Shown: positions 1 to 64,000 of the stretch, piece after piece
Numbering within the stretch: the first letter of the stretch is position 1
Layout of the letters: each line of letters begins with the position of its first letter
Source: Pseudomonadota bacterium
GTDB lineage: Bacteria; Pseudomonadota; Gammaproteobacteria; Burkholderiales; Burkholderiaceae_F
Reading direction: 5' to 3'
Assembly: GCA_040752195.1 (NCBI GenBank)
Contig: JBFMFC010000003.1
Location: 40,110 to 104,109 of the forward strand
DNA length: 64,000 nucleotides
Program-made: the position numbers and the translations under genes
The notes under the pieces: generated by a model
What the model was told of the DNA's origin: nothing
Seen by the model: the letters and a program-made list of their open reading frames with translations, nothing else
Databases searched by the model: none

Positions 1-261
1 CTCGACGGCGAGCGCTGCGCAGTCGAGCGCAGCCACGTCGGCGTCGCTCACCTGTCCCGCCGCGTACACGAGCAGCGGCCGCACGCGCTTGCCGCCGTCC
101 AGCGCTGCGTAGCGCATCGCCTGGTGCAGCCGCGTCGGAACGCAGCTCGGCGCGGGCAGCTGCAGATCCGCAGCGCGCTCGAAGCGCGCGAGCATCGACT
201 GCATCCACGCGTCGAAGGAAAGCGGGTCGGCGGCGTGCCGCACCGCCGCGGCTGCGCTCAC
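1..261 (-). CDS. ispA: farnesyl-diphosphate synthase (geranyltranstransferase), 5' part; runs off window start
   Basis: Frame not in ORF track. GTG at 261 overlaps the xseB stop (alternative ATG at 204). Translates ...PTRLHQAMRYAALDGGKRVRPLLVYA..., the polyprenyl synthase GGKRxRP motif; xseB-ispA order is conventional. Confidence 0.9.
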   Translation of the reverse strand, partial: MSAAAAVRHAADPLSFDAWMQSMLARFERAADLQLPAPSCVPTRLHQAMRYAALDGGKRVRPLLVYAAGQVSDADVAALDCAALAVE

Positions 262-515
262 TGGCCGCCGCCCCTGAGTTCGGACGGCTCGAGCGGCTTG
301 AGCAGTTCGCCGTCGAGCTTCTTGATCTCCTGCTCGGCCGCGGCGAGCTTGCCTTGGCAGTAGCGCGCCAGCTCGGCGCCGCGGCGGTACGCAGCGATCG
401 AATCGTCGAGGGCGAGATCGCCCGCTTCCATCCGGCGCACGAGCGCGTCGAGCTCGTCGAGCGCCTGTTCGAAGGTGAGTTCCGTGACAGGTTTGGGTGA
501 GGACACGCGCGCCAT
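258..515 (-). CDS. xseB: exodeoxyribonuclease VII small subunit
   Basis: LTFEQALDELDALVRRMEAGDLALDDSIAAYRRGAELARYCQGKL; start trimmed to ATG at 515 (85 aa). Confidence 0.95.
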   Translation of the reverse strand: MARVSSPKPVTELTFEQALDELDALVRRMEAGDLALDDSIAAYRRGAELARYCQGKLAAAEQEIKKLDGELLKPLEPSELRGGGQ

Positions 516-603
516 CGGCGGGAGTTCACGCAGCGAGAACCGGCGCCATTGTAGAGCAGCGTCGCGCGGCCTCCGGAGACGATCCGCTAGACTGCCGCCG
601 ACT

Positions 604-1500
604 ATGCAGTCGCTCTGGATGGTGTTCGCGTCCGCCCTGTTCTCGGTGATGGGGGCGTGCGTCAAGCTGGCTTCACAGCACTACAGCGTCGCCGAGATCG
701 TCTTTTACCGTTCAGCGATCGGCGCGGTGATCCTGTTCGCCTTCGTCCGCGCCAGCGGCGGGTCGTTGCGAACGCACGTGCCGTGGATGCACGTGAGCCG
801 CGGCGCGGTCGGCACGTTGGCGCTGGCGCTGTGGTTCTTCGCGACCACGGTGCTGCCGCTCGGCACCGCGATGACGCTGAATTTCTCGTCGCCGCTGTTC
901 CTCGCCGCGTTCGCGGTGCTGGCAGCGCTGCTCGCGGGCCGCAGCGTGCGCTGGCCGCTCGCGATCGCGGTGGCTGCGGGTTTCGTCGGCGTCGTCCTCG
1001 TGCTACAGCCGAGCTTTCGCGCCGACCAGGCGGTCGCCGGCATGGCCGGCCTCGTCTCCGGCGTGCTGTCGGCGGCCGCCTATTGGCACGTCAGGGAACT
1101 GGGCCGCCTCGGCGAACCCGAATGGCGCACGGTGTTCTATTTCTCGCTGTCGGGAGTCGCGCTGGGGCTCGCCGGCACGGTCGTCACGGGTTTCTCGTCG
1201 CATTCGTGGCGCGGCGCCGCGCTGCTCGCCGCCGTCGGCATCACCGCGACCGCAGCGCAACTCGCGATGACGCGTGCGTACGGCCGGGGACGCACGCTCC
1301 TCACCGCGAACCTGCAGTTCTCCGCGGTCGTCTTCGCGGCGCTGCTCGGCGAAGTCGTCTTTGCCGACCGCATTCCGACGGTCGGCTACCTGGGGATCGC
1401 CGTGATCGTCGCCAGCGGTGTGCTGGCCACGTTCGTTTCGGCGCGACCGGCGCATCCGGCGCCGCGCGCGCCCGTCGCCGAACCGAGCACTGAAAAGTGA
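604..1500 (+). CDS. DMT/EamA family transporter
   Basis: About 10 hydrophobic segments, two EamA-like repeats (EIVFYRS, LPLGTAMTLNFSSPLF); start trimmed to ATG 604. Confidence 0.88.
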   Translation: MQSLWMVFASALFSVMGACVKLASQHYSVAEIVFYRSAIGAVILFAFVRASGGSLRTHVPWMHVSRGAVGTLALALWFFATTVLPLGTAMTLNFSSPLFLAAFAVLAALLAGRSVRWPLAIAVAAGFVGVVLVLQPSFRADQAVAGMAGLVSGVLSAAAYWHVRELGRLGEPEWRTVFYFSLSGVALGLAGTVVTGFSSHSWRGAALLAAVGITATAAQLAMTRAYGRGRTLLTANLQFSAVVFAALLGEVVFADRIPTVGYLGIAVIVASGVLATFVSARPAHPAPRAPVAEPSTEK

Positions 1501-2348
1501 ACGCCACACTCGTCACCGTCGCCGAACTGCGGGCGCATCTCGCCGACCGCGACTGGTGCGTCGTCGACTGCCGCCACGACCTGATGGACTTCGCCGCGGG
1601 GCGGCGCGCGTACGAGGCGGGACACATCCCGGGCGCGACCTTCGCGAACCTCGAAGACGATCTGTCCGGCGACAAGACCGGCGCCAGCGGCCGCCATCCG
1701 CTGCCGAAACGCGAAGATCTCGTCGACGTGTTTCGCCGATGGGGAATCGACAACGGCACTCAGATCGTCGCCTACGACGCGCACGGCGGGCAGTTCGCCG
1801 TGCGGCTGTGGTGGCTCGCGCGCTGGCTCGGCCACGCGCGAGTCGCGGTGCTCGACGGTGGATGGCAGGCGTGGCTGGCGACGACCAACGAGTCGAGCAC
1901 GGCGCTGCCGCAACGCGCGCGCGGCACGTTCGAGGCGCGCGCGCCGCTGGTCTCCGTCGCGACCGTCGACGAAGTGGTCGCCGCATGTGACGATCCGTCG
2001 ACGCTGCTCGTCGACGCACGCGCACCGGAGCGCTTCGAAGGGCGCGTCGAGCCGATCGATCCAGTTGCCGGACACATTCCAGGCGCGGTCAACCGCTTCT
2101 GGCAGGCCAACCTCGCCGACCCGGCCGGCGGCCGACTCAAACCGCCGCAGCAGTTGCGCGCCGAGTTCGAGCAACTCCTCGCAGGCAGGGCCCCGCGGCA
2201 GATGATCGTCTACTGCGGCTCGGGCGTGACGAGCTGCCACCATCTGCTCGCGCTGGAGCATGCCGGGCTGCCCGGCGCGCGCCTGTACGTGGGCTCGTGG
2301 AGCGAGTGGATCGCGGATCCGTCCAGACCGGTGGCCAGAGGTCCTTAG
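1497..2348 (+). CDS. sseA: sulfurtransferase (tandem rhodanese; 3-mercaptopyruvate sulfurtransferase-like)
   Basis: YEAGHIPGA, GRHPLP, GHIPGA, active-site loop YCGSGVTSC, C-terminal YVGSWSEW. Confidence 0.88.
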   Translation: MNATLVTVAELRAHLADRDWCVVDCRHDLMDFAAGRRAYEAGHIPGATFANLEDDLSGDKTGASGRHPLPKREDLVDVFRRWGIDNGTQIVAYDAHGGQFAVRLWWLARWLGHARVAVLDGGWQAWLATTNESSTALPQRARGTFEARAPLVSVATVDEVVAACDDPSTLLVDARAPERFEGRVEPIDPVAGHIPGAVNRFWQANLADPAGGRLKPPQQLRAEFEQLLAGRAPRQMIVYCGSGVTSCHHLLALEHAGLPGARLYVGSWSEWIADPSRPVARGP

Positions 2349-2384
2349 CCCGACCGCGCCGCGCGCTGCGGGTTCGGCGCCCGT

Positions 2385-3164
2385 TCAGTGCGCGCGCAGC
2401 GCACCGGTGACGACGGCCGCGACCGCCACGCCGACCAGCACCAGGCCCACTTCGGGAAGCGAGCGCGCCAGCGACTGCCGGCGCATCATCTCGGGCAGCA
2501 GATCCGACAGCGCGATGTACATGAAGCTCGCCGCGGCGATCGCGAGCGCGAACGGCAGCAGCGACTGCGCGGCGTCGAGCACGAAGTAGCCGGTCACGCC
2601 GCCCGCCACGGCCGAAGCGCCGGAAAGAAGCTGAAAGACGAACGCGCGCCGCTTGGTGAAGCCGGCGTTCAGCAGGATCATGAAGTCGCCGACCTCGTGC
2701 GGAATCTCGTGCGCGAGCACCGCGAGCGTGGCGAGCACGCCGGCCGCCGGATCGAGCAGGAACGCGGCGGCGATCACCACGCCGTCGGCGAAGTTGTGAA
2801 ACGCGTCGCCGATGAGGATCGGCACCCCGCCGCGCCGCGCCTCGTGCGCGTCGTGGCCTTGGACGTGATCGTGCGCGTCGCCTTCGTGATGGTGCGTGTG
2901 ATGGATCAGCGCCATTTTTTCGAGAACGAAGAAGCCGAGCACGGCCACCAGCAGCACCCAGCCGAGTGCGGCGGGGTCGGCGCCGCTGTGGAACGACTCG
3001 GGCAGCAAATGCGTCGTTGCCACCGTCAGCAGCAGCCCGGCCGAAACGCACACGAGCTTGTCGACCAGCGACGAAAGCAGCCGGAAGCTCAATGCCGCGG
3101 CCAGCGCGATCGAACAGACGGTCGACAGGACGGTGGCGATGACGATGTAGCTCAGTGTCTGCAT
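2385..3164 (-). CDS. ZIP family divalent metal transporter
   Basis: His-rich loop HHTHHHEGDAHDH, GDAFHNFADG and AHEIPHEVGDF motifs; start trimmed to ATG 3164. Confidence 0.92.
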   Translation of the reverse strand: MQTLSYIVIATVLSTVCSIALAAALSFRLLSSLVDKLVCVSAGLLLTVATTHLLPESFHSGADPAALGWVLLVAVLGFFVLEKMALIHHTHHHEGDAHDHVQGHDAHEARRGGVPILIGDAFHNFADGVVIAAAFLLDPAAGVLATLAVLAHEIPHEVGDFMILLNAGFTKRRAFVFQLLSGASAVAGGVTGYFVLDAAQSLLPFALAIAAASFMYIALSDLLPEMMRRQSLARSLPEVGLVLVGVAVAAVVTGALRAH

Positions 3165-3261
3165 GGTCCTGGTTCGGCGCGGCAAAACAAAGGGGCGCGG
3201 CAATCGCCGCACCCCGCGGGTACTGCAACCAGTGTAGCGGGCTCGTCAAGCCCCGCGTCGC

Positions 3262-4155
3262 TCAAGTCAGGCCGTACTGCCTGAACCAGGCGAGCAGTCG
3301 CTTCCAGCCGTCCTCTGCCGCTTGCTTGCGATAGCTCGGCCGGTAGTCCGCGTGGAACGCGTGCGGCGTGTCCGGATAGATGACGAACTCGCACTTCGTG
3401 TTGCCGGCGGCCTTCAGCGCTTCGCGCATCTTCTCGACAGTGTCGTTCGGGATGCCGCCGTCGGCGCCTCCGTACAGGCCGAGGATCGGCGCCTTGATCT
3501 GCGCGACGACATCGAGCGGCGTCTTGTCGCCGGCGTGATAGGCGTGCGCGACCGGCCCGTACCAGGCCACGCCGGCGGTGAGCTGCGGGTTGTGCGCGGC
3601 GTACATCCATACGATGCGCCCGCCCCAGCAGAACCCGGTTATGCCGAGCTTGCCGGCCGCACCGCCGTTCTTCGCGGCCCATGCAGCCGTCGCGTCCAGA
3701 TCGCCCATCACCTGCGCGTCGGGCACCTTGGCGACGACTTCGCTCACGAGCCTGGGGATGTCGGTGTACTTCGACGGATCGCCTTGGCGCGCGTACAACT
3801 CGGGGGCGACCGCGAGGTAGCCCTGCTTCGCGAGACGGCGGCACACGTCCTTGATGTGCTCGTGAACGCCGAAGATCTCCTGCACGACGAGCACCGTCGC
3901 GAGCCCGGTCTTGCCGGCGGGCATCGCGCGGTAGGCGGGCATCTCACCGTCCTTGGTCGGGATCTTCACTTCGCCTGCGGTCAGGCCTTGCGTGTCGGTG
4001 GTGATCATGGTCTGGGCGGCAACGGGGGTCACTGCAGCGGCAAATCCGGCCGCGAGCGAAGTCTTGACGAACCCGCGGCGGGTCAGTTCAAGCGAGGGGT
4101 TCAGGCTGTCGAGCTCTTCGCGAGCGCCGCGCACGGGCGTCTTTGCGTCGTCCAT
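3262..4155 (-). CDS. dienelactone hydrolase family protein with Tat-type signal
   Basis: VVQEIFG, nucleophile motif GFCWGG, HAF catalytic His; N-terminal TRRGFVK...[10 protein letters not shown]. Confidence 0.92.
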
Positions 4156-4280
4156 GTAACCTCCTGCAGTCAGCGGGTGTTGTCGGGAAGCGGCGCGGCA
4201 GTATGCCAGCGGGCAATCGCCGAGTGGCGGCCCGAGAATCCCCCGATCCCCTGAACGGGGGGCGCGCGCGAATGCGAAAC

Positions 4281-4320
4281 GCGGAGCCGGCGCGCCGGTC
4301 GATCGGCGTGGCGGCTCCGC
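4281..4320 (-). terminator. probable intrinsic terminator downstream of dctP
   Basis: GCGGAGCCG...CGGCTCCGC perfect 9-bp outer stem, followed on the minus strand by GTTTCGCATT (weak U-tract). Confidence 0.45.
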
Positions 4321-4341
4321 GGGTGCGGGTTTACCCGGTGG

Positions 4342-5307
4342 CTACTTCAGCGCCTGCAGCTTGTCGTAGGTCGCCTTGTCCCAGGTCGCGTCCGGCCCGT
4401 TGTGCAGCTTGACCACCGCCGCGCGGAACGGCGCGCGGTCGACGCGAATCACGGTCTTGCCGCGTTTCTCGAACTCGGCGCCGAGCCTCTTCTCGATCTC
4501 GATGATCTCGCCCGTCGCACGTGCAGCGGCCTCCTTCAGCACGGCCTCGAAGATCTTCTTGTCGCCGTCGGACAGCTTGTTCCAGGTCGGGCCGCCGATG
4601 ATCGTGATCAGCGCGTCGGTGATGTGACCGGTCAGCACGATGTACTTCTGCACCTCGTAGAACTTCTTCGCTTCGATCGTCGGCAGCGGGTTCTCCTGCG
4701 CATCGACCGTGCCGTTTTGCAGCGCCAGATACACCTCGGCGAACGCGATCGGCGTCGGATTGGCGCCGACCGCGCGCGGGAACATCGTGTACAGCGGCGC
4801 GTCCGGCACGCGGATCTTCAGCCCCTTCATGTCCTCGGGCTTGTTGATCGGCTTGTTCGACGTCACGTGCCGCTCGCCGTAGTAGGTGATGGCGACGACC
4901 TTGTGGCCGCTCTTCTTCTGGTAGCCGTCGGCCAGTTCGGCGAACAGCGGGCTGGTGGAGAACGCCTTCCAGTGACTGAAGTCGCGGAACATGTACGGCG
5001 CGCCGCCGATGGCGATCGGTCCATACGTGCGGCCGGCGAAGAGCTGTCCCGTGTAGATGATGTCGACCGTGCCGAGCGTGAGTCCCTGGTTGATATCGGT
5101 CTCCTTGCCGAGCGTGGACGCCGGGAACACCTCGATCTGGTAGCGGTTGTTCGTGCGCTTGGCGATTTCGCCCGCGGCCCACAGCGCGGCCGTGTGATAC
5201 GGCTCGGACACTTCGTAGACGTGCGCGAACTTGAGCTTGGTCTGCGCCTGCGCGATTCCGGCGGCGAGCGCCAGCGCGGCGAATGTCGTGAACAGCCTGG
5301 ATCTCAT
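4342..5307 (-). CDS. dctP: TRAP transporter substrate-binding protein (DctP family)
   Basis: Signal peptide; KLKFAH, GLKIRVP, PTPIAFAEVYLALQNGTVDAQENP. Confidence 0.93.
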   Translation of the reverse strand: MRSRLFTTFAALALAAGIAQAQTKLKFAHVYEVSEPYHTAALWAAGEIAKRTNNRYQIEVFPASTLGKETDINQGLTLGTVDIIYTGQLFAGRTYGPIAIGGAPYMFRDFSHWKAFSTSPLFAELADGYQKKSGHKVVAITYYGERHVTSNKPINKPEDMKGLKIRVPDAPLYTMFPRAVGANPTPIAFAEVYLALQNGTVDAQENPLPTIEAKKFYEVQKYIVLTGHITDALITIIGGPTWNKLSDGDKKIFEAVLKEAAARATGEIIEIEKRLGAEFEKRGKTVIRVDRAPFRAAVVKLHNGPDATWDKATYDKLQALK

Positions 5308-5377
5308 CGGATGTCTCCTCCTGTGTGGCCTGCAAAAAGATCTTCCTGCCCGCCCCCGCCGACGGCGAGAAGCCGAG

Positions 5378-6937
5378 TCACATCACCGCGCCGACCTGCC
5401 ACGGCACGAACTCCTGCTGACCGTAGCCGTGCAGTTCGCTCTTGCTTCTGCGGCCCGACGCGGTCTCGAGGATCAGGTCGAAGATGCGCGCGCCGACCTC
5501 CTCGATCGTCGCCTGCCCGTCGGCGATCTCGCCGCAGTTGAGGTCGATGTCCTCCGGCTGCCGGCGCGCGAGCTCGCTGTTGGTCGCCAGCTTCAGCGAC
5601 GGCGCCGGTGCGCAGCCGTAGGCCGAGCCGCGGCCGGTCGTGAAGACGATCATGTTCGCGCCGCCCGCGACCTGGCCGGTGGCGGACACCGGGTCGTAGC
5701 CGGGCGTGTCCATGTAGACGAATCCTTTCGCGGTCACGGGCTGCGCGTACTCGTACACCTCGACCAGGTTGGTCGTCCCGCCCTTGGCAACCGCGCCGAG
5801 CGACTTCTCCAGGATCGTGGTCAGTCCGCCGGCCTTGTTGCCGGGCGACGGGTTGTTGTTCATCTCGCCGCGGTTGCGCGCGCAGTAGTCCTCCCACCAC
5901 CTGATCCGCGCGACGAGCTTCTCGCCGACCTCGCGCGTGACCGCGCGCCGCGTCAGCAGGTGCTCGGCGCCGTAGATCTCGGGCGTCTCCGACAGGATCG
6001 CGGTGCCGCCGTGCGCGACCAGCCGGTCGACCGCGTTGCCGAGCGCGGGGTTCGCGGTGATGCCCGAATAACCGTCCGAGCCGCCGCATTGCAGCCCGAG
6101 CATCAGGTGGCTCGCGGCAACGGGCTGCCGGCGAACGCGATTGACGGCCGGAAGCATCTCGCGCACGAGCGCCACGCCGCGCGTGATCGCGCTGGCGGTG
6201 CCGCCGACATCCTGCAGGTTGTACGTGCGCAGCGCGTCGCCTTCGCGCAGGTTCTGCGCGCCGAGCAAGGCGCTGACCTGGTTGGCTTCGCAGCCGAGCC
6301 CGACGACGAGCACCGCGCCGAAGTTCGCATGCCGCGCGTAACCGCCGAGCGTGCGGCGCAAAATCGTCATCGCCTCGTCCATGTCCATGCCGCAGCCCGT
6401 TCCGTGCGTCAGCGCGACGACGCCGTCGACGTTCGGGAAGTCAGCGAGCGCCTCGGGAAACACTTCGCGGCGGAAGCGGTCAGCGATCGCGCGCGCGACC
6501 GTGGCCGAGCAGTTCACCGTCGACAGGATGCCGATGTAGTTGCGCGTGGCCACGCGCCCGTCGGCGCGGACGATGCCGTCGAAAGTCGCGGGCCGCTCGA
6601 CGTACCGGGTCGGCTTGACGTCGGCGCAGAACGCATAGTCGCGCTCGAAAGCGCCGTGCTGCTCGCCGATGCCGAGGTTGTGCAGGTGGACGTGCTCGCC
6701 CGCGCGGATGTCGCGCGTGGCGAAGCCGATGATCTGGTTGTAGCGGCGCACGGCGGCGCCCGCGCGGATCGCGCGCGCCGCCACCTTGTGCCCCGCCGGC
6801 ACGAGCCCGATCACGGTGACGCCCTCGCCCGGCAACGGCGTTCCCGACACGAGCTGCCGGCGCGCGATCACGACGTCGTCGTTCGGATGAAGGCGAAGGA
6901 CGGGCGAGACTTCCGGGGCGGCGACGACTGCGGACAT
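5378..6937 (-). CDS. uxaA: UxaA/GarD family acid-sugar dehydratase (SAF + hydrolase domain)
   Basis: LRLHPNDDV, PAGHKVA, HVHLHN, RNYIGILSTVNCS, HGTGCG, GLGCE, CGGSDGYSG, TLLEKSLG-like ILEKSLG. Exact substrate not determinable. Confidence 0.88.
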   Translation of the reverse strand: MSAVVAAPEVSPVLRLHPNDDVVIARRQLVSGTPLPGEGVTVIGLVPAGHKVAARAIRAGAAVRRYNQIIGFATRDIRAGEHVHLHNLGIGEQHGAFERDYAFCADVKPTRYVERPATFDGIVRADGRVATRNYIGILSTVNCSATVARAIADRFRREVFPEALADFPNVDGVVALTHGTGCGMDMDEAMTILRRTLGGYARHANFGAVLVVGLGCEANQVSALLGAQNLREGDALRTYNLQDVGGTASAITRGVALVREMLPAVNRVRRQPVAASHLMLGLQCGGSDGYSGITANPALGNAVDRLVAHGGTAILSETPEIYGAEHLLTRRAVTREVGEKLVARIRWWEDYCARNRGEMNNNPSPGNKAGGLTTILEKSLGAVAKGGTTNLVEVYEYAQPVTAKGFVYMDTPGYDPVSATGQVAGGANMIVFTTGRGSAYGCAPAPSLKLATNSELARRQPEDIDLNCGEIADGQATIEEVGARIFDLILETASGRRSKSELHGYGQQEFVPWQVGAVM

Positions 6938-6955
6938 GTTCACACCTTTTGCGTT

Positions 6956-6986
6956 CCCTCTCGCCGGCGATGGCGAAAGGGAGAGG
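6956..6986. repeat. REP-like hairpin (CCCTCTC...GGGAGAGG family)
   Basis: CCCTCTCGCC-GGCGAT-GGCGAAAGGG-AGAGG in the dctM-uxaA spacer; resembles the elements at 10705 and 17033. Confidence 0.5.
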
Positions 6987-6991
6987 TTTCC

Positions 6992-8395
6992 TTACATCAG
7001 CACCCTGGGCAGCCACAGGCTGATCGACGGCACGTACGTCACGAGGATCAGGCTCGCCAGCAGCGGCAGCAGCCACGGCAAAATCGCCATCGTGGTGCGC
7101 TCGAACGAAAGCTTCGAAACGCGCGCGAGCACGAACAGCACGAGCCCCATCGGCGGGTGCAGCAGGCCGATCATCAGGTTCAGCACCATGACCAACCCGA
7201 AGTGCACCGGGTCGATCCCGAGCTGATGCACGATCGGCAGCAGCACCGGAACCAGGATCGTGATCGCGGCCGTGGGCTCCAGGAAGCAGCCGACGAACAG
7301 CATCAGCAGATTCGCGAGCAGCAGGAACATCCACGGATCGCTGGTGAACGCGAGCACCCATGCGGCGATCGACTCGGTCGTCCGCGTGACCGTCAGCATC
7401 CAGCCGAAGATCGACGCCGCGGCGACGATCAGCAGCACGGTCGCCGTCGTCTCGATCGTGTCCATCGACACCTTGACGAGCGTGCGCGCGCTCATCGTGC
7501 GGTACCACACCAGCCCGAGGAACAGCGCCCATACGCACGCGGCGATCGCGCCCTCGGTCGCGGTGAACACGCCCGAGGTCATCCCGCCGATCAGCAGCAC
7601 CGGCGTGAGGATCGGCAGCACCGCGTTGAAGCGGAACTTCCGGTCGGCGACCAGCAGCAGCGCCAGCGCGGCCGCGACCGCGGCGCTTGGCATCGCACCG
7701 GCCTGGGTGGCGGCCCAGATCGCCACCGGAAACGCCGCGACGATCGCAAGCTCCAGCACTGCCTTGCCGAGCTTCGCCCACTGGAACCGCGTGTCGCTGC
7801 CAAACCCGCGCGTGTGCGCGTAGTAAGCGACGGTCGCCATCATCAGCAACGCCATCACAAGCCCGGGAAGCAGGCCCGCCAGAAAGAGCGCGCCGACCGA
7901 CACGTTGGCGAACATCGCATAGATCACGAACGGCAGCGACGGCGGAATGATCGGGCCGAGCGTGGCCGACGCCGCGGTCACGCCGACCGCGAATTCGGCC
8001 GAGTAGCCGTGATCGCGCATCGCCTTGATCTCGATCGTGCCGAGCCCCGCCGCGTCGGCGATCGCCGTGCCCGACATGCCGGCGAACACCATCGACCCGA
8101 CGACGTTGACGTGGCCGAGCCCGCCTTTGAGCCAGCCGACGAGCGCGAGCGCGAAGTTGTAGATCCGGTTGGTGATACCGGCCGAGTTCATCAGGTTGCC
8201 GGCCAGCACGAAAAACGGCACCGCGAGCAGCGGAAACGAATCGATGCCGTTGACCATGCGGTGGATCACGACGAAGTCGGGCACGTTGCCCGACACCAGC
8301 ACGTAGATCAGCGACGAACCCGCCATCGCGATCGCGACGGGAACGCCCGCGCCCATCAGCGCGAGGAAGGTCAGCTTGAACCCGGCCGGTGTCAT
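6992..8395 (-). CDS. dctM: TRAP transporter large permease (DctM)
   Basis: SFPLLAVPFF, GGLGHVNV, FAGMSGTAIADAA, GPIIPPS, HPPMG; start trimmed to ATG 8395. Confidence 0.93.
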   Translation of the reverse strand: MTPAGFKLTFLALMGAGVPVAIAMAGSSLIYVLVSGNVPDFVVIHRMVNGIDSFPLLAVPFFVLAGNLMNSAGITNRIYNFALALVGWLKGGLGHVNVVGSMVFAGMSGTAIADAAGLGTIEIKAMRDHGYSAEFAVGVTAASATLGPIIPPSLPFVIYAMFANVSVGALFLAGLLPGLVMALLMMATVAYYAHTRGFGSDTRFQWAKLGKAVLELAIVAAFPVAIWAATQAGAMPSAAVAAALALLLVADRKFRFNAVLPILTPVLLIGGMTSGVFTATEGAIAACVWALFLGLVWYRTMSARTLVKVSMDTIETTATVLLIVAAASIFGWMLTVTRTTESIAAWVLAFTSDPWMFLLLANLLMLFVGCFLEPTAAITILVPVLLPIVHQLGIDPVHFGLVMVLNLMIGLLHPPMGLVLFVLARVSKLSFERTTMAILPWLLPLLASLILVTYVPSISLWLPRVLM

Positions 8396-8420
8396 CGTCG
8401 CTCCCGTCTTTCGCCCGCCG

Positions 8421-9002
8421 TCACGCGGTCGCCTCGGGGGTTTCGTGCAGTTCGGGGCGTTCGAGCACCGATGCACCGCGCCGCCAGTTGGCCAGCGCGA
8501 CCTGCGCCGCGCGCCAGGTCATCAGCGCGAAGCCGAACAGCACGACGGCATAGACGACCCCGATCGGCCAGTCGACGACCGACATCGGCTGCCCGCCGAT
8601 TCGCATCATCAGCGCCGCGGTCAGGTACACCGCGTACGCGAAGAAGGCGATCCGCACGACGTCGACGAGCGTGGCCAGCACCCGCGTCAGCGGCTTCGGC
8701 AGCACGCGGTAGAAGAAGTCGACCTGGACGTGGTTGTTCTTGCGCACCGCGATCGCCGCGCCGACGAACACCGTGCAGATCAGCAGGTAGCGCGCGATCT
8801 CCTCGGTCCACGACGCCGAATCGTTCAGCGCGTAGCGCGTGAAGAACTGCAGGAACACCACCGCGGCGAGCAGCCAGAAGAACGCGAGCGCGATCCAGTC
8901 CTCGAAGCGGTAGATCCGCAGATCGACCGGCTGGTCATGCACGTCGAACGTGCCGTCGGCTGCCAGCACGTGTTTGTCGGTCACGCCCGTCTTCTCACTC
9001 AC
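8421..9002 (-). CDS. dctQ: TRAP transporter small permease (DctQ)
   Basis: VFLQFFTRY..N.S.SWTEEIARYL and HVQVD motifs, four TM segments. Confidence 0.92.
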   Translation of the reverse strand: MSEKTGVTDKHVLAADGTFDVHDQPVDLRIYRFEDWIALAFFWLLAAVVFLQFFTRYALNDSASWTEEIARYLLICTVFVGAAIAVRKNNHVQVDFFYRVLPKPLTRVLATLVDVVRIAFFAYAVYLTAALMMRIGGQPMSVVDWPIGVVYAVVLFGFALMTWRAAQVALANWRRGASVLERPELHETPEATA

Positions 9003-9753
9003 CTCTACTCCCCCGTCCGGCGGCCCGTGAACCCGGCCCCCGGTTCCGATTGAAGCTCACCTTGAAACGCTTGGCGGCCATGTCGAGATGCCTGCGCATC
9101 GCAGCGCGCGCCGCGGCGGGATCGCCCGACTCGATCGCCGCCAGGATCGCCTCATGCTCGGCGATCGCCGCCCGCCACAGCGCCGGCGTGTCGAAGTGGT
9201 GCTCGAGTCTCAGGAACAGCGGGCCCGTCCGCTGCGCCCACAGCGTGCGCACCAGCATCGCCAGCGCGCTGTTGCCGCTCGCGTCGGCGACGCACTCGTG
9301 GAAGCGCTGATCGCCTTCGAGCGGGACGACGTTGCGCCTGCCGTCGATGCGCATCGACGCGAGCGCCGCCTTCATCTGCCGCACCTGCGCCGCGCTCGCG
9401 TGGCGCGCCGCCTGCGCCGCGCATTCGGACTCGACCAGGCGGCGCGCGTCGATCAACTCGAACGGGCCCGAGTCGGGCGGCAGCGCCGGTTTGCCGGCGC
9501 GGCCGCCGGAGCGGCGCGACTGCGCGCTCGTCACGTACACGCCGGAGCCGATGCGAACCTCGACGAAGCCCTCGACCTCGAGCGCGATCAGCGCCTCGCG
9601 CACCGACGGGCGGCTGACGCCGAGTTGTTTGGCCAGATCGCGCTCCGGCGGCAGCCGCGATCCCGGCTTGAACTCGCCGCGCCTGATCAGCGCCGCGATC
9701 TGGTCAGCGATCTGGCGGTACAGACGGCGCGGTTCGAGGGCCTGGATCGGCAT
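8995..9753 (-). CDS. GntR family (FadR subfamily) transcriptional regulator
   Basis: RLPPERDLAKQLGVSRPSVREAL winged helix, FCD domain (DQRFH, SGN, EHEAI, MRRHL). Confidence 0.93.
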   Translation of the reverse strand: MPIQALEPRRLYRQIADQIAALIRRGEFKPGSRLPPERDLAKQLGVSRPSVREALIALEVEGFVEVRIGSGVYVTSAQSRRSGGRAGKPALPPDSGPFELIDARRLVESECAAQAARHASAAQVRQMKAALASMRIDGRRNVVPLEGDQRFHECVADASGNSALAMLVRTLWAQRTGPLFLRLEHHFDTPALWRAAIAEHEAILAAIESGDPAAARAAMRRHLDMAAKRFKVSFNRNRGPGSRAAGRGSRGE

Positions 9754-9855
9754 GCGGATCGTCGTCGCTTTGACTACGTGATTCGGCCGGGTTCGCGTCG
9801 TTTTCTGGACAAGTGCCGAACGCAGCCCTTACACTGGCCGCGCTTCGCATTGGTA

Positions 9856-9872
9856 AAGTGGTCAGGCCAATT
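9856..9872. promoter_or_regulatory. putative FadR/GntR operator, copy 1
   Basis: AAGTGGTCAGGCCAATT in the divergent gntR/SDR promoter; identical 17-mer at 22580; TGGT-N3-(A/G)CCA fits FadR-subfamily operators. Confidence 0.7.
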
Positions 9873-9950
9873 GGCCGGCAGCTTCACACACGCGACCCGG
9901 CGGTGTCAAGGTCGGTCGCGCAACGACAAGATGGCGAAAGGGGGCGCTTC

Positions 9951-10700
9951 ATGGCAGGTCGACTCGCGGGCAAGACCGCACTCGTTACGGCAGCGGGACA
10001 GGGGATGGGGCGCGCCGGCGTGCTCGCCTTCGCGCGCGAAGGCGCGCGCGTGATCGCGACCGACGTCAAGCCCGACCTGCTGCAGTCGCTGCGCGATGCG
10101 GCGGCAACGATGCCGGTGTCGACGCGCGTGCTCGACGTGCTCGACGACCGCGCGGTGCAGGCCTGCGTCGACGAAGTCGGAGCGGTCGACATTCTGTTCA
10201 ACTGCGCCGGCTACGTGCACCAGGGAACGATCCTCGACTGCCGCGTCGAGGACTGGGACTACAGCTTCGATCTGAACGTGCGCAGCATGTTCGTGATGAC
10301 CAAGGCGATGCTGCCGAAGATGATCGCGGCCGGCGGCGGCGTCATCCTGAACATGGCCTCGGTGCTCGGCGCGCAGAAAGCCGCGCCGAACCGGCTCGCG
10401 TATTCGGCGAGCAAGGCCGCGGTCGCGGGCTTCACTCGCGCACTCGCGATCGACCACGTCAAGCAGGGGATCCGCGTCAACTGCGTCTGCCCCGGCACCG
10501 TCGACACGCCTTCGCTCGAAGAACGGATCCGCGCCTTCGCCGACCCGGCGCAGGCGCGCCGCGACTTCATCGCGCGCCAGCCGATGGGACGGCTCGCCAC
10601 CGCCGAGGAGATCGCCGAAACCTTCGTCTACCTCGTCTCCGACGAGTCGTCGTTCATGACCGGACAGGCGATCTTCGTCGACGGCGGGATGAGTCTGTAG
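9951..10700 (+). CDS. SDR oxidoreductase, 2-keto-3-deoxy-acid-sugar dehydrogenase / BDH2-like
   Basis: TAAGQGMG, NCAG, YSASK, RVNCVCPGTVDTPSL, ARQPMGRL; start trimmed to ATG 9951. Confidence 0.85.
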   Translation: MAGRLAGKTALVTAAGQGMGRAGVLAFAREGARVIATDVKPDLLQSLRDAAATMPVSTRVLDVLDDRAVQACVDEVGAVDILFNCAGYVHQGTILDCRVEDWDYSFDLNVRSMFVMTKAMLPKMIAAGGGVILNMASVLGAQKAAPNRLAYSASKAAVAGFTRALAIDHVKQGIRVNCVCPGTVDTPSLEERIRAFADPAQARRDFIARQPMGRLATAEEIAETFVYLVSDESSFMTGQAIFVDGGMSL

Positions 10701-10704
10701 CGAA

Positions 10705-10745
10705 CCCTCTCTCCCCTGACCCTCTCCCGGTTTCCAGGGAGAGGG
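10705..10745. repeat. REP-like hairpin
   Basis: CCCTCTCTCCCCTGA-CCCTCTCCC-GGTTTCCA-GGGAGAGGG, perfect 9-bp stem, in the SDR-FAH spacer. Confidence 0.65.
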
Positions 10746-10768
10746 AATTCAACTGCGAGGAATTGCGA

Positions 10769-11617
10769 ATGAAACTGCTCCGCTACGGCCCGAACGGCCA
10801 TGAGAAGCCCGGACTGCTCGACGCCGACGGCAACATCCGTGATCTGTCGGGCATCGTCAGCGACATCGACTCGTGCGTGCTCGCGCCGAAGCGTCTGGCG
10901 CACCTGCGCAAGTTCGATCCGGCCAAGCTGCCGCTGGTCAGGGGCAGGCCGCGGCTCGGCGTGCCCTATGTCGGCATCGGCAAGTTCGTCGCGATCGGGC
11001 TGAACTACTCGGACCACGCCGCCGAAAGCAACATGCCGATCCCGAGCGAGCCGATCGTCTTCAACAAGTGGACGACCTGCATCACGGGGCCGAACGACGG
11101 CATCGTGATCCCGAAGAATTCGCACAAGACCGACTGGGAGGTCGAGCTCGGCGTGGTGATCGGCACGAAAGCGCAATACGTCGACGAGCGCGATGCGCTG
11201 AAGCACGTCGCCGGCTACTGCGTCGTCAACGACGTGTCGGAGCGCAACTTCCAGCTCGAGCGCGGCAGCCAGTGGGACCGCGGCAAGGGCTGCGACACCT
11301 TCGGTCCGATCGGCCCGTACCTGGTCACCTCGGACGAGATCGCCGACCCGCAGAATCTCGACATGTGGCTCGACGTCAACGGCGAGCGCATGCAGACCGG
11401 CAACACGAAGACGATGATCTTCGGCGTCGCATATCTGGTTTCGTATCTGAGCCAGTTCATGACGCTGCTGCCCGGCGACATCATCACGACCGGCACGCCG
11501 CCCGGCGTGGGCATGGCGATGAAGCCACCGCGCTTCCTGCGCCCGGGCGACGAGGTCCGGCTGGGCATCGCCGGGCTCGGCGAGCAGCGGCAGAAGGTCG
11601 CCGCGTACGGGCAATGA
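10769..11617 (+). CDS. fumarylacetoacetate hydrolase family protein
   Basis: MKLLRYG, IGLNY.DH, DWEVELGVVIG, NDVSER, GKGCDTF, GDIITTGTPPGVG. Confidence 0.93.
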   Translation: MKLLRYGPNGHEKPGLLDADGNIRDLSGIVSDIDSCVLAPKRLAHLRKFDPAKLPLVRGRPRLGVPYVGIGKFVAIGLNYSDHAAESNMPIPSEPIVFNKWTTCITGPNDGIVIPKNSHKTDWEVELGVVIGTKAQYVDERDALKHVAGYCVVNDVSERNFQLERGSQWDRGKGCDTFGPIGPYLVTSDEIADPQNLDMWLDVNGERMQTGNTKTMIFGVAYLVSYLSQFMTLLPGDIITTGTPPGVGMAMKPPRFLRPGDEVRLGIAGLGEQRQKVAAYGQ

Positions 11618-11661
11618 CCGCTCGCCGCTTCGAGCCCCTCTTTCGTACAGGCGGGTGAGCG

Positions 11662-12705
11662 ATGCGCGCCGTGGAAAAAGTCGATCACGCATCGCTCGCG
11701 AACTGGGGCGCAGCGTGCCTGCGCGCGGTCGGTTGCGGCGACGAGGACGCACGCACGGTCGCCGATGCGCTCGTGCAGACGAGCCTGTGGGGAATCGACT
11801 CGCACGGCGTCGCGCGGCTGCCGCACTACCTCGCGCGCATCCGCGCCGGCTCGATCGAACCGCGTCCGCGCTACACGGTCACGCGAACCGCGCCGGGCAC
11901 GGCGCAGTTCGACGGCGGCCACGGGCTCGGCATCGCCGCGGCATTCGCCGCGATGGCGCTGGCGCAGACGCTCGCGCGCGAGGCGGGCGTCGGCGCGGTC
12001 GGTCTGTGCGAATCGACGCACTGCGGCGCGATCGGCCTGTACACGCGGCAGGCGGCGCGCGACGGGCTCGTCGGGATCGCGTTCACGCACGCCGATTCGA
12101 TCGTCGCGCCGGCACGCGGCACGCGCAAATTCCTCGGCACCAACCCGATCTCGATCGCTTTCCCGCGCGCCGGCGGCGCGCCGCTGTGCCTGGACATGGC
12201 CACCAGCGCGATCCCGTGGAACCGCGTGATGAACGCGCGCCGCGAAGGCCAGCGGTTGCCCGCCGACGTCGCCCTCGACGAGCACGGGCATCCGACGCAG
12301 GACGCGCATGCGGCCGCCGCGCTCGTTCCGCTCGGCGGCGCATCCTACGGCCACAAGGGCTATGCGCTCGCGCTGATGATCGACCTACTGTGCGGGCCGC
12401 TCAACGGCATGGCTTTCGCCGACCGCATCGCGCCGATGTTCGGCGACCTGACGCAGCGGCGCCGTCTGGGCGGGTTGATGATCGCGCTCGACCCCGCGCG
12501 GTTCGCCGGCGGCGCGACGCTCGCACAGCGCGTGGCCGAGGTGGTCGACGCCATCCGCCGCCAGCCCGGCGACGTGCTCTATCCCGGCGAACCCGAGGAA
12601 CGCGCCGAAGCGCAACGGCGCGGCGAAGGCATTCCGATCGAACCCGGGCTGCGCGCCGAGTTCGACGATTGGGCGCGACGCCTCGGCGTCGCACCGCTGC
12701 GATGA
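11662..12705 (+). CDS. Ldh_2 (type 2 malate/L-lactate dehydrogenase, AllD/YiaK/ComC-like) oxidoreductase
   Basis: GIDSHGVARL, HCGA, GTNPI, LDMATS, GHKGYALA. Confidence 0.9.
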   Translation: MRAVEKVDHASLANWGAACLRAVGCGDEDARTVADALVQTSLWGIDSHGVARLPHYLARIRAGSIEPRPRYTVTRTAPGTAQFDGGHGLGIAAAFAAMALAQTLAREAGVGAVGLCESTHCGAIGLYTRQAARDGLVGIAFTHADSIVAPARGTRKFLGTNPISIAFPRAGGAPLCLDMATSAIPWNRVMNARREGQRLPADVALDEHGHPTQDAHAAAALVPLGGASYGHKGYALALMIDLLCGPLNGMAFADRIAPMFGDLTQRRRLGGLMIALDPARFAGGATLAQRVAEVVDAIRRQPGDVLYPGEPEERAEAQRRGEGIPIEPGLRAEFDDWARRLGVAPLR

Positions 12706-13637
12706 AGCCCGCACTGCTGCTGGTTTCGCCGATCCATGCGCCGACGCAGGCGCGGCTCGAGAGCGATTACCGCGTGATGCGCTGGTACGACGCGCCGGAC
12801 CGCGCGGCGCTGCTCGAACGGGCCGCGCCCGAGGCGCGGGTGGCGGTCACGAGCGGCGGCGCCGGGATGAAGGCCGAACTGATCGATGCGCTGCCCCGGC
12901 TCGAGCTGATTGCCTGCTTCGGCGTGGGCGTGGACGCGATCGACCTGGCCGCCGCCCGCGCACGCGGCATCCGTGTCACCAACACGCCGGACGTGCTGAC
13001 CGACGACGTCGCCGACCTCGCGCTCGGGCTGATCCTCGCGACCGTCCGGCGCATCGTCGCAGCCGACCGCTACGTGCGCGAAGGACGCTGGCTCAAGGGG
13101 CCGATGGCGCTGACCGGCCGCATGAAAGGCACCCGCCTCGGCATCGTCGGCATGGGCCGCATCGGGCAGGCGATCGCCCAGCGCGCGGCGGTCTTCGGCA
13201 TGGACATCGCCTACTTCGGCCCGAATCCGAAGCCCGTGCCGTGGCGTTACGAAGCGGATCTGGTCGCCCTCGCGCGCGAATGCGCGGTGCTGGTCGTCGC
13301 GTGCCCCGGCGGCGAGTCGACTCGCGGGCTGATCGGCCGCGCGGTGCTCGACGCGCTCGGCCCGGCGGGCATCCTGGTCAACATCGCGCGCGGCTCGGTC
13401 GTCGACGAGGACGCGCTCGTGGCCGCGCTCGCGAGCGGACGCCTGGGCGGCGCCGGACTCGACGTGTTCGCCGACGAGCCGCGCGTGCCGGCCGCGCTGC
13501 TCGCGCTCGACAACGTCGTGCTGCAGCCGCATCAGGGCAGCGCCACGCACGCCACGCGCGGCGCGATGGGACAACTCGTCCTCGACAACGTCGAGGCCTT
13601 TTTCGCCGGGCGGCCGCTGCGGACGCCGGTGACCTGA
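12702..13637 (+). CDS. D-isomer-specific 2-hydroxyacid dehydrogenase
   Basis: FGVGVDAID, NTPDVL, GIVGMGRIG, NIARGSVVDE, LDVF..EP, QPHQGS; start ATG 12702 overlaps the previous stop. Confidence 0.92.
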   Translation: MKPALLLVSPIHAPTQARLESDYRVMRWYDAPDRAALLERAAPEARVAVTSGGAGMKAELIDALPRLELIACFGVGVDAIDLAAARARGIRVTNTPDVLTDDVADLALGLILATVRRIVAADRYVREGRWLKGPMALTGRMKGTRLGIVGMGRIGQAIAQRAAVFGMDIAYFGPNPKPVPWRYEADLVALARECAVLVVACPGGESTRGLIGRAVLDALGPAGILVNIARGSVVDEDALVAALASGRLGGAGLDVFADEPRVPAALLALDNVVLQPHQGSATHATRGAMGQLVLDNVEAFFAGRPLRTPVT

Positions 13638-13653
13638 ACATGGAGGAGGTGCG

Positions 13654-14418
13654 ATGTTCGCCGATCTGAAAGGCAAGGTCGTGCTGATCACGGGTGCCAG
13701 CACCGGTATCGGCGCGGCCGCGGCGCGCGCGTTCGGTCAGGCCGGCGCGCGCGTGGCGGTGCACTACCACGCGAGCGAAGCGCAGGCGCGCCAGGTCGCC
13801 GCCGACATCACCGCCGCGGGCGGCGCCGCGGCGCTTTTCCGCGCCAACGCCATGCAGCGCGACGAGCTGGTCCGGCTGGTCGACGAAGTGCTGCGGCACT
13901 ACGGCCGCATCGACGTGCTGATCAACAACGCCGGCAACGTATTCGGGCGCAAACCCTTCGTCGACTGCGACGAGACCTTCGTCGACGAGATCCTGCAACT
14001 GAACGTGCGTTCGGTCGTCACGCTGTGCCGCGCGATCGTGCCGGTGTTCCGAAAGCAAAGAAGCGGCAACATCATCAACGTCACGTCGATCGCCGCGCGC
14101 AACGGCGGCGGGCCGGGGGTGGCGCTGTACGCGGCGACCAAGGGCTTCGTCAGCACGCTGACGCGCGGGCTCGCCAAGGAACTGGTCGGCGACAACGTCC
14201 GCGTCAACGGCGTGGCACCCGGCGTGATCATCACGCCGCTGCACGACCGGCACACGCCGCCGGCCACGCTCGACGCGCTGCGCGCGACGATCCCGATGGG
14301 GCGGCTGGGCACGCCCGAAGAGTGCGCCGGTGCGTTCCTGTATCTCGCTTCCGACGCGGCGAGCAGCTACGTGACCGGGCAGATCATCGAGGTCAACGGC
14401 GGGCAACTGATGCCCTGA
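13654..14418 (+). CDS. SDR oxidoreductase resembling 4-deoxy-L-erythro-5-hexoseulose uronate (DEH) reductase
   Basis: MFADLKGKVVLITGASTGIG, NNAG..GRKP, GGGPG..LYAATK, IPMGR, YVTGQIIEVNGGQ. SDR call firm; DEH-like call from recalled sequence similarity only. Confidence 0.85.
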   Translation: MFADLKGKVVLITGASTGIGAAAARAFGQAGARVAVHYHASEAQARQVAADITAAGGAAALFRANAMQRDELVRLVDEVLRHYGRIDVLINNAGNVFGRKPFVDCDETFVDEILQLNVRSVVTLCRAIVPVFRKQRSGNIINVTSIAARNGGGPGVALYAATKGFVSTLTRGLAKELVGDNVRVNGVAPGVIITPLHDRHTPPATLDALRATIPMGRLGTPEECAGAFLYLASDAASSYVTGQIIEVNGGQLMP

Positions 14419-14439
14419 CCGCTGCCGCGGCGGTTGCGA

Positions 14440-15192
14440 TCAGCCGCGGCCGACGAACGGCATCTTGGTCGCCATCACGGTCATCGAGAAGACGTTCGCC
14501 TCGAGCGGCAGGCTCGCCATGTGCAGCACGGCATCGGCGACGATCTGCACGTCGATCACCGGTTCGGGCGCAAGCCGGCCGTCGGCCTGCGGCACGCCCT
14601 GCGTCATGCGCGCGGCCATCGGCGTCAGCGCGTTGCCGATGTCGATCTGGCCGACGGCGATGTCGTACTTGCGTCCGTCGAGCGAAGCAGCCTTCGTCAG
14701 CCCGGCGATCGCGTGCTTGCTCGCGGTGTACGGCGCCGAGTTCGGCCGCGGCGCGTGCGCCGAGATCGAGCCGTTGTTGATGATCCGCCCGCCGCGCGGT
14801 GACTGATCCCTCATCACGCGGAACGCCTGCTGCAGGCAGAAGAAGGCGCCGGTCAGGTTCACGTCGATCACCTGCCGCCACTGGCCGACCGACAGATCCT
14901 CGAGCGGAACACCCGGCGCATTGGCGCCCGCGTTGTTGAACAGCAGGTCGACCCGGCCGAAGCGCGCGACCGCCGCGTCGAACAGCGCACGCACCGAGTC
15001 GGACTGGGTCACGTCCGTCGGCACCGCCAACGCGCGCTCGGCGCCCTCGCCGGCGAGCCGGATCGTCTCGTCGAGCGCGGCGGCGCGGCGGCCGGCGAGC
15101 GCGACCCGCCAGCCCGCGCGCAGCAGCGTCAGCGCGACCGCGCGGCCGATGCCGCTGCCGGCGCCGGTGACGATCGCAACGCCGACCGGCAT
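14440..15192 (-). CDS. SDR oxidoreductase
   Basis: [38 protein letters not shown]. Confidence 0.9.
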
Positions 15193-15201
15193 CGCCGCGC
15201 C

Positions 15202-16089
15202 CTACTCCTTGACCGCCCCGGTCAGCCCGGACACGTAGTACTCGACGAAGAACGAATACAGGATCGCCACCGGCAGCGAACCGAGCAGCGCGCCGGCCAT
15301 CAGCGAACCCCAGTGATAGACGTCGCCCTCGACGAGCTCGGTCACCACGCCGACCGGCACCGTCTTCACCTCGGACGAGGAGATGAACGTCAGCGCGTAG
15401 ATGAACTCGTTCCACGACAGCGTGAACGCGAAGATGCCGGCCGAGATCAGCCCCGGCACCGCGAGCGGAAGCACGATCTTCGTGAGGATCTGCCAGCGCG
15501 ACGCGCCGTCGATCAGCGCGCACTCCTCCAGCTCGAACGGGATCGAGCGGAAGTAGCCCATCAGCAGCCACGTGCAGAAGGGGATCAGGAACGTCGGATA
15601 GGTGAGGATCAGCGCCAGTCGCGTGTCGAACAGCCCCAGCTCGAACACCACTTTGGCGAGCGGGATGAACAGGATCGACGGCGGCACGAGGTAGGCGAGG
15701 AACACGCTGACGCCGACGTAGCGCGACCCGCGAAAACGCAGCCGCTCGATCGCGTACGCGGCGAGCAGGCTGCACACGATCGACAGGAAGGTCGAGACGA
15801 CCGCGACCAGCATCGTGTTCCACAGCCAGTCCGGATAGGCGGTGTCGAACAGCAGCTTCTTGATGTGCGCGAGCGTCGGGTTGGACACCCAGAAGGGATT
15901 GCCCTCGCGCGACAGCAGTTCCTCGTTCGGCTTGAACGTCGTGATGCCCATCCAGTAGAACGGGAACAGCAGCACGAACAGGAACAGCGCGAGCGGTACG
16001 TAGACGGTCACCACGCGCCGCGGCACCGACTCGAGGTAGCGCATGCCCTGCGTGTCGACGACCTGCTCGCTGCTCGCCTGCGCACTCAT
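15202..16089 (-). CDS. carbohydrate ABC transporter permease (MalG-like)
   Basis: EAA motif ELEECALIDGAS, FTLSWNEF. Confidence 0.93.
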   Translation of the reverse strand: MSAQASSEQVVDTQGMRYLESVPRRVVTVYVPLALFLFVLLFPFYWMGITTFKPNEELLSREGNPFWVSNPTLAHIKKLLFDTAYPDWLWNTMLVAVVSTFLSIVCSLLAAYAIERLRFRGSRYVGVSVFLAYLVPPSILFIPLAKVVFELGLFDTRLALILTYPTFLIPFCTWLLMGYFRSIPFELEECALIDGASRWQILTKIVLPLAVPGLISAGIFAFTLSWNEFIYALTFISSSEVKTVPVGVVTELVEGDVYHWGSLMAGALLGSLPVAILYSFFVEYYVSGLTGAVKE

Positions 16090-16093
16090 CGAA

Positions 16094-17014
16094 TCAATCC
16101 TTTCCGCCCTGCTGCCACGCGCGCCGCTGCAGGCCGAAGTACGAGAACAGGATCGCCGCCAGCAGGAACGGCACCATCGCGACCGCGAGCGCGGCGCCCT
16201 CGCCGAGCGCCCCCCCGGGGATCGCGCGCTGGAACGAAAGCGTGGCCATCAGATGCGTGGCGTTCAGCGGCCCGCCGCGCGTCAGCACGTAGATCAACTG
16301 GAAGTCGGTGAACGTGAACAGCACCGAGAACGTCATCACGACCGCGATGATCGGCGTGAGCAGCGGCAGCGTCACGTAGCGAAACTGCTGCCACGGCGTG
16401 GCGCCGTCCAAGCTCGCCGCTTCGTAGTACGACGGCGAGATCGTCTGCAACCCGGCGAGCAGGCAGATCGCGATGAAAGGCACGCCGCGCCAGATGTTGG
16501 CCGCGATGGTCGAAAAGCGCGCGTTCCACGGATCGCCGAGAAAGTCGATGTAGCGGTCGATCAGCCCGAGCTTGGTGAGCGTCCAGCTGATGACCGAGAA
16601 CTGCGCGTCGTAGATCCACCAGAACGCGATCGCGCTCAACGCGGTCGGCACGATGAACGGCAGCAGCACGACCGCGCGGATCAGCGCCTTGAACGGCAGA
16701 TGCTTGTTCAGCAGCAGCGCCAGCCACAGGCCGAGCGCGAACTTGATGACGCTCGCGACGACCGTATAAAAAAGCGTGTTGAACAGCGACAGCCGCGCCA
16801 CCGAATCGCCGAACAGGAAGACGTAGTTCTCCAGCCCGACCCAGTGGCCGCCGCGGCCGACCTTTGTGTCGGTGAAGCCGAGCCATACGCCCAGGCCGAG
16901 CGGATACGTGAGAAAGAACAGCAGCAAGGCGCCGGCCGGCAGGATGAACAGCAGGCCGAGCGCGTTGCGGTTGTTCTGTAAGCGATTCAGGAGCGAGTTC
17001 ACGTGTCTTGCCAC
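16094..17014 (-). CDS. carbohydrate ABC transporter permease (MalF-like)
   Basis: WVGLENY, AGLQTI...YYEAASLDGA, LTRGGP; start uncertain (GTG 17014 or 17002). Confidence 0.92.
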   Translation of the reverse strand: MARHVNSLLNRLQNNRNALGLLFILPAGALLLFFLTYPLGLGVWLGFTDTKVGRGGHWVGLENYVFLFGDSVARLSLFNTLFYTVVASVIKFALGLWLALLLNKHLPFKALIRAVVLLPFIVPTALSAIAFWWIYDAQFSVISWTLTKLGLIDRYIDFLGDPWNARFSTIAANIWRGVPFIAICLLAGLQTISPSYYEAASLDGATPWQQFRYVTLPLLTPIIAVVMTFSVLFTFTDFQLIYVLTRGGPLNATHLMATLSFQRAIPGGALGEGAALAVAMVPFLLAAILFSYFGLQRRAWQQGGKD

Positions 17015-17032
17015 GGATGCTTGGCGGAGCGT

Positions 17033-17126
17033 CCCCTCTGCCCGGAGCGGGGGAGTGGGTCAGGGCGAAGGTCTACGCGCGATGCGAAGACCCCCGCCCC
17101 GCCCTCTCCCCGCGAGCGGCGAGGGG
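17033..17126. repeat. doublet of REP-like hairpins in inverted arrangement
   Basis: CCCCTCTGCCCGGAGCGGGGGAGTGGG...CCCCCGCCCCGCCCTCTCCCCGCGAGCGGCGAGGGG between the SBP and permease genes. Confidence 0.55.
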
Positions 17127-17133
17127 CGTTCGA

Positions 17134-18468
17134 TCACACCTTGTAGTAGCGCTCCGCCCGCTTCTGCGCGCGCTCGGCGGCTTCCTGCGGACTGCGCGCG
17201 CCCGACGCGGCCTCGGCGACCATGTTGACGACGATGAAGTCGGCCGCCGCGCCGGCCGACGCGTAGCCGAGCCGCCCCGCGTAGCCGATCGGCCGCATGA
17301 TCTTCATCGCGTCGCGATACGGCGTGTGCTTCGGATCGACGGTCCAGATCGGATGTTTCTCGTATGCGACCAGCGGCTGCGTCACGTAGCCGATCGCGGC
17401 CTGCATCCACGGGCCGTACTGCTCCTCCTCCATCATGAAGCGGATGAACTCCTTCGCCGCGCGCGGATACTTGGTGTGCTTGAAGATCATCTGGTTGAAG
17501 AACAGATTGAGCTCCGTGGGCACGCCGGCCGGGCCGATCGGCATGTTGGCGTGGTTGATGTCGGCCGCCATCTCCTGCAGCTTCGGATCCTTGGACGTCT
17601 TGGCCGCGTAGTAGATCGAGATGCCGTTGGCGGTGACGCTGCACTGGCCGTCGAGGAACGCCTTGTTGTTGTTCGGGTCGAGCCACGACAGCGTTCCCGG
17701 CACGAAGGTCTGGTACAGCTCGCGCGCGTACTCGAGCGCCTTGATCGTCTGCGGGCTGTTGATCACGACGTTGTTCTTCTCGTCGACGAGCTTCGCGCCG
17801 TGCGCCCAGATCAGCCAGTGCGTCCAGACGTTGCCGTCGCCGGTGGCGTTGCCGAGCGCGAACCCGCCCGGCGTGCCCTTCTCCTTCAGCGCCTTCATCA
17901 GCTTCAGGAAGCCGTCGGTGTCGCGCGGGAACTTGTCGAAGCCGGCCGCCTTGACCTGGCTTTCGCGATAGACGAGCGCGTTGCCCGCGCAGCCGAGCGG
18001 CACGCCGATCCAGTTCTTGCCGTTCGGCCGCAGATACGCCTCGCACACCGGGTACCAGCCGCCGTACTTCTTGCCGAGGTACGTGCACAGGTCGGTGACG
18101 TCGACGAGTTTTTCCGGATACAGGTTCGCGTCGTCGTGCGTCGACAGGATGATGTCGGGACCGGCGCCGGTGTTGGCCGCCACCGCCGCTTTCGGCCGCA
18201 CGTCCTCCCAGCTCTCGTTGTCGACGCGCACCTCGACGCCGTACTTCGCCGAGAACGCCTGTACGTTCTTCATGTACTGGTCGATGTCGCCCTGCACGAA
18301 CCGGCTCCAGCGCAGCACGCGCAGCTTGGCGCCCTTCTCGGGCTGATTGCTCCACTGCGCCTCGGCATCCTTGATCCAGATCATCGGGCCGACGGTCGCC
18401 GCCGCCGCGACGCCCGCCGTGGTCTTCAGGAAATCGCGCCGCTTGCTCGTGCGGATGGATCTGCTCAT
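17134..18468 (-). CDS. carbohydrate ABC transporter substrate-binding protein, Tat-exported
   Basis: KRRDFLK Tat motif; CUT1-type SBP length, located in the ABC operon. Confidence 0.88.
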   Translation of the reverse strand: MSRSIRTSKRRDFLKTTAGVAAAATVGPMIWIKDAEAQWSNQPEKGAKLRVLRWSRFVQGDIDQYMKNVQAFSAKYGVEVRVDNESWEDVRPKAAVAANTGAGPDIILSTHDDANLYPEKLVDVTDLCTYLGKKYGGWYPVCEAYLRPNGKNWIGVPLGCAGNALVYRESQVKAAGFDKFPRDTDGFLKLMKALKEKGTPGGFALGNATGDGNVWTHWLIWAHGAKLVDEKNNVVINSPQTIKALEYARELYQTFVPGTLSWLDPNNNKAFLDGQCSVTANGISIYYAAKTSKDPKLQEMAADINHANMPIGPAGVPTELNLFFNQMIFKHTKYPRAAKEFIRFMMEEEQYGPWMQAAIGYVTQPLVAYEKHPIWTVDPKHTPYRDAMKIMRPIGYAGRLGYASAGAAADFIVVNMVAEAASGARSPQEAAERAQKRAERYYKV

Positions 18469-18504
18469 GTCTCCTCCTTTGGGTGGGTGTGAGCCGTCGG
18501 GGGT

Positions 18505-19578
18505 TCAGGCCGCGAGGCGTTTGCCGCTCGCGGCATCGAAAACGTGGGCGCGCGCCCGGTCGGGCACGAGCACGATGCGGTCGCCGGGACGCACGTTCGT
18601 CCGGTCGCGGATGGTCGCGGTGATTTCCTGGCCGTTGCAACGGCAGTAGATCTGCGTGTCGGCGCCGGTCGGCTCGACGACGACGACCTCGGCCGCGAGC
18701 CCCTCGCCGCCGCCGACCGCCAGGTGCTCGGGCCGGATTCCGTACAGCACCGGATGCCCCTCCGCGGCGGCGACGTCGCCCGCGAGCGGCACGCGCCCGC
18801 CGTCGGCGAACGCGATCGAAACGGCGCCGCCGTTGCGCCGCACGGTGCCGGGCAGCAGGTTCATCGCGGGCGAACCGATGAAGCCCGCGACGAAGGTGTT
18901 GACGGGCCGGTCGTACAGCTCGAGCGGGCCGCCGGTCTGCTCGACGATGCCGTCGCGCATCACGACGATCTTGTCGGCCATCGTCATCGCCTCGATCTGG
19001 TCGTGCGTGACGTAGATCGACGTCGTCTTCAGCCGCTGATGCAGTTCCTTGATCTCGGTGCGCATCTGCACCCGCAGCTTGGCGTCGAGGTTCGACAGCG
19101 GTTCGTCGAACAGGAACACCTGCGGATCGCGCACGATCGCGCGCCCCATCGCGACGCGCTGGCGCTGCCCGCCGGAAAGCTGGCGCGGATAGCGGTCGAG
19201 CAGCTTGCCGAGCCCGAGGATCTCGGCCGCGCGGCCCACCTGCGCGTCGATCTTCGCGCGGTCGGCGCCCGCCAGCCGCAGCGCGAACGACATGTTGTCG
19301 CGCACCGTCATGTGCGGATACAGCGCGTAGTTCTGGAACACCATCGCGATGTCGCGTTCCTTGGGCGGGACGCGGTTGACGACGCGCTCGCCGATGGCGA
19401 TCTCGCCGCCGGAGATCTCCTCCAGCCCGGCGATCATCCGCAGCAGCGTCGTCTTGCCGCAGCCCGACGGCCCGACGAGCACCGCGAACTCGCCGTCGGC
19501 GATGTCGACGTCGACGCCGTGGATCACGGTCGTTGCGCCGAAACGCTTCACGACGCTGCGTATCGCGACCTTGGCCAT
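18505..19578 (-). CDS. carbohydrate ABC transporter ATP-binding protein (MalK/UgpC-like)
   Basis: [26 protein letters not shown]-terminal TOBE region. Confidence 0.95.
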
Positions 19579-19633
19579 GTAGCTCTGTCTCCTCTGCCGG
19601 CGCTGCGCGCGCCGTGTCTGTCGTTGTGCACTT

Positions 19634-20602
19634 CTACCGCTGCGGGCTCTTCGTCCCTTCGATCACAGGATACATGGGGCGCCCCGTCTTCGCCCACTGC
19701 ACGATGTTCAGCGCAGCCTTGCGCCGCAGCTCGACTTCGGCTTCGGCCGAATAAAACGCGCTGTGCGGTGTCAGCAGCACGCGCGGATGGCGGGCGAGCG
19801 GATGATCGGTCGCGAGCGGCTCGACCGGCAGCACGTCGAGCGCGGCGCCGTCGAGCGTCCCGTCGTCGAGCGCGGCGAGCAGCGCGTCGATGTCGACGAC
19901 CGCGCCGCGCGCGGTATTGACCAGCACGCTGCCGCGCCGCATCCGGGCGAGCAGCCGCGCGCCGACCAGCCCGCGCGTCTCGTGGGTCAGCGGCACGTGC
20001 AGCGACACGACGTCGCTGCGCTCGAACAGTTCGTCGAGCCCCGCGCGCTCGACGTACGCCGGGAAGTCGCCGTCGATGATGTACGGATCGCACGCGAGCA
20101 CGCGCGCGAAGCAGTCGCGCGCCAGGTGCGCAAAGCGCTTGCCGATGCGGCCAAGCCCGAGGATGCCGACGGTCAGGTTCGACGCGCGCCGGATCGCCCC
20201 CGGCGACAGGTAGCTCCAGCGGCCCGCACGGACGTCGCGGTCGTAAATGGTCAGATGCCGCAGCAGCGCGAGCGCCATCGCCAGTGCGTGTGTGGCGACT
20301 TCGCCCACGCCGTAGTCGGGCGAGTTGGCGAGCCAGACCCCGTGCCGCGCGCACGCCGCCGGGTCGACCGTGTCGTAGCCGGCGCCATACCGGCTGACGA
20401 TGCCCAACCTTGGCAGCGCCGCGAGCACGCGCTCGGTCACCGGCGCGTACTGGACGAGCAGCGCGTCGCAGTCGCGTGCGGCGGCGATCACGTCGTCCTC
20501 GGTCCTGCACTGCGCCGACTCCAGCGTCAAGCCGGCCTCGGCGAAGATCGACTGCTCGAGCACGAGCGTCGGAAAGTCGAAGTCGGTGATCAGGGCTTTC
20601 AT
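19634..20602 (-). CDS. D-isomer-specific 2-hydroxyacid dehydrogenase (CtBP/SerA-like)
   Basis: [37 protein letters not shown]; start trimmed to ATG 20602. Confidence 0.9.
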
Positions 20603-20707
20603 CGAGGAAGATGCTGGGTTCACCGCCGAGACGCGGCGCAAGGACGACTCGATGCCGCTGTCCGTGTGTCGGCAGTCGCTCCGTTGATGCCGCAAGACAC
20701 GGCGATC

Positions 20708-22480
20708 TCAGTGATTGTCCTTCGGCACGTCCGCACCGCTCGCTCCGACCAGGAAGTCGAGATCGGCGCCGCGGTCGGCCTGCTGCACGTGATCGAAGTA
20801 AAGCTTCACGTAGCCGCGGCTCATCGGCGCCTGCGGCGGCTTCCATGCCGCCCTGCGCCGCGCGAGCTCTTCGTCGCTCACTTCGAGGTGCAGCCGGCGC
20901 CGCTCGACGTCCAGCTCGATCATGTCGCCGTTTTTCACCAGCGCGAGATTGCCGCCGGCCGACGCCTCCGGCGCGATGTGCAGCACGACGGTGCCGTACG
21001 CGGTGCCGCTCATGCGCGCATCCGAGATGCGCACCATGTCGGTGACGCCCTGGCGAACGAGCTTCTTCGGAATCGGCATGTTGCCGACCTCGGCCATGCC
21101 CGGGTAGCCCTTCGGGCCGCAGTTCTTCAGCACGAGGATGTCGTCGGGTTTCACGTCGAGTCGCTCGTCTTCGACCTTCGCGTGCATGTCGTCGCTCGTT
21201 TCGAAGACCACCGCGCGGCCGCGGTGCTTCATCAGCGCGGGCGTGGCGGCCGATGGCTTGATCACGGCGCCGTCCGGACACAGATTGCCGCGCAGCACCG
21301 CAATGCCGGCCTGCGCCTTGAACGGATCCGACAGCGGCCGGATCACGCGCCGGGTCCCGTCCAGATCCCAGCGCGGCGCATCCTTGTTGTTTTCCCAGAT
21401 CGTTCTGCCGTTGACGGTCAGCGCATCCTTGTTCAGCACAGGGCCCAGCTCGCGAATCACCGCGGGTAGCCCCCCCGCGTAATAGAAGTCCTCCATCAGG
21501 TACTTGCCCGACGGCTGCAGGTCCACGAGGCACGGCAGGTCGTGGCCGAGCGCGTCCCAGTCGTCGAGCGAGAGCCGCACGCCGACGCGGCCCGCCAGCG
21601 CGAGAAGGTGGATCACCGCATTGGTCGAGCCGCCGATGGCGGCGTTGACGCGGATCGCGTTCTCGAAAGCCGCCCGCGTCAGGATCTTCGACATCACGAG
21701 ATCCTCTTCGACCATCTGCACGATGCGGCGGCCCGCCATCCGCGCAAGCACGTTGCGCCGCGCATCGACCGCGGGGATCGCTGCGTTGCCGGGCAGCCCC
21801 ATGCCGAGCGCCTCGACCATCGACGCCATCGTCGATGCGGTGCCCATCGTCATGCAGTGCCCGTGCGACCGATGCATGCAGCTTTCGGCCTCGAAGAAAT
21901 CCGCCTGCGACATCGCGCCGGCGCGCACCGCCTCGCTCATCTGCCACACGCCCGTGCCCGAGCCCAGCTCACCGCCGCGGTACTTGCCGGACAGCATCGG
22001 CCCGCCGGAGACGCCGATCGTCGGCAGGTCCACGCTCGCAGCGCCCATCAGCAGCGCGGGCGTGGTCTTGTCGCAACCCATCAGCAGGACGACGCCGTCG
22101 AGCGGATTGGCGCGGATCGACTCCTCGACGTCCATGCTGACGAGGTTGCGGAACAGCATCGTCGTCGGCCGCATCAAGGTTTCGCCGAGCGACATCACCG
22201 GAAACTCGAGCGGGAAGCCGCCCGCTTCGAGCACGCCGTGCTTGACGTGCTCCGCCAGCACGCGGAAGTGCGTGTTGCACGGCGTCAGCTCCGACCATGT
22301 ATTGCAGATGCCGATGACCGGACGGCCGTCGAACTGGTCGTGCGGCACCCCGCGGTTCTTCATCCACGAGCGGTAGATGAAGCCGTCGCGGTCGAGCCGG
22401 CCGAACCAGGCCTGGCTGCGGCGCGGTTTCGCGCCTTTGCGGTTCGAGCTGCCGCCGTTCGAGTCCGATCCTCCGGACAT
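20708..22480 (-). CDS. IlvD/Edd family dehydratase, pentonate/hexonate (L-arabonate-type) subgroup
   Basis: RSQAWFG, ELTPCN, GCDKTTP, HCMTMGTAS, GGSTNA, GPKGYPGMAE, SDARMSGT; start trimmed to ATG 22480. Confidence 0.9.
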   Translation of the reverse strand: MSGGSDSNGGSSNRKGAKPRRSQAWFGRLDRDGFIYRSWMKNRGVPHDQFDGRPVIGICNTWSELTPCNTHFRVLAEHVKHGVLEAGGFPLEFPVMSLGETLMRPTTMLFRNLVSMDVEESIRANPLDGVVLLMGCDKTTPALLMGAASVDLPTIGVSGGPMLSGKYRGGELGSGTGVWQMSEAVRAGAMSQADFFEAESCMHRSHGHCMTMGTASTMASMVEALGMGLPGNAAIPAVDARRNVLARMAGRRIVQMVEEDLVMSKILTRAAFENAIRVNAAIGGSTNAVIHLLALAGRVGVRLSLDDWDALGHDLPCLVDLQPSGKYLMEDFYYAGGLPAVIRELGPVLNKDALTVNGRTIWENNKDAPRWDLDGTRRVIRPLSDPFKAQAGIAVLRGNLCPDGAVIKPSAATPALMKHRGRAVVFETSDDMHAKVEDERLDVKPDDILVLKNCGPKGYPGMAEVGNMPIPKKLVRQGVTDMVRISDARMSGTAYGTVVLHIAPEASAGGNLALVKNGDMIELDVERRRLHLEVSDEELARRRAAWKPPQAPMSRGYVKLYFDHVQQADRGADLDFLVGASGADVPKDNH

Positions 22481-22579
22481 CGCGCTGTCTCCTCGTGTCG
22501 TCGTGATGTTGTCGCCGCGGTGGCGCGGCGCGCACGCACTGTAGCGTGCGGCCGCCGCGCGGGTCAAGGCTCGGCGGTC

Positions 22580-22596
22580 AAGTGGTCAGGCCAATT
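22580..22596. promoter_or_regulatory. putative FadR/GntR operator, copy 2
   Basis: AAGTGGTCAGGCCAATT, identical to 9856-9872, in the divergent dehydratase/SDR promoter. Confidence 0.7.
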
Positions 22597-22659
22597 TTGC
22601 GCAACCGGCGCGGATGCCCGGTATAGTCGCGCCGGTCGGATTCCGGGACAGGAGGAAGC

Positions 22660-23418
22660 GTGAATCGACTCGACATGCAAGGTCGCGGCGCGATCGTCAC
22701 CGGCGGCGCCGCCGGCATCGGACTGGCCATCGCGCGGCGACTCGCCGACTCGGGCGCGCGCGTGTCCATCTGGGACCGCGACGCCGGCGCGCTCGACCGC
22801 GCGCTGCAGGAACTCGGCGGCGGCCATCACGGGCACGTCCTCGACGTGACCGACGAGGCCGCCGTCGGCGCCGCTCGCGACGCGAGCATCGCCGCGCTCG
22901 GCCGCGTCGACGCGCTGGTCTGCAGCGCGGGGATCACCGGTCCGAACACGACGGTCGAGAGCTATCCGCTCGCGGCCTGGCGGCAGGTGATCGACATCAA
23001 TCTGACCGGCGTTTTCCTGTGCAACCGCGCGCTCGTCGCGCACATGCGCTCGCACGATGGCGGAAAGGGTTACGGCCGCATCGTCAACATCGCGTCGATC
23101 GCGGGCAAGGAAGGCAATCCGAATGCGAGCGCGTACAGCGCATCGAAGGCCGCGGTCATCGCGCTCACCAAGTCGCTCGGCAAGGAACTGGCGAGCACCG
23201 GCATCCGCGTGAACTGCGTGACGCCGGCGGCGGTGAAAACCGGCATGTTCAGCCAGATGACGCAGTCGCACATCGACTACATGCTGTCGAAGATCCCGCT
23301 GGGCCGCTTCGGCGAGGTCGACGAGATCGCCGCGCTGGTCGGCTGGCTGTGCACCGACGAGTGCTCGTTCTCGACGGGCGCGGTGTTCGATCTGTCGGGC
23401 GGCCGGGCGGTGTATTGA
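22660..23418 (+). CDS. SDR oxidoreductase
   Basis: TGGAAGIG, CSAG, ASIAGKEGNPNASAYSASK, IPLGR, FDLSGGRA. Confidence 0.92.
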   Translation: MNRLDMQGRGAIVTGGAAGIGLAIARRLADSGARVSIWDRDAGALDRALQELGGGHHGHVLDVTDEAAVGAARDASIAALGRVDALVCSAGITGPNTTVESYPLAAWRQVIDINLTGVFLCNRALVAHMRSHDGGKGYGRIVNIASIAGKEGNPNASAYSASKAAVIALTKSLGKELASTGIRVNCVTPAAVKTGMFSQMTQSHIDYMLSKIPLGRFGEVDEIAALVGWLCTDECSFSTGAVFDLSGGRAVY

Positions 23419-23480
23419 GCCGTCGCCGACCCGCACGCGAAGTACGGCGAGGACATCGTTCGTTCCTTCAAGGACCGTAG

Positions 23481-24560
23481 ATGCAGCGAACCGATTCAGC
23501 GACGGATCACGCGCCGCGCTACGCCGCAAACGCGCTGCTCGAGTGCGCGCGGGCGCTGCTTTTGCGCGCCGGCATGGCCGAGCCGCTCGCCCGCGACGTC
23601 GCCGAGGTGCTGCTCGAAGGCGATCTCCTCGGTCACGACACGCACGGCCTCGCGCTGCTCGCGCCGTATCTCGGCGAGATCGAGCGCGGGGCGATGCGGC
23701 GCGAGGGCAGCCATGTCGTCGTCGCCGAGCGCGCCGCCGTGGCGACATGGGACGGGCAGCGGCTGCCCGGCCAATGGCTCACGCGGCGTGCCGTCGATGC
23801 GGCCATCGAGCGCGCGCGGACCTACGGCACCGCAACGGTCGTCGTCCGGCGCAGCCACCACATCGGCTGCCTCGCCGCGTATCTGCCGCGCGCGACCGAA
23901 CAAGGACTGGTGCTGTTGCTCGCGTGCTCCGACCCGAACGCGGCAAGCGTGGCGCCGTTCGGCGGCACGCGCGCCTTCGTCACACCGAACCCGCTCGCTT
24001 GCGGCTTTCCGACCGCGGGCGACCCGGTGCTGATCGACATCTCGGCTTCGGTCACGACCAACGGAATGAGCGCGCGGCTGCACCGACAGGGTCGCAGGTT
24101 TGCGCATCCGTGGCTGATCGATGCGAACGGCGACGCAACCGACGATCCGGCAACGCTGTTCGCCGATCCGCCCGGCACGATCCTGCCGCTCGGCGGGCTG
24201 GAGGCCGGACACAAGGGCTACGGCCTTGCGTTGACCATCGAGGCGCTGACCGCGGGGCTGGCCGGCTTCGGCCGCGCCGATCCCAAAGAAGGCTGGGGAG
24301 CGACAGTGTTCGTCCAGGCACTCGATCCCGCCGCGTTCGGTGGGGCAAACGAATTCGTTCGCCAGGCCGAGTGGCTGCGCGAAGCGTGCCGCTCGAACCC
24401 GCCGCGGCCGGGTGTCGACCGCGTCCGTTTGCCCGGCGAGCGCGGGCTCGCGCGCCGGCGCGAGCAGCTTGCGCACGGCGTGGCGTTGAACGCCGAGATC
24501 CTGGCCGCGCTGGCACCTTGGGCCGACCGCTTCGGCGTCGCGCTTCCGGCCGCGCTGTAG
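23481..24560 (+). CDS. Ldh_2 family oxidoreductase (second copy)
   Basis: GHDTHG, HHIGCL, TPNP, IDISAS, GHKGYGLA. Confidence 0.9.
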   Translation: MQRTDSATDHAPRYAANALLECARALLLRAGMAEPLARDVAEVLLEGDLLGHDTHGLALLAPYLGEIERGAMRREGSHVVVAERAAVATWDGQRLPGQWLTRRAVDAAIERARTYGTATVVVRRSHHIGCLAAYLPRATEQGLVLLLACSDPNAASVAPFGGTRAFVTPNPLACGFPTAGDPVLIDISASVTTNGMSARLHRQGRRFAHPWLIDANGDATDDPATLFADPPGTILPLGGLEAGHKGYGLALTIEALTAGLAGFGRADPKEGWGATVFVQALDPAAFGGANEFVRQAEWLREACRSNPPRPGVDRVRLPGERGLARRREQLAHGVALNAEILAALAPWADRFGVALPAAL

Positions 24561-24712
24561 CCGTCTGGCGGGCGCAACGCGCGGCGCCGGGCACGAGGCG
24601 CGATCGCGGCTTCGCCGCGAAAAGCGCCACGGCAAGCCAGGGCCTATCTCGCGGCACATCGATCTGTGTGCTCAAATTCGCGCTTTCGTTTTCGCAGGTC
24701 TGAGGGGTGTGC

Positions 24713-26164
24713 ATGGAACAGCTCGTCGCCCGCTTCCGATCGCTCGTGCCGGCGGTCGACTACTGCTCGATCCGCGTGGTCGACGAAGACACCGAGATCG
24801 TCTCGGTGCGGCAGGACGTTGCCGAGCCGGTGCAGGCATCGCGCGATCGCGGCGCGATGATCACCATCGCCGTCGGCGATGGCGTCGGCTACGCGGCGAC
24901 GAGCGATCTGTCGGACGCGGGGCTGAAGGACGCGATCGCGCGCGCCCACGAGTGGGCGCGGCTCGCGCGCGGCCGCTCGGTCTTCGAGGGCGCGTCGCCC
25001 GCGCTGCCGCGGCCGATCGGCCGCTACGCCACGCCGGTCGCCAAGCCGCTGCGCATGAGCAAGGCCGAGCGGCTCGATCTGCTGATGCGCGAATCGACCG
25101 CATGCAAGATCGACAGCCGCATCGTCGACTGGGCGGCGATGCTGTGGACCACGCGCACTCGCCAGCTCCTCGCCACGGCCGACGGCGGCGAGACGTTGCA
25201 GGAGTGGGAGTTCACCGTGCCGGGGCTGCACGTCACCGCGCACGCGGACGGCGTGACGCAGACGCGCTCGTGGGGCGGCCGCTACAACGGCTACTGCCAG
25301 CAGGGCGGTTTCGAGATCGTCGAGCGCTCGGGCTTCGTCGGCAGCGGGCGTCTCACCGCCGAGGAAGCGCTGCAACTCGTCGCCGCGCCCAACTGCCCGA
25401 GCGGCACGATGGACGTGGTGCTGATGCCCGACCAGATGATGCTGCAGATCCACGAGTCGATCGGGCACCCGCTCGAGCTCGACCGCATCCTCGGCGACGA
25501 GCGCAACTACGCGGGAACGAGCTTCGTCACGCTCGACATGTTCGGCAGCTATCGATACGGCTCGCCGCTGCTGAACGTGACCTACGACCCCACGCGCGCC
25601 GAGGAGTTCGCCACCTTCGCGTTCGACGACGAAGGAACGCCCGCGCGGCGCGAGTACCTCATCCGCGACGGCGTGCTGCTCCGTCCGCTCGGCGGAACCA
25701 GCTCGCAGCAGCGCGCGCGCCGCCGCCGCGCCGACATCGGCGGCGTGGCGACCACGCGCGCGTGCAGCTGGAACCGGCCACCGATCGACCGCATGAGCAA
25801 CGTCAACGTCGAACCGGGCATGAGCACGCTCGACGAGATGATCGCCGTGACCGAACTCGGCGTGCTGATGAAAACCAACCGCTCGTGGTCGATCGACGAT
25901 TCGCGCAACAAGTTCCAGTTCGGCTGCGAATGGGGGCGAATGATCCGCAACGGCCGGCTCGCCGAAGTCGTTCGCGATCCGAACTACCGCGGCGTGAGCG
26001 CCACGTTCTGGCGCTCGCTCGCGATGGTCGGCCGCCCGGAGACGGTCGAAGTGATGGGCACGCCGTACTGCGGCAAGGGCGAACCGAATCAGGCGATCCG
26101 GGTCGGCCACGCGAGCCCGGTGTGCCGTTTCACGAACGTCGACGTCTTCGGCGCGGAGAAGTAA
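24713..26164 (+). CDS. tldD: TldD family metalloprotease subunit
   Basis: HExxxH motif QIHESIGHPLELDR, DDEG, PIDRMSN, SWSIDD, GKGEP; start ATG 24713. Confidence 0.9.
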   Translation: MEQLVARFRSLVPAVDYCSIRVVDEDTEIVSVRQDVAEPVQASRDRGAMITIAVGDGVGYAATSDLSDAGLKDAIARAHEWARLARGRSVFEGASPALPRPIGRYATPVAKPLRMSKAERLDLLMRESTACKIDSRIVDWAAMLWTTRTRQLLATADGGETLQEWEFTVPGLHVTAHADGVTQTRSWGGRYNGYCQQGGFEIVERSGFVGSGRLTAEEALQLVAAPNCPSGTMDVVLMPDQMMLQIHESIGHPLELDRILGDERNYAGTSFVTLDMFGSYRYGSPLLNVTYDPTRAEEFATFAFDDEGTPARREYLIRDGVLLRPLGGTSSQQRARRRRADIGGVATTRACSWNRPPIDRMSNVNVEPGMSTLDEMIAVTELGVLMKTNRSWSIDDSRNKFQFGCEWGRMIRNGRLAEVVRDPNYRGVSATFWRSLAMVGRPETVEVMGTPYCGKGEPNQAIRVGHASPVCRFTNVDVFGAEK

Positions 26165-26247
26165 CCGCGCGCCCGCCGCCGCAGCGTCGAGGACTCGCCG
26201 ACTCGCCCGGTGCTCCCCATGGTCAACCACCGACTCTCGATCAGCCG

Positions 26248-27570
26248 ATGAAGCAACTCTTCCTTGAACTCGCCGACCACGCGATCGCGCAGCTGCGCGG
26301 CGACGAGGTGCTGCTCGCCAACTTCGCCGGCGAGGAAACCGACTTCGTGCGCTTCAACCGCGCGCAGGTGCGGCAGCCGATGAGCGTGCGCCAGGCGCAG
26401 TTGACGCTGTCGCTGATCGAGTCCGGCCGCCGCAACAACGTGACGCTCACGCTCAGCGGCGACCCGTCACAGGACCGTGCGCGCGTCACCGACGCGATCG
26501 GCGCACTGCGCAGCGAACTCGACGTGCTGCCCGCGGATCCGTATCTGCTGTATTCGACCGCGTCGACCGTATCCAACCGCGAGGACCGCGGCCGCCTGCC
26601 CTCGCCGGCCGAGGCGATCGAGCAGATCACCGCCGCCGCACGCGGCACCGACCTGGTCGGGCTGCTTGCGAGCGGTCCGATCTACCGCGGCTTCGCCAGT
26701 TCGATCGGCAGCCGGCACTGGCACGCGGTCGACGCGGTGCTGTTCGACTGGTCTCTGTATCACGAGGCCGACAAGGCCGTGAAGTGCGCGTGGGCAACCA
26801 GCCGCTGGGACACCGCGGAGCTCGCGCGCCGCATCGATGAAGGGCGCGCGCAGCTCGCGCACCTGGCCCGACCGGCGCGCACGATCGAACCCGGCGAGTA
26901 CCGCGTCTACCTGGCGCCCGCCGCGGTCGACGAACTAACGCAGATGCTCAACTGGGGCGGCGTGTCGGCGAAAGCGCAGCGCACCAAGCAGAGCTGCCTG
27001 CAGAAGCTCGTCGACGGCGAAGCGACGCTGTCGCCGCTCGCCACGGTGCGCGAAGATACCGCCGGCGGGCTCGCGCCCGCGTTCGACGAAGCCGGCTTCA
27101 CGCGTCCGCAGTCGGTCACGCTGATCGAGCAGGGGCGCCATGCCGGCAGTCTCGTCAGCCCTCGCACCGCCAAGGAGTACGGCATCGCCACCAACGGCGC
27201 AGGCGAAGACGAAGCGATGCAGTCGATGGCGATGGACGGCGGCCTGCTGCCCGAGGCGCACGCGTTGTCGGCGCTCGACACGGGCCTGGCGATCGGCAAC
27301 CTGCACTATCTGAATTTCTCCGACCGTCCGGGCGGCCGCGTCACGGGGCTGACGCGCTTCGCGACGTTCTGGGTGGAGAAGGGGCAGATCGTCGCGCCGG
27401 TCAACGTGATGCGCTTCGACGACACGCTGTACCGGATGCTCGGCTCCCACCTCGAAGCGCTGACGCGCGAGCCGCAGTGGACGATGGATACGCGCACTTA
27501 CGGCGCGCGCTCGGTGCAGACCAGCCGCGTGCCGGGGGCGCTGCTGACCCGCATGGCGTTCACGCTGTAG
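26248..27570 (+). CDS. tldE: TldE/PmbA family protein
   Basis: VRFNRAQVRQ, YRVYLAPAAV, LHYLNFSDR, TGLTRFATF; lacks HExxxH; directly follows tldD; start ATG 26248. Confidence 0.85.
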   Translation: MKQLFLELADHAIAQLRGDEVLLANFAGEETDFVRFNRAQVRQPMSVRQAQLTLSLIESGRRNNVTLTLSGDPSQDRARVTDAIGALRSELDVLPADPYLLYSTASTVSNREDRGRLPSPAEAIEQITAAARGTDLVGLLASGPIYRGFASSIGSRHWHAVDAVLFDWSLYHEADKAVKCAWATSRWDTAELARRIDEGRAQLAHLARPARTIEPGEYRVYLAPAAVDELTQMLNWGGVSAKAQRTKQSCLQKLVDGEATLSPLATVREDTAGGLAPAFDEAGFTRPQSVTLIEQGRHAGSLVSPRTAKEYGIATNGAGEDEAMQSMAMDGGLLPEAHALSALDTGLAIGNLHYLNFSDRPGGRVTGLTRFATFWVEKGQIVAPVNVMRFDDTLYRMLGSHLEALTREPQWTMDTRTYGARSVQTSRVPGALLTRMAFTL

Positions 27571-27689
27571 ACACCTGCCGTCGGCCGCGCCGTCGATGCG
27601 ACTCATCGCGACGCGCAGCGTGTCAGATCGCGGATCCGCCGGGAAGCCGACACACGATCAACGACCGCGTGCGCCGACCCTCATCGTCG

Positions 27690-28664
27690 ATGCCGAACTC
27701 CGCCGCCGGCGCCGAAGTGGCGTCTGAACCCGCGCCCGACGCCCGCCAGCGCGCCGCGCTGCTGCTCGCGCTCGCGCTGATCCTCGTGTGGGGCGCCAAC
27801 TTCTCGGTGCAGAAGGCCGTGTTCACGGCGCTGAGTCCCGGCGGGTTTCTGTTCGCGCGCTACCTGATCATGCCGCTGTGCGCGGTGGCGCTGCTGTGGC
27901 AGCGCTACGGCCGGCGCTGGCCGCGCCCGTCACGCGACGAGTGGTGGGCGCTCGCGCGGCTCGCGCTGCTCGGACACGTACTGCACGTCGGGCTGGTGAC
28001 TTTCGGCATCCACTGGTCGACGGCATTTTCCAGCTCGCTGATCCTGGCGTGCGGCCCTGTGTTCACGCTGCTGATCCTGCGGTTCGCCGGCACCGAGCGG
28101 CTGACGCGCGCGCAGGTTGCAGGGGTGGCGGTCGCGTGCGCCGGGGTGCTCGTGTTTCTTTCCGACAAGCTGCTCGGCGCGCAGTGGCGCGCGAGCGGCG
28201 GCGACCTCGTGCTGCTCGTCGCCGCCGCGTTCTTCTCCGCGTACACGGTCGCCGCCAAGCCCGTGTTCGAGCGGCACGGCGGCGTCGTAGTGATGGCGTA
28301 TACGACGCTGATCGGTTCGGTGCCGCTGGTGCTGCTGTCGGCGCCGGCCGGTCTGGCGGTCGACTGGTCGGCGGTGACGCCGGCGATCTGGGCCGGACTC
28401 TTGTGGGCGGTGATCGTCTCGGCCTTCGTCGGCTGGATCGTCTGGGGCTGGGTCAACGGCGTGCGCGGCGTGGCGCGCACGGCGCCGCTGCTGTACCTGA
28501 TGCCGCCGGTCGCGGGCGTGGTTGCGTGGCTCGCCACCGGCGAGGGTTACACGCCGATCAAACTCTTCGGCGCAGCGGTCACGCTCGGCGGCGTCGCGCT
28601 GGCGCAGTTCGCTCCGCGCGGCAAGCGCGCGGCGCCGCCGGAGAGCGTGACGGTCGTCGACTAA
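27690..28664 (+). CDS. DMT/EamA family transporter
   Basis: LVWGANF, FLFARY, ten hydrophobic segments, YLMPPVA; start approximate (ATG 27690). Confidence 0.87.
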   Translation: MPNSAAGAEVASEPAPDARQRAALLLALALILVWGANFSVQKAVFTALSPGGFLFARYLIMPLCAVALLWQRYGRRWPRPSRDEWWALARLALLGHVLHVGLVTFGIHWSTAFSSSLILACGPVFTLLILRFAGTERLTRAQVAGVAVACAGVLVFLSDKLLGAQWRASGGDLVLLVAAAFFSAYTVAAKPVFERHGGVVVMAYTTLIGSVPLVLLSAPAGLAVDWSAVTPAIWAGLLWAVIVSAFVGWIVWGWVNGVRGVARTAPLLYLMPPVAGVVAWLATGEGYTPIKLFGAAVTLGGVALAQFAPRGKRAAPPESVTVVD

Positions 28665-29066
28665 GCGCAGGGCGATCGTTCGCTGCGCGTCAAGAGCCGA
28701 TCGTCCGAATCGCCGAAATGCGGGACGACCGTTAGCGTCGTCGCCTCCACAACGCCCGCGATCAGTCGCCGCTTTTTGGGGCGACCGCACCGGCTCGCCG
28801 CGCTGCGCGTTTGGCAAGCGCTCCGGTGCCGGAAATCGCGCCGCTTTTCGCCGTTTTCACGGCGACGATGCGCATGCACGATCGACTCGTGGCGGCCTCG
28901 GCGCGGACGCACTGCCGCCCGGCTTCCGAGCGCAGCTCGTCGACCGTTGGTCGACGTTTCGCCGCCGTTCGGATTGCCGGGGGTCAGCACACCCGCGCAG
29001 CGTGCCGATGACATGAAGGCCGATGGTGCGGAACTCACAGCCATCGTCGGCCGAGTCGGAGAAGCA

Positions 29067-29489
29067 ATGAATCGCAGCCGGGCATTTACCTTGATCGAAG
29101 TCCTGATCGTGATGACCGTGCTCGCGATCCTGGCGAGCATCGCGATCCCGATGTACTCGCGCTACGTGCAGCGCGGGCAACTGGTCGAGGCCACGCAGGC
29201 GCTGTCGGAGTACCGCGTGCGGATGGAGCAGTTCTTCCAGGACAACCGCACCTACCAGAACGCAGGCGGCGCCTGCGGCGCAGCGGCGCCCACGGGGCTG
29301 CAGAACTTCGGATTCGCCTGCGTGGTCAACGCCGGCGGCCTGGCCTACACCGCGACGATGACCGGCAACGGACCCGTCGCGGGTTTCGTCTACACGATCA
29401 ACCAGGCCAACGTGCGCGCGACCACCTCGCTGCCGGCGAGCTGGGGCGCGCTGCCGCCCGACGCGGGGACGCGCTGGGTGACACGATGA
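29067..29489 (+). CDS. pilE: type IV minor pilin PilE
   Basis: Class III signal SRA|FTLIEVLIVM..LAILASIAIP.Y, MEQFFQDNRTY; start ATG 29067 with GGAGAA RBS. Confidence 0.88.
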   Translation: MNRSRAFTLIEVLIVMTVLAILASIAIPMYSRYVQRGQLVEATQALSEYRVRMEQFFQDNRTYQNAGGACGAAAPTGLQNFGFACVVNAGGLAYTATMTGNGPVAGFVYTINQANVRATTSLPASWGALPPDAGTRWVTR

Positions 29490-30073
29490 AGCGTTGGTCG
29501 CGCCCTGCTGCGCTGTGCCGGCAGCGTGGCATCAGTCTGGTCGAGATCGCGGTCGTTCTCGCGATCCTCGCGCTGCTGCTGACGCGGGCCGTTCCGACAT
29601 ACTCGACATGGCTGCGCAACACGCAGATCCGGACGGCGGCCGAGTCGATGCAGAACGGGCTGCAGTTGGCGCGCGCCGAAGCGATCCGCCGCAACCGCAG
29701 CGTCCAGTTCGCGCTCGTCGACGCACCGGCCACCGGCTGGACGGTCGGCTGCGTCAACCCCGTCGACAGCGGCACGGCCGGCGTCGAGGATCCGGGCGAT
29801 TGCCTCGCGACGATCCAGGCGCGCGCGGCGGCCGACGGCAGCGAGCGCTCGACGGCGGCCGCCGTACCGGCGGGCGCGCGCGTCGTGACCTTCGATTCGA
29901 TCGGCCGCGTGCGCGCCAACGCCGACGCCTCGCCGACGCTCGCGCGCATCGACCTCACCGACCCCGATCTGGACCCGACGCAGGCGCGGCCGCTGCGGGT
30001 CACGATCGACGCCGGCGGCGGCGTCCGCATGTGCGACCCCGCACTGCCGCCGTCGGACCCGCGCGCCTGCTGA
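29486..30073 (+). CDS. fimT: FimT/GspH family minor pilin
   Basis: QRG|ISLVE, LQLARAEAIRRN, VTFDSIG, GGVRMCDP. Confidence 0.87.
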   Translation: MKRWSRPAALCRQRGISLVEIAVVLAILALLLTRAVPTYSTWLRNTQIRTAAESMQNGLQLARAEAIRRNRSVQFALVDAPATGWTVGCVNPVDSGTAGVEDPGDCLATIQARAAADGSERSTAAAVPAGARVVTFDSIGRVRANADASPTLARIDLTDPDLDPTQARPLRVTIDAGGGVRMCDPALPPSDPRAC

Positions 30074-30101
30074 AGCGCCACGCAAGCTCCGGAGTTAAAC
30101 G

Positions 30102-30503
30102 ATGCCGACGAAACGACTGCAGAAAGGACTCTCGCTGGTCGAGGTGCTGGTCGCGCTGACGATCTTCGCGTTCGGCGTGCTCGGACTGCTGGGCATGCAC
30201 GCGACGGCGCTCGCGACGTTCAGCGACGCCAAGTACCGCGCCGACGCGGCGCTGCTCGCCGACAGCCTGATCAACCAGATCTGGATCGATCGCGTCAACC
30301 TGCCCGCGTACGCGTACAGCGGCGGCAGCGGCGGCGCCGCGGTCAGCGCGTGGGTCACGAACGCCGTGAAGGCCGCGCTGCCCGCGGCCGATGCCGTCGT
30401 CGCGGTCGCCGGCTCCCGGGTCACCGTCACGATCACGTGGGTGCCGCCGGGCGCGGCTCAGCCGCGCAGCCACGTCGCGGTGGCCACGATCCAGGAGCCG
30501 TGA
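30102..30503 (+). CDS. pilV: type IV minor pilin PilV
   Basis: QKG|LSLVEVLVALTIFAFGVLGLLGM, VTVTITW. Confidence 0.87.
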   Translation: MPTKRLQKGLSLVEVLVALTIFAFGVLGLLGMHATALATFSDAKYRADAALLADSLINQIWIDRVNLPAYAYSGGSGGAAVSAWVTNAVKAALPAADAVVAVAGSRVTVTITWVPPGAAQPRSHVAVATIQEP

Positions 30504-30505
30504 GC

Positions 30506-31585
30506 ATGACGCTTCGCCGGCGCAAACAATCGGGCGTGTCGCTGATCGAGCTGCTGGTCGCGGTGACGATCGGGCTGTTCGCCACGCTGGCGATCACGCA
30601 GTCGTTCGCGATCTCGGAAGCGCATCGCCGCACGGCGACCAGCGGCGGCGACGCCACGTTCAACGGCGCGCTCGCGCAGTACACGATCCAGCGCGACGCC
30701 CGCATGGCCGGCTACGGCATCAACCATCCGGTGCTGCTCGGCTGCAAGATCCTCGCGTACGACGAAGGCGTGTCGCCGCCCCGCACCTTCAACTTCTTTC
30801 TCGCACCGGTCGTCATCACGCAGGGCGCCGGCACGGCGCCGGACGAGATCACGATCACCTACAGCAGCACCGACACGCTGCCGGCGCCGATCGAGCTGAC
30901 GCAGGACCTGCCGACGCCCGCGGCGAACTATCACGTCAAGAACGCCTTCGGTGTCGCCGCCGGCAACCTGCTCGTGTTGGCCGAGGGCGGTCTCGACTGC
31001 ACGCTGTCGGAGGCGACCAATACGCCGAGCCTCGCCGCGCCCGGCAACCAGGACATCATCATCCACAACAGCGGCAACTACACCGACGCTTACGGCAGGC
31101 GGGTCGCGGCGCGCTACAACAAGCCCGGCGGGCTGGGACCGAACTACACGAGGAACGCGATCCTCTACAACCTGGGCCCGGCGCCGATCGTCAGCCGCTA
31201 CTACGTCGCCGGCAACGAGCTGCGGGTCGACCAGCTGATCAGCAACACGACCGGCGCGCGGGTCGCGCCCGAGATCGTCCAGCTCCAGGCGCAGTACGGC
31301 CGCGACACCGACGGCGACGGCATCGTCGACACGTGGACCGAGGCGACGCCGGCCACGCCGGTCGAATGGTCGCGCACGCTGGCGCTGCGCTTCGCGATCG
31401 TCGCGCGTTCGGCGCTGCCCGAACGCGAACGAGACGCCGCCGGCGTGTGCACGACGACGACCGCCGCGCCGACCTGGGCCGGCGGAACGCTCGACGTGAC
31501 GACGCTGCCCGACTGGCGCTGCTACCGCTACCGCGTGTTCGAGTCGACGACGAGCCTGCGCAACCTGATCTGGAGGCCGGCATGA
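30506..31585 (+). CDS. pilW: type IV minor pilin PilW
   Basis: QSG|VSLIELLVA, IQRDARMAGY, LQAQYGRDTDGDGIVD, YRYRVF, LRN; start ATG 30506 (or GTG 30500). Confidence 0.87.
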   Translation: MTLRRRKQSGVSLIELLVAVTIGLFATLAITQSFAISEAHRRTATSGGDATFNGALAQYTIQRDARMAGYGINHPVLLGCKILAYDEGVSPPRTFNFFLAPVVITQGAGTAPDEITITYSSTDTLPAPIELTQDLPTPAANYHVKNAFGVAAGNLLVLAEGGLDCTLSEATNTPSLAAPGNQDIIIHNSGNYTDAYGRRVAARYNKPGGLGPNYTRNAILYNLGPAPIVSRYYVAGNELRVDQLISNTTGARVAPEIVQLQAQYGRDTDGDGIVDTWTEATPATPVEWSRTLALRFAIVARSALPERERDAAGVCTTTTAAPTWAGGTLDVTTLPDWRCYRYRVFESTTSLRNLIWRPA

Positions 31586-32163
31586 GCGGGGCGCCACGCG
31601 CATCGCGGCAGCGCGGCTATATGGTGCCGGTGGTGCTGGTCGCGCTGGTGGCGATGCTGGTCTCCGGCATCGCGCTGGTGCGTTCGATGGACACCAACAC
31701 GCTGATCACCGGCAACCTGGCGTTCCGCAACGCGACCGTTCACTCGGCCGACGTCGGCGTACAGAGCGCGGTCGCGTGGCTGACCGCGAATGCGGGATCG
31801 GCGGTGCTGAACTCGAACGCGCCCGCGAGCGGTTACTACGCCGTGGCGATCGAACCGAACTGGGACGACAGCGCCTACTGGGCGCAGTGCGCGAGCTGCA
31901 CCGTGACGCCGGCCGCCGGCGACGCGGCGGGCAACACGATCAGCTGGGTCGTGCATCGAATGTGCACGGCGCAGCTCGACCCGAACGACCCGAACAACCT
32001 GTGTTCGCGGCTCAGCGCGAGTTCGCCCGGCGCGAGCGGCGGCAGCTTTTCCAGCGATGCGACGAACTTCAGCGGCACGGCCCAGCACTACTACCGGGTC
32101 ACGGTGCGCGTGCTGGGGCCGCGCAACACGAGCACGCTGGCGCAGAGCTTCGTGGTGCTGTGA
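31582..32163 (+). CDS. pilX: type IV minor pilin PilX
   Basis: QRG|YMVPV (no Glu5, typical of PilX), ITGNLAFR, YYRVTVRVLGPRNT; start ATG 31582 overlaps the pilW stop. Confidence 0.85.
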   Translation: MSGAPRASRQRGYMVPVVLVALVAMLVSGIALVRSMDTNTLITGNLAFRNATVHSADVGVQSAVAWLTANAGSAVLNSNAPASGYYAVAIEPNWDDSAYWAQCASCTVTPAAGDAAGNTISWVVHRMCTAQLDPNDPNNLCSRLSASSPGASGGSFSSDATNFSGTAQHYYRVTVRVLGPRNTSTLAQSFVVL

Positions 32164-32173
32164 GGTGAACGCC

Positions 32174-35100
32174 ATGCCGAGTCGTTCAAGCGCAACGGTT
32201 GTCGCAGCGGTGCTGCTGCTGTCTGCATCGGCCGCAGCGGCGGCGACGACGGACATCGCAACGGATCCGCTGGCGCGCTCGCAGTCGAGCAGCGTCAAGC
32301 CGAACGTGATGCTGATCGTCGACGATTCGGGCAGCATGGGCTGGCGGCACATGCCCGACTACGTCAACGACACCAACGTCGACAAGCCACGCTGCAGCGA
32401 CTCGACGTGCAGTTCGACCACGTCGACCGGCGTCGAAGGCAATCCGCCCTGGTACGCGTCCGGATTCAACCGCCTCTACTACGACCCGCAGGTCACCTAC
32501 AGCCCGGCGGTCGACGCGACCGGCGCGTCGATGCCCAGCTACGGCGCGCCGTGGACGGCGGTCCCGGTCAACGCGTACGAGACGCCGTCCGCGACGATCA
32601 ACCTCGCGAGCGCGTACCCGGAACTGGTCTACTGCAAGAACGCCAACGACGATCCTTCGTCGGCCAACTGCCGGCGCAACGGCATCGACACGGCCAACCC
32701 GTTCCTCTACAACACGGCTTCCGCGGCCAACGGCTATCCCGATTCGACCGCCAGCGGCGGCTACCGCTTCCCGGTCACGCGGCTCGGCAGCCCCTACTAC
32801 TTCGACATCGTTCCGGTCGAATACTGCAGCGACGAGCGGCTGACGAGTTGCGTCCTTGCGTCCGCTCCGTCCGCGGCGTACCCCTACCCGGCGCCGGTGC
32901 GCTTCTGCCAGAGCGCCTCCGACGCGAGCAGTGCGTCGGCCGTCAGCGGCAACGTTGGCGGTTCGCCGCGCTGCCAGGAGAAGTACGACAGCGCGCACAC
33001 GCGGCCCCGCTACGGCAAGTTCCAGCGCGTCGACATCAAGCCAACCGTTTCCACGTACGGCAACCGGCCGAACCGCACCGACTGCGCTGCGCGGCCCGTC
33101 TGCACCTATGCCGAGGAGATGACCAACTTCGCCAACTGGTATGCGTACTACAGCACCCGGCTGCAGACGATGAAGACCGGCGTGGGCCAGGCGTTCAAGT
33201 CGATCGACGGCCGCTACCGCGTCGGCGCGATCACGATCAGCCCGGGCACGCGCGTCAAGGGATCGAACTACGTGCCGATCGACACGTTCGACGGCATGCA
33301 GCGCGTCGACTGGTACAAGACCTTCTACAAGATGGCGCCGTCCGGCTACACGCCGCTGCGCGAAGCGCTGTCGCGCGTCGGACGCCACTTCGCCGGGATC
33401 ACGTCGGGCATCAACGACGGGATGAACGAGGATCCGGTGCAGTACTCGTGCCAGCCGAACATCGCGCTGCTGACGACCGACGGCTACTGGAACAACAACG
33501 CCGGGCAGCGTCTCGACGGATCGCCGATCGGCAACGTCGACAACGTCGACAGCGGCTACTCGACGCGCGCGTACGGCGCGTACGACGGCGGCAGCGCCAC
33601 CAACGCGAGCGACACCCTCGCCGACGTGGCGCTGTACTACTACCAGACGGACCTGCGCCCGGCCGGGGCGAAGGGCGCACTCGGCACCGACGTCAGCGCC
33701 AACAACGTGCCGACGACGACGAAGGACACGAACCCGGCCCAGCACATGGTCACGTTCACCGTCGGCCTCGGCGTGGACGGGATCATGAAGTACCGGCCCG
33801 ACTACGAGACGGCGACGGTCGGCGACTTCTACAACATCAAGAGCGGCAACAACACGTGCCCGTGGACGAACGGCACCTGCAACTGGCCGAAGCCCGCCGC
33901 CAACAGTCCGACCGCGATCGACGACCTGTGGCACGCCGCCGTCAACGGCCGCGGCCGTTACGTCAACGCGCAGGACGCCCGTTCGCTGTACCAGGGCATC
34001 GCCAGCGCGCTCGCCGAGATCAAGACGGTGACGGGCGCCGCGGCGGCGTCGGCGACCAGCAGCCCGAACGTCAGCTCGACCGACAACGCGATCTTCAGCT
34101 CGACCTATCGCACCGTGAAGTGGGACGGCGAGCTGGTCAAGCAGTCGATCGACATCATCACCGGCAAGGTCCTGCCGACGGTCGTCTGGTCGGCGGCGAC
34201 GCAACTGAACGCTGCGGTGGGGCCGGCGAGCGACAGCCGCACGATCTACACCAACGTCGGCGGCGCGCTCAAACCGTTCGCCTACGCCGATCTCGACGCG
34301 GGCGCGCGCGCGTACTTCGACAACCAGTGCGCGAAACTCTCGCACTGCGCCTCCCTCGCGGCGTCCGACGCAGCGATCGCCAACAGCGGCACAGCGCTCG
34401 TCAACTATCTGCGCGGCCAGCGCGGCAACGAAAACGGCGCCTTCCGGCTGCGCGAGTTCGTGCTCGGCGATCTGGTCGGGTCGCGCCCGGCTTTCGTCCG
34501 CGAGCCGCGCCGCAACTACGGCGACGGTGTGACGCCTTCGTACTTCGACTTCAAGAACGCGAACAAGTCGCGCCAGGCGGTGATCTACGTCGGCGGCAAC
34601 GACGGCATGCTGCACGCGTTCGACGCGGCCACCGGCGCCGAGTTGTGGGCGTTCGTGCCGCGCACGGTGCTGCCGCGACTGCACAGGCTCGCCGACAAGG
34701 CTTACGGCAACGCGCACGAGTTCTTCGCCGACGGCACACCGGCGATCGCCGACGCGTACTTCGGCGGCACCTGGCACACGGTCCTGGTCGCCGGGTTCAA
34801 CGCCGGCGGCCGCGGCTACTACGCCCTCGACGTCACGGTGCCGACGGCGCCCAAGCTGCTGTGGGAGATCTGCGCCGACTCGGCGCTGTGCGTCAACAGC
34901 GAACCCAACCTCGGACTGTCGTTCGGCAACCCGGTCGTGACCAAGCGCGCGTCCGACGGCAAGTGGGTCGCGCTGCTGACCTCGGGCTACAACAACGTGA
35001 CGCCCGGCGACGGCCAGGGCTGGCTGTTCGTCGTCGATCTGGCCACCGGTTCGGTGCTGAACCGCGTGTCGACGGGCGTGGGCTCGACGGCGACGCCGTC

Positions 35101-35908
35101 GGGCTTCGCGCGCATCTCGGCGTACGCGAACAATCCCGACACCGACAACACGTCGACCTACGTGTACGGCGGCGATCTGCAGGGCAACGTCTGGCGCTTC
35201 GACCTGTCGCAGTCACCGCCCGCGCTGCTGAAGATGGCGACACTGCGCGACGCCGCCGGCAAGCCGCAGCCGGTGACCACGCGGCCGGAGCTCGGGCAGA
35301 TCAACGGTCAGCGGATCGTCTACGTCGGCACCGGGCGCTATCTCGGTGTCACCGACCTCGCGGACCCGGCGACGCTGACGCCGCCGGGCGGCTGGTCGTA
35401 CCTGAGCGCGATCTACGCGCTGAAGGACAGCGGCACGAGCCTCGGCGATCCGCGCGCCACCGGCAAGCTGGTCGCGCAGACGATCTCCACGCTCAACGCC
35501 ACGCAGCGCACGGTCACGAGCAACGCCGTCGACTGGGGTTTGAAGGACGGATGGGTCGCCGACTTCCCGACGCCGGGCGAACGCGTCAACCTGGACCCGC
35601 AGCTCGTGCTGGGAACGCTGGTCGTCACGACCAACATTCCCGACCAGGATGCGTGCACGGCAGGCGGAACGAGCTGGATCTACCAGTTCGACGCGCGCAC
35701 CGGTTCGGCGGTCAGCAGCGCCGGCGCGGTGGTGGGCGAGCTGCGTTCCGACACGTTGACGGTCGGCAACACCGTCGTACGGCTGCCGGACGGTTCGATG
35801 AAGCTCATCACCACCGGCGCATCGGGGCAGAAGGACACGCTGGCGCTGCGCATCGGCGCCGGCTCCACGTCCGCGCGCCGCATCTCCTGGCGCGAATTGG
35901 CGCGCTGA
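32174..35908 (+). CDS. pilY1: type IV pilus tip adhesin PilY1/PilC
   Basis: Signal peptide, vWA-like VMLIVDDSGSM, GYTPLREAL, DLWHAAVNGRG, YVGGNDGMLHAF, YGGDLQGNVWRFD, RISWREL C-terminus; start ATG 32174. Confidence 0.92.
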   Translation: MPSRSSATVVAAVLLLSASAAAAATTDIATDPLARSQSSSVKPNVMLIVDDSGSMGWRHMPDYVNDTNVDKPRCSDSTCSSTTSTGVEGNPPWYASGFNRLYYDPQVTYSPAVDATGASMPSYGAPWTAVPVNAYETPSATINLASAYPELVYCKNANDDPSSANCRRNGIDTANPFLYNTASAANGYPDSTASGGYRFPVTRLGSPYYFDIVPVEYCSDERLTSCVLASAPSAAYPYPAPVRFCQSASDASSASAVSGNVGGSPRCQEKYDSAHTRPRYGKFQRVDIKPTVSTYGNRPNRTDCAARPVCTYAEEMTNFANWYAYYSTRLQTMKTGVGQAFKSIDGRYRVGAITISPGTRVKGSNYVPIDTFDGMQRVDWYKTFYKMAPSGYTPLREALSRVGRHFAGITSGINDGMNEDPVQYSCQPNIALLTTDGYWNNNAGQRLDGSPIGNVDNVDSGYSTRAYGAYDGGSATNASDTLADVALYYYQTDLRPAGAKGALGTDVSANNVPTTTKDTNPAQHMVTFTVGLGVDGIMKYRPDYETATVGDFYNIKSGNNTCPWTNGTCNWPKPAANSPTAIDDLWHAAVNGRGRYVNAQDARSLYQGIASALAEIKTVTGAAAASATSSPNVSSTDNAIFSSTYRTVKWDGELVKQSIDIITGKVLPTVVWSAATQLNAAVGPASDSRTIYTNVGGALKPFAYADLDAGARAYFDNQCAKLSHCASLAASDAAIANSGTALVNYLRGQRGNENGAFRLREFVLGDLVGSRPAFVREPRRNYGDGVTPSYFDFKNANKSRQAVIYVGGNDGMLHAFDAATGAELWAFVPRTVLPRLHRLADKAYGNAHEFFADGTPAIADAYFGGTWHTVLVAGFNAGGRGYYALDVTVPTAPKLLWEICADSALCVNSEPNLGLSFGNPVVTKRASDGKWVALLTSGYNNVTPGDGQGWLFVVDLATGSVLNRVSTGVGSTATPSGFARISAYANNPDTDNTSTYVYGGDLQGNVWRFDLSQSPPALLKMATLRDAAGKPQPVTTRPELGQINGQRIVYVGTGRYLGVTDLADPATLTPPGGWSYLSAIYALKDSGTSLGDPRATGKLVAQTISTLNATQRTVTSNAVDWGLKDGWVADFPTPGERVNLDPQLVLGTLVVTTNIPDQDACTAGGTSWIYQFDARTGSAVSSAGAVVGELRSDTLTVGNTVVRLPDGSMKLITTGASGQKDTLALRIGAGSTSARRISWRELAR

Positions 35909-35944
35909 GCGCGTCCCTCGCCCGAACGGCGCGGCCCCCGCCGC

Positions 35945-36495
35945 GCAGTCCTGCGCGCCGAGCGCCTGCTGGCGCTGTATCGCACGATGGCGCGCATCCG
36001 CGCGTTCGAAGACGCTGCCGACGAGGCAAGCCGGGGCGGCGTCCAGGTCTGGGGCATGGAGGCGTCCAACACGCCCGCGCGCGTGCGCGGGCCGCTGCAC
36101 CTTTCGACCGGGCAGGAAGCGGTTGCCGCCGGCGTGTGCATCCACCTGCAGCACGAGGACCTGCTCACCTCCACGCATCGCGGACACGGCCACACGCTCG
36201 CCAAGGGCGCGGACACGACGCGCATGATGTGCGAGCTGTTCGGCCGCGCCACCGGCTACAACAAGGGCAAGGCGGGTCGATGCGCATCGCCAACTTCACG
36301 GTCGGCATGCTCGGCGCCAACGGTGTCGTCGCCGCCGGCATCCTGATCGCCAGCGGCGCGGCGCACGCGCTGAAGATCCAACGGCGGCCGCACATCGTCG
36401 CCTGCTTCCTCGGCGACGGCGCGATCAACCGCGGGCCGTTCCTCGAAGGGCTGAACTGGGCGCAGGTGGTCGGGCCGCCGGTGCCGTTCGTCTGC
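35945..36495 (+). pseudogene. acoA: truncated, frameshifted TPP-dependent dehydrogenase E1 alpha (acoA-like)
   Basis: LLALYRTMARIRAFE, LHLSTGQEAV, STHRGHGH; 1-nt deletion at about 36271 in GKGGSM; then GANGVVAAG, GDGAINRG..LEGLNWA; ends at FVC. No in-frame ATG/GTG before the first conserved helix. Confidence 0.85.
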
Positions 36496-36846
36496 GCGGT
36501 CGGCCGGAAGTTCGTGACGATGTGGGGCTACGTCGCCGACCCGCTGATCTTCGTCGTGAACAAGGAGGTCTGGGAGCGCTGGACGCCGGCGGACCGCGAG
36601 ATCGTGCGGCAGGCCGCGATCGACGCCGGCAAGCAGGAGATCGCGATCGCGCGCAAGGGGCTCGACGAGCCAGGGCAGCCGTTGCTGAAGGAAATCGAGG
36701 CCCTCGGCGTCAAGGTCACGCAGCTCACGCCGGCCGAGCGCGAGCAGTTCGTCAAGGCCACGCGAGCGGTCTACGAGCAGTGGAAGAAGCAGATCGGCGC
36801 GGACCTCGTGACCCGCGCCGAGCGGTCGATCGCAGCGCGCAAGTAG
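36496..36846 (+). pseudogene. 3' fragment of a DctP TRAP binding protein fused in frame to the acoA remnant
   Basis: VGRKFVTMWGYVADPLIFVVNKEVW..WTPADREIVRQAA...GVKVTQLTPAEREQF...IGADLV resembles a DctP C-terminus. Confidence 0.75.
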
Positions 36847-36866
36847 TCGTCGCGTCGTTCACGCGC

Positions 36867-36909
36867 AAACGCCGCGCGGCCCTGTCGGGCGCGCGGCGTT
36901 TTGCTTCTT
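36867..36909 (+). terminator. intrinsic terminator (possibly bidirectional)
   Basis: AAACGCCGCGC-(G)GCCC-TGTC-GGGC-GCGCGGCGTTT followed by TGCTTCTT, between convergent genes. Confidence 0.7.
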
Positions 36910-36917
36910 GCTACGGC

Positions 36918-37355
36918 TCAGTGCGTGATCACCACCAAGACATTGCAGTGCGCCCGCTCGATCAGTGCCGGCGACTGCGAGCCGCGCCACCAGCGCGCGG
37001 CCCAGCCCTCCAGGTGCTTGTGGCCGACGACGATCAGATCGGCGCCGATGTCGCGCGCGTATCGGGTGATCGTCTCGACCTGGTCGCCGACCAGCACTTC
37101 GCCGCGCGCCGGATAGCCGGCCTCCTTCAGCCGGCGCAAGCCGTCGGCCAGGATCGCCTCGTAGCGCTTGCGCTCCTCGGCCTCCATCTCGGCGTCATAG
37201 AACGCGCCCTCGATCGCCACCAGCGGCGCCGCCGGCGGCATCACGGCGACCAGATGCAGCTCCGCGTGGCTCCACTGCGCGATGTCGAGCGCGTCGAGCA
37301 GCGCCTTCTGCCCGGCCTCCGAGCCGTCGTAGGCCAACAGCACGCGTTTGTACAT
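36918..37355 (-). CDS. universal stress protein (UspA family)
   Basis: MYKRVLLAYDGS, ADLIVVGH, GS...LIERAHCNVLVV; own RBS GGGAGG; start trimmed to ATG 37355. Confidence 0.93.
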   Translation of the reverse strand: MYKRVLLAYDGSEAGQKALLDALDIAQWSHAELHLVAVMPPAAPLVAIEGAFYDAEMEAEERKRYEAILADGLRRLKEAGYPARGEVLVGDQVETITRYARDIGADLIVVGHKHLEGWAARWWRGSQSPALIERAHCNVLVVITH

Positions 37356-37918
37356 GGCGCACCTCCCGCGATGGTGTTCGAGCGCGACAAGTCTGGCGCA
37401 AGCGGCGGGCGGGCGCCAGCGGGGCGGCGCCCGCACCCGGCTGCTCGCACGACAACACAGCCCCGCCTCGGCACTGTCCGACAGACTGCGGCGCATCTGC
37501 CTCGCGGCGCTGCGCGAGGCGCCGATAGCCGCGCCGCGCGCGTGTACAGAAGACTCAGCCGCGAAACGTCTGTGCGGCCGGCCTGACCACGCACTGCACG
37601 GCTCGACTTCGCCTGAGCCTCGCACCGAGACTGACGGCCGCATCATGGCACCGAGCGCCCGTGCTGCACCGCTTGACACCGACAACTCCTCCAGCGACTT
37701 CACGTCCGGCGTTTGTCGCGATTGGCCCTCGGCGCGCAGATTCCATGTCTGCGCGGACCGCCGCCAGTCCACGTCAGATGCCGGATACGCGACGGCACGC
37801 TTGCCCAGAGCGTCAGACCGGTCGATCAGTCAGCTTGCGTTGCGGGGCGTCCATATCCGAAGCGTTGGAACGCCCGCCATCTTGACGTACGCGCGGGTTG
37901 TCGATGCGCGACATCAAG

Positions 37919-38179
37919 GCGGTGCTGGGCGCTTGCGGGATCGACGCAGGCGGCGCCAAGCATCTGCCGGGCCTGCGGCCCGGGACCCACGAAGGCGCCG
38001 AACCAACCGTGCCGCGACTTTCCGACCCTCTGCAGGGGCTGAACGCGCGCGGCCTGACCGATCCGCTGCGAGTAGCCGCTGATGGGGCGCCGGGGCTGAT
38101 CCCCGCGGCGCAGGAAGCGCTTCGGCGTTCGTCGCGGCGACGCTGTCTGGCGCACAAGCCGCGCAAACCGCAGGCCAAA
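37919..38179 (+). mobile_element. decayed IS256 (Mutator-like) transposase fragment
   Basis: AVLGACGIDAGGAKHLPGL, L.ARGL.DPL.VAADGAPGL..A and RCLAHK match the IS256 central region (second catalytic Asp and CxxH motif); N- and C-terminal parts missing. Confidence 0.7.
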
Positions 38180-38212
38180 GGACGGCCAGCGGAAAACCTG
38201 ATTCGTCATGTC

Positions 38213-38275
38213 GCCGAACGCGCGCCCTACCCGGCGCGCCGCCCAAGTGCGTCCGCGTTGACCGCGTTGCCATGC
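38213..38275 (-). other. degenerate attC-like site downstream of the DUF2306 gene
   Basis: Minus strand GCATGGC-AACGC-GGTCAAC-GCGGACGC...GCGCGCC-GGGTAGG-GCGCGC-GTTCGGC, 63 bp; attC-like layout with substituted core boxes. Confidence 0.45.
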
Positions 38276-38865
38276 GCGGTGTTGTACAGCCACTCGGCGA
38301 GCGCCAGGTTGGGCGCCCAACACAGCCATGCAATGATGGGATAGGCCACCGAAAACTCGACGCCGGCGGCCATGGAGGCCGGCAGGTAGAGGCGCAACGT
38401 TACCGCGGCAAACGTAAGAGAGAAGTTTCGTACCATCCACTTCCGATGTTCCGCGATAGCACCCCGGCGGATAGCGAGGTAGGCGCGCAAGCCGGTGTAG
38501 AGCCAGAGCACCGCAAGCGCGGCAAAGCCAAGCCGGGCCACCGAACCGCCGAACGCGTACTGGGACATGTAAAGGCCTGATAGGCCGCCGACAAGGACGC
38601 CCACTGCCAGATAGGTACGACCGAGCCAACGGTGCACGTTGACGTTGTTCTGCCTGAGACGCATAGAAAACTGGAACGGGCCGACGGTCAAAGCGACTAT
38701 GGAAGCGAAGGCGTGCGTATAGATGCCGGTGGAATGCGCCAGAAAGTTCGCCTTCATGTCAGGATGCACGAGCGATCCCAACGGCAGAAAGCCATAGGCG
38801 ATCGCCGCATACGCGGCGACGCCGAGTGTGAGCAGGTAGAGCAAGCCATTGCCGATCGAACGCAT
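38227..38865 (-). CDS. DUF2306-like predicted membrane protein
   Basis: HAFASIVAL..GPFQF, HRWLGRTY, HRKWM.R.F..TFAAVTLR; visibly more A/T-rich than its neighbours; start ATG 38865. Confidence 0.82.
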   Translation of the reverse strand: MRSIGNGLLYLLTLGVAAYAAIAYGFLPLGSLVHPDMKANFLAHSTGIYTHAFASIVALTVGPFQFSMRLRQNNVNVHRWLGRTYLAVGVLVGGLSGLYMSQYAFGGSVARLGFAALAVLWLYTGLRAYLAIRRGAIAEHRKWMVRNFSLTFAAVTLRLYLPASMAAGVEFSVAYPIIAWLCWAPNLALAEWLYNTAHGNAVNADALGRRAG

Positions 38866-38885
38866 AGGGGTTCCTTGAGTCGATC

Positions 38886-38946
38886 GCACACGCGCTCCGG
38901 TTCGAGCGACGGCGTAGCCGGTCGCATCAAGCCGGTCGCTGTGTGC
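38886..38946 (-). other. attC-like imperfect hairpin between the SRPBCC and DUF2306 genes
   Basis: GCACAC-AGCGA-CCGG-CTTGA-T-GCGAC-C-GGC-TAC-GCC-GTCGC-TCGAA-CCGG-AGCGC-GTGTGC: outer stem, unpaired 5-nt spacer, two extrahelical bases on the left arm; AAC/GTT triplets not intact. Confidence 0.55.
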
Positions 38947-39364
38947 CTGAACGTTCCTCTGCCTTCGCCTTCAAGCCTCTCAAGGCTTCGGGCAACCCGT
39001 GCTTGACTTGTTTCCCGATTACACGACCGAAGAAGAATGCAAGTGGGCCGGAAAATGAAACACGGTGCAGTACTCGCGTCGCTCCTCCGTCCGGGATCAA
39101 CCGGTGCTCGAACTGCATCCTGCACAGTGGCAATGCCGTTTCGATCGCGAATGAGCGATTCTTCTCGACATGGGTTAGCCGCATCTTGACCAATGGGCCA
39201 TTCCGGGGCTTCAGCTTTCCTTCAGTCCCAGCTACGAAAGCGCCGGCGATGCCGGACTTCTGCACATCGGGGTCCCATTGACACCAACCATCAACGTCTT
39301 CGTAGATCGCATAGATGGTCTCCGGCCTTGCACTGACGACGGTTTCTTCCTGAAACTGGATCAC
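38927..39364 (-). CDS. SRPBCC / polyketide cyclase-like protein
   Basis: ARPETIYAIYEDVDGWCQWDP, F.AGT.G.LKP, LPLCRMQFEH, VSFSGPLA; GTG 39364 with AGGAG RBS; A/T-richer. Confidence 0.82.
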   Translation of the reverse strand: MIQFQEETVVSARPETIYAIYEDVDGWCQWDPDVQKSGIAGAFVAGTEGKLKPRNGPLVKMRLTHVEKNRSFAIETALPLCRMQFEHRLIPDGGATRVLHRVSFSGPLAFFFGRVIGKQVKHGLPEALRGLKAKAEERSGTQRPA

Positions 39365-39662
39365 TGCGGATCTCCTGTCTCGAGCGCACAACCTCGAGTC
39401 GGGCGATGCCGGGGGACGGATAGCCCGGCGAGGCGACCGACGACCTCGCGCGCCAGTTCGTCGGAGAACCCCGCCACGTCTCGCTCTCCGCCCGGGCAGC
39501 TCGGCTTTCCCGAACACGAACCGGGAACCGCCGGACCAGGCGCCCGACCCTCGCCTCGCCCGCCCGAAGCCGCCACATCCGCCGTTGCCCCGGCAGCACG
39601 ATTCGCCGGCGCACAAAGTCTACGAGCGATCCTCAGCCGCCTCCAACGTGTCGAGCGCACGT

Positions 39663-42422
39663 TCAGTGCGCCTCGTCCCAGTTGCTGCCCACGCCGACCT
39701 CGGCGACGAGCCTGACCTTCAGATCGGCCACGCCCGACATCAGCTCGGGCACCTTGGTCTTCACCCGTTCGACCTCGGCCTCGGGGACCTCGAACACCAG
39801 CTCGTCGTGCACCTGCATGATCAGCTTGGTGGCGAGCCGCTCGCGATGCAGCCAGTCGGCGACCGCGATCATCGCGAGCTTGATCAGGTCGGCCGCCGTG
39901 CCTTGCATCGGCGCGTTGATCGCGGCGCGCTCGGCGGCGGCGCGGCGCGGGCCGTTGGGCGAGTTGATCTCGGGCAGCCACAGCCGACGGCCGAATACGG
40001 TTTCGACGTAGCCCTGCCGCCGGGCGAGCGCGCGGGTGGTTTCCATGTAGCGCGCGACACCCGGATAGCGCGTGAAGTAGCGGTCGATGTAGTTGCGCGC
40101 GGCGTCCTTGTCGATGCCGAGGTTCGCCGCCAGGCCGAACGCGCTCATGCCGTAGATCAGGCCGAAGTTGATCACCTTGGCATAGCGGCGCTGCTCGCTC
40201 GTCACCTCGCTCACCGGAACGCCGAAGATCTCGCTCGCGGTGGCGCGGTGCACGTCCTCGCCGGCGGCGAACGCGGCGAGCAGGCCTTCGTCGCCGCTCA
40301 GATGCGCCATGATGCGCAGCTCGATCTGCGAGTAGTCCGCCGAGACGATGCGCGCGTTCGGCGGCGCGATAAAGGCCTCGCGGATGCGGCGGCCCTCCGG
40401 CGTGCGGATCGGGATGTTCTGCAGATTGGGCTCCGACGACGACAGGCGCCCGGTGACCGCGACCGCCTGCCCGTAGCTCGTGTGCACGCGCCCGGTGCGC
40501 GGGTCGACACTGGCCGGCAGCTTGTCGCAATAGGTCGACTTGAGCTTGGCCAGCGCGCGGTATTCGAGCAGCGTCTTCGGCAGCGGGTAGTCCAGTGCAA
40601 GCTTTTCCAGCACTTCCTCGTCGGTCGACGGCGCGCCGCTCGCGGTCTTCTTGACGACCGGCAGCTTGAGCTTGCCGAACAGGATTTCGCCGATCTGCTT
40701 CGGGCTGCCGAGGTTGAACGGCTGACCCGCCAGCTCGTGCGCGCGCGCTTCCAGCTCGGCCATGCGCGCAGCGAGCTCGCGGCTTTGCGCCAGCAGCTTG
40801 TCGCGGTCGATCAGCACGCCGGTTCGCTCCATCTCGAACAGCACGCGCGAGACGGGGATCTCGATCGCCTCGTACACGTAGCGCAGCCGCGCGTCCTCGG
40901 CGATCTGCGGCCACAGCGCGTGATGCAGCGCGAGCGTGACTTCCGCGTCCTCGGCGGCGTAGTCGGTCGCGCGCTCGATCGGCACTTCGTCGAAGCCGAT
41001 CTGGTTGGCGCCCCTGCCGCACACCTGCTCGTAGGTGATCGTCGTGCGGCCGAGGTGGCGCTCGGCGAGCGAATCCATGTCGTGGCTGCGGTGCGGCTCG
41101 AGCACGTAGCTTTCGAGCAGCGTGTCGTGCGCGATGCCCTCCAGCCGCAGGCCGTGGTTGGCGAAGACGTGTGCGTCGTACTTCAGGTGCTGGCCGAGCT
41201 TGCGGTGATGCGCGCTTTCCAGCCACGGTTTGAGCTTCGCCAGCGTGGCATCGAGCGCCAACTGCTCGGGCGCGCCGGGATAGCGGTGTGCGAGCGGGAT
41301 GTAGCACGCGCGATGCGGTTCGACCGCGAGCGAGATGCCGACGAGCTTCGCGGCCATCGGATCGAGCGAGGTCGTTTCGGTGTCGATCGCGGTCAGTTCC
41401 GCGCCGTTGATCCTGGCGAGCCAGGCGTCGAGCTGCGCTTCGGTCAGCACCGTTTCGTAGTGGACCGAAGGCTTGCTCGACTCCGCCGTCGTCCGCGGCC
41501 GCGCGACGGCGGAGTCGAGTCCGCCTGCCGGGTCGGCGGCGGGCGGATCCGACGGCGCGGTTTGGGCCGATTCGCCGAGTTCCTTCAGAAAGCTCTTGAA
41601 TTCCCACCGCGTGTACAGCTCGCGCAGCTTGCTCTCGTCGGGCGGCTGCGCCTGCAGGGCCTCGAAGTCGGGCAGGTGCGCGGCGATATCGCCGTCGGTC
41701 TTCACGGTGACCAGCTTCCTCGCGGTCGGCAGCCACGGCAGCGCGCGGCGCAGGTTCTCGCCGACGACACCGCCGATCTTGTCGGCGTTGGCGATGATCG
41801 CGTCGAGCGACCCGTACTCCTGCAGCCACTTCGCGGCGGTCTTGGGCCCGACCTTGTCCACGCCGGGAACGTTGTCGACCGCGTCGCCGACCAGCGTCAG
41901 GTAGTCGACGATCTGCTCGGGCCGCACGCCGAACTTGGCAACTACGCCGGCAACGTCGAGCTTTTCGTTGCTCATCGTGTTGACCAGCGTGACATGCTCG
42001 TTGACGAGCTGCGCGAGGTCCTTGTCGCCGGTGGAGATCACGGTGCGCACACCGCGCTTTTCGGCTTCGCGCGCGAGCGTGCCGATCACGTCGTCGGCTT
42101 CGATGCCCTCGACCTCGAGCACCGGCCAGCCGAGCGCGCGCGCGGCCTCGCGGATCGCGTCGAGCTGGCGTGCGAGGTCGTCGGGCATCGGCGGGCGGTT
42201 GGCCTTGTACTCGGGATAGATCTCGTCGCGGAAGGTCTTGCCCTTGGCGTCGAACACGCACGCGAGATAGTCGGCCGGGATCTGCTGGCGCAACAGTTTG
42301 AGCATCGACACGAACCCGCGGATCGCCCCGGTGGGTTCGCCGGTCGAAGTCCTTAGATCGGGGAGTGCATGAAATGCGCGGTATAAGTAGCTCGAGCCGT
42401 CGACGAGCAATAGGGTCTTCAC
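39663..42422 (-). CDS. polA: DNA polymerase I
   Basis: LLLVDGSSYLYRAFHA, IEADD, GDKD, LVGDAVDN, DTET 3'-5' exonuclease motif, DYSQIELR, RRYAKVINFGLIYG, QVHDE. Confidence 0.98.
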   Translation of the reverse strand: MKTLLLVDGSSYLYRAFHALPDLRTSTGEPTGAIRGFVSMLKLLRQQIPADYLACVFDAKGKTFRDEIYPEYKANRPPMPDDLARQLDAIREAARALGWPVLEVEGIEADDVIGTLAREAEKRGVRTVISTGDKDLAQLVNEHVTLVNTMSNEKLDVAGVVAKFGVRPEQIVDYLTLVGDAVDNVPGVDKVGPKTAAKWLQEYGSLDAIIANADKIGGVVGENLRRALPWLPTARKLVTVKTDGDIAAHLPDFEALQAQPPDESKLRELYTRWEFKSFLKELGESAQTAPSDPPAADPAGGLDSAVARPRTTAESSKPSVHYETVLTEAQLDAWLARINGAELTAIDTETTSLDPMAAKLVGISLAVEPHRACYIPLAHRYPGAPEQLALDATLAKLKPWLESAHHRKLGQHLKYDAHVFANHGLRLEGIAHDTLLESYVLEPHRSHDMDSLAERHLGRTTITYEQVCGRGANQIGFDEVPIERATDYAAEDAEVTLALHHALWPQIAEDARLRYVYEAIEIPVSRVLFEMERTGVLIDRDKLLAQSRELAARMAELEARAHELAGQPFNLGSPKQIGEILFGKLKLPVVKKTASGAPSTDEEVLEKLALDYPLPKTLLEYRALAKLKSTYCDKLPASVDPRTGRVHTSYGQAVAVTGRLSSSEPNLQNIPIRTPEGRRIREAFIAPPNARIVSADYSQIELRIMAHLSGDEGLLAAFAAGEDVHRATASEIFGVPVSEVTSEQRRYAKVINFGLIYGMSAFGLAANLGIDKDAARNYIDRYFTRYPGVARYMETTRALARRQGYVETVFGRRLWLPEINSPNGPRRAAAERAAINAPMQGTAADLIKLAMIAVADWLHRERLATKLIMQVHDELVFEVPEAEVERVKTKVPELMSGVADLKVRLVAEVGVGSNWDEAH
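41476..41519. repeat. 44-bp near-perfect palindrome inside polA
   Basis: CTCGACTCCGCCGTCG-TC-CGCGGCCGCG-CGACGGCGGAGTCGAG: perfect 16-bp arms around a self-complementary 10-mer. Confidence 0.9.
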
Positions 42423-42433
42423 AGGAGAGCCGT

Positions 42434-43171
42434 ATGTTGGACCGTCAGAAGAACATCCCGAGCCTGCGGGCCGTGACGATGCCCGAGCGCGCCACGAGCC
42501 AGAAGGCGCGCGAGTCGTGGCACCTGTGGGGGATTATCTCCGAGTTCGTCGAGGCGACCGAGCGCCTGTCGGAGATCCGGCCCGCAGTGTCGATCTTCGG
42601 CAGCGCGCGGCTTAAGCCGGACTCGCCGATCTACCAGCAGACGGTCGAGATCGCGCGCAAGCTGTCCGACGCGGGCTTTGCGGTGATCAGCGGCGGCGGG
42701 CCGGGCGCGATGGAAGCGGCCAACCGCGGCGCGTTCGAAGGCCGCTCGCCTTCGGTGGGGCTGAACATCGAGCTGCCCTTCGAGCAGCACGGCAACGAGT
42801 ACCAGGACATCTCGCTGCGGTTCAGGCACTTTTTTGCGCGCAAGGTGGCGTTCGTCAAGTACGCGGCGGCGTACGTCGTGATGCCGGGCGGCTTCGGCAC
42901 ACTCGACGAGCTGACCGAGGCGCTGACGCTGATCCAGACGCGCAAGGGACGCACGATCCCGATCGTGCTGGTCGGATCGAGCTTCTGGCGCGGGCTGCTC
43001 GACTGGATGCGCGAGCGGCTGGTCGGCGAAGGCATGATCGACGCCAAGGATCTGAACCTGATGAAGCTCGTCGACGACAGCGACGCGGTCGTCGCGGCGA
43101 TCTTCGACTTCTACGAGGCGCGCGGCTTCGCGCAGACCGCGGCCGAGCGCGAGCAGCTCCTGTACCTGTAG
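42434..43171 (+). CDS. LOG family (TIGR00730, Rossmann-fold) protein
   Basis: VSIFGSAR, SGGGPGAMEAAN, HFFARK, PGGFGTLDEL; start trimmed to ATG 42434. Confidence 0.93.
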   Translation: MLDRQKNIPSLRAVTMPERATSQKARESWHLWGIISEFVEATERLSEIRPAVSIFGSARLKPDSPIYQQTVEIARKLSDAGFAVISGGGPGAMEAANRGAFEGRSPSVGLNIELPFEQHGNEYQDISLRFRHFFARKVAFVKYAAAYVVMPGGFGTLDELTEALTLIQTRKGRTIPIVLVGSSFWRGLLDWMRERLVGEGMIDAKDLNLMKLVDDSDAVVAAIFDFYEARGFAQTAAEREQLLYL

Positions 43172-43212
43172 CGCCGGAGGTCGCGGGCTACAATTCGGGC
43201 GGAATCTTCGCC

Positions 43213-43644
43213 ATGAACGCGTCGCCTTCTCGCTCGAGTCGGGTCCTGCTCGTCGCGCTTCTCGCGCTGGCGCCGGCCGTCGCGGCACGCGCGCAGCCGC
43301 TCGATGCCCCGCCGCGGCTGCCCGCGGCGGACGCGAAGGATGCGCCGAAGCAGCGCCAGGTCATCCGCCTGCCCGAGTCCGAGCGCGCGCCGCCGCCCGC
43401 GCGCGAGCAGGAGCCGCTGACTGAGCCGGCACCCGAGGAGCAGCTTCCGCCGCGGGTGCAAACCTCGCCCGAGGTCAGGATCGAGCAGCGCCGCCAGGCC
43501 AACCGAGTCGTCGAACTGGTCGTCACGCCGGCCGGCTCGACGACGAGCTACGTGATCGTCAACCGCGAGGGCGCCCGCACGCTGTCGCCGCAGGAGCTCA
43601 GCGCCGGGCTGTCGGTGCCGCGCTTCCTGAGACTGCACTTCTGA
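43213..43644 (+). CDS. DUF2782-like exported protein
   Basis: Signal peptide, Pro-rich linker, PEVRIEQRRQANRVVELVVTP..STTSYVI; sits between the LOG gene and thrB. Confidence 0.65.
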   Translation: MNASPSRSSRVLLVALLALAPAVAARAQPLDAPPRLPAADAKDAPKQRQVIRLPESERAPPPAREQEPLTEPAPEEQLPPRVQTSPEVRIEQRRQANRVVELVVTPAGSTTSYVIVNREGARTLSPQELSAGLSVPRFLRLHF

Positions 43645-43652
43645 TTCGCGCG

Positions 43653-44627
43653 ATGGCGGTTTTCACCGCGCTGACGCGCGAAGACATCACGGGGTTCCTG
43701 GCACACCACTCGCTCGGCGAGCTGGTCGCCTATGAAGGTATCGCCACCGGAATCGAGAACACCAACTACTTCGTCGACACGACCACCGGCCGCTTCGTGC
43801 TGACGGTGTTCGAGCGGCTCACTTTCCACCAGCTTCCCTTCTATCTGGAGCTGATGCGCCACCTCGCGCGGCGCATGCTGCCGGTGCCCGAGCCGCAGGA
43901 GAACCGCTCCGGTTCGCTGCTGTCGGAGCTGCGCGGCAAGCCGGCGGCGATCGTCACGCGCGTCGAAGGCGTGGCGGTCGAGCGGCCGGCGGTCGAGCAG
44001 TGCGCGCGCATCGGCACCCTGCTCGCGCACATGCACCTGGAAGCGCGCGACTTTCCCCACTTCCAGCCGAACCTGCGCGGCATCGGCTGGTGGAAGGCCG
44101 TGCTGCCGCAGCTCGAACCTTTCGTCGACGACGAGACCTATCACTTCCTCGCCGAGGAGGTGATCTTCCAGGACAGCTTTCATCGCAGCGCGGTCTACGA
44201 GACACTGCCGCAGGGGCCCGTGCATGGCGATCTCTTCCGCGACAACGTGCTGTGGCAAGGGGGCCCGAACTCGAACCGCATCGGCGGCGTCATCGACTTC
44301 TACTTCGCCGGCTGCACCACGTGGCTGTACGACTTGGCGGTCACGATCAACGACTGGGGCGTCGATCCGTCCGACGGCGCGTTCGACATGCCGCGCGCGC
44401 GCGCGCTGATGAACGCTTACCACGCCGTGCGCCCGCTGACCGCGCAGGAGCGCGAGGTCTGGCGCACGATGCTGCGCGGCGCGGCGCTGCGCTTCTGGAT
44501 CTCGAGGCTGTACGACCTGCACCTGCCGCGCCATGCGCACGTGCTCAAGCCGCACGACCCGAAGCGCTTCGAGCTGACGCTGCGCCGGCGCATCGTCGAT
44601 CCGGAATTGCCGTGGGCCGACGCGTGA
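43653..44627 (+). CDS. thrB: homoserine kinase, type II (aminoglycoside-kinase fold)
   Basis: MAVFT, GIENTNYF, LTVFERL, LPQGPVHGDLFRDN, IDFYFA, LRFWISRL. Confidence 0.93.
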   Translation: MAVFTALTREDITGFLAHHSLGELVAYEGIATGIENTNYFVDTTTGRFVLTVFERLTFHQLPFYLELMRHLARRMLPVPEPQENRSGSLLSELRGKPAAIVTRVEGVAVERPAVEQCARIGTLLAHMHLEARDFPHFQPNLRGIGWWKAVLPQLEPFVDDETYHFLAEEVIFQDSFHRSAVYETLPQGPVHGDLFRDNVLWQGGPNSNRIGGVIDFYFAGCTTWLYDLAVTINDWGVDPSDGAFDMPRARALMNAYHAVRPLTAQEREVWRTMLRGAALRFWISRLYDLHLPRHAHVLKPHDPKRFELTLRRRIVDPELPWADA

Positions 44628-44645
44628 GCCGGGGCGCCGACTGAG

Positions 44646-45392
44646 ATGCAGATCCGCACCGTCCGTCCCGCCGCGGGCGCGGCCTGGCTGCGCGACGGCT
44701 GGCGCCTGTTCAGACAGCAGCCGCTCGGACTGCCCGCGATGGTGGTCGTCTACCTGATGATGCTGTTCCTGCCGGCGCTGCTGCCCTTCGTCGGAATCGC
44801 GATCTCGGGCGTGCTGGCGCCGTTCGCCACCGTCGGCCTGATGACGGCCTGCCGCGACGTGGCGTCGGGGCGGGCGCCGAATCCCTCGGTGTTCGCGCAG
44901 CCGTTCCAGGAAGGCAATCCGAACCGCGTCAAGCTGTTCCGCCTCGGGCTGATCAACGCGTCGCTGGTGCTGCTGCTGGCCACGCTGTTCGCGCTCGTCG
45001 GCGACGACGGCCGGGTGCCGCCGCCCGACGGGCCGCCGACGCTCGCCGACGTGCCGTGGGACATGCTGCTGCTGCAGCTGCTCGCCTACACGCCGGTGCT
45101 GGTGCTGATGTGGTTCGCCCCGTTGCTCGCGGGCTGGCACGGCCTCGGCCCGGCGAAGGCGATGTTCGGCAGCGTCGTCGCGTGCGGCCGCAATGTGGGC
45201 GCGCTGTTCGTGTTCGGACTCGCCGCCGGCGCGGCGACCCTGGCCGCGAGCACGATCGTCGTCGGCGTGCTGGCGATGCTCGTTTCCTCGCGTGAACTGT
45301 TGTCGCTGCTGCTCGCCCCGTTCGGCCTGGTGATGATGACGATCGTGCAGGCGAGCTTCTATCCGATGTACCGGTCGATCTTCGAGGCATAG
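44646..45392 (+). CDS. BPSS1780-like membrane protein
   Basis: GAAWLRDGWRLFRQQP, WFAP.L..W, KAMFGS..AC.RN, Y.MYR.IF; follows thrB. Confidence 0.75.
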   Translation: MQIRTVRPAAGAAWLRDGWRLFRQQPLGLPAMVVVYLMMLFLPALLPFVGIAISGVLAPFATVGLMTACRDVASGRAPNPSVFAQPFQEGNPNRVKLFRLGLINASLVLLLATLFALVGDDGRVPPPDGPPTLADVPWDMLLLQLLAYTPVLVLMWFAPLLAGWHGLGPAKAMFGSVVACGRNVGALFVFGLAAGAATLAASTIVVGVLAMLVSSRELLSLLLAPFGLVMMTIVQASFYPMYRSIFEA

Positions 45393-45418
45393 CGCGCCGC
45401 CTGCTGCGGGCGCACGCG

Positions 45419-48400
45419 CTACGCCGCCTGCAGCTTCGCGATCGACAGCAGCAGCTCCTTGACGCCCTGCGGGCCGAAGTTGATCTTCGCGCGCGCGTCG
45501 TCGCCGCTGCCCTCGAGCTTGATGATCACGCCGTCGCCGAAGCGCGCATGCCGCACCGACTGCCCGATGCGGAAGCCGTGTACGGTCTGCGGCTTCGGCG
45601 CGACGGCCGCAGCCGCGGACGCCGCGCCGGCATCGTGCCACCGCCCGTAGCGGATGCCTGTGCTTTCGCGCAGCCGCGGCGTCAGCCACTTGACCGCGCC
45701 TTCGGGCAGCTCGTCGATGAAGCGCGACTTCACGCCGTAGCGCGTCTGCCCGTGCAGCATCCGCGACTGCGCGAAGCTCAGGTACAGCCTGCGCCGCGCG
45801 CGCGTGATCGCGACGTACATCAGCCGCCGCTCCTCTTCCAGGCCGTCCGGTTCGCTGACGCTGTTGTCGTGCGGGAACAGCCCTTCTTCCAGGCCGGTGA
45901 TGAACACCGCGTTGAACTCGAGCCCCTTGGCCGCGTGCACCGTCATCAGCTGCAGCGCATCCTGGCCTTCGTCGGCCTGGTTCTCGCCCGCTTCGAGCGA
46001 CGCGTGCGACAGGAATGCCGCCAGCGGCGACGGGATCGCGGCGTCGACTTCGGCCTGCGTGGCCGGCGCGTCGACCGCGTAGCCCTCTTCGCCGACGAAA
46101 GCGGCGGCGGCGTTGACCAGCTCGTTCAGGTTCTCGATGCGCTCCTGCCCTTCCCTTTCGGTCCGGTAGTGCGCGACGAGGCCGCTGCGCTCGATCACCG
46201 CGTCGACGATCTCCTGCAGCGGCAGGTTGGCGGTCTCGAAGCGCAGGCTTTCGATCAGCTTGACGAACGCGGCGAGGTTCGCACCCGCCTTGCCGCCGAC
46301 GCCGCCCACCGCCGCGTACAGGCTCTGGTTCGCCGCGCGCGCCGCGTCCTGCAGCTGCTCGAGCGTGCGCGCGCCGATGCCGCGCGGCGGGAAGTTCACG
46401 ACGCGCAGGAACGCCGTGTCGTCGGCCGGGTTCTCGATCAGCCGCAGGTAGGCGAGCGCGTGCTTGATCTCCGCGCGCTCGAAGAAGCGCAGTCCGCCGT
46501 AGACGCGGTACGGGATGCCGGCGTTGACGAGCGCGTGCTCGATCACGCGCGACTGCGCGTTCGAGCGGTACAGCACCGCGATCTCGCTGCGCGCCAGCCC
46601 GTCGGCGATCAGGTTCTTCACTTCGTCGACGAGCCACGCGGCCTCCAGGCCGTCGGAACCGGCCTCGAAGATGCGAACCGGTTCGCCGTGGCCGGCGTCG
46701 GTCCACAGGTTTTTGCCGAGGCGGCGCGCGTTGTTGCGGATCAGCGCGTTGGCGGCGTCCAGGATGTGCCCGTGCGAGCGGTAGTTCTGCTCGAGCTTGA
46801 TGACGTTGCGCACCCGGAACTCGCGCTCGAAGTCGGCCATGTTGCCGACGTTGGCGCCGCGGAACGCGTAGATCGAGTTGTGCGTCAGCAGGCCGTTGGC
46901 GACGAAGTTGTGCGAGGCTTCGACGTCGATGTCGTAGACGGTGACGCTCGCGCGCGGCGCCGCCTCGACGGCGACGACGGTGTCGAAGCCGCCGTCGGCG
47001 GTGAAGATCGCCATGCCGGTGCGTACGTGTTCGGCCTGCGTCATCGGCAGCGTTCGACGCCCGAGCCGCGCGCGCGTGAGGATGCGGCCGCCGAGAATGG
47101 CGCGGATCTTGCGCGCGTCGTCGGCGAGCTCGCCGTAGTCGCGGCGGAACATCTGCACGCACCAGCCGCCCTTGCCGTCGTCGACGATCGTCGGCAGGTA
47201 ACCCGCTTGCCGAAGCCGCTCGGCCTGCGTCTGATCGAGCGTGCGCGCGTACAGGCGGTGGTTCGGCGCGCCGCGGCGCGTCTCCGCGCACAGCGTCAGC
47301 AGCACGTCGCCGGGCGCGCCGAAACTCGGCCGCCGGCGATCGTCGGGCCGGTCGGCCGCGAGCTTCAGGTCCTCGAGCAGCCAGCGCGCCGCGCGTTCGG
47401 TGTTCAGCGCGGCGAACTCCGGCGGCGGCGCGCTCTTGCCGCGCGCGGCGACGCCGCGCGTCGGCAGCCCGTACTTCAGCGACAGCACGCGCAGGCGCTT
47501 GTCCGCGGACCGCTCGTCGTCGAACGACTCGAGCACCCAGACGGACTCCGCGCCTTCGCGTCGCGCGCGGTGGCGGAAACCCGGCACCGTCTTGCCGTCG
47601 AAGTGCTCGTTGCGATGGCCCGAGACGGCGAGCCGGTAACCCACGCCGGGTTTGTGCATCAGGCACAGGAAGTGTTTCGGCGGCAGATGGCCGACCGCGT
47701 AGCCGGCGAAGTGCGTGTGCTCCGGCGTGCTGGTCAAGGTCCGGCCGCCGGCGGTGCGGATCGTCACGAGCGACGTGTCCACCCCGCGCGCATGCACGCC
47801 GATGACGCGCGCCGGCCCGAAGTGGCCGCCGCCGTAGGCGGAGCGGACGCGGTCGCCGACGGCGACGCGCTCGATCGGCTTGACCGACCCGTCCTCCATC
47901 AGCACCTGCGTGCCCGCGGCCAGGCACTGGTCGTCGTCGCCGACCGCGAACACCGCGTTGCGCGCGCCGCCGCCCTCGCCGTGCCCGGCGAGCAGCTTGA
48001 GCCACTTGTACTGCAGCACGTTGGTGTCCTGGAACTCGTCGACCAGGATGTGGCTGAAGCGCTCCTGGTAGTGCGAGCGCAGCGGCTCGTTGCGCACGAG
48101 CAGCTCGTAGCAGCGCAGCAGCAGCTCGGCGAAATCGACCACGCCTTCGCGCTGGCACTGCGCGTCGTACGCCGCGTACAGCTCGATGAACTTGCGGTTG
48201 TAGTCGTCGTTGACGGCGACGTCTTTCGCGCGCAGACCGGCTTCCTTGGCGTTGTTGATGAACCACTGCAGGTTGCGCGGCGGATAGCGCTCGTCGTCGA
48301 CGTTCAGGCTCTTCAGCAGCCGCTTGATCGCCGAGAGCTGGTCGGCCGAGTCGAGGATCTGAAAGGTCTGCGGCAGGTTCGCGTCGCGGTGATGCGCGCG

Positions 48401-48685
48401 CAGCATCCGGTTGCACAACCCGTGGAAGGTGCCGATCCACATGCCGCGCACGTTGATCGGCAGCATCGCGGCGAGCCGCGTCAGCATCTCGCGGGCGGCC
48501 TTGTTCGTGAAAGTCACCGCGAGAACGCCCTGCGGGCTCACGCGGCGGGTCTGAATCAGCCAGGCGATGCGCGTGGTCAGCACGCGCGTCTTTCCCGAGC
48601 CTGCGCCGGCGAGGATCAGTGCGGACTGATCGGGCAGCGTCACCGCCGCGAGCTGCTGCGGGTTCAGCGAGTCGAGCAGGTTCAT
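45419..48685 (-). CDS. uvrD: UvrD/PcrA SF1 DNA helicase, intein-containing precursor (738 aa after splicing)
   Basis: AGAGSGKT, DEFQD, VGDDDQ|intein|SIYAFRG, LEQNYRS, MTVHAAKGLEF, EERRLMYVAITRA. Confidence 0.96.
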   Translation of the reverse strand: MNLLDSLNPQQLAAVTLPDQSALILAGAGSGKTRVLTTRIAWLIQTRRVSPQGVLAVTFTNKAAREMLTRLAAMLPINVRGMWIGTFHGLCNRMLRAHHRDANLPQTFQILDSADQLSAIKRLLKSLNVDDERYPPRNLQWFINNAKEAGLRAKDVAVNDDYNRKFIELYAAYDAQCQREGVVDFAELLLRCYELLVRNEPLRSHYQERFSHILVDEFQDTNVLQYKWLKLLAGHGEGGGARNAVFAVGDDDQCLAAGTQVLMEDGSVKPIERVAVGDRVRSAYGGGHFGPARVIGVHARGVDTSLVTIRTAGGRTLTSTPEHTHFAGYAVGHLPPKHFLCLMHKPGVGYRLAVSGHRNEHFDGKTVPGFRHRARREGAESVWVLESFDDERSADKRLRVLSLKYGLPTRGVAARGKSAPPPEFAALNTERAARWLLEDLKLAADRPDDRRRPSFGAPGDVLLTLCAETRRGAPNHRLYARTLDQTQAERLRQAGYLPTIVDDGKGGWCVQMFRRDYGELADDARKIRAILGGRILTRARLGRRTLPMTQAEHVRTGMAIFTADGGFDTVVAVEAAPRASVTVYDIDVEASHNFVANGLLTHNSIYAFRGANVGNMADFEREFRVRNVIKLEQNYRSHGHILDAANALIRNNARRLGKNLWTDAGHGEPVRIFEAGSDGLEAAWLVDEVKNLIADGLARSEIAVLYRSNAQSRVIEHALVNAGIPYRVYGGLRFFERAEIKHALAYLRLIENPADDTAFLRVVNFPPRGIGARTLEQLQDAARAANQSLYAAVGGVGGKAGANLAAFVKLIESLRFETANLPLQEIVDAVIERSGLVAHYRTEREGQERIENLNELVNAAAAFVGEEGYAVDAPATQAEVDAAIPSPLAAFLSHASLEAGENQADEGQDALQLMTVHAAKGLEFNAVFITGLEEGLFPHDNSVSEPDGLEEERRLMYVAITRARRRLYLSFAQSRMLHGQTRYGVKSRFIDELPEGAVKWLTPRLRESTGIRYGRWHDAGAASAAAAVAPKPQTVHGFRIGQSVRHARFGDGVIIKLEGSGDDARAKINFGPQGVKELLLSIAKLQAA
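46877..47926 (-). mobile_element. intein (350 aa) in UvrD helicase motif III
   Basis: Starts C-LAAGTQVLM (block A), TPEH (block B TxxH), VYDIDVEASHNFVANG (block F), ends THN; +1 residue is Ser; removing it restores GDDDQSIY. Confidence 0.95.
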
Positions 48686-48880
48686 GCGCGAATTCTAAGG
48701 TCCATCGAATGGATGACCGGTTTCGCGGCACGCCGCACGTTCGTCGCCGCTGCGTGAAGGACCAAGTTCCCGTTTTGGGTAAGGCCGGTAACTCCTTGTA
48801 TCAAGCGATTGCCGCCGCACGCGCACGACCGATAGAGTGCGCCGCCATGCGCCGCGCCGCGCGACGAGCAGGAGAGGCCG

Positions 48881-50611
48881 ATGGAACACGAAACCGAGCC
48901 GGGCACCACACCGCTGGCGGACGAATCGCCGGCGCCGACGACGCCGCAACGCAATGTCGCCGCGCTGCTCATCGCCGCGGCCACCGGGCAGGCTTGCGGC
49001 GGCGGGTCCGGCTCGCCCGCGCCGGCTCCCATGCCGCCGGCGCCGGCGATCACGCAGGCCGAGGCGGCACGCTTCCTGACACAGGCCACGTTCGGGCCGA
49101 ATGACGCGACGATCCAGTCGGTGGTCGCGCTCGGCTACCGCGGCTGGATCGAAGATCAGTTCGCCAAGCCGCGTGTGCTGCACCGGACCTACCTCGAGCG
49201 GGCGATCGCCGCCGGTGATCCGGCCGCGCCCGAGCGCATCTATCGCGACCACGTGATGGACACGTTCTGGACGCAGGCGATCACCGGCGAGGATCAGCTG
49301 CGGCAGCGAATGGCGTTCGCGCTGTCGCAGATCTTCGTGGTGTCGCAGGCCAATGCCGACGTGAACAACCGGCCGCGCGGACTGGCGGACTACCTCGACA
49401 TGCTGGGCACGCACGCGTTCGGCAACTTCCGCGCGCTGCTCGAGGCGGTGAGCCTGCATCCGATCATGGGCCTGTACCTGTCCGCGCTGCGCAACCGCAA
49501 GGAGGACCCCGCGACCGGCCGCGTGCCCGACGAGAACTACGCGCGCGAGGTGATGCAGCTCTTCACGATCGGGCTGTACCAGCTCGACAGCGACGGCACA
49601 CTCAAGCGCGACAGCAGCGGCAATCCGATCCCGACCTACAGCAACGCCGACGTGCAGGGGTTGGCCAAGGTCTTCACCGGCTGGAGCTGGGCCGGGCCGG
49701 ATACCACCGACACGCGCTTCTTCGGCGGCAACGCCGATCCGAACCGCGACGTGACGCCGATGCAGGCATACGCGCAGTTCCACTCGACGTCGGCCAAGAC
49801 GTTCCTCGGCGTCACCATCCCGGCGAACACGCCCGCGGAGCCGAGCCTGAAGATCGCGCTCGACACGCTGTTCAACCATCCGAACACCGCACCGTTCTTC
49901 TGTCGGCAGTTGATCCAGCGCTTCGTCACCAGCAATCCGTCGCCGGCGTATGTGGCGCGCGTGGCGGCGGCGTTCGCCGACAACGGCGCCGGCCAGCGCG
50001 GCGACATGAAAGCGGTCATCCGCGCGATGCTGCTCGACACGGAAGCGCGCAGCGCGAGCGTTGCCGCGCAGCCGACCTGGGGCAAGCTGCGCGAGCCGGT
50101 GATCCGGCTCGCCAACTGGGCGCGCGCGTTCGGCGCGACCTCGGTCAGCGGCAACTACATGATCCGCAACGTCGCCGATCCCTCGACAGCGCTCGGGCAG
50201 AACCCGCTGCGTTCGCCGTCGGTGTTCAACTTCTATCGACCGGGCTACGTACCGCCGTCGACCGCGATCGCGAGCGCGGGACTGGTCGCGCCGGAATTCC
50301 AGATCACCGGCGAGACCTCGGTGGCCGGGTATCTCAACTTCATGCGCAACACGGTCAACAGCGGAGTCGGCACCGGCACCGACGTGCGATCGGCCTATGT
50401 GCAGGAGGTCGCGCTCGCCGGCAATCCAGACCAACTGGTCGACCGCGTGAAGCTGCTGCTGACGGCGGGCCGGATGACCGACGCCACCCGCGCCGCGATC
50501 CGCGATGCCGTGGCGGCGATCCCGACGACCGCGACCGGCGCGTCGCTGAACCGCGCCAAGCTCGCGATCTACCTGACGCTCGCGTCGCCCGAATTCATCG
50601 TGCAGAAATGA
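48881..50611 (+). CDS. DUF1800 family protein
   Basis: AARFLTQATFG, DQLRQRMAFALSQIFVVS, FGNFR.LL, PDENYARE.MQLFTIG, KLREP, SPSVFNF. Confidence 0.9.
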   Translation: MEHETEPGTTPLADESPAPTTPQRNVAALLIAAATGQACGGGSGSPAPAPMPPAPAITQAEAARFLTQATFGPNDATIQSVVALGYRGWIEDQFAKPRVLHRTYLERAIAAGDPAAPERIYRDHVMDTFWTQAITGEDQLRQRMAFALSQIFVVSQANADVNNRPRGLADYLDMLGTHAFGNFRALLEAVSLHPIMGLYLSALRNRKEDPATGRVPDENYAREVMQLFTIGLYQLDSDGTLKRDSSGNPIPTYSNADVQGLAKVFTGWSWAGPDTTDTRFFGGNADPNRDVTPMQAYAQFHSTSAKTFLGVTIPANTPAEPSLKIALDTLFNHPNTAPFFCRQLIQRFVTSNPSPAYVARVAAAFADNGAGQRGDMKAVIRAMLLDTEARSASVAAQPTWGKLREPVIRLANWARAFGATSVSGNYMIRNVADPSTALGQNPLRSPSVFNFYRPGYVPPSTAIASAGLVAPEFQITGETSVAGYLNFMRNTVNSGVGTGTDVRSAYVQEVALAGNPDQLVDRVKLLLTAGRMTDATRAAIRDAVAAIPTTATGASLNRAKLAIYLTLASPEFIVQK

Positions 50612-51999
50612 GCCCGAAAATGACCCGCAAATCGCATCCGATCGACGGCAGCCGCCGGCAGTTCCTGCAGACCGCGTCCGCGCTGTCGGTGCTTGGCAGC
50701 GCCACGCCGCTCGCGTTGAACCTCGCCGGCATCGGCGCCGCCGCGGCGCAGACCGCGGAGGACTATCGCGCGCTGGTATGCGTGTTCCTGTACGGCGGCA
50801 ACGACCAGACCAACACGGTCGTGCCGTTCGACTCGTCGGAGTTCAACGCGTACACGGCCGCGCGGCCGACCATCGCGCTCACCTCGGCGCAACTGACGTC
50901 GCTCGGCGCGGTCGCCGCGCAGGGCGGTCGCAGCTTTGCGCTGCCGAACGAACTGGCGCCGCTGGCGACGCTTTACCGCAGCGGCAAGCTCGCGGTGGTC
51001 GCCAACGTCGGGCCGCTGATCGTGCCGACCACCAAGGCGCAGTACCAGAGCGCGTCGGTGCCGTTGCCGCCGAAGCTGTTCTCCCACAACGACCAGCAGT
51101 CGGTGTGGCAGTCGTCAAGCGCCGAGGGCGCGACCAGCGGCTGGGGCGGCCGCATCGCCGACGTGATCGCGTCGGGCAATGCCAACCAGACCTTCTCCGC
51201 GGTATCGGTCGCCGGCGCGGCGGTGTACCTGTCCGGCCGCAGCGTGCTGCAGTACCAGGTCGGCATCAACGGCCCGGTCGCGGTCAGCGGACTGACCGGA
51301 ACGCTGTTCGGCTCCGCGAGTGCGTCCCAGGTGCTGCAGCAACTGATCACCGCGGCGCGGCCCGACATGTTCGAGGACGAATACGACCGCGTGACCGCGC
51401 GCTCGATCGCGGCCAACACGGCATTGACCGGCGCGCTGGCGTCGGCGCCGGCCCTCACCACCGCGTTCCCGGCGGGCAACCCGCTCGCCGACCAACTGAG
51501 GATGGTCGCGCGCACGATCAGCGCGCGGCAGGCGCTCGGCGCGAAACGCCAGGTGTTCTTCGTCAGCCTGGGGGGCTTCGACACGCACGATTTCCAGTTG
51601 CGCGACCAGCCCACCCTGCACACGACGCTCGCCGCCGCGCTCGATGCGTTCTACAACGCGACGGTGGAACTCGGCGTGGCGAATCTCGTCACGACGTTCA
51701 CCGCGTCCGACTTCGGTCGCACGCTGACCAGCAACGGCGACGGCTCCGACCACGGCTGGGGCTCGCATCACTTCGTGCTCGGCGGCGCAGTCAGGGGCGG
51801 AACGATTTACGGCTCCTTCCCGACCGTCGCGCTTGGCACCGCGGAGGACGTGGGCTCGGGGCGGCTGCTGCCGTCGATCGCCGTCGACCAGTACGCCGCC
51901 ACGTTGGCGAAATGGTTCGGCGTGTCGGACACCGATCTCGCGACGGTGGTGCCGAACCTCGCGAACTTCACCACGCGCGACCTCGGGTTCATGGCGTAG
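50608..51999 (+). CDS. DUF1501 family protein, Tat-exported
   Basis: SRRQFL Tat motif, ALVCVFLYGGND, LFSHNDQQ, GWGGR, GGFDTH, SDFGRT, GSDHGWG. Confidence 0.9.
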   Translation: MSPKMTRKSHPIDGSRRQFLQTASALSVLGSATPLALNLAGIGAAAAQTAEDYRALVCVFLYGGNDQTNTVVPFDSSEFNAYTAARPTIALTSAQLTSLGAVAAQGGRSFALPNELAPLATLYRSGKLAVVANVGPLIVPTTKAQYQSASVPLPPKLFSHNDQQSVWQSSSAEGATSGWGGRIADVIASGNANQTFSAVSVAGAAVYLSGRSVLQYQVGINGPVAVSGLTGTLFGSASASQVLQQLITAARPDMFEDEYDRVTARSIAANTALTGALASAPALTTAFPAGNPLADQLRMVARTISARQALGAKRQVFFVSLGGFDTHDFQLRDQPTLHTTLAAALDAFYNATVELGVANLVTTFTASDFGRTLTSNGDGSDHGWGSHHFVLGGAVRGGTIYGSFPTVALGTAEDVGSGRLLPSIAVDQYAATLAKWFGVSDTDLATVVPNLANFTTRDLGFMA

Positions 52000-52005
52000 C
52001 GCCGA

Positions 52006-52011
52006 TATACT
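52006..52011 (+). promoter_or_regulatory. candidate sigma70 -10 box for leuS
   Basis: TATACT about 27 nt upstream of the leuS ATG in otherwise GC-rich DNA; no clear -35 box. Confidence 0.35.
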
Positions 52012-52038
52012 CTCGCTCGGCACCGTCCGAGTCGAGAG

Positions 52039-54666
52039 ATGCAAGAGAAATACAATCCGCAGCAGGTCGAAGCCGACGCGCAGGCCCACTGGCGCTTGAT
52101 CGACGCCTATCGCGCGCGCGAGAACGATCCGCGCTTTCCCAAAGGCAAGTTCTACGTGTGCTCGATGCTGCCGTACCCGAGCGGCAAGCTGCACATGGGG
52201 CACGTGCGCAACTACACGCTGAACGACGTGATGTACCGCTACATGCGGTCGAGCGGCTACAACGTGATGACGCCGATGGGCTGGGACGCGTTCGGCCTGC
52301 CGGCGGAGAACGCGGCGATCGAGAAGGGCATCGCGCCGGCGCAGTGGACCCGCGCCAACATCGCCGACATGAAGGCGCAGATGCAGCCGCTGGGACTGGC
52401 GTTCGACTGGAGCCGCGAGATCGCGACCTGCGATCCCGGTTACTACAAGTGGAACCAGTGGCTGTTCCTGAAGATGCTGGAACGCGGCATCGCCTACCGC
52501 AAGACGCAGATCGTCAACTGGGACCCGGTAGACAACACGGTGCTCGCCAACGAGCAGGTGATCGACGGCCGCGGCTGGCGCTCGGGCGCGCTCGTGGAAA
52601 AGCGCGAGATCCCCGGCTACTACCTGGCGATCACGAAGTACGCGGAGGAACTGCTCGCCGATCTGGCCAGGCTCGACGGCTGGCCGGAGAAAGTGCGCGT
52701 GATGCAGGAGAACTGGATCGGCAAGAGCGTCGGCGTCAATTTCGGCTTTCCGTACGAAATCGACGGCGAAAGCAAGCTGCTGCGGGTGTTCACCACGCGC
52801 GCCGACACGATCATGGGCGTGACCTTCGTCGCGATCGCCGCCGAGCATCCGCTGGCCGCGCGTCTGGCCCGAGACGACCCGAAGGTCGCCGCCTTCGTCG
52901 AGGAGTGCAAGCGCGGCACCGTGATGGAAGCCGATCTCGCGACGATGGAGAAGAAGGGGGTGCCGACCGGCTTTTTCGTCACGCACCCGCTCACGGGCGA
53001 GAAGATCGAGGTCTGGGTCGGCAACTACGTGCTGATGGGCTACGGCGAAGGCGCCGTGATGGGTGTGCCCGGCCATGACGAGCGCGACTTCGCGTTCGCG
53101 AAGAAGTACGGGCTTCCGATCAGGCAGGTGATCGCGCCGGCCGCCGGCCGCGACGCGCCGCCGTTCACCGCCGAGCGCTGGCAAGACTGGTACGCCGACA
53201 AGGACGGCGTCTGCGTCAACTCCGGCAGGTACGACGGCCTGTCGTACGAGGCCGCGGTCGACGCGATCGCCGCCGATCTCAGGGCGAAGGGGCTCGGCGA
53301 CAAGCAGGTGCAGTGGCGGCTGCGCGACTGGGGCATCTCGCGCCAGCGCTACTGGGGCACGCCGATCCCGATCATCCATTGCGCGGACTGCGGCCCGGTG
53401 CCGGTGCCCGAGAAGGACCTGCCGGTCGTGCTGCCCGAGGATCTGGTGCCCGACGGCAGCGGCAATCCGCTCGCGAAGGACGAGCGCTTCCTCGCCTGCA
53501 CGTGTCCGCAGTGCGGCAAGCCGGCGCGGCGCGAAACCGACACGATGGACACCTTCGTCGACAGCGCCTGGTACTACATGCGCTACTGCTCGCCCGATGC
53601 GCCGACGATGGTCGACGAGCGCGTCGACTACTGGATGCCGATGGACCAGTACATCGGCGGCATCGAGCACGCGGTGCTGCACCTGCTGTACGCGCGCTTC
53701 TGGACCAAGGTCATGCGCGACCTGGGGCTGGTGAAGTTCGACGAGCCGTTCACGCGTTTGTTCACGCAGGGCATGCTGCTCGCGGAGTGCTGGTACCGCG
53801 AGGACGAAAGCGGTCGCAAGCGCTGGTTCTACCCGAGCGAAGTGGACGTGCAGTTCGACGAGCGCGGGCGCCCCATCGGCGCCACCGCCAAGGCCGACGG
53901 CAAGCCGGTGCTGTACGGCGGCATCGAAAAGATGTCCAAGAGCAAGAACAACGTCGTCGAGCCGAAGGACGTGATCGCGCGCTTCGGGGCGGATACCGCG
54001 CGCGCGTTCGTGATGTTCGCCGGCCCTCCGGATCAGAGCGCCGCCTGGTCGGATTCGGGTGCCGAAGGCGTCTACCGCTTCCTGCGCCGGTTGTGGAACT
54101 TCTGCTATGCGCGGCGCGCGTCGATCGCGGCGGCCGGCGCGATCGACGCGCTGCCGCTCGATGGCCGCGCCCGCGCGCTACGGCGCGAAGTCCATCTGAA
54201 TCTGAAGCAGGCGGACTTCGACTACCAGCGCATGCAGTACAACACGGTCGTGTCGGCGGCGATGAAGATGCTGAACGCGATCGAGGACGCCGCGCTCGAC
54301 GATTCGCCGGCGTCGGCCGCGGTGCTGCGCGAAAGCCTCTCGATCCTGCTGCGCACGCTGTATCCGATCGCGCCGCACATCGCGCATGTGCTGTGGGTCG
54401 ATCTCGGTTACGCCAGGGCGGCCGGCGACCTGTTGGATGCGCCGTGGCCCAAGCCGGCGGCCGACGCGCTCGCGCAGGACGAGGTCGAACTGGTCGTGCA
54501 GGTCAACGGCAAGCTGCGCGGCACGGTGCGCGTGCCCGCGCGGGCCGACAAGGGCGCGATCGAAGCGGCGGCGCTGGCCGACGCCAACGTGCGCAAGTTC
54601 GTCGGTGCCAACCCCGTCAAGCGCGTCGTCGTCGTGCCCGGCAAGCTGGTCAACGTGGTCGTCTAG
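52039..54666 (+). CDS. leuS: leucyl-tRNA synthetase
   Basis: [49 protein letters not shown]. Confidence 0.98.
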
Positions 54667-54719
54667 CCGATGCGGCAGCGGCGCGTCTCGGCGATCGGCA
54701 CGCACCACCCGGACGGAAG

Positions 54720-55250
54720 ATGAGGCGCCCGCTCCGCGTCGGCCGCGCGTCCTCCGCGGCCGTCTGGCTGATGTTGAGCCTCGCCTTCGCCGTGACGTCG
54801 TGCGGCTTCAAGCTGCGCGGCGCGCAGCAGCTGCCGTTCGAGACGATCTACCTGGGCTTCGGGCCGAATTCCTCGCTCGGCGCGGAGCTTGCGCGCAACA
54901 TCCGCGCCGGGACGAGCACCAAGATCGTCGACGACCGCGCACAGGCGCAGGCCGTGCTCGACGTGCTCGGCGAGGCGCGCGAGCGCGACGTGCTGTCGGT
55001 CAGCGCGCAGGGGCGCGCGCGCGAGTTCCAGCTGCGGCTGCGGCTGCAGTTCCGCCTGCACGACGGCAAAGGGCGCGAGTTCATCGCGCCGACGCAGATC
55101 ACCGTGCAACGCGACATCTCGTTCAACGAAGCGCAGGTGCTCGCGAAGGAGTCGGAAGAAGCGCTGCTGTATCGCGACATGCAGACCGACGTCGTTCAGC
55201 AGCTGCTGCGCCGGCTCGCCGCGGTCAAGGTCGATGCAGCTAAGGGCTGA
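54720..55250 (+). CDS. lptE: LPS assembly lipoprotein LptE
   Basis: Lipobox VTSC-GFKLRG, RDISFNE..VLAKESEE..LYRDM; lies between leuS and holA. Confidence 0.92.
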   Translation: MRRPLRVGRASSAAVWLMLSLAFAVTSCGFKLRGAQQLPFETIYLGFGPNSSLGAELARNIRAGTSTKIVDDRAQAQAVLDVLGEARERDVLSVSAQGRAREFQLRLRLQFRLHDGKGREFIAPTQITVQRDISFNEAQVLAKESEEALLYRDMQTDVVQQLLRRLAAVKVDAAKG

Positions 55251-56280
55251 AGCGCTCGCCGGGCATCTGGCCGGCCGCGCCAAGTCCGGCGCGCTCGCGC
55301 GCATCTACACCGTCGCCGGCGACGAGCCGCTGCTCGCGATCGAAGCGCAGGACGCGATCCGCGCCGCAGCGCGCGCGAGCGGCTACACGGAGCGCGAGGT
55401 GCTGCACGTCGATGCGCGTTTCGACTGGTCGCAACTCGCTGTGCATGCGCGCGGACTGTCGCTGTTCGCCGAGCGCCGCATCCTCGAGATCCGGCTTCCT
55501 TCGGGCAAGCCGGGAACGGCCGGCGCGGAGGCGCTGCGCGCGCACGCGGAAAGCGCCGCCGACGACACGCTGACGATCGTCGCGCTGCCCAGGCTCGACA
55601 GGAAGCAGCGTCAGGCCGACTGGGCCGCCGCGCTCGACGCCGCCGGCGTCTGGGTCGACGTGCCGGCCGTCGAACGCGCCGCACTGCCCGCGTGGATCGC
55701 CGCCAGGCTGGCGCGCCAACAGCAGGAAGCGCCGCGCGACGCGCTCGAGTTCATCGCCGATCGCGTCGAAGGCAATCTGCTCGCGGCGCATCAGGAGATC
55801 TGCAAGCTCGCGCTGTTGTACCCGGCGGGCAAGCTGACGCTCGAGCAGGTCGAGGCCAGCGTGCTGAACGTCGCGCGCTACGACGTCTTCGCGCTACCGG
55901 TCGCGATGCTCGAAGGCGACGCGAAGCGCGTCGTCCGCATCATGGACGGGCTGCGCGCGGAGGGCGAGCCGCTGCCGCTGCTGCTGTGGGCCGTGACCGA
56001 GGACCTGCGCACGCTGCTGCGCCTGCGCGCCGCGCTCGACCGCGGCGTGCCGTACGCGCAGGCCGCGCGCGAGGTCTGGGTCCGGCGCGAGAAGGAAGCC
56101 GCGACGCAGGCCGCGCTGCGCCGCGTCGACGCGGCCACGCTCGCACGGCTGCTGGCGCGCTGCGCCGACGTCGATCGCGCGTTCAAGGGCCTGCGCACGC
56201 CGAAAGCCGACGGCGACGCATGGCTAGAATTGACCGACATCGCGCTCGCCGTCGCGGCACCGCGCGCACCGACATCGTGA
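55234..56280 (+). CDS. holA: DNA polymerase III delta subunit
   Basis: [44 protein letters not shown]; start ATG 55234. Confidence 0.93.
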
Positions 56281-57572
56281 ACGCACCCATCGATCGGGCC
56301 TCGAGCGATCTCGCCGCCTACATGACCGCGGTCGGACGGCGCGCGCGCGCGGCGTCGACGGCGCTGGCGAAGGCGTCGACGGCGGCGAAGAACGCCGCGC
56401 TGCGAACCATCGCCGCGGCGATCCGCGCGCGCCGCGGCGAGATCGTCGAAGCCAACGGCCGCGACGTCGCGCGCGCGAGCATGAGCGGGCTCGAATCCGC
56501 GCTGCTCGACCGGCTCAGGCTCACCGACGACTACATCGAGCAGATGGCGGCCGGTCTCGAGCAGGTCGCCGGGCTGCCCGATCCGATCGGCGAGATCACC
56601 GACGTTCGGCCGCAGCCGTCGGGCATCCGCGTCGGACGGATGCGCGTTCCGCTCGGCGTGATCGCCATCGTCTACGAGAGCCGGCCGAACGTGACGATCG
56701 ACGCCGCGGGGTTGACGCTCAAGAGCGGCAACGCGGCGATTCTGCGCGGCGGCTCGGAGGCGATCGAGTGCAACCGGCTGCTCGCCGCGCTGATCCGCGA
56801 AGGCGTCGCGTCGGCGGGACTGCCGCGCGACGCGGTGCAGCTCGTCGACACGACCGACCGCGCGGCGGTGGGCCTGCTCGCGACGATGACCGAGTACGTC
56901 GACATCCTGGTTCCGCGCGGCGGCCGCGGGCTGATCGAGCGGCTGATGCGCGAGGCGCGCGTGCCGATGATCAAGCACCTCGACGGCGTCTGCCACGTCT
57001 ACATCGACGCCGACGCGGACCCCGACAAGGCGATCGCGATCGCCGACAACGCCAAGACGCAGCGCTACGGCGTATGCAACGCGATGGAGACGCTGCTGGT
57101 GGCGCGGTCGATCGCGCCGCGCGTGCTGCCGCGGCTCGGACGCATCTACGCGGACAAGGGGGTCGAGCTGCGCGTCTGCCCCGAGACGAAGTCGATCCTG
57201 CAGGCGGCCGGCATCCCCTGCAAGGACGCGACCGAGGAGGACTGGCGAACCGAGTACCTGGCGCCGATCCTGTCGATCTCGACCCTGCCGGGTATGGACG
57301 AGGCGATCGCGCACATCAATGCGTTCGGCAGCAGGCACACCGACGCGATCGTCACCGAGAACTACACGGCCGCGCTGCGCTTCCTGCGCGAGGTCGATTC
57401 GGCCTCGGTGATGGTCAACGCGTCGACGCGCTTTGCCGACGGCTTCGAGTACGGCCTCGGCGCGGAGATCGGAATCTCCAACGACAAGCTGCACGCGCGC
57501 GGCCCGGTCGGACTCGAAGGGCTGACGTCGCAGAAGTACGTGGTCTTCGGCAACGGGGAAGTCCGACGCTGA
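56277..57572 (+). CDS. proA: gamma-glutamyl phosphate reductase
   Basis: [54 protein letters not shown]; GTG 56277 overlaps the holA stop. Confidence 0.96.
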
Positions 57573-57666
57573 TCAGCCAGCGTCGCCGGGAATCCTTCGC
57601 CGCGACGGGGCTCGGGCGACCACGCGCAGGCACGCAACCCGCGATTCTCCAAACGGCCATCCGAAC

Positions 57667-58086
57667 ATGCTCTGGGTCAAGTCGCTGCACATCATCTTCA
57701 TGGTGACCTGGTTCGCCGGGCTGTTCTATCTGCCGCGGCTGTTCGTCTATCACGCGATGGCCGACGACACGGTGTCGAAGGAGCGCTTCAAGGTCATGGA
57801 GCGCAAGCTGTACTACGGCATCATGACGCCGGGCGCGGTGCTCACCGTCGTCTTCGGCGTCTGGCTGTGGGTCGGCTACGGCATCGGCACCGGCCAGGGC
57901 TGGCTGATGGCCAAGCTCGCGCTGGTGATCGCGCTGATCGGCTACCACATCTACTGCGGCATCCTGCTCGACGACTTCGCGAACGACCGCAACACGAAGT
58001 CGCACGTGTGGTTGCGCTGGTTCAACGAGGCGCCGGTCGTCGTGCTCGCCGGCGCGGTGCTGCTGGTCGTGTTCAAGCCGTTCTGA
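57667..58086 (+). CDS. hemJ: protoporphyrinogen IX oxidase HemJ (CopD-like membrane protein)
   Basis: WVKSLHII..VTWFAGLFYLPRLFVYH, MERKL, RWFNE.P, VVFKPF. Confidence 0.88.
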   Translation: MLWVKSLHIIFMVTWFAGLFYLPRLFVYHAMADDTVSKERFKVMERKLYYGIMTPGAVLTVVFGVWLWVGYGIGTGQGWLMAKLALVIALIGYHIYCGILLDDFANDRNTKSHVWLRWFNEAPVVVLAGAVLLVVFKPF

Positions 58087-58093
58087 GCGGCGT

Positions 58094-58501
58094 TCACACG
58101 ACCCGGATCCGTGCGGCGAGCGCGCGCAGCTCGTCGAGCGGCGGGTTCTTGCGCGGCCAGGCGAGTTCCACGCCGTCATTCGCATAGCGCGGCAGCACGT
58201 GCAGGTGGACGTGCGGCACGGTCTGCCAGCCGGCGGGCCTGTTCGCCTGCAGGACCGTGATGCCTTCGGGCTTGAACGCGGCGTCCACGGCGCGCGCCAC
58301 CCGCGCCGCCGTCGTGAACAGCGCGGCCGCGAGTGCGTCGTCGAGATCGAGGATCGTTTCGACCTGCTTCTTCGTCGCGACGATCACGTGCCCGGGATTG
58401 ACCTGGCCCGCGTCCATGAAGGCGATCGTGTGCTCGTCCTCGTAGACCCTGGCCGCCGGGATCTCGCCGCGCACGATGCGGGTGAAGACAGTCGGTTCCA
58501 T
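58094..58501 (-). CDS. HIT family hydrolase
   Basis: VFTRIVRGEIPA, GHVIV, QTVPHVHLHV histidine triad; start trimmed to ATG 58501. Confidence 0.92.
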   Translation of the reverse strand: MEPTVFTRIVRGEIPAARVYEDEHTIAFMDAGQVNPGHVIVATKKQVETILDLDDALAAALFTTAARVARAVDAAFKPEGITVLQANRPAGWQTVPHVHLHVLPRYANDGVELAWPRKNPPLDELRALAARIRVV

Positions 58502-58580
58502 CGTCGCTACGCTCCGGGTTGCAATGCCCGCATTGTAGAAACCGAAACGCGCACGCGCCCCGACCGCACACGCACGCCGA

Positions 58581-59774
58581 GTGACCACGATCGATTCGTT
58601 CTTCGCCATCTGCCCGCGCGGGCTCGAAGCCGTGCTCGCCGGTGAGCTCGCCACGGTCGGCGCGACCGGCATCCGCGCCGAGTCCGGCGGCGTGGCCTTC
58701 GCCGGCGCGCTGCGCACGGCGTACGCGGCGAACCTGCACGCGCGCATCGCCAGCCGCGTGCTGTGGCAGATCGCGCAGGGGTCCTATCGCGACGAGAGGA
58801 GCCTGTACGCGCTCGCCGCCGACGTGCCGTGGGAGCGCCACTTCTCGCCGCGGCAGACGCTGCGCGTCGACCTGAACGCGTCTCGCTCGCCGCTGGCGAG
58901 CCTCGAATTCGCCACGCTCACGGTCAAGGACGCGATCGTCGACCGGATGCGCGCACGGACCGGCGCGCGCCCTTCGATCGACCGCGCCCGCCCCGACGTG
59001 CGCGTGTTCGTCTACCTCGACGAGTCGACGGCGACGCTGTATCTCGACCTGTCCGGAGAGCCGCTGTTCAAGCGCGGCTGGCGCGAGGACAAGGGCGAGG
59101 CACCGCTGAAGGAAAACCTCGCCGCCGGGCTGCTCGCGCTGGCGGGCTGGACACCCGAGGTGGCGTTGCTCGATCCGTTCTGCGGCAGCGGGACCCTCGT
59201 CATCGAAGCGGCCTCGATCGCGGCGCGGCGCGCGCCGGGACTGCAGCGCCGCTTCGCGTTCGAGAAGCTGCAGGGCTTCGACGCCGCGGCCTGGCGCACG
59301 CTGCGCGAGCAGGCGCACGCGGCGATCGACGATCACGCCCCCGCGCTGATCGCGGGTTCGGACATCTCGACGCGCGTGATCGAGACCGCCCGCCGCAACG
59401 CCCGCCTCGCCGGGCTCGACGCGTGGCTCGCCGACGGACGCCTGCGCCTGACGGCCGCCGACGCGCGCAAGATCGAGCCGCCCGCGCCGGCCGGCATGAT
59501 CGTCACGAACCCGCCCTACGGCGAGCAGAGCCATCCGAAGTCCGCGCCGGTGCCGAAGATGATGGGCGAAGTCGCCGACCGGCTGAAGCAGTCGTTCGCG
59601 GGCTGGACCGCGTGGATCCTGAGCGCGGACCGCGCGCTGCCGCGCCAGATGCGGCTGCAGGAAACGCGCCGGACCGTGCTCTTCAATGGCCCGCTGGAGT
59701 GCCGGTTCTTCCGTTTCGAGATCGTCGCCGGCGCGTACCGGCCGCGCAGCGACGCCTCGGCAGCGACGCGTTAG
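58581..59774 (+). CDS. rlmL: THUMP-domain SAM-dependent rRNA methyltransferase (stand-alone RlmL-like)
   Basis: GLEAVLAGEL, THUMP region, APLKENLAAG, DPFCGSGT, TNPPYG. Confidence 0.8.
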   Translation: MTTIDSFFAICPRGLEAVLAGELATVGATGIRAESGGVAFAGALRTAYAANLHARIASRVLWQIAQGSYRDERSLYALAADVPWERHFSPRQTLRVDLNASRSPLASLEFATLTVKDAIVDRMRARTGARPSIDRARPDVRVFVYLDESTATLYLDLSGEPLFKRGWREDKGEAPLKENLAAGLLALAGWTPEVALLDPFCGSGTLVIEAASIAARRAPGLQRRFAFEKLQGFDAAAWRTLREQAHAAIDDHAPALIAGSDISTRVIETARRNARLAGLDAWLADGRLRLTAADARKIEPPAPAGMIVTNPPYGEQSHPKSAPVPKMMGEVADRLKQSFAGWTAWILSADRALPRQMRLQETRRTVLFNGPLECRFFRFEIVAGAYRPRSDASAATR

Positions 59775-59955
59775 GCGTCTGCGCCGCGAAACGCCGCGCA
59801 GACGCCTCGCCTAGCCACGCCGGCCGACCGCCAGAGCCATCGAGGACCGCCGCAAAGCGCCGACTTTCTCCCGGATCTCGCGCGCCGCGCTACGCTGGAA
59901 TGCGCGCGTGAGCGGCCGTCACGCGTGGCCCGGCCGCCGACCGATCGAATCCTCC

Positions 59956-60879
59956 ATGCTGTTCCGCGTTTGCGTCGCGTGCGACCACACGAACCCGCCG
60001 GACTCGCGGTTCTGCGGCAAGTGCGGTGCGCCGCTGCAAGTCAGGTTCTGCCGGTCGTGCCGGTCTCCCAACGACGCCGTGTCGCGCCACTGCCAGTCGT
60101 GCGGCACCGAGCTGCCCGAGCTGGCTGAGCCCGAGGCGGCGCTGCCGTCGAACGGGTCCAGGTCGGCAACGATCCCGCCGCTCGTGATCGCCACGCCCGG
60201 GCGCCCGGTGGGCGATACGGCACCGGCACCGTTCGCTGCGCCGACGACGACGACCGCCGCGGCGTTGCCCGGCGGCGAAGTACCTGCGAACGCAGCGGGC
60301 GCGCCTGCGCTCGACGAGACCCGCGCACTGCCGGCCGGCGCCACCGGCGATCAACCCGCGATCGACGCGCTGCCGCAGCGTCCTGCCGGATCGGCGTCGA
60401 TCCTGGTCGACAGCGCGGTCGCGAACGCGAACCTGACCGAACCGGCCAACGGCGCTCGGCAGTCGGCCCGCGCGCGACGCGGGCCATGGGCTGCGCTCGC
60501 GCTCGCCGTCGCCGTGCTCGGCGTCGCATTCGGCGCGTTCGCGTACAAAGCCTGGCGCAACGGTGCCGCCACCGGACCTACGGAGCGCGCGGTCGCCCCG
60601 CCCCCCACGGCGCCCGCGCCACCGCCGCGCGCACAACCCGACGCACCGAGCCCAACCCCGTCACCCGCGCCAGCCGCCGAGTCTGCCGCGCCGCCCGCCG
60701 CGGGCGCGAGCAAGGCGGCACCGCGCGAACGACGCGAAGCGGCGCCGCGCGTTGTCGAGCGCGCCCCGGCGGGCTCGAGCGCGCCCGCCGCCCCCGCCAT
60801 GCCGGCCCTGCGCGAGTGCACCCCACCCGTCGCGGCGCTGGGCCTGTGTACGCCAGAACCCAAACCGGAAGGAAACTGA
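59956..60879 (+). CDS. double-zinc-ribbon, single-pass membrane protein of unknown function
   Basis: CVAC..N...RFCGKCG and CRSC..N....HCQSCG, Pro/Ala-rich linker, one TM helix (WAALALAVAVLGVAFGAFAY), Pro-rich tail ending CTPPVAALGLC. Confidence 0.85.
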   Translation: MLFRVCVACDHTNPPDSRFCGKCGAPLQVRFCRSCRSPNDAVSRHCQSCGTELPELAEPEAALPSNGSRSATIPPLVIATPGRPVGDTAPAPFAAPTTTTAAALPGGEVPANAAGAPALDETRALPAGATGDQPAIDALPQRPAGSASILVDSAVANANLTEPANGARQSARARRGPWAALALAVAVLGVAFGAFAYKAWRNGAATGPTERAVAPPPTAPAPPPRAQPDAPSPTPSPAPAAESAAPPAAGASKAAPRERREAAPRVVERAPAGSSAPAAPAMPALRECTPPVAALGLCTPEPKPEGN

Positions 60880-60884
60880 AGCCC

Positions 60885-61931
60885 ATGCACCGCTTACTGC
60901 GCAACGCCGCCTTTTTCGCCTGCACCTGCGCGCTGGTCCCCGGCGCCGCACTCGCGGGCACGCCGTACAAGATCGTCACCGCCTCCGAGCGCGGGACCTA
61001 CATCCAGATCGGGCGCGATCTCGCGAAGTACGTCGCGCCCGCGGCCGACATCGATCTGGAGGTGCTGCCGTCGGCGGGCTCTTCGGAGAACGTGCAGCGG
61101 CTGCGCTACGAGCCGGGGGTGAAGTTCGCGCTGGTGCAGTCCGACGTCTATCAGGCCTACATCAACCAGGGCGCGAGCGGCCACGCGGAAGCGGCGCGCA
61201 TCATCCGCCCGCTGCGCGTGATCCTGCCGCTGTACAACGAAGAGATCTACTTCATCGCGCGCGCCGACGCGCCGTACACGTTCGTCCACGAGATCCGCGA
61301 CGCGAAGATCAACGTCGGCCTGCTGCGCAGCGGCACCGCGATGTCGGCCACGACGCTGTACCGGCTGATGTTCGACCGCCCGCTGCCCGACGCCAACATC
61401 TCGTTCCTGTCGAACGAGGAGGCGCTCGCCCGGCTCGTCACGGACAAATCGGTCGACGTGGTCGTGGTCGTCGCGGGGCAACCCGCGAAGCTGCTGACCG
61501 ACATGAAGCCCGAGGCGCGCGCGCTGATCAAGCTGCTGAAGCTCGACCCGAAGCACCCCGCGAGCCAGGCCGCGCTGAAGACCTACTTTCCGACGAGCGT
61601 GCGCGCTTCGCTGCATCCGAATCTGCTGACCGAAGACGTGCCCGGGCTTGCGGTGAAAGCCTACCTCGTCACCTACGACTACAACCAGTCGGCCACGCAG
61701 GCGCGGCTGGCGCGCTTCGCGCGTTCGCTGTGCGAGAACTTCGGCACGCTGCAGGCCGAGGGGCACCCCAAGTGGAAGGAAGTCGAGCTGGCGATGCCCG
61801 AACTCGGCCGCGGCTGGGCGTACTTTCCGCCGATCGCGCGCGAGTTCGAGCGCTGCGTCGCCGCCCGCGCCCAGCCCGCCAAGGCGAAGTCATGCACGAC
61901 CGAGCAGAAGATCCTGGGGCTGTGCGAGTAG
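60885..61931 (+). CDS. TAXI family TRAP solute-binding protein (orphan)
   Basis: Signal peptide, TAS.RGTY.QIG.DL, SAGSSENV, ALVQSD, LYNEEIYFIAR, INVG...SGT; start ATG 60885, 5 nt after the previous stop. Confidence 0.85.
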   Translation: MHRLLRNAAFFACTCALVPGAALAGTPYKIVTASERGTYIQIGRDLAKYVAPAADIDLEVLPSAGSSENVQRLRYEPGVKFALVQSDVYQAYINQGASGHAEAARIIRPLRVILPLYNEEIYFIARADAPYTFVHEIRDAKINVGLLRSGTAMSATTLYRLMFDRPLPDANISFLSNEEALARLVTDKSVDVVVVVAGQPAKLLTDMKPEARALIKLLKLDPKHPASQAALKTYFPTSVRASLHPNLLTEDVPGLAVKAYLVTYDYNQSATQARLARFARSLCENFGTLQAEGHPKWKEVELAMPELGRGWAYFPPIAREFERCVAARAQPAKAKSCTTEQKILGLCE

Positions 61932-61944
61932 CGGCGCGCGCCGC

Positions 61945-62427
61945 TCAGCCGAGCGCCTTTTCGATGTCGGCAGCGATGTCTTCGGGCTTGGTCGTCGGCG
62001 CGTAGCGCGCGATGACCTTTCCATCCCTGCCGATCAGGAACTTGGTGAAGTTCCACTTGATCGCTTCCGAACCGAGCAGCCCGGGTTTGGCCGACGTCAG
62101 GTACTTGAACAGCGGATGCGCGTTCTCGCCGTTGACGTCGACCTTGGCGAACAGCGGGAACGTGACGCCGTAGTTCGTCTCGCAGAACTCGGCGATCTCC
62201 GACTCGGAGCCCGGCTCCTGCGCGCCGAACTGGTTGCACGGGAAGCCCAGCACGACAAAGCCGCGCTTGGCGAACCGCCGGTACAGCGCCTCGAGCCCCT
62301 TGTACTGCGGTGTAAAGCCGCACCGGCTCGCGGTGTTGACGATCAGCAGAACCTTGCCCTTGAAGTCGGCGAGCTTTTTCGGCTTGCCGTCGAGGGTCTT
62401 GGCCGAGAAGTCATAGACGGTCGGCAT
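61945..62427 (-). CDS. glutathione peroxidase family protein
   Basis: VNTASRCGFTPQY, GFPCNQFGAQEP, WNFTKFL; Cys rather than Sec; start ATG 62427. Confidence 0.95.
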   Translation of the reverse strand: MPTVYDFSAKTLDGKPKKLADFKGKVLLIVNTASRCGFTPQYKGLEALYRRFAKRGFVVLGFPCNQFGAQEPGSESEIAEFCETNYGVTFPLFAKVDVNGENAHPLFKYLTSAKPGLLGSEAIKWNFTKFLIGRDGKVIARYAPTTKPEDIAADIEKALG

Positions 62428-62447
62428 ACGCGTCCCCGGTCGGCGGT

Positions 62448-62867
62448 TCAGACGACGAGCCTGGCGTTGAGCACGATGCGCGGCCCGGCGAGCGCTTTCG
62501 ACACGGGGCAGCCCTGCTTGGCGGCTTCGGCGTGCTGCTGGAAGTCGGCCGCCGCCAGCCCGGGCACTTCGGCTTCGGTGGTCAGCTCGATCAGCTCGAT
62601 CGCGGGCCCTTCGCCGAGGTGAACCGCAGCCGTGGTGTGGATGCGCTTGGGCGTGAAGCCCGCTTTCGTCAGCAGCGCCGACAGGAACATCGAATAGCAG
62701 CCTGCGTGCGCCGCGCCGATCAGTTCCTCCGGATTGGTTCCTGGTCCGGACTCGAAGCGCGAAGCGAAGGTGAACGGCCCTTCGTAGGCCCCGCTGCCGA
62801 GCCGCATCGTCCCGGCGCCTTCCTTCAGCGTGCCCTTCCATTCGGCCGACGAGGTGCGTACCGTCAT
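62448..62867 (-). CDS. osmC: OsmC family peroxiredoxin
   Basis: GTNPEELIGAAHAGCYSM, AKQGCPVSKAL. Confidence 0.93.
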   Translation of the reverse strand: MTVRTSSAEWKGTLKEGAGTMRLGSGAYEGPFTFASRFESGPGTNPEELIGAAHAGCYSMFLSALLTKAGFTPKRIHTTAAVHLGEGPAIELIELTTEAEVPGLAAADFQQHAEAAKQGCPVSKALAGPRIVLNARLVV

Positions 62868-63002
62868 GGCGTCCTCCTTGCGTCAGTCACCCGCCGACAT
62901 CGTAGTACGCGCAGCGGCCGGCGCGCAGCGGCCAGCGTGCGGCGGGGAAGACCTGCCGGCTGACGGGAGGTCGTGCGCGGCGGAAGCGCCGCGCCGCTGC
63001 GG

Positions 63003-64000
63003 TCAGCCCGCCAGCCCGAGGTGCTCGATGCCCTTGTGGATCCCCGCCACGCCGCCGTACAGCTTGGAGTTGAGCTTGATCTGCAGCCGCAGATCGTTGA
63101 CGGAGTCGGCGTTGCGCAGCGCATCCTCGTACGAGATCAGTTCGCGCTCGTGCAGATCGAACAGCGCCTGGTCGAACGTCTGCATGCCCTGCTCGCGCGA
63201 GCGCTTCATCACATCCTTGATCTCGTGCACTTCGCCCTTGAAAATCAGGTCCGAGATCAGCGGCGAGTTGAGCATGATCTCGACTGCGGGAATGCGGCCC
63301 TTGCGGTCCTTGAACGCAACGAGCCGCTGCGAAATCATCGCGCGCAGGTTCAGCGACAGATCCATCAGAAGCTGGCTGCGCCTGTCCTCGGGGAAGAAGT
63401 TGATCACGCGGTCGAGCGCCTGATTGGTGCTGTTCGCGTGCAGCGTGCACATCACCAGGTGGCCGGTCTCGGCGAAAGCGATCGCGTGCTCCATCGTTTC
63501 GCGGTCGCGCACCTCGCCGATCAGGATCACGTCGGGCGCCTGCCGCAGCGTGTTCTTCAGCGCCACGCTCCAGCTGTCGCAGTCCACGCCGACCTCGCGC
63601 TGCGTGATGATGCAGTTCTTGTGCGGATGGACGTACTCGATCGGGTCCTCGATCGTGATGATGTGGCCCTGGCTGTTCTCGTTGCGGTAGCCGACCATCG
63701 CGGCGAGCGTGGTCGACTTGCCCGAACCGGTTGCGCCGACCACCATCACGATGCCGCGCTTGGCCATCGCCAGCTCGTTGATCAGCGTCGGCAGGTTCAG
63801 CTCCTCGACCGTCGGGATCCGGTCGGCAATCGTCCGGAAGACGATGCCGACCTTGCCCTGCTGCACGAACGCGGAGACGCGGAAGCGGCCGATCCCGGTC
63901 GGGTTGATCGCGAAGTTGCACTCCTTGGTCGCCTCGAACTCGGCGGCCTGGCGGTCGTTCATGATCGCTCGCACCAGCTCCGCGGTGTGCTGCGCCGTCA
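63003..64000 (-). CDS. pilU: PilT/PilU family twitching-motility ATPase (PilU-like), 5' end outside window
   Basis: GATGSGKST, TIEDPIE, NTLRQAPDVILIGEVRD, HLVMCTLHAN, GMQTFDQ; IMNDRQ..EF is PilU-type. Confidence 0.9.
   Translation of the reverse strand, partial: TAQHTAELVRAIMNDRQAAEFEATKECNFAINPTGIGRFRVSAFVQQGKVGIVFRTIADRIPTVEELNLPTLINELAMAKRGIVMVVGATGSGKSTTLAAMVGYRNENSQGHIITIEDPIEYVHPHKNCIITQREVGVDCDSWSVALKNTLRQAPDVILIGEVRDRETMEHAIAFAETGHLVMCTLHANSTNQALDRVINFFPEDRRSQLLMDLSLNLRAMISQRLVAFKDRKGRIPAVEIMLNSPLISDLIFKGEVHEIKDVMKRSREQGMQTFDQALFDLHERELISYEDALRNADSVNDLRLQIKLNSKLYGGVAGIHKGIEHLGLAG

Follow-up and report, generated by a model that had tools for sequence, protein, structure and literature searches.

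A probable fossil integron, stripped of its integrase, directly behind polA in a Burkholderiales genome

Do two short, comparatively A/T-rich genes that follow polA in a bacterium of the Burkholderiales descend from integron cassettes and, if so, what has become of the integron that captured them? A first-pass annotation of the 64,000-nucleotide stretch of contig JBFMFC010000003.1 (assembly GCA_040752195.1) analysed here, which we refer to as the window, had proposed a decayed cassette array without an integrase, resembling a CALIN. CALINs are attC clusters from which the integrase of an integron is missing (Cury et al., 2016; PMC4889954). The operational definition requires two or more attC sites that a covariance model can detect and the absence of a nearby intI, and loss of intI and IS-mediated rearrangement are listed among their possible origins; integrons with intI pseudogenes, like CALINs, are well described (PMC4889954). 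Our analysis indicates that the segment from approximately 37449 to 39662 is very probably a fossil chromosomal integron lying directly after polA, composed of an intI stub, an attI site and two immobilised cassettes, and truncated by insertion sequence (IS) activity. We favor this reading because the stub and attI have homologues in related integrons, because both cassettes, including their boundaries, are homologous to cassettes elsewhere, and because a relative retains the corresponding empty site.

The gene for DNA polymerase I, polA (39663..42422, minus strand; Pfam DNA_pol_A, 7.7e-164, together with exonuclease domains), is the conserved upstream neighbor of the locus and shares 91-94% nucleotide identity with its counterparts in the related genomes G004 and G005 (94% in G005). 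A gap of 298 nt separates its end at 39663 from the start of a gene on the same strand for an SRPBCC/Polyketide_cyc2 protein of 145 amino acids (38927..39364, from GTG at 39364 to TGA at 38927; Pfam Polyketide_cyc2, E = 9e-13), which is followed after a further 61 nt, again on the minus strand, by a gene for a DUF2306 membrane protein of 212 amino acids (38227..38865, from ATG at 38865 to TAG at 38227; PF10067, E = 1e-43). As had been reported for this pair, the genes are short, co-oriented and low in GC: their GC contents are 0.564 (SRPBCC) and 0.621 (DUF2306) against 0.69 for the window, and at 0.63 and 0.765 their GC3 values also fall below those of polA (0.91) and of the usp gene on the other side (0.93). 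This composition is foreign. The elements said to follow each gene, of 61 nt (element 1, 38946-38886) and 63 nt (element 2, 38275-38213), are indeed found, as is the heptamer GTTGTGC on the minus strand (39392-39386), which lies 21 nt ahead of the GTG start codon with an AGGAG between the two. Each gene is the single co-oriented ORF of its unit and has the short 5′ UTR expected downstream of a crossover point; in the first unit the GTG lies 21 nt beyond GTTGTGC, and in the second the ATG comes approximately 20 nt after element 1 ends. Since the genes are co-oriented with polA, and since no promoter-like site was found between polA and the two genes and no terminator-like site on the minus strand from 37600 to 39900, they would most likely be transcribed by read-through from polA.

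The polA stop codon abuts a remnant of the 5′ end of intI (39534..39662, plus strand), which corresponds to about 43 codons from which the start codon has been lost, and which was identified by nucleotide alignment with the start of the intI on contig C119 of the same genome (GGGGTCGAGTGCCGGGTTTCAT) and with an equivalent stub on contig C33 of G004, a member of the same genus. This stub of about 130 nt is recognisable at the nucleotide level only, with an identity of 57-60%, and is undetectable at the protein level by tblastn. Between the stub and the SRPBCC gene lies an attI-like site (39386..39533, minus strand) that contains two degenerate direct-repeat boxes (GAGGTCGTCGGTC and GGGCTATCCGTC) and terminates in GTTGTGC as its crossover heptamer. 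Within this site, a DNA search of relatives and direct blastn matched positions 39415-39492 to C119 positions 4276-4353 with 73% identity, an interval that in C119 is situated between the start of intI and the heptamer GTTAGGT. When the region 39662-39386 is aligned three ways with the intI-start and attI region of C119 and with the polA-adjacent array of G004, GTTGTGC falls exactly on the GTTAGGT of both, the intI-start region is preserved without its ATG, and the repeat boxes are seen to be degenerate.

The spacing is also shared, in that 270 nt separate the polA stop codon from the GTT of the crossover in the window and in G004 alike, although across the stub and attI the two genomes are only 60% identical as compared with 91% in neighboring polA. 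The heptamer had been interpreted as a cassette core site, which is accurate as far as it goes; its alignment with the GTTAGGT of two related attI sites, and with the R′ sequence GTTATGC that precedes a homologous cassette in another array (see below), marks it more specifically as the junction between attI and the first cassette. By homology with the attI regions of C119 and G004, a putative attI is thus located directly upstream of the first cassette. Because an intI 5′ remnant and an attI are both retained, the locus is an integron that has lost its integrase rather than a bare cluster of attC sites. The earlier statement that the window contains no intI holds for an intact gene, and a search with TIGR02249 returned no integrase-like match anywhere on the contig; all that remains is the nucleotide stub.

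The first cassette can be traced through its homologues. The closest relatives of the SRPBCC protein, 72-79% identical, are encoded in Ignavibacteria and Nitrospirota. One of these, at locus L123 (79%), resides in an array in which an attC of 25-28 bits precedes the gene and an element running from ACATAAC to GTTAGGC, written GCACATAAC...GTTAGGC, follows it. The 5′ boundaries of the two cassettes match, with GTTATGC ACCCAAGAAAGGATATCCACA GTG in L123 corresponding to GTTGTGC GCTCGAGACAGGAGATCCGCA GTG in the window, and the 5′ UTR is homologous from the GTT onward (35 of 51 positions). At the other end, element 1 (38886..38946, minus strand; GCACAC...GTGTGC) aligns with the downstream attC-like element of L123 with a score of 45, a value reached by 0 of 2000 shuffled sequences (10.5 ± 6.1), and it appears to represent the decayed attC of cassette 1. 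In this alignment the R″ sequence ACATAAC of L123 corresponds to ACACAGC in the window, so that AAC has become AGC, and the GTT of R′ has been lost, leaving (C)GTGTGC. The TAA stop codon of the L123 gene lies within R″; the window carries CAG in its place, and the ORF is four codons longer as a result (145 amino acids versus 141). Element 1 forms a stable fold of -23.1 kcal/mol (z = -2.9), which was equalled in stability by 1 of 200 shuffles. That the L123 element is a working attC is itself a prediction, made only from its core sites and from where it lies in the array.

For the second cassette, homologues of the DUF2306 protein with 82-92% identity are found at three loci on unrelated contigs (L131, L132 and L133), all of them arrays of small, co-oriented genes bounded by attC sites. 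The attC sites that overlap the 3′ ends of these homologues score 40.7, 34.8 and 51.3 bits, respectively. Element 2 (38213..38275, minus strand; GCATGGC...GTTCGGC), which likewise overlaps the final 16 codons of DUF2306, aligns without gaps to the attC of L131 with 49 of 63 positions identical and a score of 84 (shuffles, 14.6 ± 5.9), and by this homology is the probable decayed attC of cassette 2. The sequence GCATAAC AACGC GTTCAAC...GGTTAAC...GTTATGC of L131 corresponds to GCATGGC AACGC GGTCAAC...GGGTAGG...GTTCGGC at 38275-38213 of the window; R″ has accordingly changed from GCATAAC to GCATGGC (AAC to GGC) and the L boxes are mutated, while R′, now GTTCGGC, keeps its GTT. Folding gives a canonical attC hairpin for the L131 site but no single hairpin for element 2. 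The 5′ end of the window's cassette 2, TGTGCGATCGACTCAAGGA, is homologous to TTATGCGCTCAACTCAAGGA of the L131, L132 and L133 homologues, which places the boundary between the two cassettes at the 3′ end of element 1.

A candidate arrangement in which both genes belong to a single cassette, with an attC at 38316-38222 formed by 16-nt arms, was rejected, as the homologues place the attC at 38275-38213 and the two genes occur separately with attC sites of their own. The one homologue context in which SRPBCC and DUF2306 are neighbors is L130, where the window locus recurs nearly identically in another strain with the same arrangement. The genes are non-adjacent in all seven of the other homologue contexts examined and therefore constitute two separate cassettes rather than one.

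Homology and direct detection of attC sites give different answers at this locus. Two covariance models were built from attC sites harvested next to intI in 80 loci that had been fetched with an IntI alignment, where strict sites are enriched 26-fold on the cassette side and strand. Model R1 comprises 13 short sites and model R2 comprises 137 sites after one iteration, all 137 hits being on the expected strand. Held-out attC sites were recovered with scores of 39.7-43.7, 23.0-27.9 and 26.4 bits on C119 and 54.6-56.3 bits for the first attC of G004, and the other attC sites of the window genome, on contigs C38, C41, C25 and C119, score 23-47 bits. Element 1 is matched by neither model; in the area of element 2 the best R1 score is 7.3 bits in an overlapping, alternative register, and R2 finds nothing at or above 7.8 bits between 37400 and 39660. 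These values are background, as chance matches elsewhere in the window reach 15.7-19 bits. A strict scan for paired cores (RYYYAAC...GTTRRRY) likewise finds the true attC sites on C119 and in relatives and none at the window locus, and a relaxed AAC...GTT scan is uninformative in such GC-rich DNA, yielding 137 matches in the window. The canonical cores, RYYYAAC for the gene-proximal R″ and GTTRRRY for the distal R′, are absent from both elements (ACACAGC/(C)GTGTGC in element 1 and GCATGGC/GTTCGGC in element 2), with GTT persisting only in the second R′.

Judged on model score alone, the proposal that these elements are attC sites fails. R1 and R2 are, however, home-made models rather than those of IntegronFinder, and their sensitivity is limited, because they also miss the element located 3′ of the SRPBCC homologue in L123. 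The other line of evidence suggested at the outset, the occurrence of homologues of both genes as cassettes elsewhere, was borne out by L131-L133 for DUF2306 and L123 for SRPBCC, with homologous boundaries and elements. These cassette-associated homologues came solely from a large protein search; no SRPBCC or DUF2306 homologue was present within the approximately 90 integron loci fetched via IntI. For both genes, then, descent from bona fide cassettes is documented by gene, 5′ boundary and attC homology, and we consider that the alignments, which support cassette descent where the covariance models do not, outweigh the model scores.

A search of the remainder of the genome for intI, which had also been recommended, uncovered no intact gene in the 96.9%-complete assembly (TIGR02249 and tblastn) and only defective remnants, on C119 and C25. 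On C119, TIGR02249 matches two pieces in different frames, at model positions 1-63 (62.8 bits) and 153-315 (195 bits), and tblastn with intact IntI proteins of relatives reveals a frameshifted pseudogene lacking residues 59-152. C119 otherwise carries a textbook integron, with an intI start, an attI containing two AGGTTATCCGTC boxes and the crossover GTTAGGT, an insertion of the IS256 family, and low-GC cassettes for a small ORF, a methyltransferase and a GNAT protein that are separated by canonical attC sites (ACCTAAC...GTTGGGC and GCCCAAC...GTTAGGC). A third platform, on C25, retains IntI residues 1-81 only, along with two cassettes. The genome thus holds at least three integron platforms, and the integrase is damaged in all of them. 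Further pairs of attC sites were observed at the starts of C38 and C41. In G004, directly past the polA stop codon, an intI-start remnant (GAGGGTCGAGTGCCGGGTTT) is followed by an attI ending in GTTAGGT and by three canonical cassettes; on the distal side of this array, about 36 nt from the 3′ end of polA are repeated. The cassettes of the window and of G004 are entirely different at their shared polA/stub junction. The window was searched for a similar repeat of the polA 3′ end, and none was found; three other members of the genus have neither attI nor attC within 1.5 kb of polA.

Beyond the second cassette, the DNA bears the marks of mobile elements. Positions 37916..38164 of the plus strand contain an internal fragment of a transposase gene of the IS256/Mutator family (Pfam Transposase_mut, positions 181-259 of 379, E = 1.2e-4), where tblastn also finds similarity to residues 189-297 of the C119 transposase (E = 0.002). 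It is followed by a piece of a repeated element of about 390 nt (37471..37870, minus strand) with 74% identity to C119 positions 524-740 and 2160-2342. In the C119 integron the same element comes after the GNAT cassette, interrupted by an intact IS with a 9-bp overlap, and further copies occur in another genome (G001) and at contig ends in a second (G027). Its first 59 nt in the window (37870-37812) may be an attC remnant; in this interval R1 has a match of 12.4 bits that is confined to the opposite strand, and R2 has none. Some relatives of IS110 target attC sites, and an assignment of the repeated element (37471-37860) to the IS110 family was entertained and abandoned, as neither Pfam nor tblastn supported it. 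The conserved right flank consists of a usp gene and its upstream region (36918..37448, minus strand; Usp Pfam, 4.6e-27), with homology to G005 resuming at 37448. In G005 the site is empty: 194 nt after the polA stop codon, the sequence continues with 91% identity to window positions 37448-36497, and approximately 2.2 kb are absent. From this IS debris we conclude that mobile elements have truncated the array.

These observations can be accommodated by a simple sequence of events. The SRPBCC and DUF2306 genes would have been captured as promoterless cassettes by IntI-mediated recombination between attC and attI, after which intI would have been almost entirely lost. The attC sites would then have drifted without selection for recombination, yielding changes in cores and L boxes that run mostly from A/T to G/C, as would be expected because the host has a GC content of 69%. 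The outcome of such drift would be the present state, in which both R″ sequences have AGC or GGC in place of the conserved AAC and the first R′ lacks its GTT. Parsimony favors decay at this locus over a gain of core sites in the homologues. Because the core triplets of the attC sites are lost, the cassettes are probably fixed chromosomal genes that could no longer be excised even with an integrase supplied in trans.

Two of the alternatives that we considered reject either the integron ancestry of the locus or its demise. Conceivably, the genes form a horizontally acquired islet that has nothing to do with integrons, and their flanking repeats are terminators, REP-like hairpins or chance palindromes, as might be suspected from the background covariance scores of both elements, the stable stem-loop formed by element 1 and the abundance of palindromes in high-GC DNA to which the relaxed scan attests. 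T-runs are absent after both elements, however, no terminator-like site is present on this strand, and neither element is repeated elsewhere in the genome. The upstream flank shares homology with two attI sites, their crossover heptamers being in register, and attC-bounded cassettes elsewhere have homologues of both elements and of both 5′ ends. Coding constraint alone would hardly account for the alignments of element 1, where the aligned stretch is almost wholly noncoding, or of the 5′ UTRs, where it is wholly so. The alignments appear already to have largely refuted the idea of an unrelated islet, which we regard as barely credible. It is also very unlikely that the array is still active, a true CALIN whose cassettes are excised or reshuffled by an integrase encoded elsewhere in the cell that tolerates the noncanonical cores. 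GTT is kept at the attI junction and in the R′ of element 2, the hairpin of element 1 folds well, well-scoring attC arrays exist on four other contigs, and tolerance of divergent attC sequences is a known property of integrases (PMC4889954). Against such activity stand the disappearance of AAC from both R″ sequences and of an in-register GTT from element 1, the missing hairpin fold of element 2, scores at background where other attC sites of the same genome attain 23-47 bits, the failure to find an intact intI in the assembly, and the unaltered arrangement in the near-identical strain contig.

A different kind of alternative concerns the origin of the platform and is compatible with its being a fossil integron. 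Rather than decaying in place from a resident integron, the stub, attI and cassettes could have arrived at the margin of a larger integrative island with the 3′ end of polA as its target, related islands having been acquired independently by the window genome and by G004. The duplicated polA end beyond the G004 array resembles an att duplication, the two genomes share a junction and spacing but no cassettes, and the site is cleanly empty in G005 and free of attI and attC in three further members of the genus. Such an island should be weighed against the lack of a second polA end, and of any island integrase, in the window, and against the divergence of the stub and attI relative to polA (60% versus 91% identity), which long vertical neutral decay explains equally well; we consider an island origin unlikely, if far from negligible. 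If the junction is instead ancestral, its identical position and spacing in two genomes with different cassettes would imply that cassettes have turned over at an attI without an integrase. It is a rather improbable extension that the orphan, polA-adjacent attI outlived the loss of its own integrase as a working site, with integrases from other loci acting on it in trans. In a lesser variant of such continued use, the dead attC of cassette 1 would have been kept as an intercistronic RNA hairpin, its fold of -23 kcal/mol comparing with -12.7 kcal/mol for the attC-like element of L123.

Among known systems, the fossil integron behind polA resembles CALINs in its co-oriented, promoterless cassettes, the absence of a nearby integrase gene and the adjacent IS debris. 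It differs from them in that its attC sites are at background with R1 and R2 and in having retained an attI and an intI stub, neither of which is required of a bare CALIN. Thus, the part of the first-pass annotation describing a decayed array without an integrase is upheld by the attI and by cassette homology, but the locus falls outside the operational definition of a CALIN, as there is no intI nearby but also no attC that our own models detect between 37400 and 39660. Nor is it a complete integron; an intact intI, matching TIGR02249 above the cut-off and divergent from the cassettes, is absent. Parallels also exist within the same genus: the C119 integron and the G004 array both share its attI and intI-start homology, C119 having in addition the same repeated element downstream and G004 the same polA junction and 270-nt spacing. 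Unlike the window locus, these two display the canonical GTTAGGT, attC sites of 23-56 bits and different cassettes, and C119 keeps most of its intI as a pseudogene.

Chromosomal integrons in which intI is inactivated and the array is decaying have been described for Xanthomonas. The window locus is similar to these in being sedentary, in its position beside a conserved housekeeping gene, in the inactivation of its integrase by deletion or frameshift and in the differences in cassette content between related genomes, but its intI has been cut to about 130 nt, only two cassettes are left and the core triplets of the attC sites are lost. It is an already known and ordinary kind of genomic fossil that leaves the current understanding of integrons unchanged. 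It illustrates that cassette arrays can outlive their recognisability, since the covariance models fail here even as the integron origin is clear from the attI and from cassette homologues, and model-based counts of integron-derived genes are likely to miss loci of this type. The locus also provides a dated-looking snapshot of cassette domestication, in which the integrase is reduced to a stub, core triplets have disappeared, and mutation of a stop codon within R″ has extended an ORF by four codons.

A near-identical copy of the entire focal locus was found in a separate sequencing run, on a 2594-nt Logan contig from SRR24079483 (L130) that contains SRPBCC, DUF2306 at 98%, a transposase fragment, and usp. 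Within hairpin 1, the decayed attC of the SRPBCC cassette, this copy carries a single substitution that disrupts one base pair. Also present at the focal locus is a piece of a repeated element (window 37471-37860), copies of which reside on contig C119 of the same genome, on G001:C107, and at a number of contig ends in G027. The opposite-strand ORF on C119 starts with a motif that appears IS110-like by eye, a likeness that is unsupported by Pfam and tblastn.

The background level for the two attC covariance models (R1, built from 13 sites, and R2, built from 137) was set by the highest-scoring matches in the window, located at 32497-32581 (+) and 19207-19266 (+) (19.0 bits with R2, 15.7 bits with R1). 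Both are taken as chance matches, and the former falls within the pilY1 ORF. Between usp and pilY1, a spurious long ORF contains partial Pfam matches at window 36262-36790 to E1_dh (profile positions 78-159 of 300) and DctP (195-285 of 286), which probably represent gene fragments; this region is conserved in the related genomes G004 and G005.

The window genome harbors a second integron on contig C119 (locus L122, 1-5154). Its intI is a pseudogene with a frameshift and a deletion of amino acids 59-152, and its attI comprises two AGGTTATCCGTC boxes together with the crossover site GTTAGGT. The cassettes encode a small ORF, a methyltransferase, and a GNAT protein, with attCs scoring 23-44 bits. 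An intact IS256-family IS (741-2159; 9-bp overlap) and an additional attC (222-145; 26.4 bits) are found on the same contig. A third integron platform occupies C25 at ~26900-28450, where IntI is reduced to its first 81 residues, exhibiting 86% identity to the IntI of G006, with a LexA-box-like palindrome (CTGT-N8-ACAG) upstream. Canonical attCs, one of which (27006-26926) scores 28.6 bits, are associated with two low-GC cassettes on this platform. Strong attC pairs also occur near the starts of contigs C38 (1185-1309 and 2517-2585) and C41 (947-1001 and 1678-1758), with scores of 35-47 bits across the two contigs, and these pairs are probably pieces of cassette arrays that were split by assembly.

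In G004, the polA-adjacent array (contig C33, locus L032) carries lipoprotein-like, ABM-like, and FGE-sulfatase cassettes. The far side of this array is bounded by a ~36-nt stretch that repeats the polA 3′ end apart from 2 mismatches (L032 ~12240-12275 and 14739-14775), an arrangement reminiscent of the att duplication seen with integrative islands.

What the first reader, a model, noticed from the sequence alone, without database searches (positions are those of the whole stretch)
46877..47926. 350-aa intein in helicase motif III of UvrD
An in-frame insertion splits the conserved GDDDQ|SIY and has all class 1 splicing residues (Cys1, TxxH, block F Asp, His-Asn, Ser+1). Inteins favour ATPase motifs of replication/repair proteins but are uncommon in Betaproteobacteria, so this points to horizontal acquisition. 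It could also make UvrD activity conditional on splicing (Cys1 is redox/metal sensitive).
Basis: partly seen in the sequence, partly recalled or inferred. Interest (0 to 1): 0.75.

Follow-up and report, generated by a model that had tools for sequence, protein, structure and literature searches.

The report
UvrD helicase intein, nuclease probably decayed
The DNA-repair helicase gene uvrD is interrupted by a genuine self-splicing protein insert (intein) of a widespread, already annotated type that has been inherited vertically here, and its unclassified middle domain has lost residues that the rest of the family keeps almost without exception.

Summary
A 350-aa in-frame insert (window 46877-47926, minus strand) splits GDDDQ|SIY of helicase motif III in a 1088-aa UvrD. 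It has Cys1, T67-x-x-H70, D332, H339, H349-N350 and Ser+1.

Evidence that it is an intein:
- Hint models pass their curated cut-offs.
- An AlphaFold model (pLDDT 89.7) superposes on solved mini-inteins.
- Relatives carry exact empty alleles.

It is not new. The literature lists UvrD inteins, and coliphage Bas62 has an annotated intein at the same site with a homologous middle domain. The middle-domain profile finds 1,820 protein clusters; the seven atypical ones I checked are all UvrD-type helicases. This scan has noted the family before, in 79 findings from at least 72 genomes.

Recent horizontal acquisition is not supported. The intein is in all five sampled congeners and in related genera. 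Its divergence tracks extein divergence, and its GC content is unremarkable.

The 204-aa middle domain matches no Pfam, PHROG or PDB family. GIY-YIG and LAGLIDADG profile tests were negative, and fold hits were weak. In this lineage, residues that are near-invariant in the main family are replaced (E145L, Y88C, H135F, H195D), yet dN/dS is about 0.2. The nuclease is probably dead but the domain is retained.

Redox or metal regulation is untested speculation.

The parts
45419..48685 (-). uvrD precursor gene: 1088 codons plus stop, ATG start
   Evidence: ORF list and translation. Pfam finds UvrD-helicase at 1-254, UvrD_C at 629-973 and the PcrA_UvrD_tudor domain. TIGR01075 uvrD scores 972.8 bits in two stretches. 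It is the only UvrD/Rep-type match at E<=1e-50 in the 96.9%-complete assembly.
47927..48685 (-). N-extein, residues 1-253, ending in GDDDQ (first half of helicase motif III)
   Evidence: It aligns to residues 1-254 of intein-less UvrD in relatives.
46877..47926 (-). Intein, 350 aa, class 1 (Cys1 ... His-Asn)
   Evidence: AlphaFold model with pLDDT 89.7 and pTM 0.85. Foldseek matches solved inteins: gp41-1 with TM 0.85 and Mtu RecA with TM 0.77, both normalised to the target.
47696..47926 (-). N-terminal Hint part, residues 1-77. Block A holds Cys1 (47924-47926). Block B holds T67 (47726-47728) and H70 (47717-47719).
   Evidence: TIGR01445, Hom_end_hint and Hint matches over residues 1-70. C1, T67 and H70 are invariant in 193 sequences.
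47084..47695 (-). Central domain, residues 78-281. It has two beta-beta-alpha-beta-alpha subdomains, belongs to no catalogued family, and is presumed to be a former homing-endonuclease module.
   Evidence: Model of the domain alone has pLDDT 85. None of 80 members has a Pfam hit, and there is no PDB sequence hit. Fold hits are weak. The profile finds 1,820 clusters. Within-genus dN/dS is 0.21-0.26. The main-family residues Y88, Y105, H135, E145, H195, R205, R256 and E258 are C, R, F, L, D, P, C and Q here.
46877..47083 (-). C-terminal Hint part, residues 282-350. Block F holds D332 (46931-46933) and H339 (46910-46912). Block G holds H349 (46880-46882) and N350 (46877-46879).
   Evidence: TIGR01443 scores 30.3 bits against a cut-off of 15.6. 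phmmer aligns residues 319-350 to the Spl DnaX mini-intein 7cfv. These residues are invariant across the family, bar one alignment gap.
45419..46876 (-). C-extein, residues 604-1088 plus stop. It begins with Ser+1 (46874-46876) in SIYAFRGA, the second half of motif III.
   Evidence: It aligns to the C-terminal part of intein-less UvrD.

Best explanation
This is a splicing-competent class 1 intein, long resident in the only uvrD gene of a Burkholderiales-type bacterium.

Inferred mechanism (not shown here):
1. The precursor is translated with helicase motif III split, so it cannot act as a helicase.
2. Cys1 makes an N-S acyl shift, helped by the block B Thr-x-x-His.
3. Ser+1 attacks the thioester to give a branched ester.
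4. Asn350 cyclises, helped by His349 and the block F Asp and His, and releases the intein.
5. An O-N shift restores GDDDQSIY and yields a 738-aa active UvrD.

The intein belongs to a very large family that appears specific to this site in UvrD/PcrA/Rep-type helicases of bacteria and phages. The family carries its own 204-aa middle domain, most likely the homing module that once spread it.

In the window's lineage the intein has been passed on vertically. The middle domain has lost a set of polar residues that are near-invariant elsewhere, so it probably no longer cuts DNA. It is still kept under purifying selection, perhaps because the Hint fold needs it to fold and splice, or because it still binds DNA.
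For: Shown here:
- Exact boundaries and all splicing residues are present.
- Hint HMMs score above their cut-offs.
- A confident model has the Hint fold.
- 23 relatives have the uninterrupted GDDDQSIY. Their junction DNA is nearly identical to the joined flanks of this gene.
- Splicing residues are invariant, bar one alignment gap, in 193 family members.
- Within-genus dN/dS is 0.16-0.19 for the extein on both sides of the insert, 0.19-0.32 for Hint and 0.21-0.26 for the middle domain.
- uvrD is single-copy in the assembly.

Vertical history:
- The intein is in 5 of 5 congeners and in 2 other genera of the family.
- Extein/intein identity pairs run 94/89, 92/85, 81/58 and 78/51%.
- All intein-bearing alleles fall in one 14-row extein clade.

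Family breadth:
- At least 585 proteins match, and 119 of the 120 listed have the same site.
- The middle-domain profile finds 1,820 clusters. The seven atypical ones checked are all UvrD-type helicases.
- The annotated intein of phage Bas62 has a homologous middle domain at 99.3% probability.

Decay of the middle domain:
- E145 is kept in 148 of 150 main-family sequences but in 0 of 36 in the Burkholderiales-type clade.
- Y88, Y105, H135, H195, R205, R256 and E258 are replaced in the same way.
Against: - Splicing itself is not observed.
- No nuclease activity is known for any member of the middle-domain family, so calling the lost residues catalytic is an inference from conservation alone.
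- A dN/dS of about 0.2 and unchanged length across a clade that has diverged to about 50% identity are not what a decaying homing endonuclease usually shows.
- The interspersed empty alleles need at least 3-4 gains or losses. Some homing in the clade's past therefore cannot be excluded.
Confidence: 0.8

Rival explanations
1. This is a recently and horizontally acquired, still mobile intein with an active homing endonuclease.
For: All inteins ultimately arrive by invasion. The distribution within the family is patchy: 8 of the 41 genomes searched carry it, with empty alleles interspersed in the extein tree. Empty alleles in close relatives keep an intact target sequence. The middle domain is under purifying selection.
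Against: All 5 congeners carry it. Intein divergence scales with extein divergence, and no near-identical intein sits in a divergent extein. There is no compositional anomaly. Main-family near-invariant polar residues of the middle domain are replaced throughout this clade.
Confidence: 0.1
2. The intein has been co-opted as a conditional switch. Splicing, and so UvrD activity, would be gated by redox state, metals or DNA, and the retained non-catalytic middle domain would act as the sensor.
For: The insert sits in a motif that must be intact for activity. The middle domain is conserved in this lineage (dN/dS about 0.2) despite losing the putative catalytic residues. The domain appears tied to UvrD-type hosts. 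From my own knowledge, not tested here: conditional splicing is documented for other Cys1 inteins, for example mycobacterial DnaB, Pho RadA and Pab PolII.
Against: There is no specific evidence. Of the four cysteines, only C1 and C213 are conserved in the family, and no CxxC or Cys pair lies near the junction in the sequence. Most relatives do without the intein, so no essential regulatory role is implied.
Confidence: 0.08
3. The middle domain is a divergent GIY-YIG nuclease. This is the reading of a first-reader note on this genome and of several earlier follow-ups in this scan on other genomes.
For: The first subdomain has beta-beta-alpha-beta-alpha topology. A greedy profile alignment is colinear with GIY-YIG: family Y88 falls on the GIY Tyr and SExEAxxxE on the catalytic-Glu helix. 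A few GIY-YIG/Seg-type phage endonucleases appear among weak BFVD fold hits, at probability 0.35-0.44.
Against: PF01541 does not hit the insert, either in a whole-genome search of the assembly or in any of 80 members scanned at E<=1. hhalign against 30 UvrC/URI GIY-YIG domains gives at most 2.5% probability, while the UvrC-versus-URI control gives 99.1%. No GIY-YIG structure is among the top 50 PDB fold hits; LAGLIDADG enzymes lead weakly instead. In this window the Tyr and Glu in question are Cys and Leu.
Confidence: 0.3
4. The insert is a dead, non-splicing insertion and uvrD is a pseudogene.
For: None, beyond the lack of direct splicing data.
Against: The 1088-codon frame is open. Both extein halves have dN/dS of 0.18. 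All splicing residues are invariant. It is the only uvrD copy.
Confidence: 0.02

Closest known systems
Annotated intein in the UvrD/Rep family helicase of Escherichia phage JohannJBalmer (Bas62, MZ501084.1, bas62_0080) and phi92-like phages
   Same: It has the same insertion point in motif III (VVGDEFQ|C...SHN|CIY). The size is similar (347 aa). It aligns over the whole 350 aa (tblastn E 1e-11). The middle domain is homologous at 99.3% hhalign probability over 190 columns.
   Different: Identity is only 25-26%. The +1 residue is Cys rather than Ser, and the host is a phage. The phage copy keeps Tyr and Glu at the positions that are Cys88 and Leu145 here (alignment).
UvrD inteins listed by Novikova et al. 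2016 (PMC4760082) and the SPO1/CampHawk phage UvrD intein (PMC3868849)
   Same: UvrD is a recognised intein host: 16 cases in Acidobacteria, Actinobacteria, Deinococcus-Thermus, Firmicutes and Proteobacteria. In CampHawk, an intein spanning Cys292-Asn576 disrupts the UvrD helicase.
   Different: I could not check the insertion sites and middle domains of those cases, because the supplement is not held. One review places helicase inteins at the P-loop, whereas this one is in motif III.
Bifunctional class 1 inteins with a nested LAGLIDADG endonuclease (PI-SceI, PI-PfuI, Tli/Pho VMA, Mtu RecA)
   Same: The Hint fold is split by a roughly 200-aa inserted domain. The best whole-model fold hits are these inteins. 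LAGLIDADG enzymes are the most consistent, though weak, fold hits of the middle domain.
   Different: There are no LAGLIDADG motifs. No Pfam LAGLIDADG family hits any of 80 members. hhalign probability is at most 3.5%. Fold E-values are 0.01 or worse.
GIY-YIG nucleases (UvrC N-terminal domain, I-TevI, URI/YhbQ)
   Same: The first subdomain has the same beta-beta-alpha-beta-alpha order, and the motifs are colinear in the main family.
   Different: No statistical support was found at the HMM, profile-profile or fold level. Dassa et al. 2009 state that GIY-YIG is not known inside inteins.

Membership tests
Intein, class 1 (Hint superfamily) | Nucleophile (Cys/Ser) at intein position 1 | tested here: met
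   Cys254 of the precursor is intein residue 1. It is invariant in 193 members.
Intein, class 1 (Hint superfamily) | Block B Thr-x-x-His | tested here: met
   T67-P-E-H70 is present, and both residues are invariant.
Intein, class 1 (Hint superfamily) | Block F Asp/His, terminal His-Asn, and Ser/Thr/Cys at +1 | tested here: met
   D332, H339, H349, N350 and Ser+1 are present. In 119 homologues the +1 residue is Ser in 117, Thr in 1 and Cys in 1.
Intein, class 1 (Hint superfamily) | Match to curated Hint/intein profile above threshold | tested here: met
   PF14890 scores 37.9 bits against 35.8 on the insert alone, but 34.0 on the whole precursor. TIGR01443 scores 30.3 against 15.6. TIGR01445 scores 22.9 against 24.5, just below its cut-off.
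Intein, class 1 (Hint superfamily) | Hint fold | tested here: met
   AlphaFold model has pLDDT 89.7. Foldseek matches gp41-1 intein (TM 0.85) and Mtu RecA intein (TM 0.77), and 41 PDB hits have E<=1e-3.
Intein, class 1 (Hint superfamily) | In-frame insertion in a conserved host motif, with intein-less alleles that read through exactly | tested here: met
   23 relatives have GDDDQSIY uninterrupted, and the DNA at the junction is nearly identical to the joined flanks.
Intein, class 1 (Hint superfamily) | Protein splicing activity | not testable with these tools
   Splicing is inferred only from invariant catalytic residues and purifying selection on both exteins.
UvrD / DNA helicase II (TIGR01075) | Full-length match to the equivalog model | tested here: inconclusive
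   The score is 972.8 bits in two stretches (the second covers 603-1085), below the 1144 cut-off because the intein splits the match. It is the best of all helicase models. The extein is 75-97% identical among related UvrD sequences.
GIY-YIG nuclease (PF01541) | Profile match | tested here: not met
   No hit on the insert in the own-genome search or in 80 members at E<=1. hhalign probability is at most 2.5% against 99.1% for the positive control.
GIY-YIG nuclease (PF01541) | Catalytic Tyr (beta1), Tyr (beta2), Arg (alpha1) and Glu (alpha2) | tested here: not met
   In this window the candidate positions are C88, Y97, R120 and L145. The main family has Y88, Y/F97, R120 and E145, but their equivalence rests on a non-significant alignment.
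LAGLIDADG homing endonuclease | One or two LAGLIDADG helices with terminal acidic residues; profile match | tested here: not met
   No LAGLIDADG Pfam family hits any of 80 members. hhalign against 30 LAGLIDADG_3 domains gives at most 3.5% probability.
LAGLIDADG homing endonuclease | alpha-beta-beta-alpha-beta-beta-alpha fold | tested here: inconclusive
   Several LAGLIDADG enzymes lead the fold hits, but at E of 0.011-0.2. Probability reaches 0.77 in PDB and 0.97 in BFVD, over 73-92 columns at rmsd 5-7.
HNH homing endonuclease | HNH profile match | tested here: not met
   No HNH family appears in the Pfam scans.

The most novel reading that the evidence does not exclude
The 204-aa middle domain may define an undescribed homing-endonuclease family built in-frame into inteins, apparently specific to motif III of UvrD/PcrA/Rep helicases. 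Its origin could be a very divergent GIY-YIG or LAGLIDADG domain, or neither. In the Burkholderiales-type clade it has lost its catalytic residues yet is maintained by selection. That would make it a nuclease-dead intein domain kept for another role, such as folding or splicing support, DNA binding, or control of UvrD maturation.
Probability: 0.3. Interest if true: 0.55.

Novelty: new member of a known kind. Interest (0 to 1): 0.3.

Why it matters
As an intein in a repair helicase, this is ordinary. UvrD is a recognised intein host, and the same-site intein is already annotated in phages.

Two points have some value:
- The middle domain is a very large, well-folded family (1,820 clusters) with no catalogue entry and no assigned nuclease class. 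A biochemical assignment would add a homing-endonuclease type to inteins.
- This lineage gives a natural comparison between main-family copies with all conserved polar residues and a vertically inherited clade that lost them but keeps the domain under selection. That comparison bears on the homing-cycle model and on whether resident inteins acquire host-level roles.

The finding does not open a long-standing question by itself.

Tried and rejected
- **GIY-YIG identity of the middle domain.** I tried Pfam on the insert and on 80 members, a PF01541 search of the own genome, and hhalign against 30 UvrC/URI domains in local, greedy and global modes, using all members or main-family members only. 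None was significant.
- **LAGLIDADG identity.** Pfam and hhalign against 30 LAGLIDADG_3 domains were not significant. Only weak fold hits appeared.
- **Profile search of PDB sequences.** This gave nothing.
- **PHROGs.** This gave nothing.
- **Free-standing homologues of the middle domain.** Only 27 short proteins turned up. Nearly all are singletons, and several carry helicase or Hint pieces, so they look like fragments rather than a free-standing family.
- **An endonuclease gene hidden in another frame or on the opposite strand,** as in some phage inteins. The long alternative frames in the window are a GC artefact. In family members with 39-54% GC, no alternative frame stays open beyond about 170 codons.
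- **tblastn of the middle domain alone against phages.** This found nothing; the whole intein did.
- **The supplement of Novikova et al.** with UvrD insertion sites is not held.
- **Distances between cysteines in the model.** These could not be measured because model coordinates are not exposed to scripts.
Full report
**Observation.**
The region lies in a 1088-codon ORF on the minus strand, window 45419-48685. The translation reads ...NAVFAVGDDDQ, then CLAAGTQVLMEDG ... NFVANGLLTHN, then SIYAFRGANVG.... A script placed the insert at precursor residues 254-603. That is window 46877-47926, exactly as reported. Cys1 is at 47924-47926, Asn350 at 46877-46879 and Ser+1 at 46874-46876.

Outside the insert the protein is UvrD. 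Pfam UvrD-helicase covers 1-254, UvrD_C covers 629-973, and the PcrA/UvrD tudor domain sits at the C-terminus. TIGR01075 (uvrD) is the best NCBIfam model at 972.8 bits, in two stretches that stop and resume at the insert.

**Is it an intein?**
- On the insert alone, Pfam Intein_splicing scores 37.9 bits (cut-off 35.8) and TIGR01443 intein_Cterm scores 30.3 (cut-off 15.6). Hom_end_hint, Hint and TIGR01445 match the first 70 residues below their cut-offs.
- phmmer against PDB sequences finds the Spl DnaX mini-intein, VMA inteins, hedgehog Hint and the Mtu RecA intein.
- An AlphaFold model built on 80 diverse homologues is confident (pLDDT 89.7, pTM 0.85).
- Foldseek against the PDB returns 41 hits at E<=1e-3, essentially all inteins or other Hint domains. 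Target-normalised TM-scores are 0.85 for gp41-1 and 0.77 for Mtu RecA.
- The residues C1, T67, H70, D332, H339, H349 and N350 are invariant in 193 family members, bar one alignment gap.
- The +1 residue is Ser in 117 of 119 homologues.

Splicing itself cannot be shown with these tools.

**Empty alleles and history.**
I searched 40 related genomes and the window's own genome with the precursor. The intein is present in all five genomes of the same genus and in two other genera of the same family.

Most other genera of the family, and the other families of the order that matched, give two adjacent matches (1-254 and 603/604-1088) in one open frame of 707-841 aa. I fetched these genes. In 23 of them the motif reads GDDDQSIY without interruption. 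The junction DNA of close relatives is nearly identical to the joined flanks of this gene.

In a maximum-likelihood tree of the exteins, all ten intein-bearing alleles fall in one 14-row clade. Four empty alleles are interspersed among them, so at least 3-4 gains or losses are needed.

Pairwise identities show that the intein diverges in step with its extein. Extein/intein identities are 94/89 and 92/85% within the genus, and 81/58, 78/51 and 79/53% to other genera. No young intein sits in an old extein.

Intein GC is 72.8%, against 66.7-69.6% for the exteins and 69.0% for the window.

I conclude that the intein has been resident since before the genus split. It is probably older, with later losses or old local homing. 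There is no sign of recent horizontal acquisition. Inteins are a minority feature in the order but not rare: 20 of 151 evenly sampled genomes have a Hint match.

**Selection.**
Within the genus, Nei-Gojobori dN/dS values are as follows:

| Region | dN/dS |
|---|---|
| Exteins | 0.16-0.19 |
| Hint parts | 0.19-0.32 |
| Middle domain | 0.21-0.26 |

The precursor is the only UvrD/Rep-type gene found at E<=1e-50 in the 96.9%-complete assembly. A functional UvrD therefore has to come from this gene, which argues for efficient splicing.

**How widespread and how known.**
A word-seeded search with the intein region found at least 585 proteins. Among the 120 listed, 119 have the same DDDQ|C...HN|S(I/V)Y junction, with inteins of 330-368 aa. 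They come from Burkholderiaceae, other Betaproteobacteria, Steroidobacteraceae, Usitatibacter, Holophaga and Ktedonobacterales, among others.

Published and annotated precedents:
- Novikova et al. 2016 list 16 UvrD inteins in five phyla (PMC4760082).
- The CampHawk genome note reports an intein in the UvrD helicase of SPO1-like phages (PMC3868849).
- tblastn of the intein against phage genomes hits 55 records. In 38 of them one place covers at least 80% of the intein. The top hits cover all 350 residues and are mostly phi92-like coliphages.
- In Escherichia phage JohannJBalmer (Bas62) the gene is annotated "intein-containing UvrD / Rep family helicase precursor", with the intein as a mature peptide. 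It has the same VVGDEFQ|C...SHN|CIY junction.

This scan had also already noted the family in 79 findings from at least 72 genomes. As an intein, it is a new member of a known kind.

**The middle domain (residues 78-281).**
*Sequence and fold searches.*
- No Pfam family matches it in the window, or in any of 80 members at E<=1.
- A profile of the domain finds nothing in PDB sequences and nothing in PHROGs.
- The model of the domain alone is good (pLDDT 85.2). It shows two subdomains of beta-beta-alpha-beta-alpha order, joined by helices.
- Foldseek against the PDB gives no hit at E<=1e-3. The best hits (E 0.015-0.2) are a run of LAGLIDADG homing endonucleases over about 75 columns.
- Against predicted viral structures, three large phage proteins match the whole domain (E 1.6e-8 to 1.2e-6). 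One is unnamed, one is annotated as a methyltransferase and one as a helicase. They presumably carry inteins of their own, but I did not check this.
- Weak LAGLIDADG hits and a few GIY-YIG/Seg-type hits follow.

*Profile tests of the two nuclease classes.*
- I aligned 30 GIY-YIG domains (UvrC and URI types) from genomes of the order. I also aligned 30 LAGLIDADG_3 domains from the class.
- hhalign probabilities for the middle domain or its halves are at most 2.5% against GIY-YIG and at most 3.5% against LAGLIDADG.
- The positive controls give 99.1% and 100%.
- A greedy alignment of the main-family first subdomain to GIY-YIG is colinear. Tyr88 falls on the GIY tyrosine, and SExEAxxxE falls on the catalytic-Glu helix. 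Its P-value is only 0.04.

The GIY-YIG reading, proposed by a first-reader note on this genome and by earlier follow-ups elsewhere, is thus neither confirmed nor excluded by my tests. The domain remains unclassified.

*Distribution.* A profile search of 1.84 billion representative proteins finds 1,820 clusters at E<=1e-3. The seven with unusual length or position that I checked are all UvrD-type helicases, some with extra inteins at other sites. A length-restricted search found only 27 short, mostly singleton proteins that look like fragments, so there is no free-standing family. The phage Bas62 middle domain is homologous at 99.3% probability over 190 columns.

**What is special about this lineage.**
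In the 150 main-family sequences (under 45% identical to the query), a set of polar residues is 90-100% conserved. These are Y88, Y105, R120, E124, D127, H135, E138, R142, E145, H195, R205, R217, H223, R256 and E258.

In the 36 sequences of the Burkholderiales-type clade (at least 50% identical to the query):
- None keeps E145; it is Leu, Met or Gln.
- H135 is mostly Phe or Tyr.
- Y105 is Arg or Lys.
- H195 is mostly Asp or Ala.
- R205 is Pro or Glu.
- R256 and E258 are replaced.
- Y88 is Cys or His in 24 of the 36.

The query has C88, R105, F135, L145, D195, P205, C256 and Q258. R98, R120, E124, H223 and all splicing residues stay invariant.

If the main-family residues form a nuclease active site, the nuclease is dead in this clade. 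That inference rests on conservation only. It would fit the vertical inheritance. The clade nevertheless keeps the full-length domain under purifying selection. That suggests either a structural requirement for folding and splicing or a retained non-catalytic role.

**Other checks.**
The long ORFs on the opposite strand and in other frames of the intein are GC artefacts. In family members with 39-54% GC, the alternative frames are closed. This excludes a hidden out-of-frame endonuclease of the kind described for actinophage inteins.

The neighbouring genes are unrelated to mobile elements. They encode an APH-family kinase, an unassigned 248-aa ORF and a DUF1800/DUF1501 pair.

**The regulatory idea.**
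Cys1 inteins can be inhibited by oxidation or Zn2+ in general. That statement rests on my own knowledge of other inteins and was not tested here.

In this intein only C1 and C213 are conserved cysteines. No cysteine pair is evident near the junction in the sequence. I could not measure distances in the model.

Most relatives live without the intein. I rate a dedicated switch function as unlikely (about 0.08) but testable.

**Verdict.**
The horizontal-acquisition and conditional-activity readings are not supported. The element is a new member of a known and very common intein family.

The residual interest lies in its unclassified middle domain and in that domain's apparent catalytic decay under continued selection in this lineage.

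Noticed in passing
own genome, outside the window: G000:C113:4164-4973 (L023, L178): A second intein sits in the same genome, inside a ribonucleotide reductase large subunit (Pfam Ribonuc_red_lgC). It has a canonical LAGLIDADG_3 endonuclease domain (80.9 bits) and a Hint match. The gene runs off the contig end.
   Followed up: partly
P0246 (1210 aa, metagenomic UvrD-type helicase): Besides the motif III intein, this helicase carries another intein (Intein_splicing 250-544). A DUF559/Vsr-like (REase_MTES_1575) domain is nested in-frame inside it at 437-501. Dassa et al. 2009 said this endonuclease type was not known inside inteins. P0264 and P0280 carry additional LAGLIDADG inteins at other UvrD sites.
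   Followed up: no
L062, L064, L075 (metagenome loci, intein coordinates): Three family members have shorter inteins (329-331 aa against about 358 aa), so they have a deletion of about 27 residues. I did not map it; it may be an early step towards a mini-intein.
   Followed up: no
window 43653-45392 and 48881-51999: uvrD is flanked by an APH-family phosphotransferase gene and an unassigned 248-aa ORF on one side, and by a DUF1800/DUF1501 gene pair on the other. No integrase, transposase or phage gene is adjacent.
   Followed up: partly
P0124 (281 aa, on a 333-kb contig), P0134 (261 aa, on a 65-kb contig), P0140 (262 aa): These short proteins consist mostly of the middle domain and lie on long contigs. 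They could be frameshifted or fractured uvrD-intein genes, or rare free-standing copies. I did not inspect them.
   Followed up: no

Follow-up and report, generated by a model that had tools for sequence, protein, structure and literature searches.

A TAXI-fold binding protein paired with a bitopic zinc-ribbon protein, most likely as a two-piece membrane receptor

The locus and its two products

The window (the whole 64,000 nt stretch of DNA that was analyzed) contains two adjacent + strand ORFs, both verified, among neighbors of housekeeping character (leuS, proA-like, rlmL-like, and gpx). Gene 1 (59956–60879) encodes a bitopic membrane protein of 307 aa, here called the partner, and gene 2 (60885–61931) a TAXI-fold periplasmic binding protein of 348 aa. 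Just 5 nt separate the TGA of gene 1 from the start of gene 2, and the reading frames differ. A Shine-Dalgarno-like sequence, GGAAGGAAA, with a GGAAGGA run, is found within the last codons of gene 1 (60867–60875, + strand), 9 nt before the gene 2 ATG, a position consistent with co-transcription and coupled translation of both genes. A perfect 16-nt palindrome, AGCGGCGCGCGCCGCT (61930–61945), lies where the TAXI-like gene and gpx converge, between their stop codons, and overlaps a terminator-like site (61942–61955); this is likely the end of a two-gene transcript.

A sequence-only reading of this stretch had described the upstream protein as having a double zinc ribbon, a linker, one transmembrane (TM) helix, and a Pro-rich tail, 5 nt from the binding protein gene, and the ORFs, translation, and Pfam matches bear this out. 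The double zinc ribbon (residues 6–50; 59971–60105, + strand), with four CxxC pairs, matches PF12773 (DZR; 5.2e-10, 39.8 bits, cut-off 27.3) and PF13240 (6e-9), and has the two consecutive CxxC...CxxC ribbons over cut-off that define the DZR family. After the linker comes a single TM helix read from the sequence, W178–Y197 (60487–60546, + strand), with RARRG just before it; most partner homologs have one hydrophobic segment at the matching position. It is followed by a low-complexity Pro/Ala-rich periplasmic stalk of ~90 aa (60547–60816, + strand), which in the homologs ranges from 89 to 308 aa with 10–28% Pro, and by a Cys-loop tail, CTPPVAALGLC (60817–60849, + strand). The C-terminal part has just two Cys, and its end sequence is ...ECTPPVAALGLCTPEPKPEGN. 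The zinc-ribbon head is placed in the cytoplasm and the TAXI-like protein outside because single-chain relatives, described below, fix that orientation. Pfam and NCBIfam scans of the window partner returned zinc-ribbon models only, with no kinase, MCP, GGDEF, or anti-sigma output domain, and because low-complexity linkers flank the TM helix on both sides, conformational signaling is unlikely; both points speak against a receptor role.

The gene 2 product begins with a Sec-type signal peptide, judged by inspection (60885–60962, + strand), with cleavage predicted after ALA26, between ..GAALA and GT, and no lipobox. It scores 82.7 bits against PF16868 (NMT1_3; cut-off 27) and 80.7 bits against TIGR02122 (TRAP_TAXI), slightly below the 84.35 cut-off; canonical TAXI paralogs in the same genome score 301–326 bits. 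An AF2 model (pLDDT 91.8) has the two-lobe TAXI fold, and TAXI proteins account for all of the best Foldseek matches (E 1e-16 to 1e-19, TM 0.66–0.74), with VcGluP, TtGluBP, and 4DDD at a TM of about 0.7 and 21–22% identity. The ligand residues of VcGluP are Y45, S75, Q93, and E125 (PMC11574862); in an alignment of low identity, anchored by shared motifs, these correspond to Y13, S40, Q59, and E93, none of which varies in 79 sequences. That the TAXI ligand contacts are so strictly kept is an argument for ligand binding. The TAXI part is 60–77% identical between genera. As modeled and aligned, the protein is a very divergent TAXI-fold binding protein.

Conservation of the pair and the permease question

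Gene neighborhoods were surveyed at 80 loci. Of 76 assessable loci, from many genera of the Burkholderiales and Rhodocyclales, 69 have a same-strand, tail-bearing bitopic ORF immediately upstream of the TAXI-like gene. The intergenic gap is between -24 and +47 nt in 66 of these 69, the others having 113 (L035), 163 (L025), and 1552 nt (L032). Independent gene calls give DZR and NMT1_3 for one identical protein in three different IS-rich contexts. On these comparisons, the pairing of partner and TAXI-like gene is far beyond chance. All-against-all clustering of flanking ORFs found no third conserved gene in more than about 10 of the 80 loci, and no transporter of any kind recurring near the pair. 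Neither a kinase nor a regulator gene recurs near it in the Burkholderiales loci, and no conserved ExbBD/TolQR-type motor or secretin genes accompany it. Distribution is patchy (14 of 401 genomes of the order, 2 of 400 of the class), and the surroundings are rich in IS elements and integrases. Homologs are numerous: over 3,000 close ones, and, at E below 1e-30, about 350 distinct clusters at 50% identity. Candidate culturable carriers are Azohydromonas australica DSM 1124, Aromatoleum buckelii U120, Thauera phenolivorans ZV1C, and isolates of Polaromonas or Rhodoferax. One distant relative has a TolA-like Ala/Glu/Arg-rich helix in place of the Pro-rich stalk.

The TAXI gene had been proposed to be an orphan, and it is: none of the 80 loci has a fused DctQM/TAXI permease within 6 kb. 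In the window there is no such permease nearby, and the single DctM-like match, about 52 kb away, is below cut-off. The same survey thus found the pairing kept and the adjacent permease absent, the two points on which the sequence-only reading had been open to refutation. Its further question, whether a TAXI permease exists elsewhere in the genome, is answered by two true ones, on other contigs, each adjoining its own canonical TAXI binding protein (>300 bits). In tblastn comparisons of both of these permeases with the 80 loci, one weak DctM-like match was obtained and nothing else. A TAXI-type fused permease (TIGR02123 over cut-off) is absent from five of ten carrier genomes (G614, G622, G672, G775, and G489; 97–100% complete). 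Among the four whose neighborhoods were examined, the tail-bearing pair is present in G614 and G672, and a variant with a tail-less zinc-ribbon partner in G622 and G775.

A distant second lineage, an alphaproteobacterial family, has the TAXI-like gene in all 44 of 44 genomes. There, a small bitopic upstream protein ending ..ELLSI(V/I)xKY is present in 29 of 29 assessable loci, and the TAXI-like protein ends ..ELLxILxKK in most of 30 loci. These "ELLxILxK" tails, short amphipathic helices, are unlike the C-x9-C loop of the window proteins, yet they are again matched between both proteins. Tail sequence thus differs between lineages, changing jointly in both members of the pair.

Matched tails, exchangeable heads, and single-chain relatives

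Both window proteins end in a C-x9-C "LGLC" loop. That of the TAXI-like protein, CTTEQKILGLC (61893–61925, + strand), is carried on a flexible linker and found in 80 of 80 clade loci, with C311, L318, G319, and C321 invariant; AF2 renders it as a short helix following a low-confidence linker. The partner motif is present in 69 loci, and aligning the partners leaves C288 and C298 as the sole invariant columns, with L-G-L conserved to 90% or more. A genome-wide six-frame scan turned up just two real ORFs that end in the motif, those of the window pair, which rules out a general sorting tag. Recent DNA duplication of the tail was ruled out by eye, the two tail-coding stretches matching at conserved residues only.

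The seven of 76 assessable loci without an adjacent partner still keep the TAXI tail, and the partner-type tail pattern, sought genome-wide in five partner-less genomes, was absent in four. Binding the partner tail therefore cannot be the sole role of the TAXI tail. Two loci of one lineage (L095 and L097) have a zinc-ribbon partner without the terminal Cys loop. A natural read-through fusion (the L014 partner tail plus TAXI) modeled with AF2 gave only intermediate confidence (pLDDT 62–75) for the partner loop and did not improve the TAXI tail; the output was pLDDT without contacts.

Partner heads vary. Among 65 split-form partners, DZR was identified in 44, with single zinc ribbons, AAA_22 (three), and DnaJ (two) also found; judged by these domain matches, the cytoplasmic head is interchangeable among zinc ribbon, J domain, and P-loop ATPase. 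In other relatives the TAXI-like domain is part of a single chain, matching its profile at 195–312 bits (E 1e-52 to 1e-88). The 27 fused representatives scanned include 17 with nSTAND1, two with TIR, and one each with PP2C, trypsin, and a zinc-ribbon motif, and in most a TM helix precedes the TAXI-like domain (P0152, P0182, P0193, and P0227 are among the single chains). Because these chains put the TAXI-like domain in the periplasm and the STAND NTPase, TIR, or PP2C head in the cytoplasm, their architecture is that of a transmembrane receptor. Fused forms were found again in independent assemblies, an Ideonella MAG included. The window pair itself is not single-chain, with two genes in different frames.

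In a phylogenetic tree the fused clade falls within the standalone forms that bear the tail, and the nSTAND1 forms make up one clade. The tail is carried by 34 of 52 standalone but only 2 of 25 fused representatives (the TIR-headed P0227, and P0258), with a Fisher p of 1.5e-6 that is inflated by shared ancestry. The suggestion is that tail loss goes with fusion, in few independent events, the nSTAND1 fusions being one clade. BLASTP similarity between the AAA_22 heads of split forms and the nSTAND1 heads of fused forms is limited to the P-loop, and these are therefore different head families. The zinc-ribbon fusion, P0170, was given little weight, as the ligand motifs are lost from its TAXI part.

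A candidate two-piece receptor and its alternatives

The pair most likely works as a membrane receptor in two pieces, of a so far undescribed kind; a full-text literature search found no published description of it. In outline, and with modest confidence, the two genes probably encode a periplasmic receptor that is tethered to the membrane and split into two halves, rather than a transporter subunit. The TAXI-fold protein would be exported and would bind a small ligand, probably an amino-acid-like carboxylate, in its conserved TAXI-type cleft. Rather than passing this ligand to a TRAP permease, it would couple to the bitopic partner, whose TM helix and long Pro-rich stalk would present the C-terminal Cys-loop "knob" in the periplasm, with the zinc-ribbon head in the cytoplasm. 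Coupling would be through the matching knob on the flexible C-terminal leash of the TAXI protein, either knob to knob or with both on one site, and ligand occupancy would then alter how the cytoplasmic head clusters or recruits partners. Physical contact via the tails, the identity of the ligand, and the nature of the cytoplasmic output are what we infer here. The idea of the sequence-only reading, that the protein senses a ligand and signals or localizes through its membrane partner instead of serving transport, gains support from the pairing, the five of ten permease-less carrier genomes, and the single-chain relatives, the sensing step, the role of the zinc-ribbon head, and signaling as opposed to mere localization being the presumptive parts.

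Two unrelated ORFs, adjacent by chance or mis-annotated, are barely conceivable as an explanation, and the comparative data (69 of 76 loci and 29 of 29 in the second lineage, matched tails, fusions, tight spacing) refute it. It is unlikely, too, that the partner holds the binding protein near the inner membrane as a lipid anchor would, with ligand going to a transporter encoded elsewhere, either one of the two TAXI permeases of this genome or a non-TRAP carrier as in Bordetella TAXI-GltS. Conserved cleft residues and the presence of those two fused permeases fit such a role, 'orphan' TRAP binding proteins are known, and TAXI proteins are able to use non-TRAP carriers and be membrane-anchored (PMC12344293). 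However, each permease already has an adjacent canonical TAXI protein, TIGR02123 is missing from half of the ten carrier genomes, no transporter recurs near the pair, and fusions to STAND, TIR, and PP2C heads would be senseless for a transport accessory. A transporter from another family may still act in trans, which is counted against the receptor reading.

An envelope tether or scaffold that reports no ligand is a less probable alternative, and we hold it to be quite unlikely. Here the amphipathic or disulfide-closed tails would bind the membrane surface, peptidoglycan, or a common third protein, and the stalk would span the periplasm like TonB or TolA, positioning something in the envelope or, like ZitP, at the pole. 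In length the stalk suffices to cross the periplasm, one relative has a TolA-like helix in its place, the TAXI tail is retained at partner-less loci, the alphaproteobacterial tails are amphipathic, and the pair belongs to the core gene set of that family (44 of 44). Against such a role stand strictly conserved ligand-contact residues, a tail limited in this genome to the two partners, and tail sequences that shift together in both proteins between lineages; no conserved third gene was found. Very improbable is a conflict or immunity system, in which a danger signal in the periplasm would be picked up by the TAXI-like domain and answered by the cytoplasmic head with defense or suicide. The nSTAND1, TIR, and trypsin-like heads of single-chain relatives are of types linked to conflict systems (PMC8195603; bioRxiv 10.1101/2023.09.22.558884), and the patchy distribution in IS- and integrase-rich contexts would be in keeping with one, but the window head is a zinc ribbon rather than an effector, its context is housekeeping, the gene is core in one entire family, and the TAXI part is too similar across genera for a diversifying immune sensor. 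PADLOC gave no significant match (noise only, E about 1e-3), so a known defense system was rejected.

The proposed receptor has partial counterparts among known systems. In LuxP-LuxQ, TorT-TorS, ChvE-VirA, BctC-BctE, and the Venus-flytrap BvgS, a periplasmic binding-protein fold is the ligand-sensing part, in separate and fused versions, and the partners of LuxP-LuxQ type are histidine kinases with known outputs. In the window clade, by contrast, the heads are zinc ribbon, J domain, P-loop NTPase, STAND, or TIR, and coupling is apparently by matched C-terminal tails. ZitP (Caulobacter), TonB/TolA, and ExeA/GspA likewise combine a zinc finger or ATPase head in the cytoplasm with a single TM helix and an extended Pro-rich or helical periplasmic stalk that ends in a small binding module. 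No sequence relationship of these to the window partner was found, and there are no ExbBD-type or secretin partners nearby; the likeness to TonB/TolA ends with the Pro-rich stalk, and neither the cytoplasmic head (175 aa) nor the tail (11 residues) resembles theirs.

With TAXI-type TRAP binding proteins (TIGR02122; VcGluP 8S4J/9IBO, TtGluBP 1US4/8U79, Ehrlichia 4DDD) the window clade shares the two-lobe fold, secretion, and the ligand-contact Y, S, Q, and E. Unlike them, it is only 21–22% identical, with the window protein under the TIGR02122 cut-off, is never beside a fused DctQM permease, has a C-terminal leash with a Cys loop, and comes with a bitopic protein, either as its gene neighbor or on one chain with it. 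Bordetella pertussis TAXI-GltS (BP0403) is likewise a membrane-tethered TAXI protein with no TRAP membrane component, but it is lipid-anchored and dimeric and has a real carrier, GltS, as its partner (PMC12344293), whereas the window partner is single-pass with no transport domain. Single-chain relatives of the TAXI-like domain share nSTAND1 or TIR with the STAND/TIR conflict receptors (nSTAND1; PMC8195603); the window pair has neither head, and most known STAND sensors are repeat domains in the cytoplasm rather than binding proteins of the periplasm. The interchangeable heads, single-chain relatives, shared C-x9-C tails, and alphaproteobacterial recurrence with a different matched tail are new here.

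A broader generalization is tentative and rather doubtful: that these proteins form a widespread, unrecognized class of two-piece transmembrane receptors, with a TAXI-fold sensor joined to a single-pass adaptor through matched C-terminal tails, non-covalently or by disulfide exchange, with freely exchangeable adaptor heads (short peptide, zinc ribbon, J domain, P-loop ATPase), and with the same sensor, when fused, driving STAND NTPase/TIR heads. Annotation everywhere treats TAXI proteins as transporter subunits, all members of the window clade included; if the pair is a receptor module, the whole clade, with its thousands of close homologs, is mis-annotated. A binding-protein fold would also be added to the STAND/TIR sensor repertoire, extending its reach to the periplasm and giving STAND/TIR-type signaling a periplasm-sensing input, and "matching-tail" assembly would be a new way to build a receptor from two gene products. 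Matched tails are kept as a principle while their sequence changes by lineage, and if they are a coupling device, this would be a simple rule for mutual recognition of separately exported and inserted proteins. The pair is small, is found in culturable strains, and has four tail cysteines as mutational handles, making it directly testable.

The gene pair and its product

At about 70% G+C the region contains many spurious ORFs, so real genes were told apart by homology. Upstream of the pair are leuS (52039–54666), a proA-like aldehyde dehydrogenase gene and an RlmL-like THUMP methyltransferase gene (58581–59774); the pair sits between the RlmL-like gene side and a convergent glutathione peroxidase gene (gpx) ending at 61945. 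The first gene (59956–60879, 307 aa) encodes the bitopic partner: a double zinc ribbon at the N-terminus (PF12773, 5e-10), about 125 low-complexity residues, a single hydrophobic helix (W178–Y197) with RARRG just before it, and a Pro/Ala-rich segment leading to the terminus ECTPPVAALGLCTPEPKPEGN. The second (60885–61931, 348 aa), for the TAXI-like protein, starts 5 nt past the stop codon of the first, with a GGAAGGA run ahead of its start; the product has a Sec-type signal peptide, as read from the sequence, and ends in KSCTTEQKILGLCE. The sequence-only reading, of an orphan TAXI protein with a zinc-ribbon membrane protein, had described both genes accurately (ORFs, zinc ribbon, helix, 5-nt spacing, TAXI match). 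The TAXI-like gene and gpx converge, and the space separating their stop codons is taken up by a perfect 16-nt GC palindrome (61930–61945), probably a terminator stem common to both.

Against the TAXI binding-protein models, the second product scores 82.7 bits with PF16868 (NMT1_3) and 80.7 with TIGR02122, slightly below the 84.35 cut-off. Its sequence is a deep, separate branch, as canonical TAXI paralogues of the same genome score 301–326 bits. The best structural matches of an AlphaFold2 model (pLDDT 91.8; input alignment of 79 clade sequences) are all solved TAXI proteins, namely VcGluP (9IBO/8S4J), TtGluBP (8U79/1US4), 4DDD and VCA0144, with TM-scores of 0.66–0.74 at just 21–22% identity. 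The VcGluP ligand contacts Y45, S75, Q93 and E125 (PMC11574862) fall in a profile alignment on Y13, S40, Q59 and E93 (numbered on the mature protein), all four invariant within the clade (79 sequences). The protein has thus kept the TAXI fold and a TAXI-like cleft.

Partners and matched tails

The pairing proved to be conserved in a neighborhood survey, a check named by the sequence-only reading, that covered 80 related Burkholderiales and Rhodocyclales loci (61–96% identity). In 69 of them the TAXI-like gene has a same-strand ORF ending C-x9-C (consensus C[TP]xxVxALGLC) upstream, seven have no such upstream ORF, and four were left out of the count because the contig begins too near to judge. 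The two genes are farthest apart in L035 (113 nt), L025 (163 nt) and L032 (1552 nt); the other 66 pairs have spacings of −24 to +47 nt. What the partners have in common is the plan alone (head, one TM helix, stalk and tail), and the two tail cysteines are the sole invariant columns of their alignment. Heads are DZR in 44 of 65, the others including single zinc ribbons, AAA_22 P-loop ATPases (three) and J domains (two); stalks are 89–308 aa long and 10–28% Pro. No third gene is conserved beside the pair in these loci, and a single identical TAXI protein, with its DZR partner, turns up in three different IS-rich contexts. Carriers are scattered, amounting to 14 of 401 genomes in the order and 2 of 400 in the class.

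Several loci depart from this arrangement. L095 (4283–5788, −) and L097 (5267–6640, −), both of a single Burkholderiales family, have an upstream partner that retains the zinc ribbon and the TM helix; the 300 aa on its periplasmic side include an internal C-x7-C, and the terminal Cys loop is missing. At both loci the Gly of the TAXI tail is gone (VLMLC, LLLLC). In two partner-less loci of one subclade, L038 (4132–5730) and L074 (3584–5569), a secreted Gly/Ser/Ala-rich protein of 530–660 aa is encoded upstream. Its core contains Cys and is conserved (..NYNGSYK(I/V)KNTPDV..GPCNGFS..), and its C-terminal part is long and rich in Ala, Pro and Gln; a Pfam scan of the L038 protein gave no match, and this secreted protein may be an alternative partner. 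A second TAXI-like copy with a J-domain partner in genome G803 (L108, 132–1469, −) reads in two frames, so that it is a decaying paralogue or else carries a frameshift from assembly.

The ending C[ST]xxx[RK][IV]LGLC is common to all 80 TAXI-like proteins, and a six-frame scan of the window's genome finds the terminal motif in the two window proteins only. The TAXI tail is modeled as a short helix behind a low-confidence linker, beyond the last fold helix. A phylum-level search surfaced a second tail type in an uncultivated alphaproteobacterial family (~2-Mb MAGs labeled Rickettsiales or Alphaproteobacteria), where 44 of 44 genomes have the TAXI-like gene. Its product is without the Cys loop and ends ..(D/E)L(L/M)xI(L/V/I)(D/E)K.. 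in most of 30 loci; in all 29 assessable loci a protein of 58–188 aa is encoded upstream and ends ..(D/E)LLSI(V/I/L)xK(Y/H), and for 26 of these proteins a single TM helix is predicted. The tail sequence thus differs between the two lineages and is common to both partners within each. A third variant occurs in a gammaproteobacterial relative (46% identity): the stalk of the partner is helical and TolA-like, its terminus is C-x12-C, and the TAXI protein ends CSSDRRLLGLC.

Upstream of the pair in this relative is the gene for a protein of 1005 aa that begins with a GGTGG glycine loop like that of tubulin/FtsZ (L098, 255–3272). The alphaproteobacterial pair is followed, ~0.9 kb downstream on the same strand, by a gene for an OmpR-type winged-helix regulator with an apparently degenerate receiver (no acidic pocket; L147, 7542–8144, +; equivalents in L112–L115), and an opposite-strand ribA-like gene separates the two. 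The regulator may be a linked output, or its position mere conserved synteny.

Single-chain relatives

Searched with a profile, a set of 1.8 billion representatives yielded 352 clusters with the TAXI-like domain at E below 1e-30. Among the best 150 representatives, 25–27 are longer proteins that have it as their C-terminal part. Heads of the 27 fusions scanned include nSTAND1 NTPase (17), TIR (2), PP2C (1) and trypsin-like peptidase (1), and one (P0170) has a zinc-ribbon motif by pattern match. Fused forms recur in independent assemblies, and in most of them a TM helix is predicted to separate the head from the TAXI-like domain. They fix the topology, with the head inside and the binding domain outside, and show a repeated evolutionary use of the domain as the external portion of TM proteins whose internal portion is of a signaling type. 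Of the standalone representatives 34 of 52 have the tail, vs 2 of 25 fused ones; this association of tail loss with fusion is no more than suggestive, since all nSTAND1 fusions belong to one clade, which in the tree lies within tail-bearing forms, and independent events are few.

Elsewhere, a small OmpA-family (peptidoglycan-binding) gene (L105, 9129–9575) follows an Ideonella nSTAND1-TM-TAXI-like gene, and another fused gene (L107) adjoins phage-type integrase genes. Two cluster representatives have tandem TAXI-like domains on one chain, four in P0154 (1137 aa) and three in P0200 (2478 aa).

Receptor, transporter subunit or tether

On balance, the pair seems somewhat better explained as a split, membrane-tethered periplasmic receptor than as a transporter subunit. 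Within the receptor reading, the tails might physically link the two halves, which we consider somewhat less likely than not. Points against are that the zinc ribbon is no known output domain, that some loci keep the tail without a detectable partner, that one lineage's zinc-ribbon partner is tail-less, and that one of the two tail-bearing fusions is TIR-headed. AlphaFold2, applied to a natural read-through fusion joining a partner tail to the TAXI protein (L014), modeled the partner loop at intermediate pLDDT (62–75) and the TAXI tail no better than before.

A tethered binding protein could instead serve a distant transporter, which we consider rather unlikely. The window's genome (3.96 Mb, 97% complete) does have two TAXI fused permeases (DctQM-type), settling a check raised by the sequence-only reading; both are on other contigs, each adjoining a canonical TAXI protein of its own. 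A permease usually adjoining the gene in this clade would have refuted that reading; no fused permease lies within 6 kb of the TAXI-like gene in any of the 80 loci, and a TIGR02123 match over cut-off is absent from five of 10 carrier genomes tested, these five being 97–100% complete. Partner type was determined in four: G614 and G672 have the tail-bearing pair, and G622 and G775 a zinc-ribbon partner without the terminal Cys loop; the fifth is G489. A structural envelope tether is less probable again, and a conflict-system sensor the least probable.

Binding-protein-dependent sensing and tethered binding proteins are both known. TAXI proteins with non-TRAP partners have also been described (PMC12344293), and the window's TAXI-like protein is similarly without a TRAP permease nearby. 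Full-text literature searches turned up no published description of the TAXI-like and bitopic partner pair; apparently new are the TAXI fold in a receptor-type role, the exchangeable heads (STAND and TIR included) and the matched-tail design.

The window's genome encodes a third kind of TAXI-like protein outside the window (contig C6; L012, 1354–2709). Its 451 aa include an N-terminal TM helix, an NMT1_3 domain scoring 55 bits and, toward the C-terminus, a further TM segment with a coiled coil after it, so that this too looks like a TAXI relative that is anchored in the membrane and has no permease.

Follow-up and report, generated by a model that had tools for sequence, protein, structure and literature searches.

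The two genes and their products

Two adjacent genes in the DNA studied here encode proteins of unrelated build which carry the same short cysteine motif at or near their C-termini, and the question is what such a shared element is for. The window, by which we mean the whole stretch of DNA analysed, is 64,000 nt in length and comes from a bacterium of the Burkholderiaceae_F (assembly GCA_040752195.1, contig JBFMFC010000003.1). The genes are translationally coupled, and the features of the pair are as follows.

59956..60879, + strand: partner gene, encoding a 307-aa bitopic membrane protein with a zinc-ribbon head, one membrane helix, a Pro/Ala stalk and a Cys loop
59971..60105, + strand: double zinc ribbon, residues 6-50 (Pfam PF12773), probably cytoplasmic
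60487..60546, + strand: single predicted membrane helix, W178-Y197, read off the sequence; a hydropathy scan of orthologues gives one segment in the same place
60547..60816, + strand: Pro/Ala-rich low-complexity stalk with no Cys, probably periplasmic
60817..60849, + strand: partner Cys loop CTPPVAALGLC, C288-C298, from the translation
60850..60876, + strand: nine-residue post-loop tail TPEPKPEGN, the codons of which overlap a purine-rich stretch ahead of the TAXI ATG
60885..61931, + strand: gene of a 348-aa TAXI-fold binding protein (translation and Pfam), with no adjoining transporter gene
60885..60956, + strand: probable Sec-type signal peptide, residues 1-24, cleaved between ALA and G (from the sequence; helix 2-16 in the AlphaFold2 model)
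61731..61856, + strand: span bounded by the first conserved TAXI Cys pair, C283 (61731-61733) and C324 (61854-61856), from alignments
61893..61925, + strand: TAXI Cys loop CTTEQKILGLC, C337-C347, one residue ahead of the stop
61942..61955, + strand: terminator-like hairpin 3' of the pair, from a consensus scan only and not above shuffle expectation

The partner protein, whose start Met is the same in orthologues, ends in RECTPPVAALGLCTPEPKPEGN (translation of 59956-60879, + strand, 307 aa). Its residues 6-50 match the DZR family (PF12773, E 5e-10), and the protein scores 28.8 bits against the NCBIfam model 4Cys_prefix_kin (NF045510), the cut-off of which is 24. A zinc-binding anti-sigma factor (ZAS), characterised by HxxxCxxC and an adjoining ECF sigma factor gene, was tried as an identity for this protein and rejected: the head reads CxxC...CxxC, the ORF upstream of the pair is of the THUMP-type methylase kind (assigned by eye), and no neighbour is conserved.

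The product of the second gene ends in KSCTTEQKILGLCE (translation of 60885-61931, + strand, 348 aa). It matches Pfam PF16868 (NMT1_3/TAXI) with an E value of 4.5e-23 and a score of 82.7 against a cut-off of 27, and obtains 80.7 bits with TIGR02122, under the cut-off of 84.35. Its AlphaFold2 model, for which an 89-sequence alignment was used as input, has a pLDDT of 94.2; 22 close homologues gave an unusable model (pLDDT 50.7). Every one of the best Foldseek matches is a TAXI structure (E 5e-20 to 5e-17, TM 0.73-0.78), with a target-normalised TM of 0.78 to 9ibo and 1us4, and the sensor binding proteins AioX and ArrX are among the fold matches. The loop region, modelled as a short helix at residues 339-343 with a pLDDT of about 85, lies outside the part aligned to the solved TAXI structures. 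The protein is 23-24% identical to the two canonical TAXI proteins of the genome, which are without the C-terminal loop extension, and the two TIGR02123 permeases that exceed the cut-off in this genome (contigs C5 and C11) each adjoin their own canonical TAXI gene.

Rarity and conservation of the loop

The initial annotation had described both proteins as ending in one shared cysteine motif. The motif was confirmed to be real in both neighbours, with the same spacing and 6 of 11 residues matching (C, T, L, G, L and C), but the end of the zinc-ribbon protein lies 9 residues past it. A six-frame scan of the 3.96 Mb assembly with C.{6}LGLC returned 2 sites only, both in the window pair; the expectation from composition is 1.7 matches in six frames, falling to 0.09 if position 2 must be T. 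That both members of any adjacent gene pair should have the motif at the C-terminus has a probability of about 1e-11, and chance was rejected as the origin of the paired motif. C-x9-C ends were also counted in a greedily called ORF set, but the count was dropped, as such ORFs in this genome of 69% GC are mostly spurious frames. Neither a family model for the Cys loop nor a description of it in the literature was found.

The TAXI loop is present in 119 of the 120 closest TAXI homologues and in all 79 scoreable loci of a set of 80 genome loci. At 68 of the 73 assessable loci the upstream partner ends in C-T-x-x-V-A-A-L-G-L-C, and the distance between the two genes in the 80-locus set is mostly -4 to +4 nt. 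Both loops are kept in orthologues, and therefore the refutation test that the initial annotation had set for itself beforehand, loss of the motif in orthologues of either protein, fails. By scanning 185,579 species-representative genomes, the family was located at 519 loci, and a profile search in a library of 1.84 billion proteins returned 334 related clusters (clustering at 50% identity; E <= 1e-30). Cultured carriers include Azohydromonas australica DSM 1124, Aromatoleum buckelii U120, Polaromonas sp. OV174 and Pseudorhodoferax sp. Leaf267. A loop-less TAXI query in 400 genomes, sampled evenly over the phylum, added two new loci only.

The loop is exclusive to the pair, with two carrier proteins per genome. 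When a 19-column profile of the partner loop was run on 151 sampled Burkholderiales genomes, the output was mostly noise; matches were real only at about 25 bits or more, and the weaker ones were in wrong frames. Strong matches came from three of these genomes only (G000, G037 and G114), and each adjoins a TAXI gene with its own loop. In the 80 loci the pair has no conserved third gene beside it (the most frequent occurs at no more than 9 of them), there is no conserved enzyme gene or upstream effector gene nearby, and no transporter or permease gene adjoins the TAXI gene.

Each loop also exists without the other. In one small clade (P0141) the TAXI loop is lost and the zinc-ribbon partner still carries CTEAMAALGLC; five genomes have the TAXI loop and no partner loop anywhere at E <= 0.05. 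The two loop cysteines of the TAXI protein are gained and lost together, and C283 and C324, which never vary in alignments of 22 and of 89 family members, the loop-less clade included, remain upon loop loss.

Partner proteins with exchangeable heads

Comparison of 77 loop-bearing partners showed a common architecture behind heads of many kinds. Pfam assigned DZR heads to 45 of them, Pkinase to 6, DnaJ to 4 and AAA_22 to 3, and matched 22 families altogether, a ParA/MinD-type head not being among these; one partner is a secreted vWA/Lcl_C protein. By hydropathy the partners have one membrane helix each, followed by a tail of 95-225 aa which is 25-59% Pro+Ala, and no Pfam domain was found beyond the helix in any of the 77. 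In nearly all of them exactly 2 Cys occur beyond the helix, both in the loop, and partners with 2 or 3 loops have 4 or 6. In the alignment of all 77 partners no column is invariant apart from the two loop Cys. The consensus of the partner loop family is that given above, and loop positions T2, L8, G9 and L10 are strictly conserved. The tail after the loop is exactly 9 residues long in 36 of 70 unique partner ends.

In a distant AT-rich clade the partner head is a Hanks kinase (Ser/Thr), and outside the membrane these kinase partners have only about 30-45 residues and the loop. The loops of this clade match within pairs, cognate loops resembling each other more than loops of different pairs do (exact permutation p 0.005 for 7 pairs and 0.011 for 6 pairs). 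In the Burkholderiales only C, T/S, L, G, L and C are common to both loops, and the excess of cognate similarity is small and confounded by relatedness. At locus L148 both loops read CSQRDYDTGVC, 11 of 11 residues being identical, and their codons show 5 synonymous and 0 non-synonymous differences. The kinases of L148 and L207 have 92% identity in residues 1-288, after which homology stops; the stalks and loops are different, and identity between the TAXI proteins is only 63%. The loop is inherited jointly with the TAXI gene: downstream of this well-conserved kinase domain, stalk, loop and TAXI gene were swapped together.

Several heads were also found fused to a TAXI-like domain via one membrane helix, namely nSTAND1-NTPase, TIR, PP2C-like (by eye) and one zinc-ribbon head. 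The loop is present in 1 of 21 scored fusions versus 34 of 55 stand-alone proteins (Fisher p 4.5e-6); since the loop-less nSTAND1 fusions are essentially one clade in the tree, this contrast represents few independent events and the p value is inflated. TIR-membrane-helix-TAXI fusions retain the loop despite the covalent joining. The single chain of zinc ribbon and TAXI domain (P0170) was considered as a Rosetta-stone fusion and set aside as weak evidence, since it is a single cluster with degenerate binding-site motifs; it may be decaying. A regular expression for lipoprotein signals gave no clear pattern that would explain the loop-less stand-alone proteins.

Comparison with known systems

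The window protein resembles the TAXI-type TRAP solute-binding proteins (TIGR02122) in its two-lobed fold (Foldseek E 5e-20), its PF16868 match and its secretion with a signal peptide, and its profile matches include the TAXI structures of VcGluP (8S4J/9IBO), Thermus (1US4/8U79) and Ehrlichia (4DDD). Unlike them, it lies under the NCBIfam cut-off, has no adjoining permease and possesses the extra C-terminal loop with its Cys pair. TAXI binding proteins anchored to the membrane have been described (Roden et al. 2023, as cited in PMC12344293); BP0403 is the TAXI lipoprotein of TAXI-GltS. The idea in common is that a TAXI protein is held at the membrane and does not diffuse freely, but those proteins use an N-terminal helix or lipid of their own and serve transporters, whereas here a separate protein and a C-terminal loop would do the holding and there is no transporter.

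A binding-protein gene beside a gene for a membrane protein with a cytoplasmic head is also the arrangement of the binding-protein-stimulated receptors TorT/TorS, LuxP/LuxQ, AioX/AioS and GlnH/GlnX/PknG, the last being the only characterised Ser/Thr-kinase case (2021 review, PMC8050422). All receptors known so far offer the binding protein a folded ligand-binding domain in the periplasm as its docking site (PMC8050422); the ectodomain of the partner here, in contrast, has only a disordered stalk and the 11-residue loop, and the loop is repeated on the binding protein. As far as the accessible text of a preprint goes (bioRxiv 10.64898/2026.10.19.760177), PCTM is a ParA with a C-terminal membrane domain, sometimes has an extracellular TAXI protein downstream, and is proposed to sense perturbation of the envelope. 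Such a type-II membrane protein with an NTPase head, followed by an extracellular TAXI-family gene, is similar to our pair, but that text mentions no cysteine loop for PCTM, and there is no conserved upstream effector here.

PEP-CTERM, GlyGly-CTERM and LPXTG are likewise short conserved elements near the C-termini of exported proteins. A signal of this type was rejected: only 1 or 9 polar residues come after the motif, each genome has two carriers, and no conserved enzyme gene is nearby. Type IV pilins have a C-terminal disulfide-bonded loop; a pilin-type loop was also rejected, as there is no pilin-type N-terminus.

A probable split receptor joined by docking tags

We consider it probable, at roughly 0.6, that the loops are disulfide-closable docking tags which join the binding protein and its membrane partner into a split binding-protein-dependent receptor. 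Both motifs would be copies of one small element, an 11-residue C-x9-C loop, which probably forms a helix about one and a half turns long with Thr/Ser as N-cap and Gly as C-cap, closed by a disulfide between the two cysteines of each loop, presumably made on reaching the periplasm. One half of the receptor would be a type-II membrane protein with an interchangeable cytoplasmic head and a disordered extracytoplasmic stalk ending in the loop, and the other half a secreted, transporter-less binding protein of TAXI fold with the same loop. Docking might take place loop to loop, or both loops might fit into the same site on the TAXI body, and the pair would have a role in signalling. Of the roles suggested by the initial annotation, that of a docking tag is favoured by the exclusiveness of the loop to the pair, by its being the sole invariant of the 77 partners, by the match within pairs and by its travelling with the TAXI gene. 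The comparative evidence likewise favours the undescribed envelope system which had been proposed, one of two genes.

A wider reading, which seems rather doubtful to us, takes the loop for a portable address label which matches itself and defines a large class of split type-II receptors, as yet undescribed. A transporter-less TAXI sensor would be clipped by its own loop and that of the partner to interchangeable kinase, zinc-ribbon, J-domain and AAA/STAND heads, with TIR and nSTAND1 heads in fused relatives. Since both proteins bear the same label, its binding site may lie on the TAXI body; sensors could then line up head to tail in chains, or gather in clusters, anchored on the membrane partner, with clustering as the signal. 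Clustering is the signal in TIR and STAND immunity proteins. The partners with 2-3 loops fit the idea of chains or clusters.

Four other explanations were weighed against docking tags. That a common third component recognises both loops, be it a housekeeping envelope structure or protein (peptidoglycan, OmpA-type or Tol-Pal) which would bring both proteins to one place, or a processing or sorting enzyme, appears unlikely. The lineages in which one loop exists without the other and the partners with several loops are in line with it, as are the OmpA-family genes adjoining 2 of 3 inspected nSTAND1-TAXI fusions, but no third gene is conserved at the loci and only two proteins per genome bear the loop. 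The loops, moreover, diverge fast yet match within the pair, and therefore a third factor would have to co-vary. The sorting or processing signal envisaged by the initial annotation is disfavoured in particular, because there are only two carriers per genome, no conserved enzyme gene nearby, and no hydrophobic helix or basic cluster after the loop as in known sorting signals. A clasp of inter-protein disulfides or a four-cysteine metal site between the TAXI protein and its partner is distinctly unlikely. Two cysteines per side with identical spacing, an oxidising compartment, the presence of DsbA and DsbB genes and the match within pairs would suit it, but the one-loop lineages are unable to form a 2+2 clasp, so that a compulsory four-cysteine clasp is weakened and the idea, also raised initially, is kept as a lesser rival. 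DsbA normally links consecutive cysteines, a preference which favours C337-C347 and C288-C298, and C-x9-C is, to our knowledge, not a usual spacing for metal binding.

We regard it as very unlikely that the loop is a mere structural cap, a disulfide-stapled end that protects against periplasmic tail-specific proteases and has no part in pairing. Both loops do stand at or near C-termini behind flexible linkers, and the model has a small self-contained helix-turn. A generic cap, on the other hand, would be expected on other periplasmic proteins, whereas this loop is confined to the pair; nor does a cap explain the match within pairs, the unusual loop of L148 maintained under synonymous change, or a loop that is the sole conserved extracytoplasmic feature of receptor-type kinases. 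Most improbable is that the cysteine pair serves as a reversible redox switch, or senses thiol-reactive compounds, and so signals the redox state of the periplasm to the cytoplasmic head. Paired cysteines in an oxidising compartment are compatible with such a switch, and genes for a glutathione peroxidase and OsmC lie just downstream in the window, on the other strand, but the peroxidase-gene neighbourhood is not conserved, and the strictness of T2, L8, G9 and L10 together with a complete ligand-binding TAXI fold suggests a structural role.

Only a handful of examples of binding-protein-dependent signalling are known. The present family does without a receptor ectodomain and has an 11-residue cysteine loop on both proteins instead. 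If the loops are docking tags, they would allow orphan TAXI proteins to be assigned to their signalling partners by a simple rule read from the sequence and would explain the absence of a transporter for these TAXI proteins, and the loop could serve as a compact periplasmic tethering tag. A nutrient-binding fold would then be tied to kinase, chaperone-recruiting, STAND and TIR heads, which are otherwise associated with stress and immunity signalling. With the anti-phage defence models of PADLOC, one of the two proteins of the window had no match and the other only a low-complexity match (E 0.002); candidate models were matched only by the TIR and PP2C-like heads of distant fusions.

The gene pair and its two cysteine loops

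The two loops lie in the products of two adjacent genes, whose features are as follows.

59956-60879, + strand: partner gene, ORF with a 307-aa product
Partner residues 6-50: N-terminal double zinc ribbon (Pfam PF12773, E 5e-10)
Partner W178-Y197: single hydrophobic helix, C-terminal to the head
Partner, between helix and C-terminal end: Pro/Ala-rich stretch without cysteine
60885-61931, + strand: TAXI gene, ORF with a 348-aa product, starting five bases past the partner stop
TAXI gene product: signal peptide and TAXI/NMT1_3 domain (PF16868, E 4.5e-23)

ORF translation showed that the initial annotation had located both 11-residue C-x9-C motifs exactly, CTPPVAALGLC (60817-60849) in the partner and CTTEQKILGLC (61893-61925) in the TAXI protein; its wording that both proteins end in the motif needs amendment for the zinc-ribbon protein, where nine residues follow. 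The C-terminal ends read ...RECTPPVAALGLCTPEPKPEGN for the partner and ...KSCTTEQKILGLCE for the TAXI protein. The partner also scores over the cut-off of the '4-Cys prefix' domain model (28.8 bits vs 24), which NCBIfam named for kinase-type proteins. Scanned in all six frames, the whole 3.96 Mb assembly (69% GC) has the pattern C.{6}LGLC at two sites only, both in this gene pair. By the composition of this genome, the expectation is 0.09 matches with Thr at position 2, and the computed chance of an adjacent gene pair carrying the motif at both C-termini is about 1e-11.

The flanking ORFs (57667-59774 and 61945-63974) looked ordinary by eye: a HemJ-like membrane protein, a HIT-family protein (HVHLHVLPR motif), a THUMP-type RNA methylase, a glutathione peroxidase, OsmC and a PilT/PilU-type ATPase. 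None of these genes is kept beside the pair in other genomes.

Conservation and exclusivity of the loops

The element is real and conserved. In the 120 closest homologues the TAXI C-terminus reads C-[TSP]-[TQ]-[EQ]-[QE]-[KR]-I-L-G-L-C followed by 1-3 residues, with a Gly-to-Arg change as the one exception. A scan with one genome per species gave 519 related loci, the best 80 of which all fall within Burkholderiales sensu lato (Aromatoleum, Azohydromonas, Polaromonas, Rhodoferax, Rubrivivax, Caldimonas, Casimicrobiaceae and many uncultured lineages). Loss of the motif from orthologues had been named beforehand as grounds for abandoning it; both loops are kept, the TAXI loop in 79/79 scoreable loci of these 80 and the partner loop, C-[TP]-x-x-[VMI]-x-A-L-[GASN]-L-C, at the C-terminus of a co-oriented upstream gene in 68 of the 73 loci whose upstream region was long enough. 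The distance from partner to TAXI start is usually -4 to +4 nt, and the tail beyond the partner loop is often exactly nine residues. No other neighbour gene is conserved (at most 9/80 loci), and none of these neighbours is a transporter gene.

A partner-loop profile run on 151 genomes sampled evenly across the order gave three strong matches, in the genomes G000, G037 and G114, each beside a TAXI gene that itself has a loop; the weaker matches inspected were all in unrelated frames. In these scans the loop is confined to this gene pair.

At two loci (L034 and L065) partner and TAXI gene do not abut: an insertion separates them, and the partner, which has its loop, is found about 1.5 kb upstream. 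Three loci without a partner loop (L042:2132-3727, L075 and L080) have an upstream ORF for a secreted Gly-rich, Pro/Gln-rich protein of about 530 aa without a Pfam match. These proteins end in ...KVALNLK, ...KALLNLK or ...KVVLNVQ, which resemble the A-L-[GN]-L loop core but are without cysteines.

Heads and anatomy of the partner

Alignment of the 77 upstream proteins that bear the loop leaves its two cysteines as the only invariant columns, and the L, G and L preceding the second cysteine are each kept in 90% or more. The heads vary: double zinc ribbon in 45, Hanks-type protein kinase in 6, J-domain in 4 and AAA_22/ExeA-like NTPase in 3. At one AT-rich locus (L186:2501-3757) a secreted vWA/Lcl_C protein upstream of the TAXI gene takes the place of a membrane kinase; it is still loop-bearing, since its end reads ...KLGLCSDRNKALGLCREK. 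In nearly all partners a single hydrophobic helix precedes a stretch of 95-225 residues with 25-59% Pro+Ala and exactly two cysteines, both of the loop; in some the loop is present in two or three copies (L037, L143, L067).

The kinase partners are encoded on metagenome contigs of 27-38% GC, and beyond the membrane helix they have only about 30-45 low-complexity residues and the loop. Since the kinase domain must be cytoplasmic, the loop would be extracytoplasmic, and it is the only candidate input element that these sequences offer.

Fold and cysteines of the TAXI protein

The AlphaFold2 model of the window protein (89-sequence alignment) had a pLDDT of 94.2 and a pTM of 0.87. Its best structural matches are solved TAXI proteins (TM 0.73-0.78), with the sensor binding proteins AioX and ArrX lower in the list; the solved TAXI chains can be aligned only to about residue 295. 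In the model, with a tail pLDDT of about 85, a short helix at 339-343 (T-E-Q-K-I) lies between the loop cysteines. We infer that the loop is an N-capped and C-capped helix-turn, in which Thr would cap a helix of 1.5 turns and Gly would end it, returning the second cysteine to the first. This scheme would also fit the partner loop, with its T, then P-P-V-A-A, then L-G-L.

The 22 closest family members share four invariant cysteines (C283, C324, C337 and C347). Only C283 and C324 stay invariant in the 89-sequence alignment, because some members are without the loop. A loop-less TAXI clade (P0141) keeps C283 and C324 and has lost both loop cysteines. Such parity supports two separate predicted disulfides, C283-C324 and C337-C347, as does the presence of DsbA and DsbB genes.

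Fused and loop-less relatives

A profile search against a library of 1.84 billion cluster representatives gave 3514 relatives at E <= 0.001, including 334 at E <= 1e-30. Among the C-terminally complete relatives, a C-x9-C end (degenerate forms counted) was present in 34/55 stand-alone proteins vs 1/21 N-terminal fusions scored. The tree places the loop-less NTPase fusions as one clade nested among loop-less stand-alone proteins, so this contrast reflects few events; TIR fusions keep the loop. The fused heads are P-loop NTPases (nSTAND1, AAA_16 or NACHT-like), TIR domains, PP2C-like domains (by eye) and one zinc ribbon, linked by a single helix to the TAXI-like domain. These N-terminal fusions show that members of this TAXI subfamily form the outer domain in receptor-like proteins of type II.

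In the metagenome protein P0170 (563 aa) a zinc ribbon, a membrane helix, a linker and a TAXI domain form a single chain, with 46% identity to the window TAXI protein. It is possibly a decaying fusion, because the loop is absent and the conserved binding-site motifs are degraded. An OmpA-family gene adjoins the nSTAND1-membrane-helix-TAXI fusion gene in two of three contexts inspected (L134:8129-8575 and L135:8429-9085), and the third (L133) lies amid integrase and phage-like genes.

The P0141 clade has the partner loop (CTEAMAALGLC, CTEAVAALGLC) without the TAXI loop; in both contigs inspected (L131 and L132) a convergent cluster of PrkA, DUF444 (YeaH-like) and SpoVR adjoins the pair. Conversely, in five genomes with the TAXI loop the partner loop was absent anywhere at E <= 0.05.

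Matching and joint inheritance of the loops

In the AT-rich clade of distant loci with kinase partners, the partner loop is closer to its own TAXI loop than to the Burkholderiales partner consensus. Partner and TAXI loops are CTDDDVLLGLC and CTADDKILGLC at L141, CSEDDHTVGLC and CSADDREVGLC at L147, and CSQRDYDTGVC in both proteins at L148. The identical L148 loops differ in DNA by five synonymous and zero non-synonymous changes, which argues for selection rather than recent copying. Cognate matching in this clade gave exact permutation p values of 0.005 (7 pairs) and 0.011 (6 pairs); the small cognate excess in 76 GC-rich pairs (413 vs 401.7 +/- 3.6) is possibly due to relatedness.

Over residues 1-288 the L148 and L207 kinases share 92% identity. 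Beyond this point there is no homology, helix, stalk and loop differ, and the TAXI proteins downstream are only 63% identical. Stalk, loop and TAXI gene thus move as a single unit behind an exchangeable head.

Possible role of the loops and comparison with known systems

We consider the loop to be probably a docking tag in a split TAXI receptor that works independently of a transporter (probability about 0.6). A strict one-to-one loop pair or four-cysteine clasp explains the data less easily. The loops are not obligatorily paired, as the P0141 clade, the five genomes without a partner loop and the TIR fusions that keep the loop show; such lineages are easier to explain if a site on the TAXI body receives the loop, or if loops associate promiscuously with one another. 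A third-party receptor that recognizes both loops is unlikely.

As a docking tag, the loop would make the pair best read as binding-protein-dependent signalling, a known kind, with a new coupling device. Binding-protein-stimulated receptors follow a similar logic. A review of them (PMC8050422) describes docking on folded sensor domains, of which there is none here, and gives GlnH/GlnX/PknG as the only Ser/Thr kinase case. In some PCTM systems, a preprint notes, the gene for a ParA-headed type-II membrane protein is followed by one for an extracellular TAXI protein, and the section concerned makes no mention of a cysteine loop (bioRxiv 10.64898/2026.10.19.760177); unlike in PCTM, no ParA head occurs among the 77 loop-bearing partners. 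The absence of a named family for the motif, as first supposed, was borne out: no Pfam or NCBIfam model covers the loop and text searches found no description in the literature, so the element is so far undescribed.

The window's protein is TAXI by fold, but it is below the curated TIGR02122 cut-off and has no permease linkage. Its genome holds two canonical TAXI + permease pairs elsewhere, to whose TAXI proteins this third, divergent paralogue is 23-24% identical.
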